Shown one piece after another: positions 1 through 64,000 of a DNA stretch of 64,000 nt. How positions within the stretch are numbered: the stretch's first letter is position 1; the number at the start of each line of letters is the position of its first letter. The translations under genes and the position numbers were made by a program. The stretch spans positions 1,396 through 65,395 of the forward strand of contig JAFCGA010000002.1 in NCBI GenBank assembly GCA_017608345.1, read 5' to 3'. The notes under the pieces are model-generated. The model saw only the letters and a list, made by a program, of their open reading frames with translations. It did not search any database and had not been told where the DNA came from. Origin of the DNA: Candidatus Pacearchaeota archaeon (GTDB lineage Archaea; Nanobdellota; Nanobdellia; UBA10117; JAFCGA01).

Positions 1-289
1 TAATTTGTCTAACTATTTTGTAATGAGTCTCATAAGGAGTTGCGACGCTGATAATATCAAGCTCATGATTTTCTAGCAGGTCTTTTATAGTCGTGTAATA
101 ATTATTAACTTTCCAGCATTTAGCACAAGAAATTAGCGCTGTTTTGTTGATGTCACAAATAGCTGTGACTTCTGTTTGAGGGTGTTTTTTATAACCACCT
201 AGATGAGTGAGAGCAAATTCTTTGGCATATTTGTCATAATTACTAGCAATATTACCACAACCAACTACACCGACTTTATAGATCTTCAT
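1..289 (-). CDS. Gfo/Idh/MocA family oxidoreductase (runs off window start)
   Basis: Manual translation from ATG at 289: MKIYKVGVVGCGNIAS...LDIISVATPYETHY; Rossmann GxGxIA and VATP..H motifs. Confidence 0.85.
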   Translation of the reverse strand, partial: MKIYKVGVVGCGNIASNYDKYAKEFALTHLGGYKKHPQTEVTAICDINKTALISCAKCWKVNNYYTTIKDLLENHELDIISVATPYETHYKIVRQI

Positions 290-290
290 T

Positions 291-857
291 TTAGATGTCT
301 TTATATATAGTATCTTTTAGTTTTTGATACTCTTCTTTGAGTATACTCATAAAAATAGCATTATAATATTTGTTATTTCTGTAAATTTCATCCCTCCAAG
401 TCCCTTCTTTAACAAATCCTGCCTTGGAATAAGAAGCTTCAGCGCCTTTGTTTTTTTCATTATACCCCAGTCTAATTTTGTGAAGATTTAAATTTTCAAA
501 AGCGTATTTTACTAATAATTTGAGTACTTCTGTACCAATCCCTTTCTTCCAGAACTCTTTTTCCCCAATTATAATTCTAAATTCTGCAGAACGTTTCTGA
601 AAATCAAATTCATATAAACCTGCTATCCCGATCTCTTTATTTGTTTTCTTGTCGTAGATGATAAAAACTATATCGTTTTTCTTAAGTATCTCATCATATA
701 TTTTTGAGAAGGTTTCTTTATTACTGGGCTTGAGCCCAGTCTCTAAATAATGACAAACTTCCTGGTCGTTGGCCCATTTATAAACTAATGTGAGAAAATC
801 TTCTCTTTCTATCCCTCCTAGATAGCATTTGTTACTTTTTAAAAAGAAACTTTTCAT
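291..857 (-). CDS. GNAT N-acetyltransferase (RimJ/RimL, PseH-like)
   Basis: AEFRIIIGEKEFWKKGIG acetyl-CoA motif, N..A..Y.KAGF.EG. Confidence 0.85.
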   Translation of the reverse strand: MKSFFLKSNKCYLGGIEREDFLTLVYKWANDQEVCHYLETGLKPSNKETFSKIYDEILKKNDIVFIIYDKKTNKEIGIAGLYEFDFQKRSAEFRIIIGEKEFWKKGIGTEVLKLLVKYAFENLNLHKIRLGYNEKNKGAEASYSKAGFVKEGTWRDEIYRNNKYYNAIFMSILKEEYQKLKDTIYKDI

Positions 858-1213
858 TTAACCACTGAAGTATTACAATTTAAATATGTTTATAAATATT
901 TGGGTTTAAGGGTTTGTCCAGAATAATGCGCAGCATGATTCTGACATAAGATCTAATAATCCTACTTATTCTCTCTAAATTATGAATTAGTATGCGCTCC
1001 GCCATTTCCCGTTCAGGTAGTGTATTAGTCTATTTTTATTCTTAGGTTTCATAAGAAGATCAAGATAGGCCTTTTTATCTAAGTACTGCCTAAGTCGTCT
1101 GAAATATTTCAGTTTTGTATAGCCGTTTAGTATGATTTCTTCTGCACCTTACAAAAATATACATATGATCGATAGTTTTAAATAAATTACCGTTAGCAGA
1201 GAGCTAGAGGATA

Positions 1214-2983
1214 ATGGGAAAATTCTATCTCACAAATACACACAAGTTTGATAAATCCGCATCAAGAGTTATAGCTTCATCAGGATTCGAAAAAAATAAA
1301 AAGATTTCAATAAATAAAATAGTCCTTAATGTTTTCAAGAAAAAATTAATTAATCACGAGAATTTTTTTATAGATAGGAATAAGAATTTTGTCGCTGTAA
1401 ATGGGACTTTAATTTATAAAGAAGAGTTAGGTAAAGCCGGATTGAGAAACTTATTAAAAGAGTTCAATGATAAAAATATTTCCGAAATTAGAGAGAATTC
1501 AATTGGTCATTATGTAATAATAATTAAGAAGAATGAGCAAATAAGCGTTTTTTGCGATAAATACGGGCTATATAAAGTATATTATTTCATTGATGAAGAT
1601 AGATTCATAATTTCTAATTCTTATTTTAGTATTGTAGAAGCTATCGAGAACAGAGAATTAGATTTATTTGCCTTGTTTGAAGAAGTTATTAATGAAGGAT
1701 GCATCGGAAGAGAAAATGTATTCAATGGGATGTATCGCTTATTTGGTAATGAAGTATTAGAAATAAACTGCAGCAAAAATACAATAAAAGTAAGTCGGCT
1801 TGAATATGAACGGTATCCAAAATTATTCAGAAAGAACTTTGATAATGCAGTGAGAGATTATGCTCATAAGGTAAAATATGTTCTTAGTGTACTCTCTAAG
1901 AATTTTAAAAATAACGCCATATTACTTACTGCTGGACTAGATACAAGAACTGTACTTGCGGGTTTAAATAGTGTCAATATGCAGTATAAGATGATGTATG
2001 GAATAAGTAAAAATCCAAATCAAATAACAGATAAAGAAGACTTAGAAGCAGTTAAATTGTTTTCTGATAAATATTCAAAAGAGTTATATTTAATGGACTG
2101 GAATGATCCTTGTGGACCCCGCGAGATTCCTGATGAATTATTTTATAAGCTGGATAAGGGGATAGGGCTAATTAGTTTTACTAAAAGCTTCTTAGCAGAA
2201 TTGGAAGGTAAAATTCCGAATTATCCAGATTTATTTTTTGATGGATTGTTTGGAGAAACATTGAAAACTCGTAGATGGTTAGAAGTTCAGCTGTTCAAGA
2301 AAAGAATAAGTTTTAAGAATTTAGTTAAACGATATAGCTTGTCTTATGATTTATTAAGACTGTTTAAGGACAAGACGGTCAAGAAAGAGTATATAGACTT
2401 CCGAGTAAGGAAGTTAAATACCCTCGCAAGAGAATTCAAGATAAATCTTAAGAATAATAAATTCGATTCAGATACATTTAATGAAGTTCGCCAAATTATC
2501 GCGAGAGTAACAGATAATCATGCGCTAAATATCCAGAATGATTTCGCATTTTCATTGAGTGTAATCGGAGATTTAAGTTTATATGAGCAGAGTTTTAATC
2601 TTCCATTTAAATTTAGAAAGGACTGTAAATTTCAAGCAAAATTAATTAAGACGCTGGATAGATCTACTCTTGACGTTCCGATCTTTACGCATCAAAGCCC
2701 TCGAAGAATAGATAAAAAATATAATTTAGTTAAAAGAAGAATAACTCTCTGGGAATTCTTTGGATTAAATTTTCTTATGCCTAGTCGAAGATTATTAACT
2801 ATTTTTAAGAAATTATCTGGGAGAAAAAGGATGGAGGAGAAGTATTACGCGCAATATATTAATATACTAAAAAAAGATCCCATCTTTTCTCGCTATTTTA
2901 ATTTAAATAAAATAGAAAATCTTCAACTATTGGATCGAATGTATACTTATAGTGTTATGCTAAGAAAATATTATTACTCTTAG
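1214..2983 (+). CDS. asparagine synthase-related amidoligase
   Basis: Ntn-like N-domain (NGTLIY, D.YG...VYY), PP-loop LTAGLDTR, G.FGE; no N-terminal Cys. Confidence 0.7.
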   Translation: MGKFYLTNTHKFDKSASRVIASSGFEKNKKISINKIVLNVFKKKLINHENFFIDRNKNFVAVNGTLIYKEELGKAGLRNLLKEFNDKNISEIRENSIGHYVIIIKKNEQISVFCDKYGLYKVYYFIDEDRFIISNSYFSIVEAIENRELDLFALFEEVINEGCIGRENVFNGMYRLFGNEVLEINCSKNTIKVSRLEYERYPKLFRKNFDNAVRDYAHKVKYVLSVLSKNFKNNAILLTAGLDTRTVLAGLNSVNMQYKMMYGISKNPNQITDKEDLEAVKLFSDKYSKELYLMDWNDPCGPREIPDELFYKLDKGIGLISFTKSFLAELEGKIPNYPDLFFDGLFGETLKTRRWLEVQLFKKRISFKNLVKRYSLSYDLLRLFKDKTVKKEYIDFRVRKLNTLAREFKINLKNNKFDSDTFNEVRQIIARVTDNHALNIQNDFAFSLSVIGDLSLYEQSFNLPFKFRKDCKFQAKLIKTLDRSTLDVPIFTHQSPRRIDKKYNLVKRRITLWEFFGLNFLMPSRRLLTIFKKLSGRKRMEEKYYAQYINILKKDPIFSRYFNLNKIENLQLLDRMYTYSVMLRKYYYS

Positions 2984-2993
2984 AATGGTAAAT

Positions 2994-3128
2994 ATGAAAA
3001 TAATTTATGCTTGTAATTTCGATTTAGGAACGCCCGGAAATATTGTATTTAGAATTTTTCATGTTGCTAGAGAAGCTTATCGAAGAGATATTACTAAGGG
3101 AGAAGCAATACATTGGGAAAAGATATAG
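2994..3128 (+). pseudogene. truncated N-terminus of a GT4 paralogue of 5060..6214
   Basis: MKIIYACNFDLGTPGNIVFRIFHVAREAYRR aligns by eye to MKVVLIANSDLGKHGNIGFRTFTVAKEAYKR; stop after 44 codons. Confidence 0.75.
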
Positions 3129-3997
3129 CTATAATCGGTGTAGGACGGTTTGGAACCAAACTCCTAGAACGGTTTAATCTGTTCGGAAATGTTACTTTTC
3201 TATGTGGAAGAAGACTAGCTCCCGAATTGATGGTTTTGGGCCAGAAATATGGCATACAAATAAGCACTAATTATCAAGAAATACTCGATCAAATAGATCT
3301 TGCAGTAATTGCTACTCCTGCAAATACGCATTATTCTATTGTGAAAGATTGCTTGCTAAACAATAAACATATATTTGTTGAGAAGCCATTATATACTAAT
3401 TTAGCTGAAGCGAAAGAATGCTTGGATTTAGCTAAAAAGAAAAATCTTACTCTCTATGTGGATGATGTTTTCTTGTATAGGAATGAGTACCAGGAATTAA
3501 AGGCCAGACTCTCTGGCGAGATTGATACTATTCGATTTATCTGGAGAAAATATGGCTCCTTCAAGGAGTCTATTCTTAATAATTTACTGTACCACGATCT
3601 GTATCTGTTAACAGATTTGTTAGGCAAAAATAAAATACATGATTTTGAAGTTATTAACTGTTCAAGTCCACTCGAGGAAGAGCGAATCGATATTTTAGAG
3701 TTTAAGTTTCGATATGGTAAAACTGCAGTCAAGTGTGAATATAATCGCGCTTACTCTGGTGAGAGCGAGAAAGAGATTAAATTAATCCTTGATTCGAGAG
3801 AGACCATTACGTGGAATAATAACGATATCTTTGTGGGAGATACAAAGATAGACTTAGAAGTGAGCGACGCATTAGATACTATGCTTTCACGTTTCTTAAA
3901 TGACGAAGTAAATTATGCTAGAAATCATCTCCTTGCATTAAATAGTATAGCGCTTCTAGAAGACATAAGTATTAAAATCGGTAGTAAAAGGATTTGA
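3113..3997 (+). CDS. Gfo/Idh/MocA family oxidoreductase
   Basis: IAIIGVGRFG, IATPANTHY, HIFVEKP. Confidence 0.85.
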   Translation: MGKDIAIIGVGRFGTKLLERFNLFGNVTFLCGRRLAPELMVLGQKYGIQISTNYQEILDQIDLAVIATPANTHYSIVKDCLLNNKHIFVEKPLYTNLAEAKECLDLAKKKNLTLYVDDVFLYRNEYQELKARLSGEIDTIRFIWRKYGSFKESILNNLLYHDLYLLTDLLGKNKIHDFEVINCSSPLEEERIDILEFKFRYGKTAVKCEYNRAYSGESEKEIKLILDSRETITWNNNDIFVGDTKIDLEVSDALDTMLSRFLNDEVNYARNHLLALNSIALLEDISIKIGSKRI

Positions 3998-4001
3998 AAC
4001 A

Positions 4002-5063
4002 ATGAAAATTGCAGTTGTTGGGGCAGGAATTTTTGGAACAACCATCGCATGGATGTTAGGAAAGAATGGATTCTCAGTTGATCTATATGAAAAGAGGGAA
4101 GGTATTCTATTGGCGGCTTCAGGAATAAATCAGTATAGACTTCATAGAGGGTATCATTATCCCCGAAGTAAGGAAACAATGTTAACTTGCTTACATGGTG
4201 AGAGAGAATTCGCTCAAATATACACTGAAGCCATCCTTGATGAGGAGATTGAGCATTTTTATTGTGTGGCGAGTAAAGGTAGCTTCTTGACTCCAGAACA
4301 ATGTATGCGAATATGGAACGAAGTCGGTTTGAGGTACACCCTGTCTCCGCTAGATATAATAAATCCTAGTAGAATCTCTGCTTCTTTCAAGGTATCGGAG
4401 TATTTGTTTGATCCTGAAGCATTAAAGAAGCTTTGTCGATTTAAACTTGAAAAATATAATATTAATGTATTATTAAACACTGAGTTTCGAGAGAGTAATT
4501 TCTCAGAATATGATTTAGTGGTTATATCTACCTATTCTATCAATAATTCGTTACTTAGTAAATTTCCAAATGTACAGCGAGACTTCCAATTTGAAATCTG
4601 TGAGAAGTTAACGCTTAAACTTCCAGAGAAATATAATAAAAAAAGTGTTGTTGTTATTGACGGTCCGTTTATGTGTATAGATCCTTTTGGGAGAACAGGA
4701 AATTTCGCGATGGGTAATGTAGTACATGCGATACATACTCAAAATATCGGGAAACTACCGGAAATACCAGAGCGGTTTAAAGGCTTGCTAAATAGCGGCG
4801 TAGTTAGAAATCCTCCCATTACTAATTATGAGAAATTCATTAATTCAGCTAAGGAGTTCTTTCCAGGAATCGAGGATGCGGAGCATATCGGATCAATGTT
4901 TACTATCCGAACAGTTTTGCCTTACCATGAGCATGATGATGCACGCCCTACAATCGTAGAACAAGTAAGTGATAAAATAGTAACTGTTTTCTCTGGTAAA
5001 ATTCCCACCTGCATAGATGCAGCTAATCAAGTTTTACGTATAGCTAAAGAGGTGCATAATTGA
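4002..5063 (+). CDS. FAD-dependent oxidoreductase (DAO-like)
   Basis: KIAVVGAGIFG, ASGINQYRLHRGYHYP, C-terminal SGKI. Confidence 0.8.
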   Translation: MKIAVVGAGIFGTTIAWMLGKNGFSVDLYEKREGILLAASGINQYRLHRGYHYPRSKETMLTCLHGEREFAQIYTEAILDEEIEHFYCVASKGSFLTPEQCMRIWNEVGLRYTLSPLDIINPSRISASFKVSEYLFDPEALKKLCRFKLEKYNINVLLNTEFRESNFSEYDLVVISTYSINNSLLSKFPNVQRDFQFEICEKLTLKLPEKYNKKSVVVIDGPFMCIDPFGRTGNFAMGNVVHAIHTQNIGKLPEIPERFKGLLNSGVVRNPPITNYEKFINSAKEFFPGIEDAEHIGSMFTIRTVLPYHEHDDARPTIVEQVSDKIVTVFSGKIPTCIDAANQVLRIAKEVHN

Positions 5064-6214
5064 TGAAAGTAGTACTTATTGCTAATTCTGATCTAGGAAA
5101 ACACGGAAATATCGGCTTTAGAACGTTCACGGTTGCTAAGGAAGCTTACAAACGAGGTTACTTGGATAGGATTATTGTTCGCGGGAACAAGCAGAATATA
5201 ATTCCAAAGAAGTATATTAGATATTTATTTCCGGGGCATAGAGTTATTAATTTAATGATAAATTTTTTAAGTATATATACGCTCCCTAAGGTTGAGGGGT
5301 TCTTCAACGCTCTTAATATAAACTTATTTGATGCGTTTTGTAAGAGAAGGATTAAGAACTGTAGTATTTTACATATTTATGCTGATTGTAAGAAAACAAT
5401 TAGACGGTCTCATAAGTTGGGTAATATAACAATTTATGATTCTCAAATGGCTCATTATGCAGAAGCCCCATCGAATAAAGCTAGGAAGGAGCTAGTTGCT
5501 AAAGAAGTTTATGATATAATTAAATACGCAGATTATATTGTATGTTCTTCTGACTTTGTGACTGAAACTTATCTTAAGCACAAGGTACCTAGAGAGAAAT
5601 TAATAAGCTTACCCTTTGGAGTAGATCTAGATAAATTTACTAATCTCAAGAAAAAAAACGAGAAGGTTTTTAGGTGTTTATATGTTGGTGTTCTCTCTAA
5701 AAGAAAAGGGATTGAATATTTATTAAATGCATGGGAGCAATTGAATTTAAATAATTCAGAATTGGTATTTTGTGGTAGGTGGGAATCAAATATCCGAAAT
5801 TTGCTTAATAAATATCGAAATAGTAAAACAATAAAATTTAAGGGATTTGTTAATCCGGTTGAAGAATACCAAAAAGCAGATATATTTGTTTTCCCTTCCT
5901 TATTTGAGAGTTCCGCAAAAGCACAGTATGAAGCTATGGCTTCGGGTTTACCGATAATAACTACTACTAATGCGGGCGCACCATTTAAAAATAAATCCGC
6001 AGGATTTATTGTCCCAATAAGAAACTCAAATGCAATAGCCGAGAAAATACGAATTCTGTATGAAGATAAGCGTCTGCGTGATAGAATGGGTCAGAAGGGG
6101 CGAGAAATAGCTGAAACTTTATCCTGGGAGAACTATGGGAAGAGAATGAATGATATTTATGAAAAGATAAAGATTTCAGGATCGAAAGCCTTTAAAAGAA
6201 GTGGTAGTAACTGA
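5060..6214 (+). CDS. glycosyltransferase family 4
   Basis: GVDLDKF, YVG...RKG, FVFPSLFE...EAMASGLPII. Confidence 0.9.
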   Translation: MMKVVLIANSDLGKHGNIGFRTFTVAKEAYKRGYLDRIIVRGNKQNIIPKKYIRYLFPGHRVINLMINFLSIYTLPKVEGFFNALNINLFDAFCKRRIKNCSILHIYADCKKTIRRSHKLGNITIYDSQMAHYAEAPSNKARKELVAKEVYDIIKYADYIVCSSDFVTETYLKHKVPREKLISLPFGVDLDKFTNLKKKNEKVFRCLYVGVLSKRKGIEYLLNAWEQLNLNNSELVFCGRWESNIRNLLNKYRNSKTIKFKGFVNPVEEYQKADIFVFPSLFESSAKAQYEAMASGLPIITTTNAGAPFKNKSAGFIVPIRNSNAIAEKIRILYEDKRLRDRMGQKGREIAETLSWENYGKRMNDIYEKIKISGSKAFKRSGSN

Positions 6215-6235
6215 TCTGAATAAATTTAATATAAA

Positions 6236-7147
6236 ATGTCTAATTCTTTGAAAAATAAAAGTTCTGAAAGTAAGATTGTGCGTGGTAATATCGCTCGTAG
6301 CCCAATAGTGGAATTTTTAAGATTATTACCCAATAAACTCTTAACAAAGTTTGGATATAAAGTAAGCACACTTATTAATCGAATATCTGTAGAAGATTAC
6401 ATTAGCTTATACGGTAAAAAAGCTGTTGATGAAAGAAGATTTTATAATATCGGTTCTGGAACATTTAGGCATATTGCCTGGACAAACATTGATCATAAGA
6501 CCGATTGGTATAAAGATAATGTTGTAGATATTGATGTTGATTTATTGGCAAATAAGCCCATTCCACTCGAAAATTCTTCGGCTTATGCGATTTATACCGC
6601 CCATACGATTGAGCACATAACCGATAAGAGTGCAGAAAATATGTTTAGTGAGGTTTATCGGATACTGAAAAAGAAGGGTTATTTTAGAGTTGTAGTTCCA
6701 GATATAGACCTAACTTATCGAGCATATAAAGAAAGTGACAAATATTATTTCTACTGGAGAAATGAGCCGGGGTGGAAAGGTGTATCTATTCCTCAGTTAT
6801 TTTTAGCTTTCTTCGCTAGTCAAACATCTATGAGTCCAATGAATAAGAATATTAATACCAAGAAAATTACTGATGCTGAACTAGCGCGAATATTCAAAGA
6901 AAAAGCTTATGAAGATGCTCTGAATTATTGTTGTTCTTTTTGTAAGGTAGCTATCCAAAAAATAAGAGCAGGTGATCATATGAATTGGTGGAATGAAAAG
7001 AAGCTTATCTCTAAGCTAAAGAGAGCTGGGTTTAAAAGCGTATACAAGTCCGGATATGGCCAAAGTTTTTGTCCAATACTCACAGATACAAACTATTTTG
7101 ATAACACTAAGCCAAGAATTAGTTTGCATATTGAGGCGAGAAAATGA
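6236..7147 (+). CDS. class I SAM-dependent methyltransferase
   Basis: NIGSG, HTIEH, RILKKKGYFRVVVPD. Confidence 0.75.
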   Translation: MSNSLKNKSSESKIVRGNIARSPIVEFLRLLPNKLLTKFGYKVSTLINRISVEDYISLYGKKAVDERRFYNIGSGTFRHIAWTNIDHKTDWYKDNVVDIDVDLLANKPIPLENSSAYAIYTAHTIEHITDKSAENMFSEVYRILKKKGYFRVVVPDIDLTYRAYKESDKYYFYWRNEPGWKGVSIPQLFLAFFASQTSMSPMNKNINTKKITDAELARIFKEKAYEDALNYCCSFCKVAIQKIRAGDHMNWWNEKKLISKLKRAGFKSVYKSGYGQSFCPILTDTNYFDNTKPRISLHIEARK

Positions 7148-7179
7148 TGAACTTAGATTAGAAACCGAGGAAGAAGTTA

Positions 7180-8466
7180 GTGCAAGTCTGCGATTTAGGC
7201 GGTGAGCCAACAGGCGGAAACCTAACTGAGTTGAGATATACTATGCAAAAACCCTACGGGAAGGATATTATCTTGGAGAAATGCCAGTCTGCGAGTGCGA
7301 GAAGTACTTTAGCTGTACGTATAGGGGAAAAAATGAAAGAATCAGCGAGATGGAGTAAAATAATACCTATCAAAGCAAAAAGCCAACAGAAAGAGGTATG
7401 GCAGTACAACAGTTCGGAAGGGACAGAGAATTATAACGTTGATGTTAGGCTTGGAAAGCCGTTAGATTTTCTAGCGTTTAAATCTAAACGGATGGGAGCG
7501 TTCAAAGCAGACCTATTAGCTATAAGTAAATCTAGGAAAGATGTATTTAAAAACAAGAAGAACTTAGAGCACGTAAAGTTCTGTCCAGTTTGCGGATACG
7601 ATACTGAGTCTTCTATCGAAGCAGTTAATATATATAATGCTATATATAGACAATGCTCTAATTGCGCACATTATTTTGTAGTTAATAGACCATCACCATC
7701 TTTCTTGGAATCATTCTATTCCGAAGATGAACAATATCAAGGTCCATATACAGATAAGAATGAAATAAACATTAGGGTTTTGAACATAGTCGCTCCTAAG
7801 CTAGATTGGGTAATTAAGCAATTCAAAAGAGTTTATGGAAGAGAACCAAAGTCAATCTTAGACGTAGGTACAGGAAGCGGTCATTTTGTTCATCTATGCC
7901 GGGAAAGAGGATTAAAAGCTGATGGCGTGGAATTAAGCAAGACAGGTATAGAATTCTGCAAGAATAACTTTAACATAGAACTGTTCAACGTGGATTTCAT
8001 ATCGGAATGGTCTAAGTTCCGTGATTATGATATTATATGCTTCTGGGGAGTTCTTGAACACGTACCATATCCCTGTGAGTTATTGAGCGCAGCTTCGATG
8101 GCTCTATCTGGGAAGGAAGGGCTAGTCATTGCTGAAGTGCCAAGATGGGATTCCATTAGCACAGCCGTTCAAGAAGTGTTTTCAGATTCCATCACTAGAC
8201 ACCTTGATCCATTAGGACACATAAGCTGTTTTACAGATACATCCTTAGCTACACTCTTTAGAGATAGCGGATTTGATATTACTGCAGCATGGTATTTTGG
8301 GATGGATGCCTATGAATGGAGTATTCAACTATCAAATCTATTTGGTAAAAATAAAGTAAACAAGAAGATGAAAGAGCTAATGCCTATATTTCAGCAGACT
8401 CTAGACAAAGCCAAGTTATCTGATGAAGTAGTTATAGTCGGAAAGCCTTCGGAGAAAGCAGAATGA
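7180..8466 (+). CDS. class I SAM methyltransferase with Zn-ribbon (start probably ATG 7243 or 7273)
   Basis: CPVC/CSNC, LDVGTGSG, VLEHVP. Confidence 0.8.
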   Translation: MQVCDLGGEPTGGNLTELRYTMQKPYGKDIILEKCQSASARSTLAVRIGEKMKESARWSKIIPIKAKSQQKEVWQYNSSEGTENYNVDVRLGKPLDFLAFKSKRMGAFKADLLAISKSRKDVFKNKKNLEHVKFCPVCGYDTESSIEAVNIYNAIYRQCSNCAHYFVVNRPSPSFLESFYSEDEQYQGPYTDKNEINIRVLNIVAPKLDWVIKQFKRVYGREPKSILDVGTGSGHFVHLCRERGLKADGVELSKTGIEFCKNNFNIELFNVDFISEWSKFRDYDIICFWGVLEHVPYPCELLSAASMALSGKEGLVIAEVPRWDSISTAVQEVFSDSITRHLDPLGHISCFTDTSLATLFRDSGFDITAAWYFGMDAYEWSIQLSNLFGKNKVNKKMKELMPIFQQTLDKAKLSDEVVIVGKPSEKAE

Positions 8467-8512
8467 AACCAGAGCCACTAAATGATAAAGAACTATCTGT
8501 TATTAAAACATC

Positions 8513-10024
8513 TTAAATTTTGATTTCATCGCGCCGTATTAATCGGATCAGCTCGTTATAATCAATAACTTTCCATAGTATCCCAATTAATAAATATATT
8601 GCTCCTACGATCAAGCTAATTATTATCATTTTAACATAAACTTGCAGATAAATAATTTTCAGTAAGAAGTATACTCCAAAAAAGAGGAACACGTTTAGAA
8701 TTATAATTTTCCACCAGTTTTTATAAGCGATAGCATAGTTTCGATGTATAATAAGCAAACTTAATATAAACATGATCAGGAAACAGAAACTTGTAGCTAA
8801 GGCTGCTCCGATTATTCCTAAATCGAATAACTTAATTCCGAATAACTGTTTTGGGATAAGTATTGTATTAAGTATTATATTTAAGATTACACCAATGTAA
8901 ACTATAAGTGCTACTTTCTTAACTTTACCCAGACCTTGAAGCGTAGCGAAGTTAATTAATGTAAAGCTCTTAAAAAAGAAACCAATGATTAGTATCTTTA
9001 ACGCCATTGATGCTAAAATAAATTCTTTCCCGAAGGCTAAGGATAAGATATCTTGCGCAAAAAAAAGAAAGATTATCGTCAGCGGGAGGACTAAAAAGAG
9101 ACCTAAGTTATAAATTGCTTTTAGTATTGTGGATATCATTTTTTTATCCCCCAAATGTTTCAATTTAGAAATTGTTGGAAATAGATATGATCTTAAGGGG
9201 GTCATGAATAGCAAAGTAAGTGAAGCTGCAGGTAAAGCAGCTTCGTATAAACCAACCATTTTAACTCCTTTGAAAATAGTTAGCATAAATACATCTATCC
9301 TACTTAAGATAAAAAAAGCAGTCGCACTAAGAAAAACCATAGAAGCATATTTACTTATTGGCTTGAAGTAACTCTCTTTTGTTTTAGCGCTTCTAAAGAC
9401 TAATGGGTAATTGATTATCGCTAGTGCAGAATAAATAGCAGATATGATCAAATAACTTACAACCCAGATTATTGAAAATGCTATTAATAAATTCTCCTTA
9501 AAAAAAACGAGAGCGATCGAAGAAGCAATCAGAACAAGTACCAATCGGATAGGGTTCATTGAGGCATAGAATCTTTCATTATTAACGCCTATAAAAAAAT
9601 ATACTATAATCTTGTAGGATATATTAAATAAGAACAGTAGCGTAAAGAGTGGAATAATCAGTATCGCTGCAGATGTATGAAAATATTGACTTGCTAGGAA
9701 GTTCTTAAGTAAGAGAATTATAGATATAATAATTACTGATAACAGGAGATGTATTAGAAATACTTGAATAACAGACCGCTTTATTAGAGAATATTTTTCG
9801 CTGTGAAAGAGCTTAGGTATGTAATGCGCAAGACTACTTCCTAATCCAAGATCTATAAATATGCTAATAAGCGCTACGAAATTAATCATAGCATAAAACA
9901 GACCATAATCTTCAACCCCCAATGTCCTCGAAAAGAGAATTCTTAATAGGAACGTAAATGGCATAACTAGCAATTCAAAAGCCGCAACAGTAAGTAAACC
10001 TTTAAATAATCGTTTCTTGTCCAT
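8513..10024 (-). CDS. oligosaccharide flippase (Wzx/MOP family)
   Basis: About 14 hydrophobic segments, R.LG.EDYG, DLGL, RID..ML, VGLY, GIIGAALAT. Confidence 0.9.
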   Translation of the reverse strand: MDKKRLFKGLLTVAAFELLVMPFTFLLRILFSRTLGVEDYGLFYAMINFVALISIFIDLGLGSSLAHYIPKLFHSEKYSLIKRSVIQVFLIHLLLSVIIISIILLLKNFLASQYFHTSAAILIIPLFTLLFLFNISYKIIVYFFIGVNNERFYASMNPIRLVLVLIASSIALVFFKENLLIAFSIIWVVSYLIISAIYSALAIINYPLVFRSAKTKESYFKPISKYASMVFLSATAFFILSRIDVFMLTIFKGVKMVGLYEAALPAASLTLLFMTPLRSYLFPTISKLKHLGDKKMISTILKAIYNLGLFLVLPLTIIFLFFAQDILSLAFGKEFILASMALKILIIGFFFKSFTLINFATLQGLGKVKKVALIVYIGVILNIILNTILIPKQLFGIKLFDLGIIGAALATSFCFLIMFILSLLIIHRNYAIAYKNWWKIIILNVFLFFGVYFLLKIIYLQVYVKMIIISLIVGAIYLLIGILWKVIDYNELIRLIRRDEIKI

Positions 10025-10028
10025 TTTA

Positions 10029-11333
10029 TTAGAAAAGACGATTCTTATTAATTACGTCTTTAATTATGGTTTTTATTTTATCCTCTTCGGTCTCCTTGAA
10101 TTTATTTAGTAATTTGGCTTTGAGGTATTTAATATGCTCCTGATAATTTTTGTTTTTGATTAAATTATCTTTTTCTAACTCGTTTCTCTTTAGTTCATAA
10201 AACTCTTCTTGGAAGTTACTTAGTATTAATTTGTAGTTCTTTAATCTTGCACCAATCAGGTGATTTTTCTTATCAATTGTTTCAAAGTATATAATTTCGC
10301 CCTTTCTTTTAAAAATCGATCTCCCCTCCCAGTCGTCTGGCGGTTCTATACCTAATAATGCTAGAATAGTTGGGGAAACGTCAATTAGAGAAACTAGCTT
10401 ATGAGTGTTAGTCTTTTTATTAACGTTTAAAAAAATTAAAGGAACTCTCAGATTAATGTCATATAACTTAGAACAGTGTCCAAAATCGCCATACTCGTAA
10501 AATTCTTCACCATGATCTGACGTAATGATCAAGAGCGTATTTTTGTAAATCTTAATTTCTCGAAGAAAACAAACTAATTTTTTGATTTGATCATCTAAGT
10601 AATTAATTTCGGCATCATACAGTTTGATAAGATCTTTCACTTCATATTTAGTAAGTGGCTTATCTATTCTAGTCTTATCTAGTTTATAGTTTAATTCGTG
10701 CATTCGACTTCTAGAGATATTTGAGAATTTCTTTCTATGTCTCTTATCTGGTAGAAAAGGAGCATGTACATCCATATAATGTAACCAAAGAAAGAATTTT
10801 TTATCTTTATTCTTTTTTATCCAGTCTATAGCATCAGATGTTTGCTTTTCTCCTAGGGTCCAAGGAATACTTTTGTTTACGGTAAGGTGCGAATAAATAC
10901 GGATGATTAAGTCATAGATCTTCTTACCTTCTAGCATTTTAGCTATTTTATCTTTAATATTTCTTCGAGTTGTGCGATATTTTTTAAAAGTCAAATAATC
11001 TTCAAAAAAATCAAAACCTTTGTTATAACCATAGTGCCGAGAAACGAAAGGATTTGAATGTATCGCTGCAGTTCTGTATCCGTTATCCTTTAATACTTCT
11101 GAGATCAATAACATATTTTTACTTAGAAAACTGGCGTCCTTATTTTTAGCAGCGTAATTTGCTGCTAATATCGAAATAAACGAACATATAGTCCCTGGAG
11201 CGTTTGAGAAAGCGTTAGTAAATCGAAGACCGTTTAGGCTATCCATAAACGGAGTTGTTTTCTTCTCGTAACCGTAACAACTGAGATGATCTGCTCTCAG
11301 AGAATCAATCGTTATAAGAATTACGTTCTTCAT
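10029..11333 (-). CDS. sulfatase-fold (alkaline phosphatase superfamily) protein
   Basis: NVILITIDSLRADH, HYMDVHAP, YDAEI...D, TSDHGEEF..GH; Thr at nucleophile position. Confidence 0.85.
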   Translation of the reverse strand: MKNVILITIDSLRADHLSCYGYEKKTTPFMDSLNGLRFTNAFSNAPGTICSFISILAANYAAKNKDASFLSKNMLLISEVLKDNGYRTAAIHSNPFVSRHYGYNKGFDFFEDYLTFKKYRTTRRNIKDKIAKMLEGKKIYDLIIRIYSHLTVNKSIPWTLGEKQTSDAIDWIKKNKDKKFFLWLHYMDVHAPFLPDKRHRKKFSNISRSRMHELNYKLDKTRIDKPLTKYEVKDLIKLYDAEINYLDDQIKKLVCFLREIKIYKNTLLIITSDHGEEFYEYGDFGHCSKLYDINLRVPLIFLNVNKKTNTHKLVSLIDVSPTILALLGIEPPDDWEGRSIFKRKGEIIYFETIDKKNHLIGARLKNYKLILSNFQEEFYELKRNELEKDNLIKNKNYQEHIKYLKAKLLNKFKETEEDKIKTIIKDVINKNRLF

Positions 11334-11621
11334 TTTATTTGTTTAGGAAAGTTAATGTAAGTCTCCGACTTGATTTGGTCTTATTTCGTTTCTTTCTCAC
11401 CGTTTTTTATAAGTACTGGGAGTAATTGCTTATTTGTAATCATCAAGTTTTCGTTCATTCTTATTTTAAAGTGTTTTGGAATTATGTTCGCTCATCGAAC
11501 GTTTCATTATATCTTCTCGCAATCGGAAGATTGGGCTGTCTTTTTTACTTTTTCGCAGAGGGTTGTTCTGATAGATTAATAATATGCTGAATTATAGTAT
11601 TTATATTCTCACAATAAGTCA

Positions 11622-12320
11622 TTAATAATCTGAAAGTTCTTCCGCCTTTTTTAAGTCTTCTGGAAAATCGATATCAACAAAGAGCACGTTCTTTCCAATA
11701 TCATACGCAGATACTACCTCACCTCGTTTAATAAGTCTGGAGAGTGATTCAATCAACGTGCTATTAATCGTCTGCTTTGACATATTCTCTAACGCCGCAA
11801 TTAATTTTTTAGCTCCCCGATCAGAAAGCTTTGCAATCCCGATAAACTCACCGTTTTCCCCAAACATATGCTCCTTACTAATCTCTACAATAACTCCTTC
11901 CGTTTCAACAACTTTTTCAGCCTCTTCTCTAAATCCATCTTTTTTTATAGCCAGACAAATATCTCCTTCTTGTTTCAATAAATTATCAACGATCTTTGAA
12001 TCAAATAAAATATCCGAGTAGAGAAAGATAAATCCTTCTCGCAGCTCTTCTTTTGCAATCCAAAGCGCCATACTCATATTTGATACTGCATAGAAAGGAT
12101 TAAACACTCCTTTAATTTTCAAAATGTTACACTGTGTCTGAACTTTATCGGCAAGATATCCCGTAATAACTACAATCTCTTTTATTCCTGCGGCGCGTAA
12201 AAATTCTACTTGATGCTCAAGGATTGTTTTACTTCCAACTTTAAGCAAGCACTGTGGAGTATCTTTTGTTAAAGGTAATAATCTTGTTGCTTTTCTTGAG
12301 GCAAGTATAATTGCTTTCAT
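11622..12320 (-). CDS. LicC/PntC-like NTP (cytidylyl) transferase
   Basis: MKAIILA..ATRL.P.T...PQCLL, NPFY..SN, YSDILF, GEFIGI, DIDFPEDL. Confidence 0.8.
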   Translation of the reverse strand: MKAIILASRKATRLLPLTKDTPQCLLKVGSKTILEHQVEFLRAAGIKEIVVITGYLADKVQTQCNILKIKGVFNPFYAVSNMSMALWIAKEELREGFIFLYSDILFDSKIVDNLLKQEGDICLAIKKDGFREEAEKVVETEGVIVEISKEHMFGENGEFIGIAKLSDRGAKKLIAALENMSKQTINSTLIESLSRLIKRGEVVSAYDIGKNVLFVDIDFPEDLKKAEELSDY

Positions 12321-12425
12321 TGTAAATCGTTGGTCAAATCGCATAAATAGATTTGCAATTCCAAAAATCTACTTAATCGATTTTTGGTTATATTAATCTT
12401 GTATGATTATAAGATTTAAATTTGA

Positions 12426-13229
12426 TTAGTCTACAGACTCTATTCTGATGAGTTTTTTTCTTATGTATGCGCTGAGTCTATCAATTCCAACAACCATTAG
12501 CACCATTATGATTAAGATCGTTAAGACTTCTCTGTTCTTAAAGAGACGCATACTAGTTAATAATTCCATTCCAATTCCGCCTGCACCAACCAGTCCTAAT
12601 ACCGTAGCTGCTCTGAAATTATTTTCAAGATAATAAAGGAAATAATTAGCGAACAAAGGTTTTACTTGGGGAAAAATACCTCGTGCAATAACTTGAATCT
12701 TAGTTGCGCCCGTTGAAATAATTGCTTTTATTTGTTCAGGATCTACTGTTTCAATTGCTTCAGAGAAATATCTTCCTAGCGCACCGGTAACATGTGCTGC
12801 AAGAGCCAGAATTCCTGGAAAAGGACCTAATCCAACCATTGCAACAAATATCAAACCCCATACAATTTCATTTATTCCTCTGCACGCATCGAAAAAAGTT
12901 CTTACACTATGATAAATAAATTTGTTCGGCATGATATTTCTCGCAGCTAGGAAAGACAAAGGCAGGGCAATAAGTGCTCCAATTCCAGAACCAACAATCG
13001 CCATCTGTAAGGTTTCAACTGTTTTCAAAAGAAACCTGCCCAGGTGCGTTATATCTGGAGGAAACATTCGTCTTACAAAATCAATCATATATGGAATTCC
13101 TTTAACGAAGGTAGTAGGACTTGCACCTGTTCCGCTAATTGCCCAATAATATATTATAACAATAAGGAGACCGAGGAGTAAACTCTTGTACTTTTTTCTT
13201 AAGCCGCGTAATATTTTTTTTAATCGCAT
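12426..13229 (-). CDS. phnE: phosphonate ABC transporter permease
   Basis: MFPPD, ETLQMA, GLGPFPG.LAL, SEAIE loop, R.ATVLGLVGAGGIG. Confidence 0.92.
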   Translation of the reverse strand: MRLKKILRGLRKKYKSLLLGLLIVIIYYWAISGTGASPTTFVKGIPYMIDFVRRMFPPDITHLGRFLLKTVETLQMAIVGSGIGALIALPLSFLAARNIMPNKFIYHSVRTFFDACRGINEIVWGLIFVAMVGLGPFPGILALAAHVTGALGRYFSEAIETVDPEQIKAIISTGATKIQVIARGIFPQVKPLFANYFLYYLENNFRAATVLGLVGAGGIGMELLTSMRLFKNREVLTILIIMVLMVVGIDRLSAYIRKKLIRIESVD

Positions 13230-13230
13230 A

Positions 13231-14004
13231 TTAGAATCCAGTTTTACCGTACATATACCAATCTCTAGTCGCGCCATAAATATCTACAATGTCTTTTTCA
13301 GTAAGCTCCTTCGGTGTACCGTCGAATACGATTTCTCCATCTCGTACGCCTATGATTCTTGAACCATATTTTTTAGCAAAATCAAGAAAATGTAAGCTAG
13401 TAACTAATGTAATCTTTTTTTCAGTACAAATTTTCTTTAGCAGATCCATGACTTCTTTCATCAGCTTGGGATCTAAACTCGATACAGGTTCATCCGCTAG
13501 GATTATGCTTGGCTTTTGTGATAGTGCTCGAGCAATTGCAACTCTTTGCTTCTGGCCGCCACTAAGATTAGCAATTCTCTCATTTTCATACTCTTGCAAT
13601 CCTACTCTTGCAATATTTTCTCTTGCAATCAAATAATCTTCTCTGGAGAACCGACCCAACAACGTGTTGAATGCGCTATTATATTTTAGACGTCCATTTA
13701 ATACATTCTTCATTACTGTTTCACGCTCAAGAAGATTGAAATTCTGAAAAATCATCCCAATCTTGCCCCTTATCCGTGCAGCTTTCTTAAGAGAACAATT
13801 CAGTATTTCTTCATTCTGGATGAGGATTTTACCGGACTCCGGCTCGATTAATCGATTAATGCATTTAAGGAGCGTTGATTTGCCAGAACCACTAGATCCG
13901 ATGATTACTACACTTTCTCCTTTTTTTATGTGCAGAGAGATGTTTTTAACTGCTGCATCCTCGCGGTTTTTGTAAGTATGGCTGAGGTTTTTTATTTTTA
14001 TCAT
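13231..14004 (-). CDS. phnC: phosphonate ABC transporter ATP-binding protein
   Basis: GSSGSGKST, NVLNGRL, LSGGQKQRVAIARAL, ADEPVSSLDP, SLH. Confidence 0.92.
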   Translation of the reverse strand: MIKIKNLSHTYKNREDAAVKNISLHIKKGESVVIIGSSGSGKSTLLKCINRLIEPESGKILIQNEEILNCSLKKAARIRGKIGMIFQNFNLLERETVMKNVLNGRLKYNSAFNTLLGRFSREDYLIARENIARVGLQEYENERIANLSGGQKQRVAIARALSQKPSIILADEPVSSLDPKLMKEVMDLLKKICTEKKITLVTSLHFLDFAKKYGSRIIGVRDGEIVFDGTPKELTEKDIVDIYGATRDWYMYGKTGF

Positions 14005-14031
14005 AATAATATAAAATAAGAAAAAGAAAGA

Positions 14032-14955
14032 CTACTTATTAGCAGCCTCTGCGCTTGTTACATCCATGCCAAGTATTTTTGCAGTTTCTCTAATTACATC
14101 ATAGTCGCTATCAGAAACTTTTTGGTAGTTGGAAATCCCTCCCCATCCGTCAACTTTATGGATGGTCTGCTGGTCCATTTCAACCAAAATAGTCTGTATC
14201 TTTTGTTTTAGTTCTGCAGGCAGGTCTCCTCTTACAACTATTGGCGATCCAGGTATCGGCTCTGATTCATGTAATATTATATTAACTTCAGGATCTATCT
14301 CACCTTCTTTAATCATTCGAGCATATACATTGTCTCCACTCGCGCCCGCGTCGACCTTGCCATTTGCAATAGCGTATTGAACTGCGTTATGGGTTCCTGC
14401 GTAGTAACTAGTGCTAAAGTCATTGTCCGGATCTATTTCATTTTCAAGCAACATCTTTCTAGGAATAAGGTTTCCTGACGTTGAGGCAGGATCTACAAAA
14501 GCAAAGGTTTTTCCTTTTAGATCTTCTAGCGTCTCAATCCCACTGTCTGCATTCACGATAATCAATGATTTATATGTTGCACTACCTGTGCTTTCTTTTA
14601 CGCCATTAACAATTGCTTCTGCATTTGCAACATTAGCTGCAATAACATATGAAAATGGTCCAAACCACGCCATGTCAATATGTTTTGCTCGCATTGCTTC
14701 AATCGCAGCAGTATAATCAGATGTAACTTGTATCTCAACGGGAATTCCTAACTTTTCAGATAAGTATTCCTTAACGGGTTCATAATTTCTTAGCATCTCG
14801 TCAGCGTCATCCGCAGGAATTAATCCCATACGCAAGACGGTAATTTCTTCTTCATTAACATCTGTTCCACTAGTAAATTTATTTAGGCCAAAGTTTACTA
14901 GTATAAATGCTAATAGTAAAAGAAAGCCAATTTTCCAAATATTCAATCGTTTCAT
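14032..14955 (-). CDS. phnD: phosphate/phosphite/phosphonate ABC substrate-binding protein
   Basis: N-terminal anchor, DY.AAIEAM, GPFSY, FVDPASTSG.LIP, GTH, IPGSP. Confidence 0.92.
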   Translation of the reverse strand: MKRLNIWKIGFLLLLAFILVNFGLNKFTSGTDVNEEEITVLRMGLIPADDADEMLRNYEPVKEYLSEKLGIPVEIQVTSDYTAAIEAMRAKHIDMAWFGPFSYVIAANVANAEAIVNGVKESTGSATYKSLIIVNADSGIETLEDLKGKTFAFVDPASTSGNLIPRKMLLENEIDPDNDFSTSYYAGTHNAVQYAIANGKVDAGASGDNVYARMIKEGEIDPEVNIILHESEPIPGSPIVVRGDLPAELKQKIQTILVEMDQQTIHKVDGWGGISNYQKVSDSDYDVIRETAKILGMDVTSAEAANK

Positions 14956-15728
14956 TTCATTACCTTTATCCGTCGGTTAATCAGTAACTTGATTCCGAGA
15001 GTATCAGTATCTATCTTATTTATTTGATTGATAAAAACATCTTTAGCGAATTTATATTCTTCAGGGAAATCGATTTCCATCCAATCTTCTCCTGACACAA
15101 GCTCATATTTTACTGCTATTCCACTTTCTGCTATAATTGTGATTAAATCCCTTACGTTCTTGAATTGTATTGCATCAGAATCTTTTAGGAATTGGATGTT
15201 TTCTTTGAATTGCTTGGAACCCTGTTTGTTCATTTTTATTATCCCAGCGAATTCTCCATTAGATTCTTCATTAGGCAATTCTTTACTACATACAATTATT
15301 TTATCATATTTAATCTTCACTTTTTCAGACTCGTCATCGACAGCCTTTTCACTAACTAAGCAAACTATATCACTTTTTTCGCTAGCAACGATTTTTTTCA
15401 AGGCCCTTTCTGAGAAGATAGAATCAGCATACATAAACAATATTTCGCTATTAAATTCATCCAAAGCAAAATATAATGAGTCCAGCATACCTTCTTGTGT
15501 ATAGAGCGGTTCTCTTAAATATCTAACAGAATCTCCAAATTTCTTTTTAATATCTTCTGATCGATATCCAACAACAAGTAAAATATCCTCAACGCCATTC
15601 TTTTTGAGAAGTCTTATTGATCTGCCTAATATAGTTTCATCTTCAATAGGTAGCAAACATTTAATGGTACCATTTGTAGACTCGCCCATCCGAAAATTCA
15701 TGCCGCCAGCCAATATTATGGCTTTCAC
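14952..15728 (-). CDS. LicC/PntC-like NTP (cytidylyl) transferase
   Basis: MKAIILAGG..FRM.....KCLL, YADS, GEFAGI, WMEIDFPEEY. Confidence 0.8.
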   Translation of the reverse strand: MKAIILAGGMNFRMGESTNGTIKCLLPIEDETILGRSIRLLKKNGVEDILLVVGYRSEDIKKKFGDSVRYLREPLYTQEGMLDSLYFALDEFNSEILFMYADSIFSERALKKIVASEKSDIVCLVSEKAVDDESEKVKIKYDKIIVCSKELPNEESNGEFAGIIKMNKQGSKQFKENIQFLKDSDAIQFKNVRDLITIIAESGIAVKYELVSGEDWMEIDFPEEYKFAKDVFINQINKIDTDTLGIKLLINRRIKVMK

Positions 15729-16852
15729 CCGATTACCTCCGGGCAGATCTTAATTAATTCGCTAAACAATTTTTCAGCAATTTCTGGTTTTAATTCCACT
15801 ACGTTACAATTTTCTTCAGGATCTTTGTTTAACTCATAGAGCTCCTTTTTACCTGTTTTAATATTATATATCAACTTCCAATCATTTGTTCTGACTGCTT
15901 TTAATAAAGGTTTTTTCTTTGTTGGATATGGTTTAACTAATCCAGCTCCTTCTGAAAAAGCTATTCTGCTATCTGATTCATGATCCATTAATTTCATTAA
16001 AGATTTTCCTTGGGGTTTTATATATCCTGCACTAATCGGTATACGCAGGATATCTAGAATTGTTGGTAGGATATCAATCGTTCTACCCATCTTTTCGATA
16101 TTTCTAAAAGGAAATATTTCTGGCTGAACAAAGAGCGAGAAAGTTCTTAAGGTGTAATCATAACAATAACGCCCATATCCTATCTCTCCGATTTTATCGC
16201 CAACGCTAGCTCCATGATCTGACATAATAAGGATAATTGTATCCTTAAACAAATTCAATTCTTCACAAGTTTCGAATATCTTACCTAGATACTCATCACT
16301 TTGTTTTATATATTTATCATAATTCTCAAGGTTCTTATCTTTATTTTTGAAATAGTTTTTATCAAAATCATCATACTTTTTTAGAACTGTCTCCACCAAT
16401 CCAGTATGTATATTACTATAATGTAAATATAAGAAGAAATTACCTTTCTTTTTAGCATCCTTTATCATTTTTCGATGTCTATCTGCCAGATTATCTCTTT
16501 TCTCATCGTGAATTGATAATTTGTCAAATCCTTGCTTGGGAACAACAATCTCGTTTATCGTATCGCCAAATGTGTTAAAACCAGCTTCTTTAAGGTATTG
16601 TGCAAGGGTCTTGCAAGACTCTTTTCTAAATAATGCACTACCAAAATAGTTGTAAGCGCCATTAATGTTCCCATAAATTCCAGTAAAACTAGCATGCATT
16701 GACGTAACTGTTTGAGTACCATACGTTATAATTTTTGAGAAGAGTGTCCCTTTTTGGGCCCACATCTGGAAATTCTTTTGATCCTTGATACGATCATACC
16801 TAGCACCATCCACTACAATTAAAAGTACGTTGTATTTACTTTTTCTTGTCAT
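15725..16852 (-). CDS. sulfatase-fold (alkaline phosphatase superfamily) protein
   Basis: NVLLIVVDGARYD, T..S....TG, SDHG, DILPTILD, ELYEL..DP.E. Confidence 0.85.
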   Translation of the reverse strand: MTRKSKYNVLLIVVDGARYDRIKDQKNFQMWAQKGTLFSKIITYGTQTVTSMHASFTGIYGNINGAYNYFGSALFRKESCKTLAQYLKEAGFNTFGDTINEIVVPKQGFDKLSIHDEKRDNLADRHRKMIKDAKKKGNFFLYLHYSNIHTGLVETVLKKYDDFDKNYFKNKDKNLENYDKYIKQSDEYLGKIFETCEELNLFKDTIILIMSDHGASVGDKIGEIGYGRYCYDYTLRTFSLFVQPEIFPFRNIEKMGRTIDILPTILDILRIPISAGYIKPQGKSLMKLMDHESDSRIAFSEGAGLVKPYPTKKKPLLKAVRTNDWKLIYNIKTGKKELYELNKDPEENCNVVELKPEIAEKLFSELIKICPEVIG

Positions 16853-16917
16853 TAAATATAATTATATATAATTACTTTAAAAAGATTGTGAAACTTCTGC
16901 ATTATACTTAAAACAAT

Positions 16918-17130
16918 CTAAAGATAGCCTAACCTTTTTAATCTATTCTTTATCTCATTTTCCACTTTTTTATCAAGAATACCTTCATTTGGTCCAGATA
17001 AAATCTGCCTTAGGATAAAAGTGACATATGCCGAAGCGGAATGTATTCCTGTACCTTCTATATTTTGTTTAATAGCTTCGACTAAGGGTGTGGGGAGAGA
17101 AACGGTAGTAAACTTACTCTTTTTTTTCAT
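16918..17130 (-). CDS. CopG/ribbon-helix-helix protein with C-terminal LxxLGY tail
   Basis: FTTVSLP.PL...IK....GTG..S.S.YV..ILR; ends EIKNRLKRLGYL. Confidence 0.8.
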   Translation of the reverse strand: MKKKSKFTTVSLPTPLVEAIKQNIEGTGIHSASAYVTFILRQILSGPNEGILDKKVENEIKNRLKRLGYL

Positions 17131-17524
17131 TCGTATTATTATATATATTTTATCTTATTAAGCTTTCGAAAGATTACTCTTTTTATATCTAAGGATAGCT
17201 CAGAACTGTATAAAAAATACGGTTATCTAAACTATATTACTAAATATTGCAAGGAACTATAAGGTTAAATCTGCGTGCTATGCTTGCGGTTTGCAAATAC
17301 TTTCCGCCCTATAAATAGTTCTTTTTGTTATGCGGATTTATAGTCCTAACGATTTTAAACTATTTCAGAGCAATGTCTTACAGTAGAAGCAGGTCTAGGA
17401 GTTGGGGAGGGAGTAAGTACGGAGCACGGTTCCACACACAATAAACTTTATATTTGGCAAAATTATCTAGCGTAGATAACACAATCTTTTTAAAAGTTTA
17501 CTCGAGAATAACTTATTGATAATA

Positions 17525-17734
17525 ATGAAAGTGGATATAGATAAGAATATAATACGGGCGCTTCAGGAACGCGTTAATGTAAGTAAGGACTACAATAATG
17601 TTGACCAGTATATAAACTATATCTTGGAGCAGATAGTTGATAGATTTAAAGAACAAGAAGTTGAGAACGCTATTGATCCTGCTGAGCAAAAAAAGATAGA
17701 GCAGCAACTAAAACGCCTCGGATATGAGAAATGA
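17525..17734 (+). CDS. second RHH-like protein with LxxLGY tail
   Basis: MKVDID...Y.NVDQYINYILEQ; ends KIEQQLKRLGYEK. Confidence 0.7.
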   Translation: MKVDIDKNIIRALQERVNVSKDYNNVDQYINYILEQIVDRFKEQEVENAIDPAEQKKIEQQLKRLGYEK

Positions 17735-17785
17735 ATAAGCTCTCTTTGAATCGATCGCGGCCGAGTTGCATTAGCTTAAGCGCAG

Positions 17786-19837
17786 TTATTTAACACTAAA
17801 TAAGAATTCTGATTGAGTATTATACACTAGTTCGAAATTATCAGATGCACTTATTTCTTGCAATCTCTGATTCGTTAGATTCACATCAAATTTATGTTTA
17901 GCTACGCAGCTTGCGCCCAAAACTACATACTCCATCTCATTTCTTTTCAGAAATTGATAGTTATCTTCAATACTTTTATTTAGCGCTGTCCTAAAGTAAG
18001 CAGTTTCTGAGTTCTCAGATAATTCTTCATTCGCCCAAGTCATAGGATGCATATCATACCCATATAATGTAGATGGTTGATGACATAGCGGATAGACGTG
18101 AGAATCCTTAGGAATTATATCTCCATCTCTCAGTTCCACATAAAATTTCTGTGATTCTGGAATAAAGATTTGATGTTCCGGCCAGACTGCGGTGTTGTGC
18201 CAGTATTTCTGCGCGAAGGAAGTAGGGATTACTAATATAACTACTGCAATTATGAATATCGCCGTTAGGTGCTGTTTCTTGATTAGTTTGGCTAGTCCTA
18301 CAACAGCAAACCCGATTATAAGCGAAGCTGGAATTGCGAAGAACGTCCACATCCTAAATGGGAGATACATTACTGAATGATACACACCTAGAATTATAAT
18401 TAGAGAAAAGATCACCCAAATAAGCGTTGTGCTAATCCAAAAGTTTTCTTTTTCGAATAATTTCTTGTAACTTAATAGGATAAATATAATTCCTATTGTA
18501 AAAAGGCTCATCAGAATAATTCCTACTCCAATCGGATTGTTAGTCATATTCCCTTTCTGAGCAACGAAGAAATCAGCAAGAGTATATGCTCTTGTTCCGG
18601 ATCCCTTTAGGTTTATGAGTTTCTTAGACGGTAAAATCAAAATTAGAGCTACTGTACCTAAGACAATAAGGAATAGTATTTGCTTAATGTTCTTGATTTG
18701 TAATCCTCTTTTGATGTGCTTAAACCAGAATTTATTTATAGCTAATAATACTACTAGGCTCGCAATAATTACTATTGATATCCCCAAAATAAGTGGGTTA
18801 AATATTATCTTATGTATTAGTTTAAATATAAAATTAAGTCCACCAGACTGAGCTACAGGGTTAAAGAAAAGATCGCTATGTTGAATGTATATGGGAATAT
18901 AATACAGTAAAGAAAGTATAAAACCGCCGAATAATGAAAGTATAAGCTTAATGTTTAGATCTTCGTGCACAAAAATATAATTTATATAGTATATTCCAAG
19001 AAGCATTAGTATCGTAACTGCAGTATTAACATGATTTATCAGAACTGAGGCGAATACTAAAGCAAGAATATATTTCCATTTGTTATTATTCCGCATAGCC
19101 ACTAAGCAATAGAGCAAGACCGGAAATAGAGCCATATTGAAGTTTAGAGAAAACACAAAGTGCCCAACCCAGCACGGAATTGCAAACAGAGCAAAGGTTG
19201 AAACAATTGCTATATCTTCGTTCTCCGTAAATCGCTTGGCAAAGTAATAGAAAAACAATAAGGATAAAGAGATAATTAGTGCATTAAAGAACTTCATTGT
19301 CCAGTATATAGAATCATTAGTCTGATGCAGAACGCCCATTAAGATTTGATAGCCTTGTGTGTATGGCTCAGCGTAGTGAGAGTATTGAAATGGCGTTGAG
19401 AAAGTCTTTTCTTCTGCAATGTATTTGGAAGCAAGAGAATAACCATAAGGGTCACCATCTTCTAGCCAAGGATATACAAAAGATCCATGAATATACATAT
19501 AAGCAGTTACAGCAAACATTATCAAAAGCAAGATAGAATATATTTGCTGTTTAGTTATTTTAGAAAAACTGAACTTAGGAAAGGACAAAACTTCTTTTTT
19601 TCTAAAATAGGCTGCTGCTGAAAAGATTGTGATCGCAATAATTAAATATATTTTCCAATCTAAAGGAATATGCAATAGATTAAGAATTACTCCGAGAAAT
19701 GTAAATATTGCTATACCAATTCCTAGCCGCATAACTAATTTTTCTAAGAAATCCGCTTTCCAGTCTTTTATAATGAGATCAGTTAAGAATCCAAGACCAA
19801 TTGTTACAATTAAGAAATATATTACGCTAGTCCACAT
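17786..19837 (-). CDS. polytopic membrane protein, probable GT-C fold glycosyltransferase
   Basis: Many TM segments, acidic WLEDGDP loop followed by PY..GY, soluble C-terminal domain. Confidence 0.6.
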   Translation of the reverse strand: MWTSVIYFLIVTIGLGFLTDLIIKDWKADFLEKLVMRLGIGIAIFTFLGVILNLLHIPLDWKIYLIIAITIFSAAAYFRKKEVLSFPKFSFSKITKQQIYSILLLIMFAVTAYMYIHGSFVYPWLEDGDPYGYSLASKYIAEEKTFSTPFQYSHYAEPYTQGYQILMGVLHQTNDSIYWTMKFFNALIISLSLLFFYYFAKRFTENEDIAIVSTFALFAIPCWVGHFVFSLNFNMALFPVLLYCLVAMRNNNKWKYILALVFASVLINHVNTAVTILMLLGIYYINYIFVHEDLNIKLILSLFGGFILSLLYYIPIYIQHSDLFFNPVAQSGGLNFIFKLIHKIIFNPLILGISIVIIASLVVLLAINKFWFKHIKRGLQIKNIKQILFLIVLGTVALILILPSKKLINLKGSGTRAYTLADFFVAQKGNMTNNPIGVGIILMSLFTIGIIFILLSYKKLFEKENFWISTTLIWVIFSLIIILGVYHSVMYLPFRMWTFFAIPASLIIGFAVVGLAKLIKKQHLTAIFIIAVVILVIPTSFAQKYWHNTAVWPEHQIFIPESQKFYVELRDGDIIPKDSHVYPLCHQPSTLYGYDMHPMTWANEELSENSETAYFRTALNKSIEDNYQFLKRNEMEYVVLGASCVAKHKFDVNLTNQRLQEISASDNFELVYNTQSEFLFSVK

Positions 19838-19923
19838 CTTTACCGGAATGAAAGCTATTCTTAAATAATTTGCTATGTTTTATAGCAGATATTCTTAAAT
19901 AACTTTGTGATGAAGCTACTGAA

Positions 19924-20799
19924 ATGAAACAATTAAAGATAGGAATTCTTGGTACTGGAAGATGGGGAAGAAATCATGTGCGGGGCTTAACCACATTAGG
20001 ACAGGAAGTTTACATTTACGATAAGAATTCTGAGCAGATGGAGAAAGTAGCTCAGGAATTTAATTGTAAAACAGCAAGTTCTATAGAAGAAATATTTAGT
20101 ATATGTGATGCTGTTACAGTTGTAACGCCGAGTAACACACACTACGAAATTGTTAAATCTTGTCTGAATGCCGGGAAACATGTTTTAGTAGAGAAGCCAC
20201 TTGCACTTAATTCTAAACACGTAAGAGAATTGCTCGAACTCGCGATGGATAGAAAGTTAATCCTTGCGACAGGACATGTCTTTAGGTTTACAGATACTGT
20301 AAGAGAATTAGAGCAGATGTTTAGAATTCGTTATAAAAATATAAAATATATATCTATGCGCTTTTTGAATACTCTCGGGCCGCGGTCAGATTCAAATGTA
20401 CTCTTTAATTTAGCGATCCACCTTTTTGATATTCTGGATATGATTGTCCATGAAGACCCAGAAATAATACAATGCCAATACAACGAATATTTTGGTTCGA
20501 TTATTCTTAAGTATAAAAAAATAATAGCGCATCTAGAAGTTGCGTGTAATCACCAACACAAATTTAGAGATATGTATGTGCTTGGTACAGATGAAGCTGG
20601 AGAACACTTAGGAAATTATTATAATTTGACAGAGTCCGATAGGGAGCCGTTGTTGGAAGAGCTTCGGGCGTTTTGTTATGCAGTACAAACCAAGACTTTT
20701 CCTTCGAATGCTGCACGTATCGGATACTTTGGAGTTAAGTTGTGCGAACTTGCGCAAAAGTCTTGTGAAGAAAATAAGGCTGTGGAAGTGGAGCTATAA
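19924..20799 (+). CDS. Gfo/Idh/MocA oxidoreductase (WbpB-like)
   Basis: GTGRWGRNH, VTP..THY, HVLVEKP, GHVFRF, H.FD. Confidence 0.85.
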   Translation: MKQLKIGILGTGRWGRNHVRGLTTLGQEVYIYDKNSEQMEKVAQEFNCKTASSIEEIFSICDAVTVVTPSNTHYEIVKSCLNAGKHVLVEKPLALNSKHVRELLELAMDRKLILATGHVFRFTDTVRELEQMFRIRYKNIKYISMRFLNTLGPRSDSNVLFNLAIHLFDILDMIVHEDPEIIQCQYNEYFGSIILKYKKIIAHLEVACNHQHKFRDMYVLGTDEAGEHLGNYYNLTESDREPLLEELRAFCYAVQTKTFPSNAARIGYFGVKLCELAQKSCEENKAVEVEL

Positions 20800-20835
20800 C
20801 GGAGTTCTTAAAAGGATTTCTGTATATATTTTTCT

Positions 20836-21531
20836 ATGACCTTGGAGAGTGTAATGCAAATAATTGAGAATAGCGAGATTGGCAAGAACAAGCAGATAGG
20901 TAATTTCATTCAAATCTATGACTGTAAAATCGGAGACAACTCTGAGATTAAGGATTTTGTTAAGCTTCGAGCATGTAAAATTGGGAATAATTTAATGGTT
21001 GGAGATTTCGTTGATCTAAGTAATACAACTCTTGGGAATGACAATGAAGTCTGGAAGTCAGCATCTCTTAATAACTGTAAAATCGGAGATAGAACTAAAA
21101 TTTTTAAATTTGCAAATCTTTATGGATGTAAACTTGGGTATGATGGCAAAATCGGGTCCTATGTAGAAGTCCAGAGTGATGTGAAGATAGGTAATAATGT
21201 AACTGTTTCATCACATTCTTTTATCTGTTCTCTTGTTACTATTGAAGATGATGTCTGGATGGGGCACGGAATTATGACAGTTAATGATCTCCTTCCTCCT
21301 TCTAGAAAGAGAACTGGAACAACTGATTATTGGCTACCTACTTTGATCAAGAAAGGTGCTGTTATTGGAAGCGGCGCTAAACTTCTTCCAGTAATCATTG
21401 GAGAAAATGCTGTAGTTGGAGCAGGCTCCGTGGTTATTAAAGATGTTCCCCCTAATGAACTTTGGGCAGGAGTTCCTGCTAAATATATAAGGCCTGCTGA
21501 TGAGTTGGCTAGGAAGATCTATAAACAGTAG
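20836..21531 (+). CDS. hexapeptide-repeat N-acetyltransferase (WbpD-like)
   Basis: Repeated [IV]G.. hexads, ND..P, GAGSVVIKDVP...WAGVPA. Confidence 0.85.
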   Translation: MTLESVMQIIENSEIGKNKQIGNFIQIYDCKIGDNSEIKDFVKLRACKIGNNLMVGDFVDLSNTTLGNDNEVWKSASLNNCKIGDRTKIFKFANLYGCKLGYDGKIGSYVEVQSDVKIGNNVTVSSHSFICSLVTIEDDVWMGHGIMTVNDLLPPSRKRTGTTDYWLPTLIKKGAVIGSGAKLLPVIIGENAVVGAGSVVIKDVPPNELWAGVPAKYIRPADELARKIYKQ

Positions 21532-21564
21532 AATTTCTCTAAATCTTCTGCTAGGATGTCTGTT

Positions 21565-22467
21565 CTAAATAACTATCAGAATAACGCCAAGAACGAGTAG
21601 AAGCGTCCCGATTAGTATTGTTAAGAAATTCTCTTTCTCTTTTAGAATAAAAAAGGCGAATATTACTGTAAATATGGCTGAGGCTCGCTTTAATGCAATT
21701 ATATATGCAGTATGAGTTAGAGAGATTCCAAACATCTGTGTTGCAATAACTAAAAAGTTTAGAATAACTAGGACTAGCAATCCCTTGATATTATTCTTCA
21801 GTGTTTCTTTTAGCTTTGGTAAGAAGGAAGATTTTTCTTTAAGTAGAAGATAAATGAAAAAGAACACGATTGCGAAATAGCTGTACAGAAGGATTCTAGA
21901 AATTGCATTGGATGCATTGATAGCTGCTTTGTCAACAACAGAACTGAGCCCCCAAAAGATTGCAAGAAAGAACATTAGCCGCGCGCCTTTATTTGTAAAT
22001 ATTTTAGCAAAAGGTGCCAATAATTTAGAATATCTGACTTCTGAAGTATTAATTGATTTCTCAATATTTAGAACATAAGTTCCAATTACTAAGATAATTA
22101 CTCCGAAGATACCATAGCGATTTGGGTATTCCTGCACCCAAAACATTGCTATTACCAAAGTAAACAGCGGGCTTAAGGATAAGAGAGGGATCGTTTTTGA
22201 AACAGACCCATATTTTAAGCCAGACATGTAGAGGATCCCCCCGATAACAATCATAACTCCGATGATTACCATTAGAAGAAGAGACTCTGAAGTTATAATG
22301 AGCTTGTCCCAGAAGAAGAAAAGAAGTGGTGTAGTTAAAATAGCTGTAAATAACAGCTTCGCGAAGGCAATATATTGCGGATCAGCTTTATCAACTATTT
22401 TCTTGCTTACAATATGAGAAATTGCAAAGAAAACTGCACAAAGTAATCCTAAGATAAGCCATAGCAT
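21565..22467 (-). CDS. EamA/DMT family transporter
   Basis: Ten TM segments in two EamA repeats. Confidence 0.85.
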   Translation of the reverse strand: MLWLILGLLCAVFFAISHIVSKKIVDKADPQYIAFAKLLFTAILTTPLLFFFWDKLIITSESLLLMVIIGVMIVIGGILYMSGLKYGSVSKTIPLLSLSPLFTLVIAMFWVQEYPNRYGIFGVIILVIGTYVLNIEKSINTSEVRYSKLLAPFAKIFTNKGARLMFFLAIFWGLSSVVDKAAINASNAISRILLYSYFAIVFFFIYLLLKEKSSFLPKLKETLKNNIKGLLVLVILNFLVIATQMFGISLTHTAYIIALKRASAIFTVIFAFFILKEKENFLTILIGTLLLVLGVILIVI

Positions 22468-22571
22468 GTCTTATACTGCTTCGTTAAGAATTTAAAACCT
22501 TTGTAATTTCCAGTTAAGACTATGCGCAGGTTCTTGTTAACATGAATTCTTGCAAGAAGCATCAGTTATGT

Positions 22572-22949
22572 TTACTTAAAAAATGAACCTAAAATAAGAT
22601 CTAATAGCCTATCTCTCACGTTCTTTCTCATATAATAATTCGCACTGCATGTCTCGGGCTTTAGATCACGTATATGCCTAGTTAAGACATAATCTGCGCC
22701 AATTTCATTACCATACCTTATAGCATCATGTTCAGGACACGCACCATGAATTCCACGCTCAGTGCTAAACGTCTCAGAGCAAACTAATAATAAATCCTTG
22801 AGAGTAAGTATTTCTCCAGTGTCCTTAAAAATTAGACTAGTACTGCTGCCTCCCCAGTTAGAGTCATAATAAGTTGTTTCTGATTTAACAAACTTCTCAA
22901 CATGATATTCTCTACCATTTCTCTTTAAGCGCTGTATCTCTAGTTCCAT
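22572..22949 (-). CDS. hypothetical protein
   Basis: ORF from ATG 22949, divergent from 23004 across a shared AT-rich promoter region. Confidence 0.55.
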   Translation of the reverse strand: MELEIQRLKRNGREYHVEKFVKSETTYYDSNWGGSSTSLIFKDTGEILTLKDLLLVCSETFSTERGIHGACPEHDAIRYGNEIGADYVLTRHIRDLKPETCSANYYMRKNVRDRLLDLILGSFFK

Positions 22950-22963
22950 ACAGTAGTAACAAT

Positions 22964-22991
22964 AAATAAACTTAAAAGATTTTCTAACTAA
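22964..22991 (+). repeat. 28-bp exact repeat (promoter region), copy 1
   Basis: AAATAAACTTAAAAGATTTTCTAACTAA, identical at 32018-32045. Confidence 0.9.
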
Positions 22992-23003
22992 CCTTTCAAG
23001 AAG

Positions 23004-23885
23004 ATGAAAGCCGGAAGGGAAATTATAATTTGTGACAATCACGAACCAATTTCTTTAGATAATGTGATTATTAACATTTCTCACGAAAAACCTATTCTTC
23101 CAGAAGATGTTGAGGATAGAGTAAAGGCTAATTGGGTAAGGTTCAAAGAATCACGGTCTAATGCGGTAGACAATGAAGTAGCATACTTAGTTGAGTATAG
23201 CTATTCGGAGGGAACAGTAACTGCGGAAGTCTTTACTGCTGGCTTCAGCTACAACCAATATCTAAACAGAAGTGATATTGAAATGAAAGATTCTAGGGCA
23301 GGTTTATATGAGCCACTTGCATCGTGGATGCTTGCAGTATGTGACAATGGAAATTATGCCTTGTTTGGTCACCGGAAAGATTATGGTAACAAAAGAGTAT
23401 CTGCGTTCGGAGGATTTACGAGTCAGGTAGATATAGTTGGTGACAAAATAAATACAGAACAGTTCGTACAGCGAATACTAACGAACGAAATGAAAGATAT
23501 GTCCTCGTCAATTGTAGGTGTATCTATGATTGGTCTTAATTATTATCCAAAAGTTGGCCCGAAAGGATTTGATGGAGTATATGTAGCAGAATTAGAAGGT
23601 AAGCCAGAGGAATTACAGACGCATTTCAGCGAATGTGATCAGTTCTCAACAAAGCTGATTTCCGTAAGAACAGATCCCAAGAGTTTAATCAAATTCCTCG
23701 AGCATGAGCATTGGCATCCGACTAGATCCTGTGTTGCTGGCGTATTTAGTTACATTGGTTCGAGATACGGAAGGGATGAACTAAATGCTGCACTGTCAAG
23801 TTACTCTGGTAGAGATAAGATCCATGTCGTTGAAACTCCTTTTATTGGTAGCGTAGCGGATCAACTTGCGAGCATTAGTACATAA
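23004..23885 (+). CDS. hypothetical protein, possibly degenerate Nudix fold
   Basis: 293-aa ORF; W.R....DNE, LFG.R.....FGGF pattern; no intact Nudix box. Confidence 0.55.
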   Translation: MKAGREIIICDNHEPISLDNVIINISHEKPILPEDVEDRVKANWVRFKESRSNAVDNEVAYLVEYSYSEGTVTAEVFTAGFSYNQYLNRSDIEMKDSRAGLYEPLASWMLAVCDNGNYALFGHRKDYGNKRVSAFGGFTSQVDIVGDKINTEQFVQRILTNEMKDMSSSIVGVSMIGLNYYPKVGPKGFDGVYVAELEGKPEELQTHFSECDQFSTKLISVRTDPKSLIKFLEHEHWHPTRSCVAGVFSYIGSRYGRDELNAALSSYSGRDKIHVVETPFIGSVADQLASIST

Positions 23886-23934
23886 AATATATAAATACAT
23901 ATAAAACGCACCCTCTCGCTAAATGTTGTAATAT

Positions 23935-25053
23935 ATGAAAATCCCCTTAGTAGATCTTAAAGCACAATATCTTAGCATAAAACCAGAAATAGATTCTGCT
24001 ATTCAGGAAATTCTAGATAATACTTCTTTCATTATGGGTGAGCCAGTTAAGAAATTTGAAGAGAACCTAGCTAAATTCTGTGAGTGTAAGCAAGCGATAG
24101 GTGTAAGTAGTGGTTCTTCAGCTCTGTTTCTAGCATTAAAAGCTTATGGTATCAAAGAAGGAGATGAAGTAATAACTGTTCCAAATAGCTTTATCGCAAC
24201 AGCAGAAGCAATTGTTCAGTGCGGTGCTAAGCCAGTCTTTGTTGATGTTGACGAGAAAACAATGTTGATTGATACAACAAAAATAGAAGAGAAAATAACT
24301 CCTAAAACAAAAGCAATAATTCCCGTACATATTTACGGACAAATATGTGATATGGATCCGATAATTGAAATAGCTAAGAAACACAATCTGATTATTTTGG
24401 AGGATGCTGCGCAAGCGATCGGTGCGGAGTATAAGAATAGAAAATTGCCAATTCATGAAACAGCAATATTTAGTTTTTTCCCAGCAAAAAATCTAGGCGC
24501 GTATGGCGATGGAGGTGCAGTTATTACACATAATTCAGAAATTGCTAATAAGGTTTCTAAATTACGGGATCACGGTAGGATTAGCAAATACGAAAGCGGA
24601 ATAGTTGGTTATGGCGAACGATTAGATGCTCTGCAGGCAGCAATATTAGATGTTAAACTCAAGCATCTTGAAGAATGGACTAGCAAACGGAGAGAAAATG
24701 CTTTTAAATATAATGACTTGCTTAAAGATGTAAAATCTATTGAAATTCCTTTTGAAGAATCATACTCCAAGCATGTTTATTATGTATATGTAATAAGGAC
24801 GAAGAAGAGAACAGAGTTAATGAAATACTTAAAAGAAAAGGAAATATTTACTGGAATCTATTATCCAATTCCTTTGCACATACAACCTGCTCTCAGCTTC
24901 TTATCGTATAAAGAAGGAGACTTTCCAGTTGCGGAAAAAGTTGCTAAGGAGATATTATCCTTCCCCGTCTATCCGGAATTAAGTAAAATTAGAGTTGATT
25001 ATATTACCGATAATATAATAAATTTTTATAAAATACCGATAGCGGATGTCTGA
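23935..25053 (+). CDS. DegT/DnrJ/EryC1/StrS aminotransferase (WbpE-like)
   Basis: IPLVDLKAQY, PVHIYGQ, EDAAQA, SFFPAKNLGAYGDGG, RLDALQAA. Confidence 0.95.
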   Translation: MKIPLVDLKAQYLSIKPEIDSAIQEILDNTSFIMGEPVKKFEENLAKFCECKQAIGVSSGSSALFLALKAYGIKEGDEVITVPNSFIATAEAIVQCGAKPVFVDVDEKTMLIDTTKIEEKITPKTKAIIPVHIYGQICDMDPIIEIAKKHNLIILEDAAQAIGAEYKNRKLPIHETAIFSFFPAKNLGAYGDGGAVITHNSEIANKVSKLRDHGRISKYESGIVGYGERLDALQAAILDVKLKHLEEWTSKRRENAFKYNDLLKDVKSIEIPFEESYSKHVYYVYVIRTKKRTELMKYLKEKEIFTGIYYPIPLHIQPALSFLSYKEGDFPVAEKVAKEILSFPVYPELSKIRVDYITDNIINFYKIPIADV

Positions 25054-25777
25054 GATGGTTTACAATAAAAAGGAGAAAATAAAGAAGTACTATGAGGATG
25101 AAGCAGATATTTATGATTACACACATGGAGCAGGCATGTATGGTGCTCAGAGAGGTATTGAGAAATACTACTTCAAATTCTTTAAACAGTATATTAAACC
25201 GGGGGCGAAAGTACTAGAGGTTGGTTGTGGGACGGGAGTATTTACTCAAGCCCTGATGCGAATAAGTAAATCAATTATTTCTTCAGACATCTCAGATAAT
25301 ATGCTTCAGGAAGCTAAAAAAAGAAATCCTGGAGTTAAATTTAAGATAGCAGATATTGAAGATTTGCCGTTTGAGGATGAAAAGTTTGATTTTGTAGTTG
25401 CGGTCAATTCGTTTTCATATGTTCCGGATAAGAAGAAAGGAATTGCTGAGATTAAGAGAGTATTAAAGAAGAACGGAAAATTTCTACTAGTTGATATGAA
25501 CTTACTGTGTCCTGCATATTATTTTACTAATTTGCTGAAGATTCGACAGAGAAAAATCTGGTTTAGCACTATTATGGACAGCAATCGGTTTTATTTATCA
25601 AATCTACTAAAAGATAATCAATTTAAAGTTATTAAGATATATGAAGGTAATCTTGTGCCACATCGAGCTACTAAGAAAAACGTTAAATTCTATCTTCCGT
25701 TAGAGTATCTCTTAAAAATATTCCCTTTCTTTAATATTATTACTATGCGAATTTTCGTTGTTGGAGAGAAGGAATGA
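25046..25777 (+). CDS. class I SAM-dependent methyltransferase
   Basis: VLEVGCGTG, DLPF....FD, RVLKKNG. Confidence 0.9.
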   Translation: MSEMVYNKKEKIKKYYEDEADIYDYTHGAGMYGAQRGIEKYYFKFFKQYIKPGAKVLEVGCGTGVFTQALMRISKSIISSDISDNMLQEAKKRNPGVKFKIADIEDLPFEDEKFDFVVAVNSFSYVPDKKKGIAEIKRVLKKNGKFLLVDMNLLCPAYYFTNLLKIRQRKIWFSTIMDSNRFYLSNLLKDNQFKVIKIYEGNLVPHRATKKNVKFYLPLEYLLKIFPFFNIITMRIFVVGEKE

Positions 25778-26868
25778 AACGAATTATAGATTATGACGTA
25801 TTTGAGCGTTTTTACGGAGTTAAATTAGATAATAAGTCTGACGAAATATCCGCCCTTGCTAATCTAGCTAAGTTTATATTATCTGAAGAATATCTCCCAA
25901 AAACCGCCCCCCTTCTTTCAAAAATCCCCATTTTTCATCCACATATGATCCCGCCACGAATGAGAAGTTATATATCTGGATTAATCGCAAAATCCAAGAA
26001 AAGTGTTAGTACCTTCCCACGATTTCCATATGATTTCAGTGTAGATCATTTAAGAAAAATCGTAAAAGAAAAATATTGTTCAGCATCAAAAATAGAACCA
26101 TTTTGGCCAAATAATAAGCGCTTCGCGATCATTATAACGCATGATGTTGATACAGACTATATTTTTAAGAATGCGGATATACTTAAGTCTTTTATATCTA
26201 TAGAAGAAAAATATGGGTTTCGATCTGCTTGGTATATTGTTACAAATAAGTATCCATTAAACCACAGTACCTTGAAAATGCTAATTAAAAGAGGTCATGA
26301 AATTGGATTTCATGGAGATACACATGATTATAGACTTCCTTTTCTAAAAAAGGAAAAAATCAAGGAGCGATTAGATAAATGTAAACCATTCTTAGATAAG
26401 TATAACGTCAAAGGTGGGAGGTCTCCATTATTTCTCCGCAATCCTACGTTTTTTTCAGTCTTAGAGGAGTATATATCTTACGATACATCTTGCCATGATT
26501 CTACGCTTGGAGCTCTTTCCGGTATGAATGAAGGATGCTGCTCTTGCTTCCCTTTCTTTATAAGTAATCTTTTAGAAATTCCGACCACTTTGCCTGAATC
26601 TTACTTTCTGAAGAAGCTCGGAGTTCAAAAGGAAGAGATACCTAAAATTCAAGAAGATAGATTAGAAGCAATTAGAGAACTCGGAGGAGTAGCGCATTAT
26701 CTTGTTCATCCCGAGCCGCAGATAAGTGCTAATAAAGAGCATCTTGCGGATTATGAGCGGTTTTTAGAGAAATGCAGTAAATATAAAGATGCATGGGTGA
26801 CTTTGCCCAGTGAATTGAATGCCTGGTGGCGTAAAAGAGATGAGAAAATAAAACGTCTAATTGGGTAG
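25774..26868 (+). CDS. polysaccharide deacetylase family protein
   Basis: ITHDVD, GHEIGFHGDTH, YDTS, EIPTT, HP. Confidence 0.85.
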   Translation: MKRIIDYDVFERFYGVKLDNKSDEISALANLAKFILSEEYLPKTAPLLSKIPIFHPHMIPPRMRSYISGLIAKSKKSVSTFPRFPYDFSVDHLRKIVKEKYCSASKIEPFWPNNKRFAIIITHDVDTDYIFKNADILKSFISIEEKYGFRSAWYIVTNKYPLNHSTLKMLIKRGHEIGFHGDTHDYRLPFLKKEKIKERLDKCKPFLDKYNVKGGRSPLFLRNPTFFSVLEEYISYDTSCHDSTLGALSGMNEGCCSCFPFFISNLLEIPTTLPESYFLKKLGVQKEEIPKIQEDRLEAIRELGGVAHYLVHPEPQISANKEHLADYERFLEKCSKYKDAWVTLPSELNAWWRKRDEKIKRLIG

Positions 26869-26878
26869 TGATTAAAGA

Positions 26879-28291
26879 ATGAATATTGTACTAATATACC
26901 CTGAATTTACTGATATATATGGTAGATATCGATTTGCAGCAAGAGTGACTGTAGTATATCCGCCGTTAGGATTGATGTACTTGGCAGCTTCTCTAGAGCG
27001 AGACAACCATAAGGTCACGATAATAGATACCGAAGTAGAAGGATTAACAAAATCAGAGATTATCAAAGAAGTTCTACGCAAAAAGCCAGATATCGTCGGA
27101 ATTACTTCAACTACACCACTTCACCATAAAGCTATCGAGTTATTTCATCGCATAAAGCAAGGCGATTCTTCGATAAAAACAATTGCTGGCGGTCCGCATC
27201 CTACAGCTCTCCCTATGGAGACTTTACGAGAGTGCAAAGATATTGATATAATAGTTATTGGCGAGGCAGAGGAGACTATTCGAGAAATATGCTCTGGAAA
27301 GCAGTTATCTAAAATAAGTGGAATTTGTTTTAGAAGCGAGGGTAAAATTAAACTGACAAGGAGAAGAAGCCTGATCGCTGATTTAGATTCTATTCCGCTT
27401 CCAGCGAGACATCTAGTAAAAAATGAGAAATACTTATGGAGTGTTCCAAAAAAAGGAATCATACCTGTAACGCCAATAATGACTACGCGAGGATGTCCGT
27501 ATAAATGCGTTTTCTGTTCTCAACTGGTGATTTTTGGAAGGTCTATGCGGCATCGTTCAGTAGAAAATATTGTTCAGGAAATTGATGAAATTGTAAATAA
27601 CTATAAAATAAAGCATCTTGTATTCTATGATGATACTCTTGGACTTAATAAAAAACTTACTTATGAACTTATAGCTGCGATAAAGAGAGAGAAACTTGAT
27701 TTTACTTTTGAAGGAATGACTCGAGTTAATATAATCAGCAGAGAATTACTCGAGAAATTAAAGAGCATAGGTTTGAATAGACTATCTTTTGGAGTAGAAA
27801 GCGGTAATCAGCGTATCCTAGACGCTGCTAAGAAAGGCATAACTTTAGAACAGATAAGGAAAGCATATGTGCTAACTAGTGAATTTGACATTGAAACACG
27901 GATGTCAATTGTTTTGGGGCTCCCATTTGAGACAAAGAAGACAATAGAGAATACAATAAAGTTTATGAAATCTTTAAAGTGTTATCAAGCATATGTTAAT
28001 ATTGGTACACCATTTCCAGGTACAGAATATTATGATATGGCGGTTAAGGGTTATGGCGGTATAAAGCTATTAACAAATGATTGGCGAGAGTTCAGACGAT
28101 GGGGAAATGCTGTAATAGAAGTTAATGATCTTACTCGAGCGGATCTCATAAAATACCAAAAAAGAGCTCTTATGAGTTTTTATATGACTCCGAAACGGAT
28201 AGCATATAATTTAAAAAGAGCGGGTGTTAGAGCAGCATGGGTTAATGGGAGGAGTGCAATTAAAAGCTTGTTATTATCAAAGAATAATTGA
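26879..28291 (+). CDS. B12-binding radical SAM protein (class B methyltransferase-like)
   Basis: PPLGL.YLA, GGPHPT, GEAEET, RGCPYKCVFC, GVESGNQ, PFPGT. Confidence 0.92.
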   Translation: MNIVLIYPEFTDIYGRYRFAARVTVVYPPLGLMYLAASLERDNHKVTIIDTEVEGLTKSEIIKEVLRKKPDIVGITSTTPLHHKAIELFHRIKQGDSSIKTIAGGPHPTALPMETLRECKDIDIIVIGEAEETIREICSGKQLSKISGICFRSEGKIKLTRRRSLIADLDSIPLPARHLVKNEKYLWSVPKKGIIPVTPIMTTRGCPYKCVFCSQLVIFGRSMRHRSVENIVQEIDEIVNNYKIKHLVFYDDTLGLNKKLTYELIAAIKREKLDFTFEGMTRVNIISRELLEKLKSIGLNRLSFGVESGNQRILDAAKKGITLEQIRKAYVLTSEFDIETRMSIVLGLPFETKKTIENTIKFMKSLKCYQAYVNIGTPFPGTEYYDMAVKGYGGIKLLTNDWREFRRWGNAVIEVNDLTRADLIKYQKRALMSFYMTPKRIAYNLKRAGVRAAWVNGRSAIKSLLLSKNN

Positions 28292-28908
28292 TGAAAACTT
28301 TCAACGAATCTCCATTCAGTAATCTCCCTAATTATATAAGTTATTATTATCAAATAAATTTAATACCTAAAAAAATAAGCTCAATTTTAGAAATAGGCAT
28401 AGGGAATAAATTTGTAAGTTCGCAACTTAGAAAACTAGGTAAAATAGTTACTACTTTAGACGTTGATAGAAAATTAAAACCAGATATTATTGCGAATGTT
28501 AATGCTATTGGGTTAAAAGACAGATCCTTCGATTGTGTGATTTGTTATGAGGTACTCGAGCATTTACCATTAAGTATGTTCGAAACTTGCTTAAACGAGC
28601 TGAGAAGAATAAGTAGGAAATACCTAATAATCTCGCTTCCTTTTTCTGGTTTTGCGGCAGGTTTGTATCTAAAACTTCCGTTGAGAGGTGGAGGAAGAAT
28701 ATTTAGAATTCCACTCCCTTTTTTTTCTCGTCCGGAAAAGCTAGTAAAGAAATTCAAAATAGCTCATTATTGGGCCATTGGAGAAGGGAAGATTTCTAGA
28801 AATTTCACCCGTAAGAGATTAAAAGGGTGTGGTTTTAAAGTAATGAAAGAGTTATCTCCTGTTTTGAATAGCCACCATATTTTTTGGGTCTTAAGAAAAG
28901 TAAAATGA
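28288..28908 (+). CDS. class I SAM-dependent methyltransferase
   Basis: ILEIGIG, FD...CYEVLEHLP, HYW.IG. Confidence 0.85.
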   Translation: MMKTFNESPFSNLPNYISYYYQINLIPKKISSILEIGIGNKFVSSQLRKLGKIVTTLDVDRKLKPDIIANVNAIGLKDRSFDCVICYEVLEHLPLSMFETCLNELRRISRKYLIISLPFSGFAAGLYLKLPLRGGGRIFRIPLPFFSRPEKLVKKFKIAHYWAIGEGKISRNFTRKRLKGCGFKVMKELSPVLNSHHIFWVLRKVK

Positions 28909-29813
28909 GAACCAAGGTTAAGACCATATTAAAAATTACTTTTAGCTTTTCTTTGTTGTTTATTTTATATTATAAGATTGGTTTTGTTAAAGTAAGCCAA
29001 ACAATTAGGACATTAGATTTAAAATATATTCCACTAATTATCTTAATTTATATTACTATACACGTAATAAATGCGATCGCACTAAAAATATTTTTTCATC
29101 CAGTAAAAAAAATTAAATTTAGGAACATGATAAAATATTATCTAAGTAGTTTTGCTGTAAGTTTAATAATTCCCGGGAAATTGGGGGAACTCTCTATTGC
29201 ATATTTCCTAAAAAAAGAAGATATCAGTATCGGAGTTTCAGGCGCAGTAGCTATAATTGATAAAATAATAACCTTGATTATTTGGTCGATATTCTGCGTA
29301 ATAGGCTTGCTTAGTTTTTTTGAATTAAGAGCCTCAATTAAGGCTATTTTAATTTTAATAAGTGTTATAATAATATTAATATTTTCTATATCTTCTGAAA
29401 CTTCTCGGCGTATAGTCAAAAAATATATTTTAAAAAGCTATTCTCAAAAATTTAAAGGTTTTTCAAAAACGTTAAAGCGATATGTCCGATATCATAAAAA
29501 ATATATAATATTAAATTTAGGGCTTACTGTAGTTAAATTATCTTTGGGTGCACTATTTGCTTACTTTCTTCTAATCGCTACTAGAAATTATCTAGATTTA
29601 CTTACCATTATGATAATAGTCTCAATCGTTAGTATTATCTCATTGATCCCCATCGCTATAAATGGTATCGGTGTAAAAGAAACTTTGGGAATTTTTATGT
29701 ATGGGCTAGTTGGGATTCCAGGAAATGTAGTATTGACGATATATATACTAGGACTCGTACTGGCTTATCTATCTGGCATAATAATCTTCCTTTTTGTTAG
29801 AAACAAGAATTAA
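28905..29813 (+). CDS. lysylphosphatidylglycerol synthase TM / flippase-like domain protein (UPF0104)
   Basis: PGKLGE, IPI..NGIGVKE, about 8 TM segments. Confidence 0.85.
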   Translation: MRTKVKTILKITFSFSLLFILYYKIGFVKVSQTIRTLDLKYIPLIILIYITIHVINAIALKIFFHPVKKIKFRNMIKYYLSSFAVSLIIPGKLGELSIAYFLKKEDISIGVSGAVAIIDKIITLIIWSIFCVIGLLSFFELRASIKAILILISVIIILIFSISSETSRRIVKKYILKSYSQKFKGFSKTLKRYVRYHKKYIILNLGLTVVKLSLGALFAYFLLIATRNYLDLLTIMIIVSIVSIISLIPIAINGIGVKETLGIFMYGLVGIPGNVVLTIYILGLVLAYLSGIIIFLFVRNKN

Positions 29814-30040
29814 TGAATCTATTCTACTATTATTTTTATTAGGTCTATGAACGCTATAATAAACTAGAACCAGCATTAATTCTTATACTCTCAAAGAAAA
29901 TCTATTTTCTGAGTAGATTTAGATTATATCTTATCTCTGTAAGTTTTTCTAATATGTTAACTATAAAGTATGCACGCGATGAATTTTAAGATTTCGTTAT
30001 ACTATAGAATTTAGTCCAAGGCAGCTATGTATTCTTTTAA

Positions 30041-31576
30041 CTAGCTCATCCCTTTTGTCTTACTATATCCTAACTGCCACAATCTAAGATCAAGTGGCGC
30101 ATTAAAAAATCTCAGTTTCCACCGTATTTTTGCTAAAATATTAAAAAATCTGTTAAATATGACTATCGGATAAACCATCAAAGGGGTTCCGAATTTCGCT
30201 ATTTTTTGTTTGTAGCTCCATTGATCTAACAATTGATTTATAAACATTATTCTCGCACACACGTTGATACCTTCATATTTTGATTTTAATTTTTTATTTA
30301 TCCATGTGATATTCCGTTTATCATTAAATCCCCATTCTTTAGTCCAATCTTCCAATTTTTCAGGAAGTTTGTAGTGGTATTTTTCGATTAACAGATTGGT
30401 AAGACTGTTTCTTGGAAAAGGTGTGAAGATAAACAAACCATTTATCCTAGCATTTTTATCTATTGTTTTTATTTTGTCATATACATCAAGGGTTCTATTT
30501 AATTCACTTTCAGTTTCAGATGGGAAACCCATCATTAAACTTAGCAACACAATAAATCCATTTTTTTTCAATATTTTAACTGAATCGACTATTTGTTTTA
30601 CTGTTATATCTTTTGTAATTAAATTAAGAATTCTATCATCTCCAGATTCTGCTCCGAACGCTAATTCCTTAAAATTGGCTTTTTTTAAAAGTCGGAAGAA
30701 ACTTGTTGTATATCTCACAAGATAGTCGCATCTGACCATAGCATAGAATTCAACATCCCACCTCTTTTTTATAATTAAATTACATATATCTTCGATTCTT
30801 TTTCTATCTACAAAAAAATTTGAGTCAAGAAAAACTATTCTTTTCGGATGAAATGTTTTAATAATTTTATCTAATTCTTCAACTACGATTTTTGGACTTT
30901 TACCAACCCATTTTCTTCCATAATTACATTCATTACTGCAAAAACCACACCTATGGGGGCAACCTTTACTAGATACGTATCCAAATCGATAGTATGCTCC
31001 CAAATAATTTTTTTTAATATTGAGGAGGTGATAAGGAAGATCTACAGATTTATTTATATCTCTAAGGGGTCTATCTGACGTGCTTATTATTTTTCCATTT
31101 TTATCTTTAAAAGATAGCCCTTTAATTTTTTTTATACTTTTATCTTTTTCTATCGAATGTATTATTTCGATTATGGTTTCTTCCCCTTCTCCCTTAACAA
31201 CAATATCTACATTCTGATTTGCTGCTGTTTGTTCGGGCATGGAAGAAGGATGTGGACCACCCCATATTATTTTTAATCCCGGATTTATTTTCCGAATATG
31301 CTTTGAAACCTCTAAGGCGTATTTTATTTGTTCACCGGACATGGTTGTAATTCCGACACAAATAAAATCGTCTAGATTTTTCAGATTCGTCTTATAATTT
31401 TTGATTCTGCAATCAAAAATCACCGGCTCATATCCATGCTCAAGAAGAGGTTTTGCTATAAATAATAAATATAACGGTAAATTGACATCTTTAATTCCAT
31501 ATTTGGCAGGCATTACTAATAGAACTTTTTTCTTTTTTTCTTTTTTCAAATTTAATTTTTCTAGCATTTTAACCAA
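30041..31576 (-). CDS. B12-binding radical SAM protein
   Basis: WGGPHPS, GEGEET, SKGCPHRCGFC, GAESG, GFPSET. Confidence 0.92.
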   Translation of the reverse strand: MVKMLEKLNLKKEKKKKVLLVMPAKYGIKDVNLPLYLLFIAKPLLEHGYEPVIFDCRIKNYKTNLKNLDDFICVGITTMSGEQIKYALEVSKHIRKINPGLKIIWGGPHPSSMPEQTAANQNVDIVVKGEGEETIIEIIHSIEKDKSIKKIKGLSFKDKNGKIISTSDRPLRDINKSVDLPYHLLNIKKNYLGAYYRFGYVSSKGCPHRCGFCSNECNYGRKWVGKSPKIVVEELDKIIKTFHPKRIVFLDSNFFVDRKRIEDICNLIIKKRWDVEFYAMVRCDYLVRYTTSFFRLLKKANFKELAFGAESGDDRILNLITKDITVKQIVDSVKILKKNGFIVLLSLMMGFPSETESELNRTLDVYDKIKTIDKNARINGLFIFTPFPRNSLTNLLIEKYHYKLPEKLEDWTKEWGFNDKRNITWINKKLKSKYEGINVCARIMFINQLLDQWSYKQKIAKFGTPLMVYPIVIFNRFFNILAKIRWKLRFFNAPLDLRLWQLGYSKTKGMS

Positions 31577-31631
31577 ATGATTTTTTTACCGTCTTGTATG
31601 TTGCTTCTATTTGTATTGCATTCTCATCGCG

Positions 31632-31878
31632 CGAGAATTTATTTTCTACCCGCGATTTTAAATTTTTCTCTGAGTCTAGTGTTAGATAATAAAGTGTCAA
31701 CTTTCTTAGCAATATCTTATTCGCCCTTTAGTTTTATATGTAGGGAACACCAACAGAGATTTGTGGATCTTGGCGTATAATCTCTTCTTGTTTTTCAATT
31801 ATCTGCAGTCCCACTGCCTTTTGATTTGATTAAAAGCAAACTCCTAGCCATAGCTTCTACTAATACAACATCCAAACC
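31632..31878 (-). pseudogene. degraded GT4 C-terminal fragment related to 32889..34079
   Basis: GLDVVLVEAMARSLLLIKSKGSG.AD and DIAKKVDTLLSNTRLREKFKI match LGVVLIEAMACGLPIIGSKEGG and DIAEKVDLLLSDSKLREKFKI; stops and indels present. Confidence 0.8.
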
Positions 31879-32017
31879 ACGCAACTTTTAATAAGCATAT
31901 AAATCTAATATTATATATTTCTGAGAGCGCTGACGTAGCGAGGGGATTAGTTCTCGTTCTTCAGGTTGTTCTCCTTTTCTCTTCCGGAATATTATATCTC
32001 CCTTACTACTCTGGGAC

Positions 32018-32108
32018 AAATAAACTTAAAAGATTTTCTAACTAATATCTTTAGAACATGAAATCCGGAATAGAAAGTATAATTTGTAATAATCCTGAGC
32101 TATTTTGA
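32018..32108 (+). pseudogene. relic copy of the promoter and first codons of gene 23004
   Basis: 28-bp exact repeat, then MKSGIESIICNNPELF* versus MKAGREIIICDNHEPI. Confidence 0.8.
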
Positions 32109-32118
32109 CTTTCTGACT

Positions 32119-32892
32119 TTATTCGTTTTTATATAATATCCATATGAATGATGGCGTTAAGAAAGATATTTGGTTTAATAGCTTTACTGGAAATTTTGTT
32201 ATTATTATTTTTGGATTAATCATATCCGTAGCACAGAATCTACTCGGATCTTTGATAATTTTTGAGAAATAATCATGTATTTCGAAATTATTCAGTAGTT
32301 TTTTCAACCGCCAATAGGATAAAGGAGTTTCATAATACTCTTTTTTGTTTATTAATATCCGAATATAAATGTTAGCTAATGGCTTAGGGATCCAGCTTAA
32401 AAAAGGAAGATAGTAATGACCTTCTATAATTTTGTATTTATTTGGGCCTCCAAAGTAGCACACACCACCTTTTTTTAAAACACGATATATTTCGGAGAAA
32501 AGTTGCTTACGGTTAGGAACGTGTTCATATGTGTGAGAACTTATCACTACGTCGAAAGATTCATCTTCAAAAGAAAGATGCATAGCATCATCATATTTAT
32601 AGATTATGTTTCTTTTCGAATAGTTTTTCCTTGCAATAGATAGTGATTGTTTATCAATATCTATAGCTATAACTTTCTTAAAGTTTTCTGCTATAACTTG
32701 AGCAATAATTCCGCCAGAGCAGCCGATATCTAAGCAAGTTAGTTTTTTTGGATCCTTTTCAGTTTTGGACAAAAAATCTAATAAGACAGCACATATTTTG
32801 TTGCCCTTTATTCTCTTTCTGTCTTTATCTAGCACTCGTGAGAGTATCTTCGAGAAATTCTGCTGATAATGCAGTCCATTTTTTTTACTCAT
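32119..32892 (-). CDS. class I SAM-dependent methyltransferase
   Basis: LDIGCSGG, FD.VIS.H.YEHVP, RVLKKGG. Confidence 0.9.
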   Translation of the reverse strand: MSKKNGLHYQQNFSKILSRVLDKDRKRIKGNKICAVLLDFLSKTEKDPKKLTCLDIGCSGGIIAQVIAENFKKVIAIDIDKQSLSIARKNYSKRNIIYKYDDAMHLSFEDESFDVVISSHTYEHVPNRKQLFSEIYRVLKKGGVCYFGGPNKYKIIEGHYYLPFLSWIPKPLANIYIRILINKKEYYETPLSYWRLKKLLNNFEIHDYFSKIIKDPSRFCATDMINPKIIITKFPVKLLNQISFLTPSFIWILYKNE

Positions 32893-34079
32893 TTTTTAAT
32901 CGCATTGATATATATTTCCTCAACGTTTTCTGCGGATTTGTCCCAGGAGAATTTTTTCTTAACTGTGTTTGGACCATTAATCTTAAATTTTTCTCTAAGT
33001 TTAGAATCTGATAATAATAAATCTACTTTCTCAGCAATATCATATTCGTCTTTCGGTTGTATATATAATCCATTTTCAAAATCTGTGATAATATCTACGA
33101 TCCCCCCCTCTTTTGATCCAATTATAGGTAATCCGCAAGCCATTGCTTCGATTAATACAACACCCAAGGTTTCAGTTTCTCCTTTCGAGTCGATTATTGA
33201 GGGGAGGATAAATAAATCTGAAGAACGATATAGTGGAGGAAGATCTTGTCTTAGAATTACTCCAATAAATTTAACTTTATCAAGGAAGCCTAGTCTATGA
33301 ATTAGTTTTTTTAATTTCTCTTCTTCTGAACCCCATCCACCAATAATTATAGTAACCTTGTGTTTTTTTAGTATAAGTTGCAGAGCTCTCAGTAAATAAA
33401 TTAACCCTTTCTTTTCAACTAGTCTCCCAACAAATAAAATGATCCTATCTTGTTTAGGTATATTATAAATCCCGTGAAGATCTATTGTTTTTACGCTAAG
33501 ATTAAACTGATTTATGTCTACTGAAGATGGAGACACAATATATTTTGGTACCTGCGTTATAGCTTCTGCTTTATTTTTAAGATAAGAACTGACACAGATT
33601 ACATATTCGCAGTTATTAAGAATGAATTTGTTTAAGAATAATGAGAATTTATTTTTGACTACTAATCCTCTTAAGGTCATTATTAATGGTTTTTTGATTA
33701 TTTTTTTTACTAAGACTCCAACTAACGCAGCTACAGTAGTATGTGCATGTATTAAATCGCATCTTCTTGCTATCCTCAAACCAGTAAAAAAGAAAGAAAT
33801 TAAAAAAAAAGGCATACTTAATTTAGCAATAGGATCTCTAATATTTTCAGCCATACCTTCGCGGTAAGCTAATTTCTCTAGCGACTCTGGGAACATATAT
33901 CTGAATCTAAATATTCTTACCGAATCAACCACTTCTTTAGTTTTAACCCCGCAGTCATGTGGTGTTATAACATAAACTAGATGATTTTTCGCTATTCTTT
34001 TTGCTAATTCATATGCTGGAAGGTGGTACATGTCTCCCTTAAATCTTGGGAAAGAAGGGGATAATACACAGATTTTCAT
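32889..34079 (-). CDS. glycosyltransferase family 4
   Basis: FVGRLVEKKG, ETLGVVLIEAMACG.P, FSW. Confidence 0.93.
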   Translation of the reverse strand: MKICVLSPSFPRFKGDMYHLPAYELAKRIAKNHLVYVITPHDCGVKTKEVVDSVRIFRFRYMFPESLEKLAYREGMAENIRDPIAKLSMPFFLISFFFTGLRIARRCDLIHAHTTVAALVGVLVKKIIKKPLIMTLRGLVVKNKFSLFLNKFILNNCEYVICVSSYLKNKAEAITQVPKYIVSPSSVDINQFNLSVKTIDLHGIYNIPKQDRIILFVGRLVEKKGLIYLLRALQLILKKHKVTIIIGGWGSEEEKLKKLIHRLGFLDKVKFIGVILRQDLPPLYRSSDLFILPSIIDSKGETETLGVVLIEAMACGLPIIGSKEGGIVDIITDFENGLYIQPKDEYDIAEKVDLLLSDSKLREKFKINGPNTVKKKFSWDKSAENVEEIYINAIKK

Positions 34080-34084
34080 TTTTA

Positions 34085-35038
34085 TTATGGTTGTAATTTC
34101 TTATTTTGTTCCATATCAAATAATATCGCGAATAATAGTGATTGAAATCCAAGGATAATTAGCAAGACGCTTAATAAGACTTGGTTACCTGAAACAGAAC
34201 CAGATAATCCTCTGATTCCAATATATGCTGCTAATAGTGTTCCTACTGGAAGCAGAGTTAATCCCATAAGGTAAAATAATACTAACGGATGAAAATCTTG
34301 AAAGAAGTATTTCATCTTAAGGCGCCAGAAAAACATTCTCATCATTCTTGGTAATACTCTTAAAATATATCTACCTATTTTTATTTGGGATTGCCTTTCT
34401 CCCTTGAGATATATGGCTCTCCGGGGTACGTCTTTAATTCTAAGGTTATGGACATTGAATACAACTAACCAATCACCCACATAACCATAGCCTTTCCAAG
34501 CTTTTGACCAATCAATTCTTTCTATTGCTTCTTTAGTTATTGCAGTATATCCATCTTGAGTATCAAATATTTTCCAGTAGCCAGAGGCCATTTTAGCTAT
34601 AAAACTTAGCGAGGAATTCCCGAAGAATCTTTTAAAGGGCATGTCTGTATAAGCATTACCGCCCATTAAGAATCTGTTTCCTTTTATATAGTCTGCTTCG
34701 CCGTTAACTATTGGTTCTAAGAAATTCGGGAGATCTTTCAAATCCATTTGGTAATCTCCGCCAATTACCACCGCAATATCATATTTATCTTTGGCTGCTT
34801 TTTTATACCCTGTAATTATCGCTTGACCTACGCCTCTATTCTTGCGGTGCCGTATGCATTCGATTCGCTTGTCTTTCTTCATGCATCGTCTGACAACTAC
34901 AGGCATATTATCTGTACTACAATCATCAATAACATAGACATGATCAATTGTTTTTGGAACATGCTCCAGAGTAGGCTTGATTAATTTCTGCTCATTATAC
35001 GCCGGAATTACTAATGCTATTTTCTTCTTTTTGTACAT
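34085..35038 (-). CDS. glycosyltransferase family 2 (DPM synthase-like)
   Basis: VIPAYNE, IDDCSTD, N.GVG.A, KGNRF, D.Q.GY, two C-terminal TM segments. Confidence 0.92.
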   Translation of the reverse strand: MYKKKKIALVIPAYNEQKLIKPTLEHVPKTIDHVYVIDDCSTDNMPVVVRRCMKKDKRIECIRHRKNRGVGQAIITGYKKAAKDKYDIAVVIGGDYQMDLKDLPNFLEPIVNGEADYIKGNRFLMGGNAYTDMPFKRFFGNSSLSFIAKMASGYWKIFDTQDGYTAITKEAIERIDWSKAWKGYGYVGDWLVVFNVHNLRIKDVPRRAIYLKGERQSQIKIGRYILRVLPRMMRMFFWRLKMKYFFQDFHPLVLFYLMGLTLLPVGTLLAAYIGIRGLSGSVSGNQVLLSVLLIILGFQSLLFAILFDMEQNKKLQP

Positions 35039-35077
35039 TATACGTCTAGACGTTAGGATATCTATTTAATAATCTTT

Positions 35078-36025
35078 TTATTTCTCTCGTTTATATTGCT
35101 CAATCTGCTTCCTCAGCCCTTCTTCCAAGCTAGTAGTAGGTTTAAACCCAACAAGTTTCGTTAGCTTATCTGTATCTGCGAAGGTATGTTGTACATCTTC
35201 CACGGGCTTCTTTTGAAAGGTTAGTCTAGCTTTTTTATTGAGCAATCTTTCAATTATCTCAATGACTTCAAGGGCCGTAGCGCTATTGCTATTATCGCCG
35301 CCAATGTTGAATATCTCAAAGCCAGTCTTTTTCGTAGTAATAGCAATCATTGCATCAATCACATCCTTAACATAAGTATATGTCCGAGTCATGTCTTTCC
35401 CAGAACCAAATACAGTTACAGCTTCATCGTTTATTATTTGTCTTATCCATTTTGAGAATGCCATCTCGGGTCTTTGTCGCGGACCAAATACAGTAAAGAA
35501 TCTTAGACAAACTAAAGGCGTCCCGAATTTTTTATTATATGCGTAGCAGAGCTTTTCAGTAGCAAGTTTAGTAATTCCATAAGTTGATAGCGGCCACGAA
35601 TCTCTTTCCCATGAATCAGATAAGGGCATGGTCGTTTCATCGCCATAAATAGAAGATGAACTTGCTACTATAACTTGTCTAGGTCTTATTTCTTTTGATA
35701 AATTTAGTATTTGCTGTGTAGCACGCAGATTTCTATCAATATATTTATTAAAGTCTTCTCCCCAGCCACCCTTTACTCCTGGCTGCGCTGCAAGATGATG
35801 GATTACGTCTATTTCGTTACTGTCAAAATCCTCTCTGCTGATATCCACTATATCTTTTCTAATTAACTTGAATTTTGGATTATTAACAACGTTAGATATA
35901 TTTCTCTCTTTCAATTCTTTTGGATAATAATCAGTAAAACAATCTATTCCAATCACTTCGCGATCTCTTGCAAGAAGCGCTTCGGTTAAGTGCGATCCGA
36001 TGAATCTAGCGCATCCAGTTACAAT
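35078..36025 (-). pseudogene. NAD-dependent epimerase/dehydratase with damaged 5' end (pseudogene or non-canonical start)
   Basis: HLAAQPGV, ASSSSIYG, YGITK, RFFTVFGP.QRP; upstream in-frame IVTGCARFIGSH has no ATG/GTG/TTG before it and a G-to-R change in GxxGxxG. Confidence 0.6.
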
Positions 36026-36076
36026 GTCCCTTCTAAATAGCCAATAACTAAAACATAAAAGCCTTGTTCTGCGGGA

Positions 36077-36337
36077 TCAAACAAGATCTTCGTCGCCAAT
36101 AACCACAAAATCACCAATTGCAATAACGGCGGAGAAAGGAATTAAATGACCGCCTTCCTTGTCTTTTTCTAAATCTAATTGATTTGCATAAGGCGTGGCT
36201 CCGCGTAGAGTAAGATAAATGAGCTCTCCGGTTCGAGATTCAAATACGATATCCCCAACTTCTCCGAATTTCTTTCCTGCTTTAGAAACAATTATCTTTC
36301 CGATAATCTGCCTTGAGAGTCGCTTATCTTCAGCCAT
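36077..36337 (-). CDS. PRC-barrel domain protein (CdpB-like)
   Basis: IIGK.IV...GK.FG.V.DI.F...TG.L; IPFSAV.AIGDFVVI. Confidence 0.85.
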   Translation of the reverse strand: MAEDKRLSRQIIGKIIVSKAGKKFGEVGDIVFESRTGELIYLTLRGATPYANQLDLEKDKEGGHLIPFSAVIAIGDFVVIGDEDLV

Positions 36338-36602
36338 ATTGCCTTATATCAGCACATTGTAATAAATACTTTTCTATAACGAAAACAATACGTTAAATAC
36401 TTTTCGCTATCTATTCAATCTCAAGAGCTTGAATATATTCTCGAGTAATTCAATAGTACTACTTTTTGATTAGAATTATCTTATTGGACATATCTTCGGG
36501 GCGATTAAACTACGATTTTAGGTGAATCGGAGAGCGATTAAGCATACTGTGCTAGGTTCGACTATATAAAAGTATATTAGTAGTAATTTTAGCTTCATAA
36601 TT

Positions 36603-37133
36603 ATGGCTGATGAGAAGGAAAGCTTTGCTGAGGAGATTAAAGTAGAAACTACTGAGAAACCTGCAGCGACTCCTCCTGAAGAGAATAGCAAGAAAGAAGA
36701 AACAGAACCCGTTGCTTCGGTTCCGGAAGAAACTAAATCCGCAGAGCCCGCTGTTGAGTCCAAGAGTAACGAAGATAAACCTGAACCTACTTCGGTAGTA
36801 GAATCTAAACCTCCCGCTTCAACTGAGCGACTTCGGCGACTCCCTGCAGAGCTAGTTAAAATCAAGGACTTGCGCGCCGGCATGAAGCGAGTTTGTGTAG
36901 CTGGAACAGTTATTAGTAAGAATACAGATCTCTACTCTTTTATGATTGATGATGGTGAAGCCAAAGTATTGGTTCTAATGAATGATGTTGATCGGTTTCA
37001 GAAGATTGAAATTAGCCAGTTTGTTAGAGCATTTGCAAAAATTTGGGGCGAAGGTGATGAAATAGAGCTACAGGCAGATGTAGTTCAGGATTTCTCGAAA
37101 ATCGATAAGGAACTGTACCAAAAGATTTTCTGA
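36603..37133 (+). CDS. single OB-fold protein (RPA small-subunit-like) with disordered N-terminus
   Basis: V.V.GTV, IDDG...V, ELQADVVQDFS.ID..LY; first ~75 aa rich in E/P/S/K. Confidence 0.7.
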   Translation: MADEKESFAEEIKVETTEKPAATPPEENSKKEETEPVASVPEETKSAEPAVESKSNEDKPEPTSVVESKPPASTERLRRLPAELVKIKDLRAGMKRVCVAGTVISKNTDLYSFMIDDGEAKVLVLMNDVDRFQKIEISQFVRAFAKIWGEGDEIELQADVVQDFSKIDKELYQKIF

Positions 37134-37174
37134 TTGTCTAACGAAGTTAAAGCTATTTCAAAGATAGATAAAGA

Positions 37175-37182
37175 TTTATATA
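37175..37182 (+). promoter_or_regulatory. archaeal TATA box with purine-rich BRE upstream
   Basis: GATAAAGA-TTTATATA about 25 nt before ATG 37205. Confidence 0.6.
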
Positions 37183-37204
37183 TGAAGATGTTTTAGGTGT
37201 TAGT

Positions 37205-37333
37205 ATGAAATTTGGAAAGAAAGGCGGAATGATGATGTTTGGCATCGGCTCTGTTATCGGAGCGTTAATTTTCGGTATAGTTATTGGAATTGTTATCATG
37301 TATGCATACCAAGCCGGCATGTTGCCTTTCTGA
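37205..37333 (+). CDS. 42-aa Gly-rich hydrophobic peptide (absent from ORF track)
   Basis: MKFGKKGGMMMFGIGSVIGALIFGIVIGIVIMYAYQAGMLPF; TATA box and AGGTG upstream. Confidence 0.75.
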   Translation: MKFGKKGGMMMFGIGSVIGALIFGIVIGIVIMYAYQAGMLPF

Positions 37334-37338
37334 TTTTA

Positions 37339-37863
37339 ATGATTCGGGTTGAGAAAGCTGAACTTAGAGACTCTGAAGAGATTGGTAAATTATTCTTTGA
37401 AGTTTTTAGTCCAATATACCAAAAATTGTTTAAATATCATTTAAAGGAATCAACTAGCAGCGCTATTTCAAGATTGTATATTTCTAACGCAGATATGTTT
37501 ATAGCGAAAGATAAAAACAAAATTGTTGGATTTGCCAGCTCTGTAAAATCTATATTTTCATTGTGGAAAAATCCAATTAATATAGTATTGCCTTCGAGGT
37601 ATCTGTTTATTGCGCCAGTACGTTTAAGAGATTTTGGCAAACCTTTATTTTTAACGCTAGGTGTTGATGAATCTTATCGAGGAAGAGGAATCGGCGTACA
37701 GCTTACTAATCGAATAGAAAAGAACTCGAAGGAACAGGGCGTAGTGGAGTTATTTGCGCAGATTCATTTGAAAAACGAACTCAGTAAAAAGCTTTTAATA
37801 AATACTGGATGGTCTCTTGCAGCAAAGCAAGGATTTTTATTGCTTTTTAAGAAAAAGCTATAG
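37339..37863 (+). CDS. GNAT N-acetyltransferase
   Basis: LGVDESYRGRGIG, N..S..L....GW. Confidence 0.85.
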   Translation: MIRVEKAELRDSEEIGKLFFEVFSPIYQKLFKYHLKESTSSAISRLYISNADMFIAKDKNKIVGFASSVKSIFSLWKNPINIVLPSRYLFIAPVRLRDFGKPLFLTLGVDESYRGRGIGVQLTNRIEKNSKEQGVVELFAQIHLKNELSKKLLINTGWSLAAKQGFLLLFKKKL

Positions 37864-37885
37864 ATGATGAGCAGCTATTCTAAAC

Positions 37886-38671
37886 TTATGACTTTCCGCA
37901 CCCCTTGCATAATAGGCAGCTAGTGCTATGTAGCTTATCTGTAGTTCTGATATTTCCAATTATTTTATTTATTTTTGCGCAACAGTAAGCAATATCGCCA
38001 TTGGGCAAGATTCCTGGTCCGGAGAATGCAGTGCTAGGTAATTGCCAGAACTGAACGGCGAACCTAATCTGTAGAAGCGGATTTATCCTAAATCTTTGTA
38101 CAGATGCCCAGATTTTAAGTGCGTCTTTAAATTTAAGGCACATTTCGGGCTTTGCTTTTCCAATCGGAATTACTCTGCCAAGCATAAACTTCTTTACTTG
38201 CGGATAAAAATATTTGATAATTTTCTTAGGCTCGTTTTTATTTAATTTTCCAAGAGCTGTTACGATTACTACTCGCTTTGATTTACCAACTTTCTCTAGG
38301 TTTTCTATCCCGCGTACAGTCTTTTTGAAGGAACCTTTTCCACGGATGCTATCGTTTACTTCTTCAAGTCCGTCGATAGATATGTTAATAACATCCGCAT
38401 TTAGCTTTTTTGCAACACTTTTTGTAATTAGCGTTCCGTTTGTGCATAATTCTACTATTTTTCGTTTTGATTTGCAATAGTCAATTGCGCGAAAAATATC
38501 TTTGTATAGCAATGTCTCACCGCCAGTTAATGCAACCCAGTAAGGCTTATATTTATTAATTGAATATACAAAATCCTCAAAGCTAAGGGTTTGAGTTAGA
38601 CCCACAGGAGTGCAGCACCAAATACACTTTAAATTACAACGACCGGTTAGTCCGATAACTAATTTATACAT
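37886..38671 (-). CDS. radical SAM protein with short Cys-rich (twitch/SPASM-like) tail
   Basis: CNLKCIWC, TGGE, TNGTL, SIDG, RG.GSF, PNGDIAYCC...CLLCKGC. Confidence 0.88.
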   Translation of the reverse strand: MYKLVIGLTGRCNLKCIWCCTPVGLTQTLSFEDFVYSINKYKPYWVALTGGETLLYKDIFRAIDYCKSKRKIVELCTNGTLITKSVAKKLNADVINISIDGLEEVNDSIRGKGSFKKTVRGIENLEKVGKSKRVVIVTALGKLNKNEPKKIIKYFYPQVKKFMLGRVIPIGKAKPEMCLKFKDALKIWASVQRFRINPLLQIRFAVQFWQLPSTAFSGPGILPNGDIAYCCAKINKIIGNIRTTDKLHSTSCLLCKGCGKS

Positions 38672-38768
38672 GATGCTTTCTTGAATTCCTTTACTCTTAT
38701 TCTTTTTGTTTTCTACACACTCAAAAACGTTATAAATTAGTTCTTGTTAAGTTGTGACAGTGAGTACC

Positions 38769-39515
38769 GTGTTTAAATTAAAACTAGATGATCCGAAGAT
38801 TCTGAGCGGAAGCTTGTCGATTATATCAGATTTTATTACTGAGGCAACTTTTGCCATAACTAAAGATAGTATGGGCCTGATAGCAATGGATCCGTCTAAC
38901 ATATCAATGGTTATTTTGAATCTTCTTTCGTCAGCGTTTATTGAATATACAGTTGATTCTGATGAAGAAATAACAATTAATCTAGATATTCTTAATCAGG
39001 CACTGAAGCGTGCAAAATCTGGAGAAATTCTGACGCTGTCCAAAGAGAAGAATCAGCTAGAAATTACTGTAACTGGTAAATCTACGAAGAAATTTCATAT
39101 TCCTCTACTTGAAAAAGAGAGCAGGGACAAGAAAATTCCTTCCCTTGAATTTAATACAGCTCTTGAATTGGACGCTAAAGAATTTAGAGAGTACATAGAT
39201 GATGCAAGCATTGCCGGAGACGCGCTCACATTTAATGCTGTTGGAAATAAATTTAATTTGTCTGCAGGCGATACAGGCAGAAAAGCGAGCATTGAACTGA
39301 AAGAAGGAAGTGATGCTTTAATTAAACTCGAAATCAAAGAGCTTTCTAAATCTATCTATTCTGCAGAGTATTTGAAAAAGATGGCGAAGGCGTCTTCTCT
39401 AGCAGATACAGTTCTTGTTCAGTTCAGCAAAGATTACCCTCTGCGCCTCGATTTCAAAGCACTAAACAAGATGCAGATGAGCTTTATATTAGCACCGAGA
39501 ATTGAAAACAAATAG
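38769..39515 (+). CDS. pcn: DNA polymerase sliding clamp PCNA
   Basis: AMDPSNISMV, F.EY, Y...YL.KM.K, DYPL, FILAPRIE; GTG start (alternative GTG at 38754). Confidence 0.95.
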   Translation: MFKLKLDDPKILSGSLSIISDFITEATFAITKDSMGLIAMDPSNISMVILNLLSSAFIEYTVDSDEEITINLDILNQALKRAKSGEILTLSKEKNQLEITVTGKSTKKFHIPLLEKESRDKKIPSLEFNTALELDAKEFREYIDDASIAGDALTFNAVGNKFNLSAGDTGRKASIELKEGSDALIKLEIKELSKSIYSAEYLKKMAKASSLADTVLVQFSKDYPLRLDFKALNKMQMSFILAPRIENK

Positions 39516-39745
39516 AAACTCCTTTAGAATTTCTATAATTCTTGCAAATATTCATTTGGTTTAGCAAGAACAAATAATAATCACTGCATGATGATAACCA
39601 TCTAACTAAAAACAGCCTACGGAACCGAATAACTTATAAAGGAGTAGTGTACTGTGTTTTTAGGTGAGATTCACCAGCTTTTGGTTAACAGAAGTTGGAT
39701 TGAACCCGCTGGTTTAATTTCACCAACATTGAGAGGAAATAAGAA

Positions 39746-40036
39746 ATGGTAAAAAAGAGAAGAAGAACGACCGGAAGTGTAAGGTACTTTGTACTGCAGT
39801 CTAGTGGAAAAGATACATCCCATGTCTTTACAGGAAGACAGCCACGACAAGCAGCTTTGAAAGCAGCTACTCGAGGATTCACGAGCATTACTCTTCGAGA
39901 GCGCGGAAGAAAGAAGCTTCACATATTCAGTGGTAGCCGAAAGAAAGTTGGCGCTCCAGCAAACGCACCTGCTTGGATGCCAAGATCTATCTGGAAGGCA
40001 AACGTACGAAAGAAGGGTATCAAACACCTTAAGTAA
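39746..40036 (+). CDS. non-histone chromosomal protein MC1
   Basis: FTGRQPRQAALKAA, LRERG.KK.H.F, AP..AP.WMP..I. Confidence 0.93.
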   Translation: MVKKRRRTTGSVRYFVLQSSGKDTSHVFTGRQPRQAALKAATRGFTSITLRERGRKKLHIFSGSRKKVGAPANAPAWMPRSIWKANVRKKGIKHLK

Positions 40037-40060
40037 TTTTTTAGAGAGGGTTTTTCCCTC
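40037..40060. terminator. T-tract plus short hairpin between convergent genes
   Basis: TTTTTT followed by GAGGG-TTTTT-CCCTC. Confidence 0.4.
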
Positions 40061-40065
40061 GATTC

Positions 40066-40815
40066 TTATTTATTTTTTTGTAGTGCAAATACCCAGAATT
40101 TAGAATCTTCTTTTGGTTCTGTGAATTGATAATTATCATATGCTCCGATAAGTTCGAAATTAGTTTGAGCAATAATTTCTTTTAATTCTTCTAGGGTATA
40201 TGTTTTTATTAAGTTCTGTTCTTGGAATTCCCTTTCCTTAATCTTAGCTAATAATGTAACATATACTAAGGAGTGATCTTGCTCATCAAATTTTATAATC
40301 CATTTATATTTTAGTCCATTAACTTTAGTAAACTCAGAACACTTAGCGAATTTCCGTTCGTAGTCAATTCTTGGTTTGACATCGAAAATAAAAATACCCT
40401 CGATATTTAGCTGCTGATAAACTTCATTTAGGAAGCATATAAATTCCTCGCGGCGCAATATATGCGCCGTAGAAAAATCTAAACAAATTGCTGAATCAAA
40501 CTTGTCAGCAAGCACTATATTATAAAAAGATTGGTTAAATAATTTAATATCCAGTTGATGCTTCTTGATTTTCTCTTCTGCAATGTTTAACATATTTTTT
40601 GAGAGGTCTATTCCCGTGACTCTGATTCCGTCTTTTGCGTATAATCTTGCATTATTGCAAGTTCCACATGCTAGATCCAATAATGAATTCGGAATAACGC
40701 CTTGCTGCCGCCAAATTTCTTCTATGAACGCCTTCCATTCGCTATATTTTGAGTATTTCTGTACTTTATCATAAAATTTGCTAAATAGTTCATACTGCTC
40801 GGATGTCTTAATCAT
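40066..40815 (-). CDS. class I SAM-dependent methyltransferase
   Basis: LDLACGT, GIDLS..ML, G.FIFDV. Confidence 0.88.
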   Translation of the reverse strand: MIKTSEQYELFSKFYDKVQKYSKYSEWKAFIEEIWRQQGVIPNSLLDLACGTCNNARLYAKDGIRVTGIDLSKNMLNIAEEKIKKHQLDIKLFNQSFYNIVLADKFDSAICLDFSTAHILRREEFICFLNEVYQQLNIEGIFIFDVKPRIDYERKFAKCSEFTKVNGLKYKWIIKFDEQDHSLVYVTLLAKIKEREFQEQNLIKTYTLEELKEIIAQTNFELIGAYDNYQFTEPKEDSKFWVFALQKNK

Positions 40816-40858
40816 GCTTCGAACAAGTCAAGAAAGGTTTTAAAATATTTATAGAATT

Positions 40859-41023
40859 AAGAGTATTCTCGCCAAGTAGCCATTTTCTTTTCCAGACAGG
40901 AACTAGTTCCTGTTGGCCAAGAGAATCTGCGATTCTCTCTGGCTTTGCGAAAGAAAAGAAACTAGGCATCTAAAGAAAAGAAAGCATATTGTTCGCTTCG
41001 CTCAAGAGTATTCTCGCCAAGTA
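40859..41023. mobile_element. 125-bp palindromic (MITE/REP-like) insertion flanked by 20-bp direct repeats
   Basis: AAGAGTATTCTCGCCAAGTA at 40859-40878 and 41004-41023; hairpin modules at 40892-40916 and 40917-40942. Confidence 0.8.
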
Positions 41024-41331
41024 TGTTTACACTTAGTGCATCTAAAAAATTCTGTCTCGGGCTCGTCAGATGCGCGAGTTTGCAAGGACCAATGGTAGGC
41101 TTTGCTGTTACCGCATTTTTCGCAAGGCTCTTCCAAGCTAATTGTCGCTAGAGTCTGTTCTTCACCTTCTGAAACTCCTTCACCCTTTTGCTCATTAAAC
41201 ATCTTCTCAGAAACTTTGATTCTGGCATGTTTCGTAGAGATTTTTTCATTACAGCGAGGGCATTTTACTACTTGCTTTCCATTCTCTGTTGCCGGTACAA
41301 GTATGCTCCCGCATTTATCACAAAAATTCAT
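41002..41331 (-). CDS. tfs: transcription factor S (TFS, RpoM family)
   Basis: MNFCDKCG..L, CEKCG...AY.W..QTRASDEPET.F..C..C.HTWREY. Confidence 0.93.
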   Translation of the reverse strand: MNFCDKCGSILVPATENGKQVVKCPRCNEKISTKHARIKVSEKMFNEQKGEGVSEGEEQTLATISLEEPCEKCGNSKAYHWSLQTRASDEPETEFFRCTKCKHTWREYS

Positions 41332-41393
41332 TCTGGCTCTTTCCGAGGAACGATTAATATTTAATACTTTCTAATTCAAACCCGCTAAAACTA

Positions 41394-41562
41394 CTTTTTC
41401 TTTCTTGCAACCAAGCGAACTCCGTTCGCGTGGCCAAGAGAAAGCTCGCTTTCTCTCTGGAGAAAGAAAATCTATGCTACCAAGCGGAATGAAATTCCGC
41501 GTGGCCAAGAGAAATCGAAGATTTCTCTCTGGAAAGAAAGAAGCATATTACTCACTGCGCTC
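41394..41562. repeat. modular palindromic element with four CCA...TGG hairpins
   Basis: Hairpins at 41411-41433, 41434-41460, 41480-41504 and 41505-41532; terminus AAGCATATTACTCACTGCGCTC resembles that of the 40.9-kb copy. Confidence 0.85.
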
Positions 41563-41607
41563 GAAAATAAGCAATATTCTTAAAAACGCGCAAAGTAAGT
41601 ATATTCT

Positions 41608-42504
41608 ATGCCAACGAATGTATCTGTTTATTATCTCAAGGCGGAGATGGGCTATCATGAAGCTAAGACTACGCAGGAAAAGCTCAAGGCTCTTAAGCAC
41701 ATGCTTTCTTTATCTCCTGGGCACAAAGGTGCTGAGAAGCTTAGAAAAGATATTAAAGAAAAAATAAGAAAATTAAAATATCTGAAGGAGAAGGAAAGAA
41801 AGCAAGTTAAGCGTTCTGGGCATTCGATAACTGTTAAGAAAGAAGGCGCAGCGCAGATTGTTTTTGTGGGGATTCCTAACTCTGGCAAATCGACTCTGCT
41901 TTCTAAATTATCTGGCAAATCTATTAAAATAGCAGAATATCCCTTTACTACAAAACTACCTGCTGTAAAAATGATTCCTTTTGGGGGAATTAAATTGCAA
42001 GGCGTTGAAATTCCAGCGCTTTACGAAAAAATCGAGGAAAATTCCCGCGGTCGCCAGATGCTAGCTATAATCCGAACCGCAGATTTCATAGTAGTTGTTG
42101 CAAAAGAGCGGAAGTATTTGCAGCCAGCAAAAGATATTCTAGCAGAAGTTGGAATTTACCTCGGAGCTAAAACGAAATACAGAGATGGATTTATCGAACA
42201 TATTCCTTCCCTCGATGTTGTCGGAAAAGACTTTGATAATAAGAACTTGGTAAAGAAGATTTGGCTAAAGCAAGGAAAGATACGCGTTCAGACAAAAGCT
42301 CGCGGACAGAAAGCTGCTAAGAAGCCGGTTATTTTGAAAGAAAGGGGAACAGTTGAGCAGCTAGCTAAAATAGTCCATAAAGATTTTATTAAGAAATTTC
42401 GGTACGCTAAAGTCTGGGGTCCTTCTGCTCACTTTCCGGGCGAGAAAGTTGGCTTTGAGCATAAGTTGAAGGATAGGGACGTTGTTGAGTTGTTTATGAA
42501 ATAA
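41608..42504 (+). CDS. DRG/OBG family GTPase with TGS domain (short, divergent)
   Basis: P.HKG.EK, GIPNSGKSTL, YPFTT, YAKVWGPSA.FPG..VG..H.L.D.DVVE. Confidence 0.88.
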   Translation: MPTNVSVYYLKAEMGYHEAKTTQEKLKALKHMLSLSPGHKGAEKLRKDIKEKIRKLKYLKEKERKQVKRSGHSITVKKEGAAQIVFVGIPNSGKSTLLSKLSGKSIKIAEYPFTTKLPAVKMIPFGGIKLQGVEIPALYEKIEENSRGRQMLAIIRTADFIVVVAKERKYLQPAKDILAEVGIYLGAKTKYRDGFIEHIPSLDVVGKDFDNKNLVKKIWLKQGKIRVQTKARGQKAAKKPVILKERGTVEQLAKIVHKDFIKKFRYAKVWGPSAHFPGEKVGFEHKLKDRDVVELFMK

Positions 42505-43000
42505 GATATTTCTTTAATCGACGGATATGAAAATATTTCGCAGCATCATTTACTTCGAGAATCTTATCAAGTGAAAATGCCTTTGAAAAATCTCGCAGTT
42601 CATTAATCTTATTGCGAGTCTTTCGTTTTTCTTTTATCTTCCCTCTGCGATTGAATCTAGCAATTCGCTGTTCTTTCCAAGCAGCTAGGACTTCTTGTTC
42701 TAATTGTTTCTTTAGATATGCTGATTTGTGAACTCCATATTGATTGAGATGATGTGCTTCGCATAGCGTTACTAAGTTCTTCGAGCTATGAACAAAATCT
42801 CGTTCAAAATATTTTACTTCAGTTGTGCGAGGGATTACGTGATGGACATTAAAATAAAACTCGAGAGATTCGTAACCCGCTACTCGACGAGCGTGTTTAT
42901 TCCTAACGCCGCAAGCTTGACAAGCGTACTTATCTTTTTCTCTTTGAGCATCTCTTATTTCTGCCCAGTTCTTAGGAAGTGGTTCATCTCCATAAGCCAT
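42494..43000 (-). CDS. HNH endonuclease
   Basis: W..IR.....D.Y.CQACG, VHHVIP, NLVTLC..HH. Confidence 0.85.
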   Translation of the reverse strand: MAYGDEPLPKNWAEIRDAQREKDKYACQACGVRNKHARRVAGYESLEFYFNVHHVIPRTTEVKYFERDFVHSSKNLVTLCEAHHLNQYGVHKSAYLKKQLEQEVLAAWKEQRIARFNRRGKIKEKRKTRNKINELRDFSKAFSLDKILEVNDAAKYFHIRRLKKYLIS

Positions 43001-43048
43001 ACGAATATTACAAGCGTAAACTAATAAAAAGGATCGATTATCTGAAGT

Positions 43049-43498
43049 TTAGTCTATTATGTGAAAAATAGCAACTAAGGCCTCTGTTTTGTCCGCCTTG
43101 ACTTCATCGATGAACTCATATCCAAATAGAATTAAGTGATTGACATACTTAGGATCATACACAATAACTCCCTTTGATCTTTCAGTAGTTCTTCTTCTAC
43201 GATGCCGATTAAACCATGTTTCATCGTAAAGATAAGTAAGATGCTCTGATTTTACATCAAGATTACTATACTTAAAGTCTATATCAGACTTAGGATCTCT
43301 GTCAGTTCCTGTTTTTTTAACAAGTTCAAATTGCCGCTCATCAAAGAAGCGATATAGTAACTGCGAGTTATAAAGATTTGAAACCTTCAATTTTTCTATA
43401 ACTTGTTCTTGAAGACTGCCTATGCCTCTATTGGCATCTTCTTCTTTTATTTCAAATATATTCCTGTGATATAAGATTAGTTCAAGCTCAGGTGTCAT
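43049..43498 (-). CDS. hypothetical protein
   Basis: 149-aa ORF co-oriented with neighbours; no recognisable motif. Confidence 0.6.
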   Translation of the reverse strand: MTPELELILYHRNIFEIKEEDANRGIGSLQEQVIEKLKVSNLYNSQLLYRFFDERQFELVKKTGTDRDPKSDIDFKYSNLDVKSEHLTYLYDETWFNRHRRRRTTERSKGVIVYDPKYVNHLILFGYEFIDEVKADKTEALVAIFHIID

Positions 43499-43559
43499 GT
43501 ATTACTCTTTAAAAGTTGTTTTAAAAACGTTTTGATTATAATAAGCTCTCAGTATAGTG

Positions 43560-44120
43560 TTATTTCTTCTCGAGCCCAACTAAATAAACCTCTTTGCTCT
43601 CCTTCCTAGAACTCTCCGGCTTAAATTTCTTAACCTCAGCAAACACTTTTTTCATCTTTCTAACTAATTCATTAGTCTCAGCACCTTCGAAGACCTTAAC
43701 AACAAAAGCCCCATTTTTTCTTAAGAATTTCTGAGCAATTTCAAGGGCAATCTCAGCTAGAATTTCAGATTTTCCTTGGTCTAACTTACGAATCCCTGAT
43801 GTTGATGGTGCCATATCTGAGAGAACTACATTAAACTTGCCTCTTAACTTCTCAAGACATGTATCTTTAGTCAGATCACAAACAATTGATTTAACATTTT
43901 TAATTTCAGAAATTGATTTTAGATCTACTGCTATCCCTTTTGCTCCTAATTTCGAGCAGACTTGCGACCAAGAACCCGGCGCTGCTCCGAGATCTAGAAC
44001 TTTGTATCCTCTTTTAATTATTCTGTATTTCTTGTTTATTTCTAAAAGTTTGTAAGCTGCTCTAGATCGATAGCCTTCTGTTTTGGCTTTCTGGAAGTAG
44101 GAATCTTTTCGATTATACAT
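43560..44120 (-). CDS. rlmE: 23S rRNA 2'-O-methyltransferase RlmE/FtsJ
   Basis: YRSRAAYKL, DLGAAPGSWSQ, SDMAP, K.F.G, KP.SSR..S.E.Y. Confidence 0.95.
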   Translation of the reverse strand: MYNRKDSYFQKAKTEGYRSRAAYKLLEINKKYRIIKRGYKVLDLGAAPGSWSQVCSKLGAKGIAVDLKSISEIKNVKSIVCDLTKDTCLEKLRGKFNVVLSDMAPSTSGIRKLDQGKSEILAEIALEIAQKFLRKNGAFVVKVFEGAETNELVRKMKKVFAEVKKFKPESSRKESKEVYLVGLEKK

Positions 44121-44670
44121 CTTTTAATCCTTCAACAAATTTCCTGCAGAGTTCGTAATCTTTCTTAATCATCTTTCGAGACGTATCAAATTGCAGCTCC
44201 GAGAAAAAGTTTAGTAGCTTGTTAAGCGTTTTGATTATGAATTCATAAGATGTATTTTCTTTATACCTGTGTGCAATCGCTCGGGCAATACCTGCTGGCG
44301 TAAGTAGCCACATCTTATCCGCATCGTGTAATATCTTTCCTTCGAGTGAGGGCCTCTTAATTGTTTTAATAATTGAATGTGTATGACACATTATTGCTAG
44401 CTTAACTTGCTCAATCTTCTTTGAAGGGTAGCCTTCTTTCTTCAGAAACTTTTCAGCAAGCTTTGCAGAATCTTCTGTATGGAATTTCTTACCCCGAGAA
44501 AAATCAATATCATGCAAGCGAGCAGCAATTTCCAAAATCTCCAGATCTGCTTCGAGAAGTTTTCCTAATTTCAGAGCGTGTTTTGTAACAAACTCATTAT
44601 GAATCCAATTATATTCATCGTTATCATATTTGCTTTTTACGAATTTGTTAACCTTGGAAATGATTGTCAT
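44113..44670 (-). CDS. HD domain protein
   Basis: H...V, A.LHDI, H...SA, I..H, DADK. Confidence 0.85.
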   Translation of the reverse strand: MTIISKVNKFVKSKYDNDEYNWIHNEFVTKHALKLGKLLEADLEILEIAARLHDIDFSRGKKFHTEDSAKLAEKFLKKEGYPSKKIEQVKLAIMCHTHSIIKTIKRPSLEGKILHDADKMWLLTPAGIARAIAHRYKENTSYEFIIKTLNKLLNFFSELQFDTSRKMIKKDYELCRKFVEGLKDV

Positions 44671-44720
44671 AGTAAAATATATTAGTTCAGATGTTAAAAG
44701 CTTAATTATTCGGTGATATT

Positions 44721-45098
44721 ATCGGAGGCAAACCAAAAGGATCAAACGCTGAACGGCAGCTAGTCAGTTTTTTCTGGGACACCGGAGAATGGTCTGCGCT
44801 AAGAATTGCTGGCTCAGGTAGAATGAATTATCCTAGTCCAGATGTGCTAGCTAGCAACGGCGATAAGATATTAGCTATTGAATGCAAAGCTACAAAAAAA
44901 GAGCACCAGTATTTTGATAAAGAACAGATAAACCAGCTAGTTCAATTCTCTGAAATGTTCGGCGCCGCACCGCTAATTGCTATTAAGTTTTCCTCAAAAT
45001 GGAATTTTTACGGATTGGCAGATTTAAAGCAAACTCCGTCTGGGCGGTTTGTGATAAAGAAGAACGCTGAAGGGAAGCCTTTTTCACAAATATTATAA
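44721..45098 (+). CDS. hjc: Holliday junction resolvase Hjc (apparent ATC/ATT start)
   Basis: In-frame extension IGGKPKGSNAERQLV...ALRIAGSG precedes PDVLA, IECK, EQ...L..F. Confidence 0.9.
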   Translation: MGGKPKGSNAERQLVSFFWDTGEWSALRIAGSGRMNYPSPDVLASNGDKILAIECKATKKEHQYFDKEQINQLVQFSEMFGAAPLIAIKFSSKWNFYGLADLKQTPSGRFVIKKNAEGKPFSQIL

Positions 45099-45120
45099 GC
45101 TCTCCTACTAACTGCAAAAC

Positions 45121-45840
45121 ATGTTTATTCAACTCCCGTCGATAAGTAATATCCTTATTTTTACACCAATCTTTTTTGCAGGAATTCTAGCTCTCGGAGC
45201 TTTTTCTGGCTGGTTAAAACTAAAGAAACGGATTAACACCGGGCATACAAGAAAACTATTTCATGTCGGAGTTTTCACTGCGGCTGCAATAGTCGGATTA
45301 TTCTTTGGCTTTAAAGCAACACTGATCTTCGGAGGAGCAGCTGGAATTTATACGCTTTTAGCAATTCTTCTGGGAGACGGAAATCTTCTTTATGAGGGAA
45401 TTGCTAGAGAAAAAGACAAGCCACATAGGACGCTTTACATAATAATTCCTTTTTTTGCAACAGCTATCGGAGGATTAGCTAGCAATTATTTCTTCAGCGC
45501 CTTTGCAGTTGCGGGATATTTGGTTGCTGGCTGGGGAGATGCAGCTGGCGAGATATTTGGAACTTGGTTTGGGAAGCACAAGTACTGCGTGCCAAGCATA
45601 CTTAAGAAAGTGAAATGTCAGCGATCCATCGAAGGCAGCTTAGCGGTTTTCGTAATGACTTTTTTAATAATCGCAGTTTATATTTACAAAATAATGTCAA
45701 TTAAAACTTATTATATTTTTATTGTTGCGCTTGTCGCGGCAGCAGCAACAGCGATTATAGAAGCGATTTCACCTCACGGAGTAGATAATTTTACAACTCA
45801 GATCGCAGCAACAGCTGTTTGTTATTTTATGTTAATCTAG
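45121..45840 (+). CDS. phytol/dolichol kinase-like CTP-dependent membrane kinase
   Basis: RKLFH, GWGDAAG..FG..FGKH, SIEGS, E.ISPHGVDN. Confidence 0.8.
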   Translation: MFIQLPSISNILIFTPIFFAGILALGAFSGWLKLKKRINTGHTRKLFHVGVFTAAAIVGLFFGFKATLIFGGAAGIYTLLAILLGDGNLLYEGIAREKDKPHRTLYIIIPFFATAIGGLASNYFFSAFAVAGYLVAGWGDAAGEIFGTWFGKHKYCVPSILKKVKCQRSIEGSLAVFVMTFLIIAVYIYKIMSIKTYYIFIVALVAAAATAIIEAISPHGVDNFTTQIAATAVCYFMLI

Positions 45841-46299
45841 ATCAATCTGAGTAGTTTCTTTGCGAGTTTTAAGTGCTATGAACACGTCGATATCTGCGAC
45901 CCCGTCAATCAAAGAAATCTTATGAGTTAGCTTATGTATATCTGCGATTGTTGGTGCCTTGATCTTTACAATGAGATCATAAGTTCCTTGTAGGACATGA
46001 CACTCCTGCACATGATCCATTCGCGAGACTTGAATAGATATTCCTTCAGAACCCAGAGAGGTATTTGAGACTTTCTTAGCATCGATTAGAACAAAGGCGG
46101 TTATGTAGCTACCCAGATATTCATCATTTAGCACTGCTCTAAATGCTTTTATTATGCCTTCTTTCTTGTATTTCTTAAGGCGATTGTGGATAGTAGACAT
46201 AGGCACTCGAGTATGGTCAGAAAGAGTTCTGATTTTCTGAGAGCAATCTTTTTGTAGCTCTGCTAGCAATTTCTTATCCAGTTTATCGATTTTTTTCAT
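45832..46299 (-). CDS. Lrp/AsnC family transcriptional regulator
   Basis: D.LD..LL..LQ.D, ST...R.K....GII, ECH...G.YDL. Confidence 0.92.
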   Translation of the reverse strand: MKKIDKLDKKLLAELQKDCSQKIRTLSDHTRVPMSTIHNRLKKYKKEGIIKAFRAVLNDEYLGSYITAFVLIDAKKVSNTSLGSEGISIQVSRMDHVQECHVLQGTYDLIVKIKAPTIADIHKLTHKISLIDGVADIDVFIALKTRKETTQIDLD

Positions 46300-46436
46300 A
46301 GTATTAAAAAGAATGGATATATTCTTAAAGTTTCCGGAAATTTTCCAATATATCGTCGGTCTTTGGTTATTTTTATCAAAATTTTATGAATTACCTTATA
46401 AGATTTGCTTTTTTACAAACTATTAGGTGATAAATA

Positions 46437-49049
46437 ATGAAATGGTTTTCCTCAGATCAGCAGTCGTCTTCAGAACAGCGAAGAAAGAATCTCCTAAAGC
46501 GAGCACTTAGACTTACGAAAAAAGAAGATATAGATAGATTAGGTAAGCCGTTGCTAGAGGCTTACTCTAATTGGAGGTATAGAGATCCGAGAATTTTTAG
46601 GTTAATAATTGAGAACCCGAATGCAAGGCATCTTGAGGAAGCAGCGATTAATATGGTTCAAGATAGCGGCTCTGAGACAGGGTATTATGCAGTAAAAGAA
46701 TATATTTCTCCACGTAATGAATACTATAAATATGCCGTTCGTCTGTTAATGCGAATAGCTCAGAATCAGCAGAATAAATCGAATATATACTATGATGCTA
46801 GCGGATTAATAATCGAGAATAAATTAACGGATGAAGATTCTCAAAAGTTAATCGCTCGCATGATGCATAAGCCTTCTAAAGATATCGCGATAAAATTAAA
46901 ACGAATATGGAAAAAACGGCCAGAGTTAAGAGAAACCTTAGATTCTAAAGTAAGAAAAGAGTTGGGAATTATAGCACGGTTCGGTACATGCACCGCTGGT
47001 GATATTGAACTTATCAAGTTTTATTTAGAAAATAATATTTTCTCTGAAGATGTTGTTCTTCCAAAACTAATGTATTTGGCGCGGAAAACTGAAGAGGAGA
47101 CTTTAAAATTCAAAGTACTTGAGTTTTTTAATATGGCGGATTCAAAGAGGCATACTTGTGAATACGCTGATGAATTAATCGGCTTAGCAGTTAAAGGATT
47201 AGATGATCACTTTGAGACTAGCTCAAAGTTTCTTAAAAAAGCACTTAGAGATACTCCTTATGCTACACTAGACAAGCTTAGCGATTTGAGTTACTCTAAT
47301 ACTAATTCTAAGGCGCATTTTCTGCATGAGACTGCGGAGGAGTTTAGTTTACCTGAGCTGAAGAATATAGCATATAATTATCTCTCTAAACGAGCGGAGA
47401 GTGCAGCTGCAGAACTATTTACAGATTCGCGAAGAGCTAAGATTAAGGAACTTATAGCAATTAATAATCTCAGTCAAGAATATTTATCTGTAGATATCTT
47501 AAAACAAGTATTTGGTGTTTTAATTGAGGATACAGATGCAGCAATGAGAGCAGATGCAGCGGAATTATTAGGTACTGTAGGCGGACAGTATCCTGAAAAA
47601 GTGCTTGGTATAGATCATTTAGTATATTATTTAATTGAGAATCTTGATGATCGTTCGTACGATGTCTGTGCTAAGGCAGCAGAGGCAATAGGAAAAATTG
47701 GAGCAGCAAATCCTTCAGCAGTAGCTGAAGCTATCCCGAGATTGGCTGCTGTCAGAGAGCGAGATTCTGGTTTCAATAAGTGTGCCCTACTTGCTTTAGA
47801 GAGGATAGCAAGCTCAAATGCAGCGCTAGTAGCTCCACATCTCGATGATATTATTGAGACCTTAGATAAGCAATATACTTCTATTGAGAAGGAGTATTAT
47901 GAGGTTGACTCGCGTAAAAGAAGGTTCAGGTCAATGCTAAGCAGTGCGTGCAAAATCACTAAGTCCATAACTGAAGGTGGGCTAGAAGAACATGTTCTAA
48001 ACATTTCGCAGGTTTTTCCAACTCTTGAGAAATATCACGAGGAGATGAAGCAAAATGAATTGAATCCAGTTTTAACAGAAACGCGGTTACGCTTAACAGA
48101 AAGATTACCACCTTCACCTTCAACAAAAGTAACGGCCGTTAAAGTTTCAGATAAAGCGGTGTGTACAGAAGAGATTAGTGATGAACTTCCTGAACCAGAA
48201 GAGTTGTTAAAAGAAGTACCGCTTTGCTCTGGCGCTATAGCTGTTAAGACTGGCGTCGGTTATCGCGGCGGAACAGTAAATTATAAGGTTAAGATAGAGA
48301 ATAATACACCTCATCCAATTAATGATCTAAGAATTCTTCCACTGATGGGAGATGAACAGTTATTCTCAATAAATAAGGGCGTGGGAAGGATTAGCTTGTT
48401 AAAACCCGGAGAGTCCAAGACCTCTGAGTTTATACTTCGCCCAACTGGTGAATGTGGGAATATTGAAATTCTTGCACAAGTAACCTATTACGATGCACAG
48501 CAAGGAGAATACCTTGTAATTAGCAGCGATGCAAAGAAGACAGCCATAACTTGCCCATTAATTAAGTCAAAGCCGATAAGTGCAGAAGTATGGGACGAAT
48601 ATGTCAATTCATTGTTACTATATTCTGAAGATACAAGTGCAATAGCTGTCCCTTGTGATACTTTATCTAGCAAGATATCTGAAGCAGTGCGGTCTTCGCT
48701 AAATCTAAGCCTCATTTTTAGTGATACGAATTTGCTTGGACAATACGAGCGAAAACTGACTCAGAAGTTCTACGGAGAAGGTATTAAGGGGCTTCGGTAT
48801 GCAGTGCAAGTTGATGTTATCGGTACTGGCGAGAACTCCCGTGTCGCGGTTAAAGCTTTTGCAGAGAACGAACAAGCTCTGGCTGGCTTTTACCATAAAT
48901 TGCTTGATGAAATAGATAAGGAAGTTGAAGGTCTTAAAGATAGAATTAATGTGAATATATATAATATTCAAGATTCAGTGATTATGAGAAGTAATCTCGG
49001 TTCAGGAAGCCCGATAAAATTAGAAGGCTCGATTGTGATTGGTTCATAA
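46437..49049 (+). CDS. HEAT-repeat protein with C-terminal Ig-like and alpha/beta domains
   Basis: HEAT repeats (MRADAAELLG, VCAKAAEAIGKIG); KVKIENNT..PI.DL, LKPGESKT.EF.L.P. Confidence 0.75.
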   Translation: MKWFSSDQQSSSEQRRKNLLKRALRLTKKEDIDRLGKPLLEAYSNWRYRDPRIFRLIIENPNARHLEEAAINMVQDSGSETGYYAVKEYISPRNEYYKYAVRLLMRIAQNQQNKSNIYYDASGLIIENKLTDEDSQKLIARMMHKPSKDIAIKLKRIWKKRPELRETLDSKVRKELGIIARFGTCTAGDIELIKFYLENNIFSEDVVLPKLMYLARKTEEETLKFKVLEFFNMADSKRHTCEYADELIGLAVKGLDDHFETSSKFLKKALRDTPYATLDKLSDLSYSNTNSKAHFLHETAEEFSLPELKNIAYNYLSKRAESAAAELFTDSRRAKIKELIAINNLSQEYLSVDILKQVFGVLIEDTDAAMRADAAELLGTVGGQYPEKVLGIDHLVYYLIENLDDRSYDVCAKAAEAIGKIGAANPSAVAEAIPRLAAVRERDSGFNKCALLALERIASSNAALVAPHLDDIIETLDKQYTSIEKEYYEVDSRKRRFRSMLSSACKITKSITEGGLEEHVLNISQVFPTLEKYHEEMKQNELNPVLTETRLRLTERLPPSPSTKVTAVKVSDKAVCTEEISDELPEPEELLKEVPLCSGAIAVKTGVGYRGGTVNYKVKIENNTPHPINDLRILPLMGDEQLFSINKGVGRISLLKPGESKTSEFILRPTGECGNIEILAQVTYYDAQQGEYLVISSDAKKTAITCPLIKSKPISAEVWDEYVNSLLLYSEDTSAIAVPCDTLSSKISEAVRSSLNLSLIFSDTNLLGQYERKLTQKFYGEGIKGLRYAVQVDVIGTGENSRVAVKAFAENEQALAGFYHKLLDEIDKEVEGLKDRINVNIYNIQDSVIMRSNLGSGSPIKLEGSIVIGS

Positions 49050-49080
49050 GTATTTTAAGCTTCCATACTTATATTTATTT

Positions 49081-49761
49081 ATGAAACTAGCAGCACTTAT
49101 CAGCGGAGGAAAAGACTCACTCTACGCAGCATACTTAGCTTCAAAAGAGCATGAACTCTCTTGCTTTATAGCAATCAAATCAAAAAATCCAGAATCTTAC
49201 ATGTTTCATGTTCCGAATATAGATTTAGTTAAGCTGCAAGCTAAATCCGCTAGAATTCCCTTAATTTTCAAAACAACAAAAGGCGAGAAGGAAAAGGAGC
49301 TTAAGGATCTTAAAATAGCAATTAAAGAAGCTAAAAAGAAATACAAAATTAAAGGGATTGTTTCAGGAGCCTTATTTTCAAAATATCAGCGATCTAGAAT
49401 TGATAAGTTAGCTGAAGAATTAAAACTCGAATCACTTTCTCCACTTTGGAAAAAAGTCCCGCAAGAACAATGGAAAGAAATGTTCAAAGAAAAATTCAAA
49501 GTAATAATTTCAGCAGTCGCGGCAGGCGGTTTAGGTCCGGAATGGTTAGGGAAAGAAATAAACAGAAAGACCTTCAATCAGTTGTTGAATTTACATAATA
49601 CTTGCTATGTCTGTACGGGTGGCGAAGGTGGAGAATTCGAAACTTTGGTCTTAGATTGTCCGCTATTCAATGAAAAATTAAAGATAATTTCCTCGAAAAA
49701 GCACTGGGATGGACAAGCTGGTTACTTAGCAGCAAAAGCAAAGCTAATTCCGAAGTCTTAA
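49081..49761 (+). CDS. dph6: diphthine--ammonia ligase (Dph6)
   Basis: SGGKDS, SYMFH.PN, GA..S.YQ..R, PLW, GEGGEFETLVLD.P.F. Confidence 0.92.
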   Translation: MKLAALISGGKDSLYAAYLASKEHELSCFIAIKSKNPESYMFHVPNIDLVKLQAKSARIPLIFKTTKGEKEKELKDLKIAIKEAKKKYKIKGIVSGALFSKYQRSRIDKLAEELKLESLSPLWKKVPQEQWKEMFKEKFKVIISAVAAGGLGPEWLGKEINRKTFNQLLNLHNTCYVCTGGEGGEFETLVLDCPLFNEKLKIISSKKHWDGQAGYLAAKAKLIPKS

Positions 49762-49785
49762 AAGTTTTTAGCCCTTGAACGTAGC

Positions 49786-51054
49786 ATGCCTTGGGCAACA
49801 GAAATACTTGATGCAGTTTATAACCGTCACATTGGGCTTAATGAGCTTGAATATGAGATCGTTAAAAGCCCTAGCTATCAGCGACTCAATCGCGTACGCC
49901 AACTCGGACTTACAACTATTCTAGTCTATCCTAATGCAGATCATACGCGATTTGCACACCCGCTTGGCGTTATGCATTTAGTTGGCGGCGTAACTGGTAG
50001 CAAATATTTGAATCTTTCGTCAGAGACTAGACAGTTCTTGAGAATTGCTGCTGAAGATCATGATCTCGGTCATGGACCATTTTCGCATCAGAGCGAGGCA
50101 GTATTTGCAGCTGTATCTGGGAAAGACCATGAAGAAATACTTCCGGATATCCTTAAGGAAGAGCAGGCAGATTTGCTAGCGGATCATGGGATTGATTATA
50201 AGAAGGTCGCAGCAGTTGCACGGGGGGAACTAATGGATTATTCTGAGCTAATTCGCGGTCATTTTGATTTGGATTATTTAGATTGCTTAAAACGGGATCA
50301 GTATTTTACTGGCGCGAGATACGGAGTCCATAATTTTTCATATTTAGTATCTGTAATTCAGTTCTATGAAGATGATGCAGGTATCCAAAGACTTGCAATT
50401 AAGGAAAAAGGCAGAGTCGCATTAGAACATTTCTTTGAGGCGAAGTCGCATATGTTTGAAACAGTCTACTTTCATCATACAAATCGGATCGCTGATAAAA
50501 TGCTTACTCGTGCGTTAGAAGAGTTAGTTTTATCCAAGTATGACCCGAAATCTTATGTTGCAACGGCGCGCAGATTTGACGACGCGCAGATGCAGGTTGC
50601 TCTCGAGAATGAAGGCGGACTAACGTCTGAGTTAATGCGCGGAATATTAGATAGAAAGCTGTTGAAACAGGCTAAGGGATTATACCTATCTAAGCCACAA
50701 GTGGATGCGTTAGACTCGGAATTATTTTCTAGCTTGGAGCGAATAAGAGAAGCGAACAAAATCCGTGAAGTTGAAACTCGACTAGCAGATAAATTTGGAA
50801 TTGATGAGGGATATATTCTTCTCGATATACCTTCGCCGCCGGAGAGAGATATTTCTGATGAATCTGTAACGTCTGATGAGCTATGTTTTGTTATGGATGA
50901 TGGATCACGTAAGCCAATTACAGAAGTTTCATCTGTGTTGAAGTTCTTAAAAGAAAATACTTGGTCTAATTGGAGATTTGGTGTTTATGTTCCTGAAACA
51001 CACAGAAATAATATTGCTGTAGATTCAGTTGTTAGAATATTAAGCGGTTACTAA
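49786..51054 (+). CDS. HD-domain phosphohydrolase (SAMHD1/dNTPase-like)
   Basis: QRL..VRQLG...VYP.A.HTRF.H, HDLGHGPFSH..E, D.LD.L.RD, VYFH. Confidence 0.9.
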   Translation: MPWATEILDAVYNRHIGLNELEYEIVKSPSYQRLNRVRQLGLTTILVYPNADHTRFAHPLGVMHLVGGVTGSKYLNLSSETRQFLRIAAEDHDLGHGPFSHQSEAVFAAVSGKDHEEILPDILKEEQADLLADHGIDYKKVAAVARGELMDYSELIRGHFDLDYLDCLKRDQYFTGARYGVHNFSYLVSVIQFYEDDAGIQRLAIKEKGRVALEHFFEAKSHMFETVYFHHTNRIADKMLTRALEELVLSKYDPKSYVATARRFDDAQMQVALENEGGLTSELMRGILDRKLLKQAKGLYLSKPQVDALDSELFSSLERIREANKIREVETRLADKFGIDEGYILLDIPSPPERDISDESVTSDELCFVMDDGSRKPITEVSSVLKFLKENTWSNWRFGVYVPETHRNNIAVDSVVRILSGY

Positions 51055-51055
51055 T

Positions 51056-51145
51056 TAGCCTTTTAGAAAACCAGAGAGAAATCTTCGATTTCTCTTGGCC
51101 AAGCGGAATGTTATTCCGCTCTGGAGGCTAGCGAAAAGAAGATAA
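51056..51145. repeat. third modular palindromic element, between convergent genes
   Basis: 51071-51098 is the exact reverse complement of 41505-41532; 51099-51124 resembles 41480-41504; enclosed by TAGCCT...AGGCTA. Confidence 0.85.
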
Positions 51146-51499
51146 CTATAATGCCTGGAGTTCTTTAGTTATTTTGTCTATTTTTTCTTCTTTATCTGGA
51201 CCGATTCCCAAACAAGTCATTGTGCCGGGTTTGAGTTCTGTGTGACCAGCGTCGGTGATTAAAGCGGATATTAAGTTAGCTTGCTTAGCTTTTTTATCAA
51301 AGTCTAAAAGCTCTTTTTTGTCAGCAACTCTGAGAACAACTTTCTTAGCGCCTTCTCGTCTCCAAGATTGTAGGAGCTTCTTATCTTTCTTTAGAACTTT
51401 GAGAGCTGATTCTAGTGAAGCGTGACTGCATTGCGCTGCAGTCTTACCTTTAGACATTTTAATATCTGCGCGGATGAGAATTACTTGTTTGAAGTCCAT
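51146..51499 (-). CDS. pth2: peptidyl-tRNA hydrolase Pth2
   Basis: KQV..R.D..MSKGK.AAQ..HA, W...G.KKVVL, DAGHTE..PGT.T..GIGP. Confidence 0.95.
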   Translation of the reverse strand: MDFKQVILIRADIKMSKGKTAAQCSHASLESALKVLKKDKKLLQSWRREGAKKVVLRVADKKELLDFDKKAKQANLISALITDAGHTELKPGTMTCLGIGPDKEEKIDKITKELQAL

Positions 51500-51530
51500 A
51501 ATCAATAGAAGGGAGAGAAGTATTTAATGC

Positions 51531-52094
51531 TTACTCTAAATTGAAATAAGGATAAAGTGGATGGAATTTTCGTGCTTCTGGAGGAATATCATTAATTTCG
51601 TGAGGTAGAACAATCCATCTATCCGCGTCCACGTCTTCCAGGTGATAATCTGGTCTCAGATCAGGGAATTTATTATTACCTGGCTTAAAATAGAGAACAG
51701 CGGATCGTATCTCTGTAGCGCCCAACGATGCCAATTTAGATATTATTGTAATTAGCGTATTGCCTGTGTCCCAGAGATCTTCGCCAATTAATATTTTCTT
51801 TCCAGCAACATCAAGTCGGTCTAATCCATGCAATTCTGCTTCGCCAGTAGCTTGCTGACCATCATAACCAATCGAATAAATAAAGTCAAAAGGGATCTTT
51901 GAACCATATAATCGAAATACTTCGGGCAGAACTAATCCTGGAACTGCGCCGCCGCGCATAACTCCAATAATCCCTTCTGGTTGAAAATCAGACGCGATAA
52001 CTTTCCTAGCTAGCAGTATAGAATCTGTATAAATTTTATTCGGAGTAATAAATAAATATTTTTGATTATTAATTGTTATATAATCTAGTCCCAT
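51531..52094 (-). CDS. type I phosphoribosyltransferase (purine PRT-like)
   Basis: RGGAVP, ILIGEDLWDTGNT, PDY, WIVLP.E. Confidence 0.85.
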   Translation of the reverse strand: MGLDYITINNQKYLFITPNKIYTDSILLARKVIASDFQPEGIIGVMRGGAVPGLVLPEVFRLYGSKIPFDFIYSIGYDGQQATGEAELHGLDRLDVAGKKILIGEDLWDTGNTLITIISKLASLGATEIRSAVLYFKPGNNKFPDLRPDYHLEDVDADRWIVLPHEINDIPPEARKFHPLYPYFNLE

Positions 52095-52132
52095 TTAATG
52101 GAATGGTTGAGGAAATATTAATACTTTTGTAT

Positions 52133-53095
52133 CTATATCAGAACAATATCCGTCTTAATAGCTAATCCGCGTTTAGCCTTCATTATTTGATGAAAAGTCA
52201 TAGCACCTTTTCCAACTGCGCAGAGCTTATTCTTCTGATCAAATATTGCTACCCACACACCTTTTCTAATTCCTGAAGTTAATCTAATTATTCCCGGAAC
52301 AAATATTGGCGAGCCGTGCTTTAATCGCGGAAGCACATTATCATCTATCCAGATCTTTTCTAAATACTGGACAGAATCTTCAATTGGTCTTATGATCTTG
52401 CGAATGTGCTTTTCATCTCGGGTTTTCATAAACTCCCGATAGCTTTTTCTAAGATCTTCCAAAGAAATAACTTCTTTTTCAGTAAAGGATCCGCTCGCTA
52501 TTCTGCGGAGCCGCCACATGCTAGCTCCTACTCCGAGATGCTCACCAATATCATGGCAGAGCTTTCGAATATACGTTCCATGCTGGCATTTTACTCTAAA
52601 GTATATCTTGTTGTTAGTTTCTGCACTTTCCGGAACCATTGCTAAAAGGTCCTTGCTAGCTTCTTTTTTCTCAAGTATTGTTAGGAAATGTACGCGACGC
52701 TTCCGCAATACTCTTTTCACCGCAGAGATCTTCGGCGGCATCTGCTCAATCACACCCGTGAACTTCTTGAAAGCTTTCTTCAAATCCTCGTCCGAGACCT
52801 CGCTATGGATTTTCATAATCCCTTCGTAAGTTTTGTCTGCTTCAGAAAGAACGCCCGTTAGCTTAGTTGCTTTATTTAGAACGAGAGTTAGCACTCCAGT
52901 TACTAACGGATCTAAGGTTCCAATATGGCCAGCATGAGCTACTTCTAAGGCTCGCTTAACTCGCTGAATAACATATTTGCACTTGGGTCCCATCGGCTTA
53001 TCTAAAACAATAACTCCCTGTGCGAAGAGCTCATCGAGATCTCTCTTGTAAGGTGTTTTATTTATTTTGAGATTATTGCGAGTTAGGACTTTCAT
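52133..53095 (-). CDS. cbf5: pseudouridine synthase Cbf5/TruB
   Basis: LDKP.GP, GH.GTLDP.VTGVL, Q.PP..SAVKR.LR.R, GTYIRKLCHDIG, PUA domain. Confidence 0.95.
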   Translation of the reverse strand: MKVLTRNNLKINKTPYKRDLDELFAQGVIVLDKPMGPKCKYVIQRVKRALEVAHAGHIGTLDPLVTGVLTLVLNKATKLTGVLSEADKTYEGIMKIHSEVSDEDLKKAFKKFTGVIEQMPPKISAVKRVLRKRRVHFLTILEKKEASKDLLAMVPESAETNNKIYFRVKCQHGTYIRKLCHDIGEHLGVGASMWRLRRIASGSFTEKEVISLEDLRKSYREFMKTRDEKHIRKIIRPIEDSVQYLEKIWIDDNVLPRLKHGSPIFVPGIIRLTSGIRKGVWVAIFDQKNKLCAVGKGAMTFHQIMKAKRGLAIKTDIVLI

Positions 53096-53168
53096 AAAAG
53101 AATAACTTAGAGAAACTATTAAGAGCTTACTATTCTGCGAATTAGTGCTAGCAGCACCTCGAGCAGTC

Positions 53169-53687
53169 TTACTCAAGGTGTGCTAGTAGCGTGTCTACTC
53201 TTTCTTTTGGTGTTCCAGTAGGGATCCTGATCGGTTCGTGTCCGAGGGTTTTATAGACTTGTTCCAGCTTTCTTTCTAGTTCTAGTGCTTCGGTTTGGTC
53301 TTCGTGTCTCATCTCGTTTGTTTCTGTGCTTCCCATGTTTTCTATCAGGAAGACCTTTGTTATTCCTTCGAGTCCAGTAGCTGCCGTTATCCGCTCGTAG
53401 ATCGGGGTTCTTAGCGGTGCGTATGCTAATCCGTCCGGTACGTCTCGGTCGAGGAAGACTCTCTCTGCATTCGGGTGCACTCTTGCGTTTCTTTGCAGTT
53501 GGATTCGCAGGATCTCGTCCTGGAAGTCAGGTTCCATCCAGGGCTCTTTTGTTCCGTTAGCTTGCTTTAGCTCGATATAGTCTTGCGCAACTTCTTTTAC
53601 TATGTGCTCGCCGTGCCAGATTTCCAGAGCTTTTAGGACTGTGCTCTTCCCGCATCCGGGTCCGCCAGTGATTGCGTATCGTTCCAT
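53169..53687 (-). CDS. P-loop ATPase/kinase (AAA_28/NadR-like)
   Basis: ITGGPGCGKST, E.A, DR...D.LAY, R.E...EA. Confidence 0.85.
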   Translation of the reverse strand: MERYAITGGPGCGKSTVLKALEIWHGEHIVKEVAQDYIELKQANGTKEPWMEPDFQDEILRIQLQRNARVHPNAERVFLDRDVPDGLAYAPLRTPIYERITAATGLEGITKVFLIENMGSTETNEMRHEDQTEALELERKLEQVYKTLGHEPIRIPTGTPKERVDTLLAHLE

Positions 53688-53811
53688 TACTTTTTACCTC
53701 CTATCCTAGTCTAGCTTTCTGCTAGCTACTTTTAGCTCAAAACGCGGATCTAAGAAGGTTTGTTGTAAATTTATTGACAACATTTATAAATGACTGTTGA
53801 TTAGCAATCTT

Positions 53812-54525
53812 ATGACAAGTATTGAAAAAACACTACACTGGATCGGGCTTAGCAAGAATGAATCAAAATTATATTTGGTTATGCTTAGAGAGGGCTCTGC
53901 TAAAGCAGGAAGGATTGCTAAGCTAGCGCAACTAAATAGAACTTCAACTTACGAAGCCCTGCGTAGTTTATTAGATAAGGGCTTAGCGGGTTATGTGGTA
54001 AAAGAAAACCATAAATGGTTCAACGCTGTGAATCCTAAACGGTTAGTAGAATATGTTGATGAAAAGAAAAAGGAAGCAAAGAAAATCTTGCCCGAGCTTG
54101 AAGAAAGATATTCTATACCTAAAGAAAAGAATGACGTAACTCTATATTATGGTAAAAAGGGCGTAAAGTCTGTATTAATGGATATCATACGAGATAAAAA
54201 ACCAAATAGTGTCCTGGACTCGGAAGTCAAGCTTGCTGAGAGATTGCCTTATTTTCAACCACAGTTTAAACGCGGAATTGAAAAAGCAAAGATTCCAATT
54301 CGTCATATTACGCGCAGAGGAGTTACTGTAAGCCCGACAAGGACAACCACCGTTCGTTACTTGAATTTTAAAACTAAATCACCTGTTGCTACTAATATCT
54401 ATGGTGATAAGATAGCCATCATTATCTGGAGCGAGACTCCAGAAGCAGTCATAATTAAAAATAAACTAGCTGCTGAAGCCTATCGAGAGTACTTTGAGAA
54501 GTTATGGAAGCTATCTAAACCGTAA
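53812..54525 (+). CDS. TrmB family transcriptional regulator
   Basis: GLS.NE..LY, R...Y..L..L..KG, Y.G..GV, IYGDK.AII.W, F..LW. Confidence 0.88.
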   Translation: MTSIEKTLHWIGLSKNESKLYLVMLREGSAKAGRIAKLAQLNRTSTYEALRSLLDKGLAGYVVKENHKWFNAVNPKRLVEYVDEKKKEAKKILPELEERYSIPKEKNDVTLYYGKKGVKSVLMDIIRDKKPNSVLDSEVKLAERLPYFQPQFKRGIEKAKIPIRHITRRGVTVSPTRTTTVRYLNFKTKSPVATNIYGDKIAIIIWSETPEAVIIKNKLAAEAYREYFEKLWKLSKP

Positions 54526-56247
54526 TTATTTTGGTAATTTAGCTATACCTAGCTCCCAAAGTGCATCTTTAGAAACTTCATCTGGAGATGCCATCATTGG
54601 ATCTTCAGCAGCCTTGTTTTTTGGAAATGCCATGACTTCTCGGATTGAGTCTTCTCCAGCTAGCAAAGCTACAAATCTATCTAGTCCAAGAGCAATTCCT
54701 CCATGCGGCGGAGCACCATATTTGAATGCATTTAGCAAGAATCCGAACTTTCTCTCAGCATCTTTTTTGCTAATTTTCAGAGCGTCAAATACTTTAGACT
54801 GCAGCTCTGCATTATGAATTCTTATTGAGCCGCCACCTAGCTCAGTTCCGTTCAGAACGAGATCATACGCGCGAGAAAGTACTTTTTCGGGCATAGTTTT
54901 CATATATTTAACATGCTCAGGATTTGGCTGCGTAAACGGATGATGCGAAGCTACCCATCTCTTTTCCTCCTCTTTCCATTCAAACATTGGAAATTCTGTA
55001 ACCCATAGCAATTTCCAGACGCCTGGTTTGATTAATTTCAGCTGTTTAGCAAGAGTTATTCTTACTTGCCCTAATGGAGTGCTTCCGCGAGAATATTCCT
55101 CTTCAGATGCAAGCAGAATTAGATCTTTTTCTTTCGCCTTTAATGATTTTCTTAGCTTCGAAATACTTGCTGAAGAAACTTTAATTTCAGAAGGCTTTCC
55201 CAGTCGTTTGTATACTTGTAATTTACTTCCTTTTAGGACATACAATCCTTTTGCCTTGTAAGTCTGAGCTGTTGCAGCTAGCTCATGCAAATCCGCTTCA
55301 GATAGCTGTTTATCTACCACAATTGCTTTTACTCTTTTTTCTTTAATTGCAGGCTCAATTGCTGAAGCAGGCTGTAATTCATAGCCGAACCTTATGTCGG
55401 GTTTATCTGAGCCAAAGCGGCGCATAGCTTCTTCATATTTCATTTGAGGAAGCGGTGTTTTGATTTTAACATCCATTGCTTCTTTGAAAACATTTGCCAC
55501 GGATTCTTCAGTACATTTATAGACCATTTCTTCATCTGCAAACGATAGCTCAACGTCTAATTGAGTAAATTCTATCTGTCTGTCTGAGCGCATATCTTCA
55601 TCTCTAAAACAACGAGCTATCTGAAAGTACTTTTCCATTCCTGCAACCATTAATAGCTGCTTAAAAATCTGCGGAGATTGCGGCAACGCATAGAATTTTC
55701 CCTTTTGAACTCTGCTAGGAATCAAAAAATCCCTAGCTCCTTCTGGTGTGCTTTTAGCAATGCATGGCGTTTCAATTTCTAAAAAGCCTTGCTTATCAAA
55801 GTAATCTCGGATAGCCTTGATTATTTTATGTCGCAAGATCATATTATTCTTCATTCGCAGCTTTCTGAGATCTAAAAAGCGGTATTTGAGTCTTGTTTCT
55901 TCTTCAGCAGCGCCTTCTGCTAGTTCCATTGGCAGCGGATTCGCTTTATTTAGAACCTCTAACTTAGTGATTTTGATTTCTTTCTTGAATGCTCTTGATT
56001 TACTATCCTTAACTTCGCCTTCAATAGCTAAAACAGATTCTCTGCTAATTGATTTTATCTTTTTAAGATCTTTGAATTCTTTTGTAGCAACTAACTGCGC
56101 TAGTCCTTCACGATCTCTTAGAATTATGAAAGCTAGCTTGCCTAGGAACTTGACGTCTTGCGCCCATCCTGCTAGGACGACTGTTTTTCCGCTCTTTAAT
56201 TCTTGAGTGCTTATTCTTTTATTTAAGTTAATTGCCATCATTTTCAC
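54526..56247 (-). CDS. aspS: aspartate--tRNA ligase with bacterial-type catalytic core and GAD insert
   Basis: STPEGARDF, LPQSPQ.FKQ, CFRDED.R.DRQ.EFTQLD.E, GSDKPD.R, HHPFT, GGGSIRIH, GAPPHGG.A.GLDR. Confidence 0.95.
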   Translation of the reverse strand: MKMMAINLNKRISTQELKSGKTVVLAGWAQDVKFLGKLAFIILRDREGLAQLVATKEFKDLKKIKSISRESVLAIEGEVKDSKSRAFKKEIKITKLEVLNKANPLPMELAEGAAEEETRLKYRFLDLRKLRMKNNMILRHKIIKAIRDYFDKQGFLEIETPCIAKSTPEGARDFLIPSRVQKGKFYALPQSPQIFKQLLMVAGMEKYFQIARCFRDEDMRSDRQIEFTQLDVELSFADEEMVYKCTEESVANVFKEAMDVKIKTPLPQMKYEEAMRRFGSDKPDIRFGYELQPASAIEPAIKEKRVKAIVVDKQLSEADLHELAATAQTYKAKGLYVLKGSKLQVYKRLGKPSEIKVSSASISKLRKSLKAKEKDLILLASEEEYSRGSTPLGQVRITLAKQLKLIKPGVWKLLWVTEFPMFEWKEEEKRWVASHHPFTQPNPEHVKYMKTMPEKVLSRAYDLVLNGTELGGGSIRIHNAELQSKVFDALKISKKDAERKFGFLLNAFKYGAPPHGGIALGLDRFVALLAGEDSIREVMAFPKNKAAEDPMMASPDEVSKDALWELGIAKLPK

Positions 56248-56254
56248 CTTAGTA

Positions 56255-56767
56255 TTACTCCTTTATTATATTTGCTATCATTGGTTTTATTAATTCGATT
56301 AGCTCCTTACGATTTAATTCTAATCCTGCACGATGATCTCCTGAGCTAATATTAACTTTGAATTTTTCTTGCAGCTTTTTATCAAAAATAGTTAGCGGCT
56401 GCTGCTTAAGACTAATGGGCGCTATCGCTCCCTTTCGATACCCTAAAACTTCCTCAATCTGTTCTGGAGATGCGAAGCTAAGTCTTTTGCATTCAGCAAC
56501 CCCTTGAACTTTTTTCAAATCTAGCTGCTGATCTCCGGGCAAACAAGCAAGAATATAAACTCCTTTTTTATCCCGGAGGAGCATACATTTAATCATCTCG
56601 CTAATTGGAACTTTGCGTTCATTAGCAGCTTCCTCACATGTAAAAACTTGCTTAGAATGCGGTAAAAGTCTATACTTAATTTTCTTAGTATCTAAAAATT
56701 TAGTTAAAGAAGTTTTAAGAGGATTAGCTAGACAAGAATTCCTACACTGCTCAGTTTGAGTAGAGAT
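56255..56767 (-). CDS. YbaK/EbsC aminoacyl-tRNA deacylase family (start uncertain, non-canonical)
   Basis: Upstream in-frame KTSLTKFLD...Y.L..H...TCEEAA.ER; then MIKCML, GY..GAI.P, SSG.....L. Confidence 0.85.
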   Translation of the reverse strand: MSTQTEQCRNSCLANPLKTSLTKFLDTKKIKYRLLPHSKQVFTCEEAANERKVPISEMIKCMLLRDKKGVYILACLPGDQQLDLKKVQGVAECKRLSFASPEQIEEVLGYRKGAIAPISLKQQPLTIFDKKLQEKFKVNISSGDHRAGLELNRKELIELIKPMIANIIKE

Positions 56768-56826
56768 CTATTCTAACCACCGAATAAAGTGTTAAAACGA
56801 ATGCTTATAAGATTTATGGTTTATTA

Positions 56827-57306
56827 ATGTGCATGGAAATCAGTGACATATTCTCAATATCCTATTCTTCTCCACCCGTCGTTATGGGTTTTCATACGGG
56901 TTCCGAACTGTTTATAGACGAAAAACGTAGAATGATTACTGGAAAGTCAGAGGAGTATAATCTCCCTGAGAACTTCGCTGAGGTGTTTATCGATAAGCGT
57001 GCTAGTACAGATAGTCGGGTTGTGTATAAACTTCTAGACGCTCCAAGTGCTAAGCTAACAGAAGCAATCCAGCAATTAGCAAATAAGCAAAATATGACTG
57101 CGAGCGAAATAAGCGGTCTGGGAGCTAAAATCGAAGAGTGGGAAGCTGGCGGATCAGCACGAGTAAAAATACCGCGTAAAGAGGATGAGCTAATACGAAT
57201 TTTCATAGAGAATCCCCGAACGTATACTCATTCTAAGGAATCTAATTATCCGGTTGTCTATCTCGGCACCAAGAGAGTAATTGCTTGCGCGCCGAAAATA
57301 GATTAA
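56827..57306 (+). CDS. hypothetical protein
   Basis: 159-aa ORF with TATA-like TTATAA upstream. Confidence 0.6.
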   Translation: MCMEISDIFSISYSSPPVVMGFHTGSELFIDEKRRMITGKSEEYNLPENFAEVFIDKRASTDSRVVYKLLDAPSAKLTEAIQQLANKQNMTASEISGLGAKIEEWEAGGSARVKIPRKEDELIRIFIENPRTYTHSKESNYPVVYLGTKRVIACAPKID

Positions 57307-57339
57307 TCTTATTTTTTGCCCAAATTCTAAAATAAAAAA

Positions 57340-57924
57340 TTAGTAATCAACTTCATTAGTGCGCGGATTATAGTAGAACCCAGCATTACTGCTCGCATAT
57401 TTCTTCATCTGGCGACCTTCAGTATCATAGTAATAATCATAATTCACATCAATCCATTTCCATCCGGGCCAATACGAGTTAGAGATTTCATGGTCCCATG
57501 CGATTAATATTGCTATATTGCCATCTTTTTTAGCATACTTGTTTAAGTCTCTAAATGCTTCGGGCGTATTGTCGTAAATCTTATTGTTTAGCCAGTCAGT
57601 TAGATCTATCCACGCGCTAACTTGTTCATTAACTTTCGCTTCGGGCAGATAATCGCGGATATATTCCGCTACGCCCGCAGTTGTTTTCGAAGCCCATGGA
57701 ACATTAGTGATCTCGGTCTCTCCATGACTTAGATACACCCACATGCATTTATCATATGTTCTTTCATTAACGGTGCAAGATACAACACTTCCGGAATAAG
57801 TTACTCCTCCGCTAACTGAATTCTTCGGGGTCGCAAGGGGTATTATTACCATTACTGCTATGACAATACCCATTACTACAAAGAAGATTGTTTTACTGGT
57901 TGCTAATTTTTTAGCTCCCGCCAT
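57340..57924 (-). CDS. membrane-anchored hypothetical protein
   Basis: N-terminal TM segment, then Trp/Tyr-rich domain with a Cys pair. Confidence 0.65.
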   Translation of the reverse strand: MAGAKKLATSKTIFFVVMGIVIAVMVIIPLATPKNSVSGGVTYSGSVVSCTVNERTYDKCMWVYLSHGETEITNVPWASKTTAGVAEYIRDYLPEAKVNEQVSAWIDLTDWLNNKIYDNTPEAFRDLNKYAKKDGNIAILIAWDHEISNSYWPGWKWIDVNYDYYYDTEGRQMKKYASSNAGFYYNPRTNEVDY

Positions 57925-57958
57925 ACTTTAATTAATCTATTCCAGAATATAAACTTTA

Positions 57959-58606
57959 CTAGAAGTCACCTAAACTGACTTGCTCTTTCTTAGATTTCAG
58001 ATTTTTAAATGTCGACCAGCTTTTCCTCAGAAACTTCTCATGCTCTGACTTGTAATGATTATCTAAAAACGACCGACAGATCGGATCAGATTGATAGCCA
58101 GAGCCAATTGGATATCCGATTTCTTTCTCAATCTCGCGAACAAGTCTATCTCGAGTGACTTTTGCTAAAATTGATGCAGCAGAGCAAACTGGATAATTGA
58201 CATCAGCTTTATGTTCCGCAAGCACCTCTGTTCCGTTAGTAAGTCCGGAAATCACATCTCCGAATCTACTTGCTATTGGATCTGGTGAATCAATGATAAC
58301 TTTGTCTGGCGATAATGCAGAAATAATTTCAGCAGCTTTGATAGCTTCTAATTGATTTAAATTTGTTCCAACTGCTTTCCGAGAATCAATTTCTTGCGGT
58401 TCAGTAATGTTTATTTCATGCGCATCTACAAGCGAAATGATTTGTTCAAATAGCTCCTCTCGCTTTTTAGGAGTCAGTAATTTAGAATCTTTAACCCCGA
58501 GGTTCTTTAATTTCTCGAGCTTATCTTCTGAGATAGCTACGCCTGCCATTACCATTGGGCCTATGACTGGTCCGCGCCCAGCTTCATCTATTCCGCAAAT
58601 TATAAT
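57959..58606 (-). CDS. rnhB: ribonuclease HII (apparent ATT start)
   Basis: Upstream in-frame IIICGIDEAGRGPVIGPM; DSK.L...R, N.LE, EHKAD..YP..SAASILAKV.RD, GSGY. Confidence 0.95.
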   Translation of the reverse strand: MIICGIDEAGRGPVIGPMVMAGVAISEDKLEKLKNLGVKDSKLLTPKKREELFEQIISLVDAHEINITEPQEIDSRKAVGTNLNQLEAIKAAEIISALSPDKVIIDSPDPIASRFGDVISGLTNGTEVLAEHKADVNYPVCSAASILAKVTRDRLVREIEKEIGYPIGSGYQSDPICRSFLDNHYKSEHEKFLRKSWSTFKNLKSKKEQVSLGDF

Positions 58607-59336
58607 GCTTAATCACCTCAATTACTAATTTCTCTATTTCTTCTTTATCAAATGATGCCTCTTCTTTTCTTATTTTCTTAGTGAAGTAAGTCTCAATAAG
58701 CTTGTTTACTTTCTTATTTGGTGCACCTTTAAGTTTCTCAGAAGCTTGCTTTTGGATAACTATTTTTTCCATGAATTCCTGCGCATATTTCGGCAGATAT
58801 GTTGTTGTTTTTTTATATTTCAATGGAGGTACGTTTCTGTATTTCTTCAAGTATTCCACGCAAGCTATTGCTCTCAGAACATAAACATATTTCTTAAGAT
58901 TAACTTCGTCTTTGTTTCGTATATACTTCTCATAATTTTGTCTTGCTAAGCTTATGTAATGTTTCTTCAACGCGTGTCGAGAAAAATATTTCTTGAAGAT
59001 CTCCCGAAATTTCTTTCGATACATCGAGTTGATATAAACTTGGTCGCTTTCTAGCCATTCAGATATAGATGGATTTGATTTTAATAGTAATGAAGCGAAT
59101 TTCTTAATATCCCAGCTAACTATATCAATATCACCTTGCATAGTCTCTATCTGTGGCTTGATCAGCTTAATTCCGAGATACGCGTCAATAGAGCTGCAAT
59201 GGATTGCTCTCACGTCATAATCTGAATCTTCAGACGCAAAACCCCAAGCTCGGCTTCCAGATTCAATAGCGAAGATAAATCTAATATTATGCTTCTCTTC
59301 GAGCTTTTTAAGTGAAGCGAGTATTTTCTCTTTCAT
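58584..59336 (-). CDS. predicted nucleotidyltransferase (YcgL/RlaP-like)
   Basis: ESGSRAWGF.S.DSDYDVR, WD..K...LL.SNP...EWL.S, KKY.YVLR. Confidence 0.9.
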   Translation of the reverse strand: MKEKILASLKKLEEKHNIRFIFAIESGSRAWGFASEDSDYDVRAIHCSSIDAYLGIKLIKPQIETMQGDIDIVSWDIKKFASLLLKSNPSISEWLESDQVYINSMYRKKFREIFKKYFSRHALKKHYISLARQNYEKYIRNKDEVNLKKYVYVLRAIACVEYLKKYRNVPPLKYKKTTTYLPKYAQEFMEKIVIQKQASEKLKGAPNKKVNKLIETYFTKKIRKEEASFDKEEIEKLVIEVIKHYNLRNR

Positions 59337-59375
59337 AAATAAAAGTAAAATAGTCTATTCAAAAAGCTTACTAAT

Positions 59376-59729
59376 CTACTCTGCTAGGTCTTTATTTTCC
59401 TCGAACCATTTATATGCTAAATCAATCTGATTAAGATACTCTTTCTCTAAATCAACACCATAGTGATTTGCTAATCGAATTAGAATAAACAGGATATCAG
59501 ACATTTCGTCTCCGAGTTTTTCCTTAGTTGTCTTGTATTCCTCTAGCTTATCTCGGTGCTTAATGTAATAGTTCTCAATCGACATCACGTATTTAGCTAA
59601 TTCACCTAATTGCTTTTGGAGTTCCATAACGCACGCTTCAGGTCCCCAGGGCTTTTTCTCATGCTTAGCGAATTCGCTATGTAATTTTAGTGTTTTTTCC
59701 TTAATTTCATCAAAAGTTAAGCTTGCCAT
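59376..59729 (-). CDS. MazG-like nucleotide pyrophosphohydrolase
   Basis: L..Q.GELA, DE.SD.L..L..LA..YGVDLE. Confidence 0.8.
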   Translation of the reverse strand: MASLTFDEIKEKTLKLHSEFAKHEKKPWGPEACVMELQKQLGELAKYVMSIENYYIKHRDKLEEYKTTKEKLGDEMSDILFILIRLANHYGVDLEKEYLNQIDLAYKWFEENKDLAE

Positions 59730-59769
59730 GCTAGCGCTCAGGAGCTAATTCATAAAAAGATTATGGTGA

Positions 59770-60813
59770 TTATCGCCGCGTATGCACATCCCGTTGCGGG
59801 AAAGGAATTTCAATTCGTTCTTTCTTAAATCTTTCATGAATCGCTTTAATGAATTCATGGCGAACGGGGAATTTAGCTGAGCGATCTTTTACTTTAAGAA
59901 TTGCATTAAAATTAATGCTTGAATCGCCGAAATCAGTGTATCGAACTACTGGTTTGAATTCTGGATCACCACCGTCTACACGTTTAAGAACTTTTTTTGA
60001 AACATCAATAACAACTTTTTCTACTTTTTCTAGATCCGCGTCGTAGCTTACACCAATCGGAATAGCGAATAGCATGCTAGAACGCGGAGCATTATAATTA
60101 CGTAAAACTGCAGAGCTAATCTTTGAATTCGGAATAATTAAGTGATTATTATCCCACGTTTTTATTCTGGTGGTGCGCCATCCAATATCAGTTACGTGCC
60201 CTGAAACTTTGTCATCTAGCTCGATAAAGTCTCCGATTCGGATTGGCCGATCAGTACTTAAGTAGATTGCAGAGAAGAAATTCTCTAGTGTTGGCTTGAG
60301 TGCTAATGCAATTGCTATGCCCCCAATTCCTAGCCCTGCTAGCAGCGGAGTAATCTTAACACCGAAGCTCATTAAAATTAGCAAAATAGCTACTATAACA
60401 ATTATTGCGTTTATGACCTTACGCACGAAATTAAAGATCGTGCTATCTATTTTTTTCTTGAATTTATGCTGTAGCTCATCCGTGTACCATAAGAACAGCG
60501 CATGAATTATTTTAGTAGTAAATAGCGCTCCAGTTAATATCCAAATTACATTGAATATTCGATCCAGGGGCAGGTTAAATATTACGAAAGAAGGATGAAC
60601 TACGCGAAGCGCATAATAGAATCCACCAACGAGGAAGATTATCTTTAACGGCAAGCTTATATGTCGGATAAGAATATCATCCAGCTGTGTTTTAGTCTTA
60701 CTCGATAAGTGTTTTATCCATAGCAGTATTTTATTAAGAAATATCGATAATGTAAATACTGCTGCTAGAATTATAGTTGCTAGAACGTATTTGTTTGATA
60801 GTATGCTGAGCAT
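59770..60813 (-). CDS. mscS: small-conductance mechanosensitive channel
   Basis: LAGLGIGGIA.ALA, P.RIGD.I, IGWR.T, IPNS, F..E.IEIPFPQ. Confidence 0.93.
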   Translation of the reverse strand: MLSILSNKYVLATIILAAVFTLSIFLNKILLWIKHLSSKTKTQLDDILIRHISLPLKIIFLVGGFYYALRVVHPSFVIFNLPLDRIFNVIWILTGALFTTKIIHALFLWYTDELQHKFKKKIDSTIFNFVRKVINAIIVIVAILLILMSFGVKITPLLAGLGIGGIAIALALKPTLENFFSAIYLSTDRPIRIGDFIELDDKVSGHVTDIGWRTTRIKTWDNNHLIIPNSKISSAVLRNYNAPRSSMLFAIPIGVSYDADLEKVEKVVIDVSKKVLKRVDGGDPEFKPVVRYTDFGDSSINFNAILKVKDRSAKFPVRHEFIKAIHERFKKERIEIPFPQRDVHTRR

Positions 60814-60854
60814 GGCAGTCTATTTTGATTCAAGTATAAAATAGTTACTAAAAG

Positions 60855-61079
60855 TAGCGCGGGTTAGATTTGAACTAACGACCTACGGGTCTCTCTAGCC
60901 TTTATTTCGGAGCGAAAGTAAAGTAAAATGCTTCTCTTTCTTTCCCCAGGGTTTCTTTCTCTTCGCAAGAGAAAGAAAGGCTGTATGAGCCCGTCGGGCA
61001 CCTTCTGCAACCAAAGCTGAGCTATCTTCTTTTCGCCAACCTTTTTTTAAAAGGTTGTTCCAGACTGCCCCACCGCGCT
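60855..61079 (-). tRNA. initiator tRNA-Met (CAT) with two introns (61002-61058 in D-loop; 60891-60983 at 37/38)
   Basis: Spliced: AGCGCGG TG GGGC AGTCTGGAGT GCCC G ACGGG CTCATAA CCCGT AGGTC GTTAG TTCAAAT CTAAC CCGCGCT A; A1-U72 pair and three G-C pairs in anticodon stem; BHB-like junctions; CCA not encoded. Confidence 0.92.
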
Positions 61080-61118
61080 AGTAAAAAGTCCGTGCAGCAC
61101 TTTAAAAAAGCTTCGAAT

Positions 61119-61907
61119 TCACAAAAGTTTGATTCTTAAAAAACCGCCAACTGTTTCGAGATATTTTTTAGAAGTGTCCGCTAGCTCCGCATTTGTCAAG
61201 AGCAGGACAGGGGTCCGTTGTTCTAGAGCTTCAGCATATAATTCAACTAGCTCGCTCTTGCTAATCTTTCTCTTGTTTCGGATTCTAATTAAGAACTTGA
61301 CAGCGCCGACCGCAGAAGGTACATTAACAAGTAGATCTGCGCTCCTCGATTTCTCTTCTTTTTCTAGTATTTCGATTTTATTTCTGACTAGCAGATTAAT
61401 TGCACGTTCGATGAAATTATCCCTGTCTTCTTCGTTTATATCTGGTTCAATTAGCAGAATTTCTTTTTTTTTAGCTTCTGGCGTTGGTAGCGGAATTTCA
61501 GACCTAGCTATTTTTATTTGAACGCGAGGTTGAATTGGCGGTTGAGGCGCTAGTTTTATTGTTTTAATTCTGGCTTCTTCTGTCTCGATTCTCTTCAGGC
61601 GGTTATCAAACTCTTCCCGCTTTTTTGCTAGTTCTGGCGTGACATTAACTTTCTTGTCAGCATATATCCTAGCAGTTTTTTTAGCAGACAATCCAGAGAT
61701 TTTGGCTTCGACTGCTGATTCCTGACCGGGTGCAAAGTAAATAAAGGACTCGCCTACCTTCTTTTGGCTTTTTCTTAGTACTCCTGTCTCAACCAACTCA
61801 TCTAAGTATGCTTTTGTGAGGAAACTATTACTTCCTACTTTGCTAGATACTTCTACTGGCAAGGAAGGACCTTGGCTTCGAATAATACTAATTATCTTCT
61901 CGCGCAT
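61119..61907 (-). CDS. hypothetical protein with N-terminal winged-helix-like and C-terminal nuclease-like domains
   Basis: GPSLP......S....YL.EL...G; C-terminal D....PS.VG...F....K.K. Confidence 0.65.
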   Translation of the reverse strand: MREKIISIIRSQGPSLPVEVSSKVGSNSFLTKAYLDELVETGVLRKSQKKVGESFIYFAPGQESAVEAKISGLSAKKTARIYADKKVNVTPELAKKREEFDNRLKRIETEEARIKTIKLAPQPPIQPRVQIKIARSEIPLPTPEAKKKEILLIEPDINEEDRDNFIERAINLLVRNKIEILEKEEKSRSADLLVNVPSAVGAVKFLIRIRNKRKISKSELVELYAEALEQRTPVLLLTNAELADTSKKYLETVGGFLRIKLL

Positions 61908-61957
61908 AAGCTATAGTTTAAATTAGTCAATTTAAATAATTGTTTTGTGGAAACAAA

Positions 61958-62737
61958 TCAGATCTTTATTACGTGTGCGTGATCGACTCTACCTAGCAAT
62001 GCTTCAGCTAATTTTATTCCACCAACAGCTTCAGGTATGATTACCAGATCTGCTCCCGCATGTTTAAATTTGGATATTAGTTCTGCATCCATAATTCTCG
62101 CAGCGATTGTTAGCTTCGGATTAAGGTGTCTAGCAGTTATTACAAGCAGAAGATTCTTACCGTCATCTCCGAGCGAAGCAGTTAGCGATTTTGCCTGTTC
62201 TACTCCGACCGCAACTAATACTTCCTCATCGATAGGCCCAGTTTCATAAACATAGTGGCCTTTTCTCCGCAGTGCATTTATTACGTCAGATTCTTTTTCA
62301 ATAAATACTACCTTCTCTTTTTTCTCAGCTAATTTCTTACCAACATTTTTACCGACTCTTCCAGCCCCACAAATTATATGATGATTTTTCATTTTCTTCA
62401 TTCGATTCATACGTTTCACCCCGTGTAGATGTCTACCGATTTTTCCAGATATCGAGATATCTATTAGAATATAAAATATATAAAATATTAAAACAGATAC
62501 AGCAAAGGATAGAGTCAAGTAGATTGATTTAAGCGCTAGTCCCGCAGCCATAAATTCGTCCCCGCTATGAGTAGCAAACGCTAGCGCAAATGAAATAGCC
62601 TCTCCGACAGGCATATTTTTTATATAAGATATTGCAACTCCGCTAAAAACGAAAATCCCAATCATTACTAGAATTCCAATGCTAGCTTTCTTAAAAGCTT
62701 CAGCTATTGAATCCGGAACCGCTACTTTACCACCCAT
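61958..62737 (-). CDS. 2-TM ion channel with TrkA-N/RCK domain
   Basis: Two TM segments and pore helix, H.IICGAGRVG, DD..NL....AR..NP, AGAD.VI.P. Confidence 0.85.
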   Translation of the reverse strand: MGGKVAVPDSIAEAFKKASIGILVMIGIFVFSGVAISYIKNMPVGEAISFALAFATHSGDEFMAAGLALKSIYLTLSFAVSVLIFYIFYILIDISISGKIGRHLHGVKRMNRMKKMKNHHIICGAGRVGKNVGKKLAEKKEKVVFIEKESDVINALRRKGHYVYETGPIDEEVLVAVGVEQAKSLTASLGDDGKNLLLVITARHLNPKLTIAARIMDAELISKFKHAGADLVIIPEAVGGIKLAEALLGRVDHAHVIKI

Positions 62738-62878
62738 ACAGTAGAAGATATAGTTTAGAGTATTAATAACTTTTGAAAGTGCTGGGAGCAAGCACGGCAG
62801 TCTTAGTTCGAACCCCTGACTGTGCTGTAAGTAATATAGTTCCTAAGACTTATTAAGATTACTATCATCCATTAAAGT

Positions 62879-63760
62879 ATGCTATGGATTGTCTTGGCCA
62901 TATTAACGGCAGTGATATGGGCAGCTGTGAATGTTTTAGACAAAATCTATCTGACAAAGTGGGTCCGCCAGCCGATGGTTCCGGTTATAATGCTGACTAT
63001 TTTTGGCGTAGTTTCGGTGCTTATTATCTACTTTGTGAAAGGCATAGCGAAGCTCTCATCTTTTCATCTCTTCATAGCTTTGATGTCGGGCGTTACATGG
63101 ATAGCCATGGCAATATTCTATTTTAAGGCGATTCAACTCGAAGAAGTATCAAGAGCAGCGCCTCTATTTTATGTAAATATTATTTTTGTCTTGATTCTCG
63201 CGACAATATTCTTAGGAGAGCGTTTTACATCTCTGAAATATCTTGGAGTCCTCCTATTGGGTGTAGGTGCAATAACGCTCTCCACTCGGAGCATACGTAT
63301 AAAGTTCAATAAAGCATTCTGGTTAATGTTATTAGCTTCATTACTAGTCGCAGTATCTACTATCTTAATGAAGTACCTATTGAATTTCACAGATTATTGG
63401 AGTGCTTTTGCATATAGACAAATTGGAGTTGGGCTTACAGCAATTCCGATATTATTACTATTTATGCCTGAGCTGATTAGAACTGTAAAACAACACGGTA
63501 CGAAGGTCCTTATAGCTATGTCTGCAGCTGAAATTGGTAATCTCACGGCTCTACTCCTCATAACGGTAGCGCTATCTATTGGTTTTGCTACATTAGTAAA
63601 TGCGCTCGTATCTGTACAGGTGATTTTTGTATTCTTATTTTCAATTATCCTTAGCACCTTCTATCCAAAGATATTAAGCGAGAAAATAACTAAGCCGATT
63701 ATTGTGCAGAAAATAATTTCGCTGGCGTTAATGGTAGCCGGTGCAGTTTTAGTTGCTTGA
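62879..63760 (+). CDS. EamA/DMT family transporter
   Basis: Ten TM segments, N.LDK, EEVSR..P, FLGE. Confidence 0.88.
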   Translation: MLWIVLAILTAVIWAAVNVLDKIYLTKWVRQPMVPVIMLTIFGVVSVLIIYFVKGIAKLSSFHLFIALMSGVTWIAMAIFYFKAIQLEEVSRAAPLFYVNIIFVLILATIFLGERFTSLKYLGVLLLGVGAITLSTRSIRIKFNKAFWLMLLASLLVAVSTILMKYLLNFTDYWSAFAYRQIGVGLTAIPILLLFMPELIRTVKQHGTKVLIAMSAAEIGNLTALLLITVALSIGFATLVNALVSVQVIFVFLFSIILSTFYPKILSEKITKPIIVQKIISLALMVAGAVLVA

Positions 63761-63829
63761 GCATAGCGATTTCTAAAGGAAAGGTTTTTAAGAATTCTAT
63801 CTGACGTCATTATTATGGCTAAGGTGAGT

Positions 63830-64000
63830 ATGAGCAATCCACATAATCCAGAAGAACTTATTGCAATTGTTGATGATAATGATAATGTCATTGGAAAATA
63901 TCCAAGAAGAAATCATGCAGAGGGAAGACTGCATAGAGAAACTTCTGTTTTAATTGTAAATCCAAATAATGAAGTTCTTGTTCAAGAAAGAGCTGATAAC
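63830..64000 (+). CDS. NUDIX / type 1 IPP isomerase-like protein (runs off window end)
   Basis: EELIAIVDDNDNVIG...R..H....LHR..SVLI.N...EVLVQ.R; AGGTGA upstream. Confidence 0.75.
   Translation, partial: MSNPHNPEELIAIVDDNDNVIGKYPRRNHAEGRLHRETSVLIVNPNNEVLVQERADN

Follow-up and report, generated by a model that had tools for sequence, protein, structure and literature searches.

Introduction

Related introns are shared between different tRNA genes in the Thermoproteales, a situation that passages of PMC4033280 and of a 2026 Asgard preprint trace to a 'large-scale tRNA intron transposition' (Fujishima et al. 2010). In eukaryotes, spliceosomal introns are created by transposable elements termed introners, as set out in part of PMC9860276. 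A tRNA-Thr gene of Caldiarchaeum, according to a section of Sugahara et al. 2012 (PMC3293823), is disrupted by a 1.8-kb recombinase-encoding element. Dispersed repeats with an intrastrand triplex structure are described from bacteria as BoxC, PIT and TM (Holder et al. 2015, PMC4666352). Passages of that paper define the 'class II' order on one strand as a pyrimidine tract, a purine tract and a reverse-Hoogsteen purine tract, and tie the bacterial repeats to genome rearrangement and polymerase arrest. The same passages report that purine-motif triplexes do not form in RNA, which counts against a triplex in RNA.

The locus described here bears on how archaeal tRNA introns arrive. It is an initiator-type tRNA(CAT) gene with two introns, located in a 64,000-nt stretch of DNA (the window, meaning the whole stretch analysed) from a 1.05-Mb assembly that is 88% complete (G000). 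On balance, the two introns are probably copies of a genome-wide family of non-coding structured elements, a non-autonomous mobile DNA element that is spliceable in RNA genes.

The interrupted tRNA(CAT) gene

The gene, its introns and the parts of intron 2 are arranged as follows.

60855..61079, minus strand: initiator-type tRNA(CAT) gene (spliced ARAGORN score and precursor fold)
61079-61059, 61001-60984 and 60890-60855, minus strand: exons of the tRNA(CAT) gene
61002..61058, minus strand: intron 1, 57 nt, in the D-loop (BHB pair counts and BLAST relatives)
60891..60983, minus strand: intron 2, 93 nt, at position 37/38 (BHB pair counts and HMM)
60967..60978, minus strand: pyrimidine tract Y of intron 2
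60952..60962, minus strand: purine tract R1 of intron 2, inverted complement of Y in the hairpin stem
60944-60951, minus strand: 8-nt turn before R2 of intron 2
60931..60943, minus strand: purine tract R2 of intron 2, mirror of R1 and hence parallel complement of Y
60901..60930, minus strand: conserved tail of intron 2, common to intergenic copies

Cutting out 61058..61002 and 60983..60891 yields a canonical cloverleaf that ARAGORN scores at 117.2 as a tRNA(CAT). An A1:U72 pair and an anticodon stem whose foot consists of three G:C pairs were read from the sequence, and CCA is not encoded in the gene. Folded without constraints, the 225-nt precursor gives the cloverleaf, its two introns extending the arms (z = -3.49), and none of 200 shuffles folds as well. 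The bulge-helix-bulge (BHB) was defined by two 3-nt bulges, a 4-bp helix between them and flanking helices. Intron 1 has all four central pairs, five inner pairs, five outer pairs and one extra unpaired base; intron 2 has three of the four central pairs with five inner and five outer pairs. The genome carries one splicing endonuclease gene (PF01974 match at G000:C6:49291-49551, E = 1.4e-28) and one RtcB ligase gene (PF01139 match at C10:10548-11846, E = 4e-160). With the restored cloverleaf, the BHB-compatible boundaries and these two genes, the inserts have the features of archaeal BHB introns, and both are predicted to be spliced. The introns of 57 nt and 93 nt returned by the splice-and-test pipeline agree with those of a preliminary description of this DNA; the range of 60891-61058 given there has the final base of intron 2 and the opening base of intron 1 as its limits.

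Standard tools are a poor guide to such genes, which is a practical warning. ARAGORN without introns and Rfam at the gathering score detected no tRNA in the window, and standard tools saw only eight tRNAs, all intron-less, in the genome. Running ARAGORN after removal of a single interval per locus solved only single-intron cases and mis-called the initiator gene. A generic BHB scan, which produced about 612 candidates per region-strand and kept the 36 best of each region, gave only 31 accepted models and was replaced. The tRNA models reported here were solved by a search anchored on the T-arm and the acceptor stem. Introns are carried by 29 of the 33 solved models, with 52 introns in total.

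Layout of the module

Intron 2 is a full module with mutually pairing ends, AGCC ... GGCT. The order of the module on one strand is Y, a short loop, R1, a tight turn, R2 and a conserved tail with a variable hairpin, in which Y is a pyrimidine tract, R1 is the inverted complement of Y and R2 is the purine mirror image of R1. Intron 1 is a miniature module in which a short pyrimidine/purine hairpin is followed by a GGCG turn, then by a purine tract and finally by a tail. Judged from the order of its tracts, the layout of the module is that of a class II (purine-motif) intrastrand triplex, a structure that the three tracts may actually adopt. Ordinary antiparallel pairing of R2 with Y is excluded, because R2 mirrors R1 and does not repeat it.

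Genome-wide comparisons showed that a loose scan finds the three-tract arrangement at 75 loci in the real genome vs. 9-15 loci in block-shuffled genomes. The mirror match of R2 is longer than the direct match at 52 of the 75 loci, shorter at 6 and equal at 17. Among 41 strong loci, the mirror is longer at 36, shorter at 2 and equal at 3, in agreement with the class II order. The mirror is kept by at least nine different tract variants and also by copies in relatives, and this three-way covariation shows a structure that is apparently under selection. Because its tracts are not in register, the 21-copy alignment yielded no consensus pair with RNAalifold, and the resulting model (model R1) is therefore sequence-only.

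The preliminary description had held that the tRNA introns share sequence with dispersed hairpin elements. The strings on which it relied lie at 60945..60910 on the minus strand, at 41531-41562 and with an end at 41003, and the stem TTTCTTTCTCTT / AAGAGAAAGAAA is located in intron 2. The kinship stands. However, what is shared is the pyrimidine/purine/mirror-purine module together with the tail, not the double hairpin. The latter, built of bulged imperfect palindromes, is an element in its own right, in many cases nested in the module and also found alone.

Relatedness of the introns to copies outside tRNA genes

The relatedness of the introns was assessed with an HMM whose seeds were 12 non-tRNA copies only. 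Searched over the whole genome, intron 2 scores 30.0 bits (E = 2.4e-7). None of 1000 dinucleotide shuffles of intron 2 reaches this score (maximum 13.2 bits), and none of 1000 does so when the hairpin is kept and the remainder is shuffled (maximum 24.7 bits). The shuffles refute a chance likeness for intron 2. The nearest relative of its tail is G000:C14:45192-45272, with a 42-nt match of 88% identity (BLAST and nearest-neighbour table).

Intron 1 gives no match to the long-type HMM (2.3 bits, which 18 of 1000 shuffles reach). Its 14-nt match to the copy at 51.1 kb, also part of the preliminary description, was found at window 51131-51144 and is not significant alone (BLAST E = 0.70). BLAST does give intron 1 significant relatives. 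One is the D-loop intron of tRNA-Leu(TAG) (C2:89620-89589, 29 of 32 nt, E = 1.8e-4), and the others, G000:C3:7097-7135 (E = 3e-6) and C1:175299-175330 (E = 1.8e-4), are situated in mRNA leaders. By eye, the layout of the 51.1-kb copy minus its nested double hairpin equals that of these relatives. The resemblance thus withstands shuffled controls for intron 2, whereas that of intron 1 rests on these other relatives rather than on the 14-nt match.

At E <= 0.01 the HMM matches 35 places. Of these, 13 fall within tRNA genes; the other 22, among which the 12 seeds are counted, do not. The module is present in 17 tRNA introns, which amount to 17 of the 23 introns of at least 55 nt, and in two inserts of the 16S gene. 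A further 20 or so copies adjoin gene ends, and target duplications of 10-20 nt flank three of these. An alignment of 11 non-tRNA and 10 tRNA copies contains both tail variants in both contexts, and the nearest neighbour of 4 of the 10 tRNA copies is a non-tRNA copy. Nearest neighbours cross the contexts in 5 of 21 cases vs. 11 ± 2.6 for shuffled labels (P = 0.016); the copies partly cluster by context. The HMM, the shuffles and the alignment together bear out the earlier proposal of one non-coding family in BHB introns and at non-genic sites.

All 17 module-bearing tRNA introns have the module in sense orientation, with none in antisense, and the copies in the 16S gene are likewise sense as read from the matches. 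Intergenic copies have both orientations relative to the neighbouring genes.

Copies in the window and duplicated targets

Copies outside tRNA genes in the window have the following features.

40859..40878, no strand: left copy of a perfect 20-nt direct repeat (repeat search and script)
40879..41003, plus strand: non-tRNA module copy, HMM E = 1.6e-8, at the 3' end of a minus-strand TFS-like gene
40892-40942: double hairpin nested in the pyrimidine tract of the 40879..41003 copy
41004..41023, no strand: right copy of the same 20-nt repeat (repeat search; frame read by eye)
41394..41572, plus strand: composite copy made of Y, a double hairpin, R1, a second double hairpin, and R2 with the tail
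41411-41460 and 41480-41532: first and second double hairpins of the composite copy
49786-51054: HD-domain protein gene, convergent neighbour of the next copy
51057..51146, plus strand: miniature module with a nested double hairpin at 51071-51124
51146-51505: peptidyl-tRNA hydrolase-like protein gene, the other convergent neighbour

The perfect 20-nt repeat encloses the copy at the end of the TFS-like gene. Its left copy corresponds to the end, TAA stop included, that the TFS-like reading frame originally had, and its right copy, as read by eye, is the last 20 nt of the reading frame now used, with the stop codon rebuilt across the element junction. The TFS-like gene and a gene starting at 41609 diverge from each other, and the composite copy separates their starts. 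The copy at 51057..51146 occupies the entire gap between the stop codons of its two convergent neighbours.

Two further copies in G000 have flanking repeats of 19 nt and 10 nt. Among the 21 strong non-tRNA loci of this genome, a flanking direct repeat of at least 10 nt is present at only 3 and absent at 18. Four repeats in relatives, selected by eye among some 22 non-intron copies that were viewed, measure 52 nt (a tRNA 3' end), 17 nt (another tRNA 3' end), 16 nt (a tRNA 5' end) and 15 nt (the start of an S6e-like gene). The region of the 52-nt repeat has other tandem duplications, and slippage could explain this repeat. The copy at C12:39793 and a copy in G006 are flanked by duplicated gene starts. 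Elements are also nested within elements, and a miniature module is found inside mRNA-leader hairpins in both orientations. Apart from an ambiguity of 3-5 nt at the T-loop site, the tRNA introns are not flanked by duplications. No filled/empty site pair was seen; G000 has no close relative in the collections searched.

Searches of the 88%-complete assembly gave no match to PF01797 (Y1 transposase), PF07282 (TnpB), PF01609 (DDE_Tnp_1), PF00665 (rve) or PF01867 (Cas1), and none to a reverse transcriptase. Two tyrosine recombinases (PF00589) are present. A site-specific recombinase acting at one att site is excluded, as the duplicated targets all differ.

Distribution in the order

The family occurs in 20 of 39 genomes of the order, in tRNA introns, rRNA introns and intergenic sites, and 19 of 39 genomes lack it. 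The order-level relatives have genomes of 0.3-1.2 Mb, and the module is conserved across families of the order. The abundance of the family tracks the degree of tRNA gene interruption, with a Spearman correlation of -0.51 between family abundance and uninterrupted tRNA hits (n = 39). The genomes with few uninterrupted tRNA genes all carry the family, which makes it a credible source of tRNA introns, as had been suggested.

The tRNA-Leu(CAA) gene differs between genomes: in G023 its intron measures 100 nt and contains the module, in G031 the intron is 29 nt long and lacks the module, and in G011 the gene is uninterrupted. For G016, 18 matches stand beside 31 uninterrupted tRNA hits; of the nine copies viewed there, none is an intron. 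In relatives, copies with a T-rich tract begin immediately behind the 3' end of a tRNA or 5S gene (L331, L333 and L337), and a duplicated tRNA fragment lies beside an intact gene at L341 (G003) and at L330 / L125 (G016). One family is thus seen in three states in one order: intergenic copies, some with a duplicated target, insertions beside duplicated tRNA ends, and spliceable introns.

Metagenome loci found with the Pth2-like protein are from distant relatives only (at most 65% identity), and their 501 kb contain no convincing family member; one nhmmer match has E = 0.03, and 23 loose mirror hits resemble low-complexity noise. Scans with 14-mers, which are too short for specificity, gave nine nhmmer matches in other genome and viral contigs, mostly extending little beyond the 14-mer; L221, at model positions 8-51, is among them.

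Discussion

Under the favoured reading, the element would be copied into new sites, often with a long target duplication of variable length (15-52 nt), and copies would persist in a compact genome only where they are harmless. Such sites would be the short gaps beside start and stop codons, where the duplication may rebuild the gene end. In tRNA and rRNA genes, the ends AGCC ... GGCT and a few purines would pair mutually and with the exon to give a BHB, and the splicing endonuclease and RtcB ligase of the host could then remove the element from the RNA. The lack of a reverse transcriptase match in the 88%-complete assembly, the two orientations and the target duplications favour insertion at the DNA level, with introns as places of survival in RNA genes. 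The spread would then have been from intergenic sites to introns.

A broader reading, held only tentatively, is that the tRNA and rRNA introns of the order come mainly from a triplex-forming DNA element, enzyme-less or mobilised in trans and generating long target duplications, which would be the BHB counterpart of introners. L341, L330 and L125 could then be snapshots before the intron state. The three-tract single strand might be prone to copying, for example through stalled replication and template switching.

An unlikely alternative is a functional structure selected by the host, either a terminator or RNA 3'-end module or a site for a processing or chaperone protein that aids folding of interrupted precursors, the likeness of the copies being due to selection and occasional local duplication. 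The conservation of the module across families of the order, its three-way covariation, its sense orientation in 17 of 17 module-bearing tRNA introns and its position directly after tRNA or 5S 3' ends in relatives agree with such a function, as do several sense copies located 5-9 nt after a stop codon (C4:54148, C1:243257, C4:60137 and C14:45267). However, a T-rich terminator in 17 tRNA introns and the 16S gene would hurt expression, and the tandem-gene contexts, counted by eye, have 2 sense vs. 5-6 antisense copies. A host function also fits poorly with the conservation of the unstructured tail between contexts, the rebuilding of gene ends by target duplications, the nesting of other elements in the module, the miniature modules of both orientations in mRNA-leader hairpins and the absence of the module from 19 of 39 genomes.

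Excised archaeal introns circularise, and the preliminary description had offered spread as intron-derived circular RNA. RtcB-circularised introns would be reverse-spliced or ligated at BHB-like sites and copied to DNA, and the intergenic copies would derive from introns. The splicing endonuclease and RtcB genes and the sense orientation in all RNA genes are compatible with this route. So are near-identical introns in different tRNA genes, namely the D-loop introns at C1:65063 and C1:60619 (97% identity). This proposal is not supported and appears quite improbable, since the 88%-complete assembly gave no match to a reverse transcriptase, and the intergenic copies have both orientations, often outside an obvious transcript direction. 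In addition, the intergenic copies have no intron-type closing ends but a different closure directly after R1, the target duplications of 15-52 nt point to DNA events, and the viewed copies of G016 are non-intronic in a genome with many uninterrupted tRNA hits.

Very improbably, the intergenic copies are remnants of decayed intron-bearing tRNA genes. Some non-intron copies do adjoin tRNA genes (C6:38544-38642 and C10:40110-40164), and tRNA 5' or 3' fragments lie beside copies in relatives. However, these fragments duplicate an intact neighbouring gene, the 40879..41003 copy is flanked by 20 nt of protein-coding sequence, the copies at C12:39793 and in G006 have duplicated gene starts at their flanks, and no tRNA-like exon was found around the 12 seeds (Rfam at E <= 10 and the splice pipeline). 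Chance likeness of purine-rich low-complexity stretches, to which the tracts themselves, the isolated 14-nt match and the mirror loci of the shuffled genomes would lend some colour, can be dismissed in view of the intron 2 score and whole-genome E-value, the excess of mirror loci in the real genome and a tail that is conserved though not of low complexity.

Comparison with known systems

A literature search, with subscription-only papers and supplements outside its scope, found no description of tRNA introns with the three-tract layout or with intergenic relatives. MITEs and REP/BIME doublets are small, structured, multi-copy elements that are mostly intergenic and nested. The double hairpin resembles their paired imperfect palindromes, each with a bulged base. 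However, the terminal pairing of the present elements is only 4 nt (AGCC / GGCT), the flanking repeats vary between 10 and 52 nt instead of having a fixed length, and no cognate transposase was found in the 88%-complete assembly; the elements thus do not fit the MITE type. Nor do they fit hairpin elements derived from IS200/IS605, as imperfect palindromes are present but no Y1 transposase or TnpB was found in that assembly.

The duplicated tRNA fragment beside an intact gene at L341 and L330 / L125 recalls the described part of the Caldiarchaeum case, together with its link to intron gain. In contrast to that 1.8-kb element, the inserts are 47-190 nt long, non-coding and present in tens of copies. 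By analogy with the introners as partly described, a multi-copy element would be tolerated in genes through host splicing, with waves of intron gain confined to some lineages and absent from their relatives. The analogy is one of mechanism rather than membership: a protein endonuclease and the BHB take the place of the spliceosome, RNA genes and not protein genes serve as hosts, and a transposase is not known.

Like BoxC, PIT and TM in the passages available, the family is a dispersed, conserved, non-coding repeat with the class II tract order. Those repeats are described as G/C-rich and intergenic with a triplex demonstrated in vitro, whereas the archaeal family is A/T-rich, has a conserved tail and resides in most long tRNA introns and some rRNA introns, and its putative triplex is likened to theirs by layout. 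A further counterpart is found in the Thermoproteales as portrayed in the passages cited above. In both cases, one genome has similar BHB introns in several tRNA species and at several positions, and genes with two or three introns are numerous. Examples from G000 are intron 1 and the tRNA-Leu(TAG) D-loop intron, the D-loop introns at C1:65063 and C1:60619, and the T-loop introns of Gly(CCC) and Glu(TTC), both 45 nt long and nearly identical. The passages of PMC4033280 and the section of the Asgard preprint mention no intergenic relatives for the Thermoproteales. In the present lineage, that of a small-genome archaeon, the introns have homologous non-intron copies beside protein genes, some with target duplications, and share with them a defined three-tract structure.

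Initiator tRNA gene and its two introns

A tRNA gene with the anticodon CAT was read from the sequence on the minus strand of the window. Its A1:U72 pair and the three G:C pairs at the base of its anticodon stem mark it as initiator-type. No tRNA was found in the entire window by ARAGORN without introns or by Rfam at the gathering score.

Features of the initiator tRNA gene (window positions)
61079..60855, minus strand: tRNA gene, anticodon CAT
61058..61002, minus strand: intron 1, 57 nt, in the D-loop
60983..60891, minus strand: intron 2, 93 nt, between positions 37 and 38

Exactly these two introns were recovered by a splice pipeline that proceeds from a T-arm and acceptor-stem anchor through a list of bulge-helix-bulge (BHB) candidates to splicing in silico and ARAGORN scoring. 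The central/inner/outer pair counts of the BHBs are 4/5/5 for intron 1 and 3/5/5 for intron 2, and the spliced product scores 117.2. Folded without constraints, the 225-nt precursor gives a cloverleaf in which the two introns extend the arms (z = -3.49). The range marked in the preliminary description, 60891..61058, extends from the last base of intron 2 to the first base of intron 1 and thus delimits the same pair; all the strings quoted there were found in the sequence where it had placed them.

Anatomy of the shared module

Self-comparison of the source genome (G000, contigs C1-C15) linked 126 short repeat loci (median length 92 nt) into one connected set, which also includes unrelated repeat families linked only by adjoining or lying inside module copies. 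The module common to introns and intergenic copies consists, in order, of a pyrimidine tract (Y), a loop of 3-4 nt, the inverted complement of Y (R1), a tight turn, a second purine tract (R2) and a tail. The tail has three parts: a conserved box of the GCA type, a hairpin with compensating changes in its variable stem, and a TCGAAAATAA-like box. R2 is the mirror image of R1, not a repeat of it. Among 75 loci found with a 7-nt seed, the mirror match exceeds the direct match in length in 52, falls short of it in 6 and equals it in 17; for the 41 loci whose mirror match reaches at least 9 nt, the corresponding numbers are 36, 2 and 3. Block-shuffled genomes contain 9-15 mirror loci compared with the 75 of the real genome, and the mirror is kept in at least nine different tract variants, also in copies from other genomes. 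At the level of sequence, these comparisons demonstrate covariation of the three tracts.

Holder et al. (PMC4666352) assign the order Y-R1-R2 on one strand to class II, purine-motif intrastrand triplexes and state that RNA does not form purine-motif triplexes. If so, the relevant form would be single-stranded DNA or the antisense strand; the latter has a pyrimidine-motif layout. The shared unit had been taken for a hairpin element in the preliminary description, but the double hairpin is a different unit from the module. It has two bulged imperfect palindromes with a TGGCCA core between them, is nested in some intergenic and intronic module copies, and elsewhere stands by itself.

Similarity of the introns to copies outside tRNA genes

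A long-type HMM was built from an alignment of 12 copies outside tRNA genes and searched against the genome. Intron 2 matches model positions 5-88 with 30 bits (E = 2.4e-7), compared with maxima of 13.2 bits for its dinucleotide shuffles and 24.7 bits for shuffles with the hairpin retained (n = 1000 and 0/1000 at the real score for each). The resemblance proposed for intron 2 thus withstands shuffled controls, and chance similarity is excluded for it. In BLAST comparisons, the intron 2 hairpin is identical at 26/26 positions to those of the copies at C12:39792 and C14:45268, and its tail matches C14:45232-45192 at 37/42.

Intron 1 scores only 2.3 bits with the long-type HMM, i.e. no match. The 14-nt match to the 51.1-kb copy reported for it exists but is not significant alone (BLAST E = 0.70). 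BLAST also matched intron 1 to C3:7097-7135 (E = 3e-6), C1:175299-175330 (E = 1.8e-4) and the D-loop intron of tRNA-Leu(TAG) (E = 1.8e-4). The first two lie outside tRNA genes in the loop of a conserved mRNA-leader hairpin, with opposite orientations relative to it. By eye, the 51.1-kb copy minus its nested double hairpin has the same miniature layout as the relatives of intron 1. Together, the alignments establish a family relationship across intron and non-tRNA contexts.

Distribution in tRNA and rRNA genes

Only 8 intron-less tRNA genes were found in the source genome by ARAGORN, and 14 tRNA matches lie above the Rfam cut-off. In this draft assembly of 15 contigs, the splice pipeline, based on our own BHB rules and ARAGORN and confined to regions in which repeats or Rfam hits served as seeds, gave 33 tRNA gene models at a score of at least 114, including the initiator; at least three are only partly solved (C1:60468-60635, C7:15158-15317 and C14:53631-53798), and some isotype labels are ARAGORN's and wrong. 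Of the 33 models, 29 have introns, 52 in total. The module occurs in 17 of these introns, all among the 23 that are at least 55 nt long, and always in the sense orientation (17 sense, 0 antisense). An intron of 26-136 nt occupies a single shared T-loop site, after GGTTC and before AAATCC, in 17/33 solved genes. Some introns at this site are near-identical without the three-tract module, e.g. the 45-nt ones of Gly(CCC), Glu(TTC) and Cys(GCA).

The 16S gene is 1663 nt long compared with a model of 1478 positions and has two inserts carrying the module; no module inserts were found in the 23S gene of this genome. The HMM of non-tRNA copies matches 35 places at E <= 0.01: 13 within tRNA genes and 22 outside them, the latter including the 12 seeds. 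The 41 strong mirror loci divide into 20 in tRNA genes and 21 outside, one of the latter in the 16S gene and one, at a contig end, of uncertain context. Separately, a tRNA with the anticodon CAT (elongator Met or Ile2 type; C1:91449-91533, Rfam 58.9 bits) has a seeming 13-nt insert on the 5' side of the anticodon loop and is called a 'stop' tRNA by ARAGORN without introns.

Copies outside RNA genes

These copies occupy short gaps of the compact genome. The start of several lies 5-9 nt beyond a stop codon; two directly adjoin a start codon of the opposite strand, and further ones lie between divergent starts. By our own reading, both orientations relative to neighbouring genes occur. Some are flanked by direct repeats.

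Direct repeats flanking non-intron copies (the four in relatives were chosen by eye)
Window 40879-41003: 20 nt, perfect, the last 20 nt of a TFS-like reading frame
C1:133264-133310: 19 nt
C12:39793: 10 nt
Relative: 52 nt, perfect, over a tRNA 3' end; other tandem duplications in the region
Relative: 17 nt, perfect, tRNA-Val 3' end
Relative: 16 nt, 94% identical, tRNA-Ala 5' end
Relative: 15 nt, 93% identical, start of an S6e-like gene

The TFS/RpoM-like zinc-ribbon gene (window 41020-41340, minus strand) retains an intact reading frame, because gene end and inserted element together recreate a stop codon at their junction; downstream of the element, the original stop persists with its 20 nt. 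At C12:39793, the element is preceded by a diverged duplication of the initial codons of the gene downstream. No flanking repeat of at least 10 nt was found at 18 of the 21 strong non-tRNA loci or around tRNA introns. The copies cluster partly by context, with 5/21 nearest neighbours crossing context vs. 11 +/- 2.6 with shuffled labels. For 4/10 tRNA copies, intron 2 included, the closest relative is a non-tRNA copy.

Occurrence in the order

A sequence-only model from 21 copies was used to search 39 genomes of the order, in which the source genome is the sole member of its family and genus in the collection. Matches occur in 20/39 genomes, with 50 in the source genome and at most 19 in any other; in one family of very small genomes, only 1/11 has a match. 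The 17 best loci of relatives comprise 6 tRNA introns, 2 Rfam-confirmed rRNA introns (one 23S, one 16S), 7 copies outside RNA genes and 2 apparently spurious matches. In a second batch of 20 loci, genome G016 contributed 9, all non-intron and 3 directly beside or after tRNA 3' ends, G003 contributed 3 introns and 5 other copies, and 2 of the 3 loci of G019 have intron copies, both near the anticodon.

With tRNA hits at E <= 1e-6 counted as a proxy for uninterrupted tRNA genes, family matches rise as tRNA hits fall (Spearman -0.51, n = 39, related genomes not being independent). The family is carried by 10/10 genomes with at most 12 hits vs. 10/29 others, a threshold picked post hoc. In G016 and G003, the family is abundant and the tRNA genes are nonetheless whole. 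The tRNA-Leu(CAA) intron is 100 nt with the module in G023, 29 nt without it in G031 and absent from G011. In another relative (G017), ~200 nt downstream of the 23S gene, L118:1425-1725 weakly matches archaeal RNase P RNA (38 bits, below the gathering score of 84) and may represent a divergent or interrupted form of this RNA.

Other repeats and motifs

On the plus strand, window 63752-63790 carries a promoter-like conserved motif (a ATAGCGATTTCTAAAG-type box, a purine tract and a TTTTTAAG-type box) ~25 nt upstream of the ATG at 63816. It recurs at many gene starts, e.g. C15:6982, C15:7864, C12:32509 and C1:242624, and its purine tract is similar to R1. Downstream of a conserved hairpin of the ACACGTCGGAAGC ... 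GCTTCCTCGTGTC type, a second hairpin stops a few nucleotides short of a start codon; the pair looks like an mRNA-leader structure common to a gene set. Related strings also occur within Lys/Glu-rich coding regions, and copies of the miniature module and of the double hairpin lie nested in or beside this structure. Another dispersed repeat of 100-160 nt, mostly intergenic, contains a long imperfect hairpin and a constant GGAATTTCTGTTTAT-like end, and a further family consists of tandem short hairpins from a TATAAAACTTGCG-type unit. Contigs C4, C6, C13, C14 and C15 have very long internal repeats, with as much as 6 kb made up of repeated units; they form a repeat component of their own, probably within giant repetitive protein genes.

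Positions of other repeats in the source genome
ACACGTCGGAAGC ... GCTTCCTCGTGTC-type hairpin (outside the window): C13:19327-19395, C1:20457-20553, C1:190124-190221, C10:9322-9385, C11:23165-23325, others
GGAATTTCTGTTTAT-end repeat: C1:105366, C6:57265, C7:24498, C7:35132, C10:49418, C10:65051, C10:114282, C10:114884, C11:42228, C14:62536
TATAAAACTTGCG-unit family: C1:6314, C1:100943, C1:101502, C1:163795, C10:116438, C12:19703, C14:33566

Discussion

We interpret the family as a non-autonomous mobile DNA element, because sequence identity reaches into unconstrained parts, elements nest within elements, intergenic copies are oriented either way, gene ends are rebuilt by target duplications and presence across the order is patchy. 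The main rival to this reading is a structure selected by the host, e.g. a terminator or processing site. Spread of the family through RNA is less likely.

As a mobile DNA element, the family would persist in RNA genes only where its paired ends and a few purines form a BHB with the exon, which would explain the strict sense orientation there. Copying may be a replication-linked copy-and-paste by template switching at the stall-prone structure. We favour this over a dedicated transposase because duplication lengths vary and no transposase was found; it is the weakest step of the argument. The genome has genes for one splicing endonuclease, one RtcB and two tyrosine recombinases; reverse transcriptase, Y1 transposase, TnpB, DDE_Tnp_1, rve and Cas1 have no match in the 88%-complete assembly, which does not prove their absence.

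In the main text of open papers, no family was found that combines four properties: being a dispersed repeat of triplex type, making up most of the long tRNA introns, occurring as an rRNA intron, and occurring as intergenic insertions with duplicated targets. The literature reports dispersed class II triplex repeats in bacteria (PMC4666352), a recombinase-bearing element splitting a tRNA gene in Caldiarchaeum (PMC3293823) and intron-creating transposons in eukaryotes (PMC9860276). Intron families common to several tRNA genes are described for Thermoproteales, and the source genome likewise has intron families across different tRNA genes.
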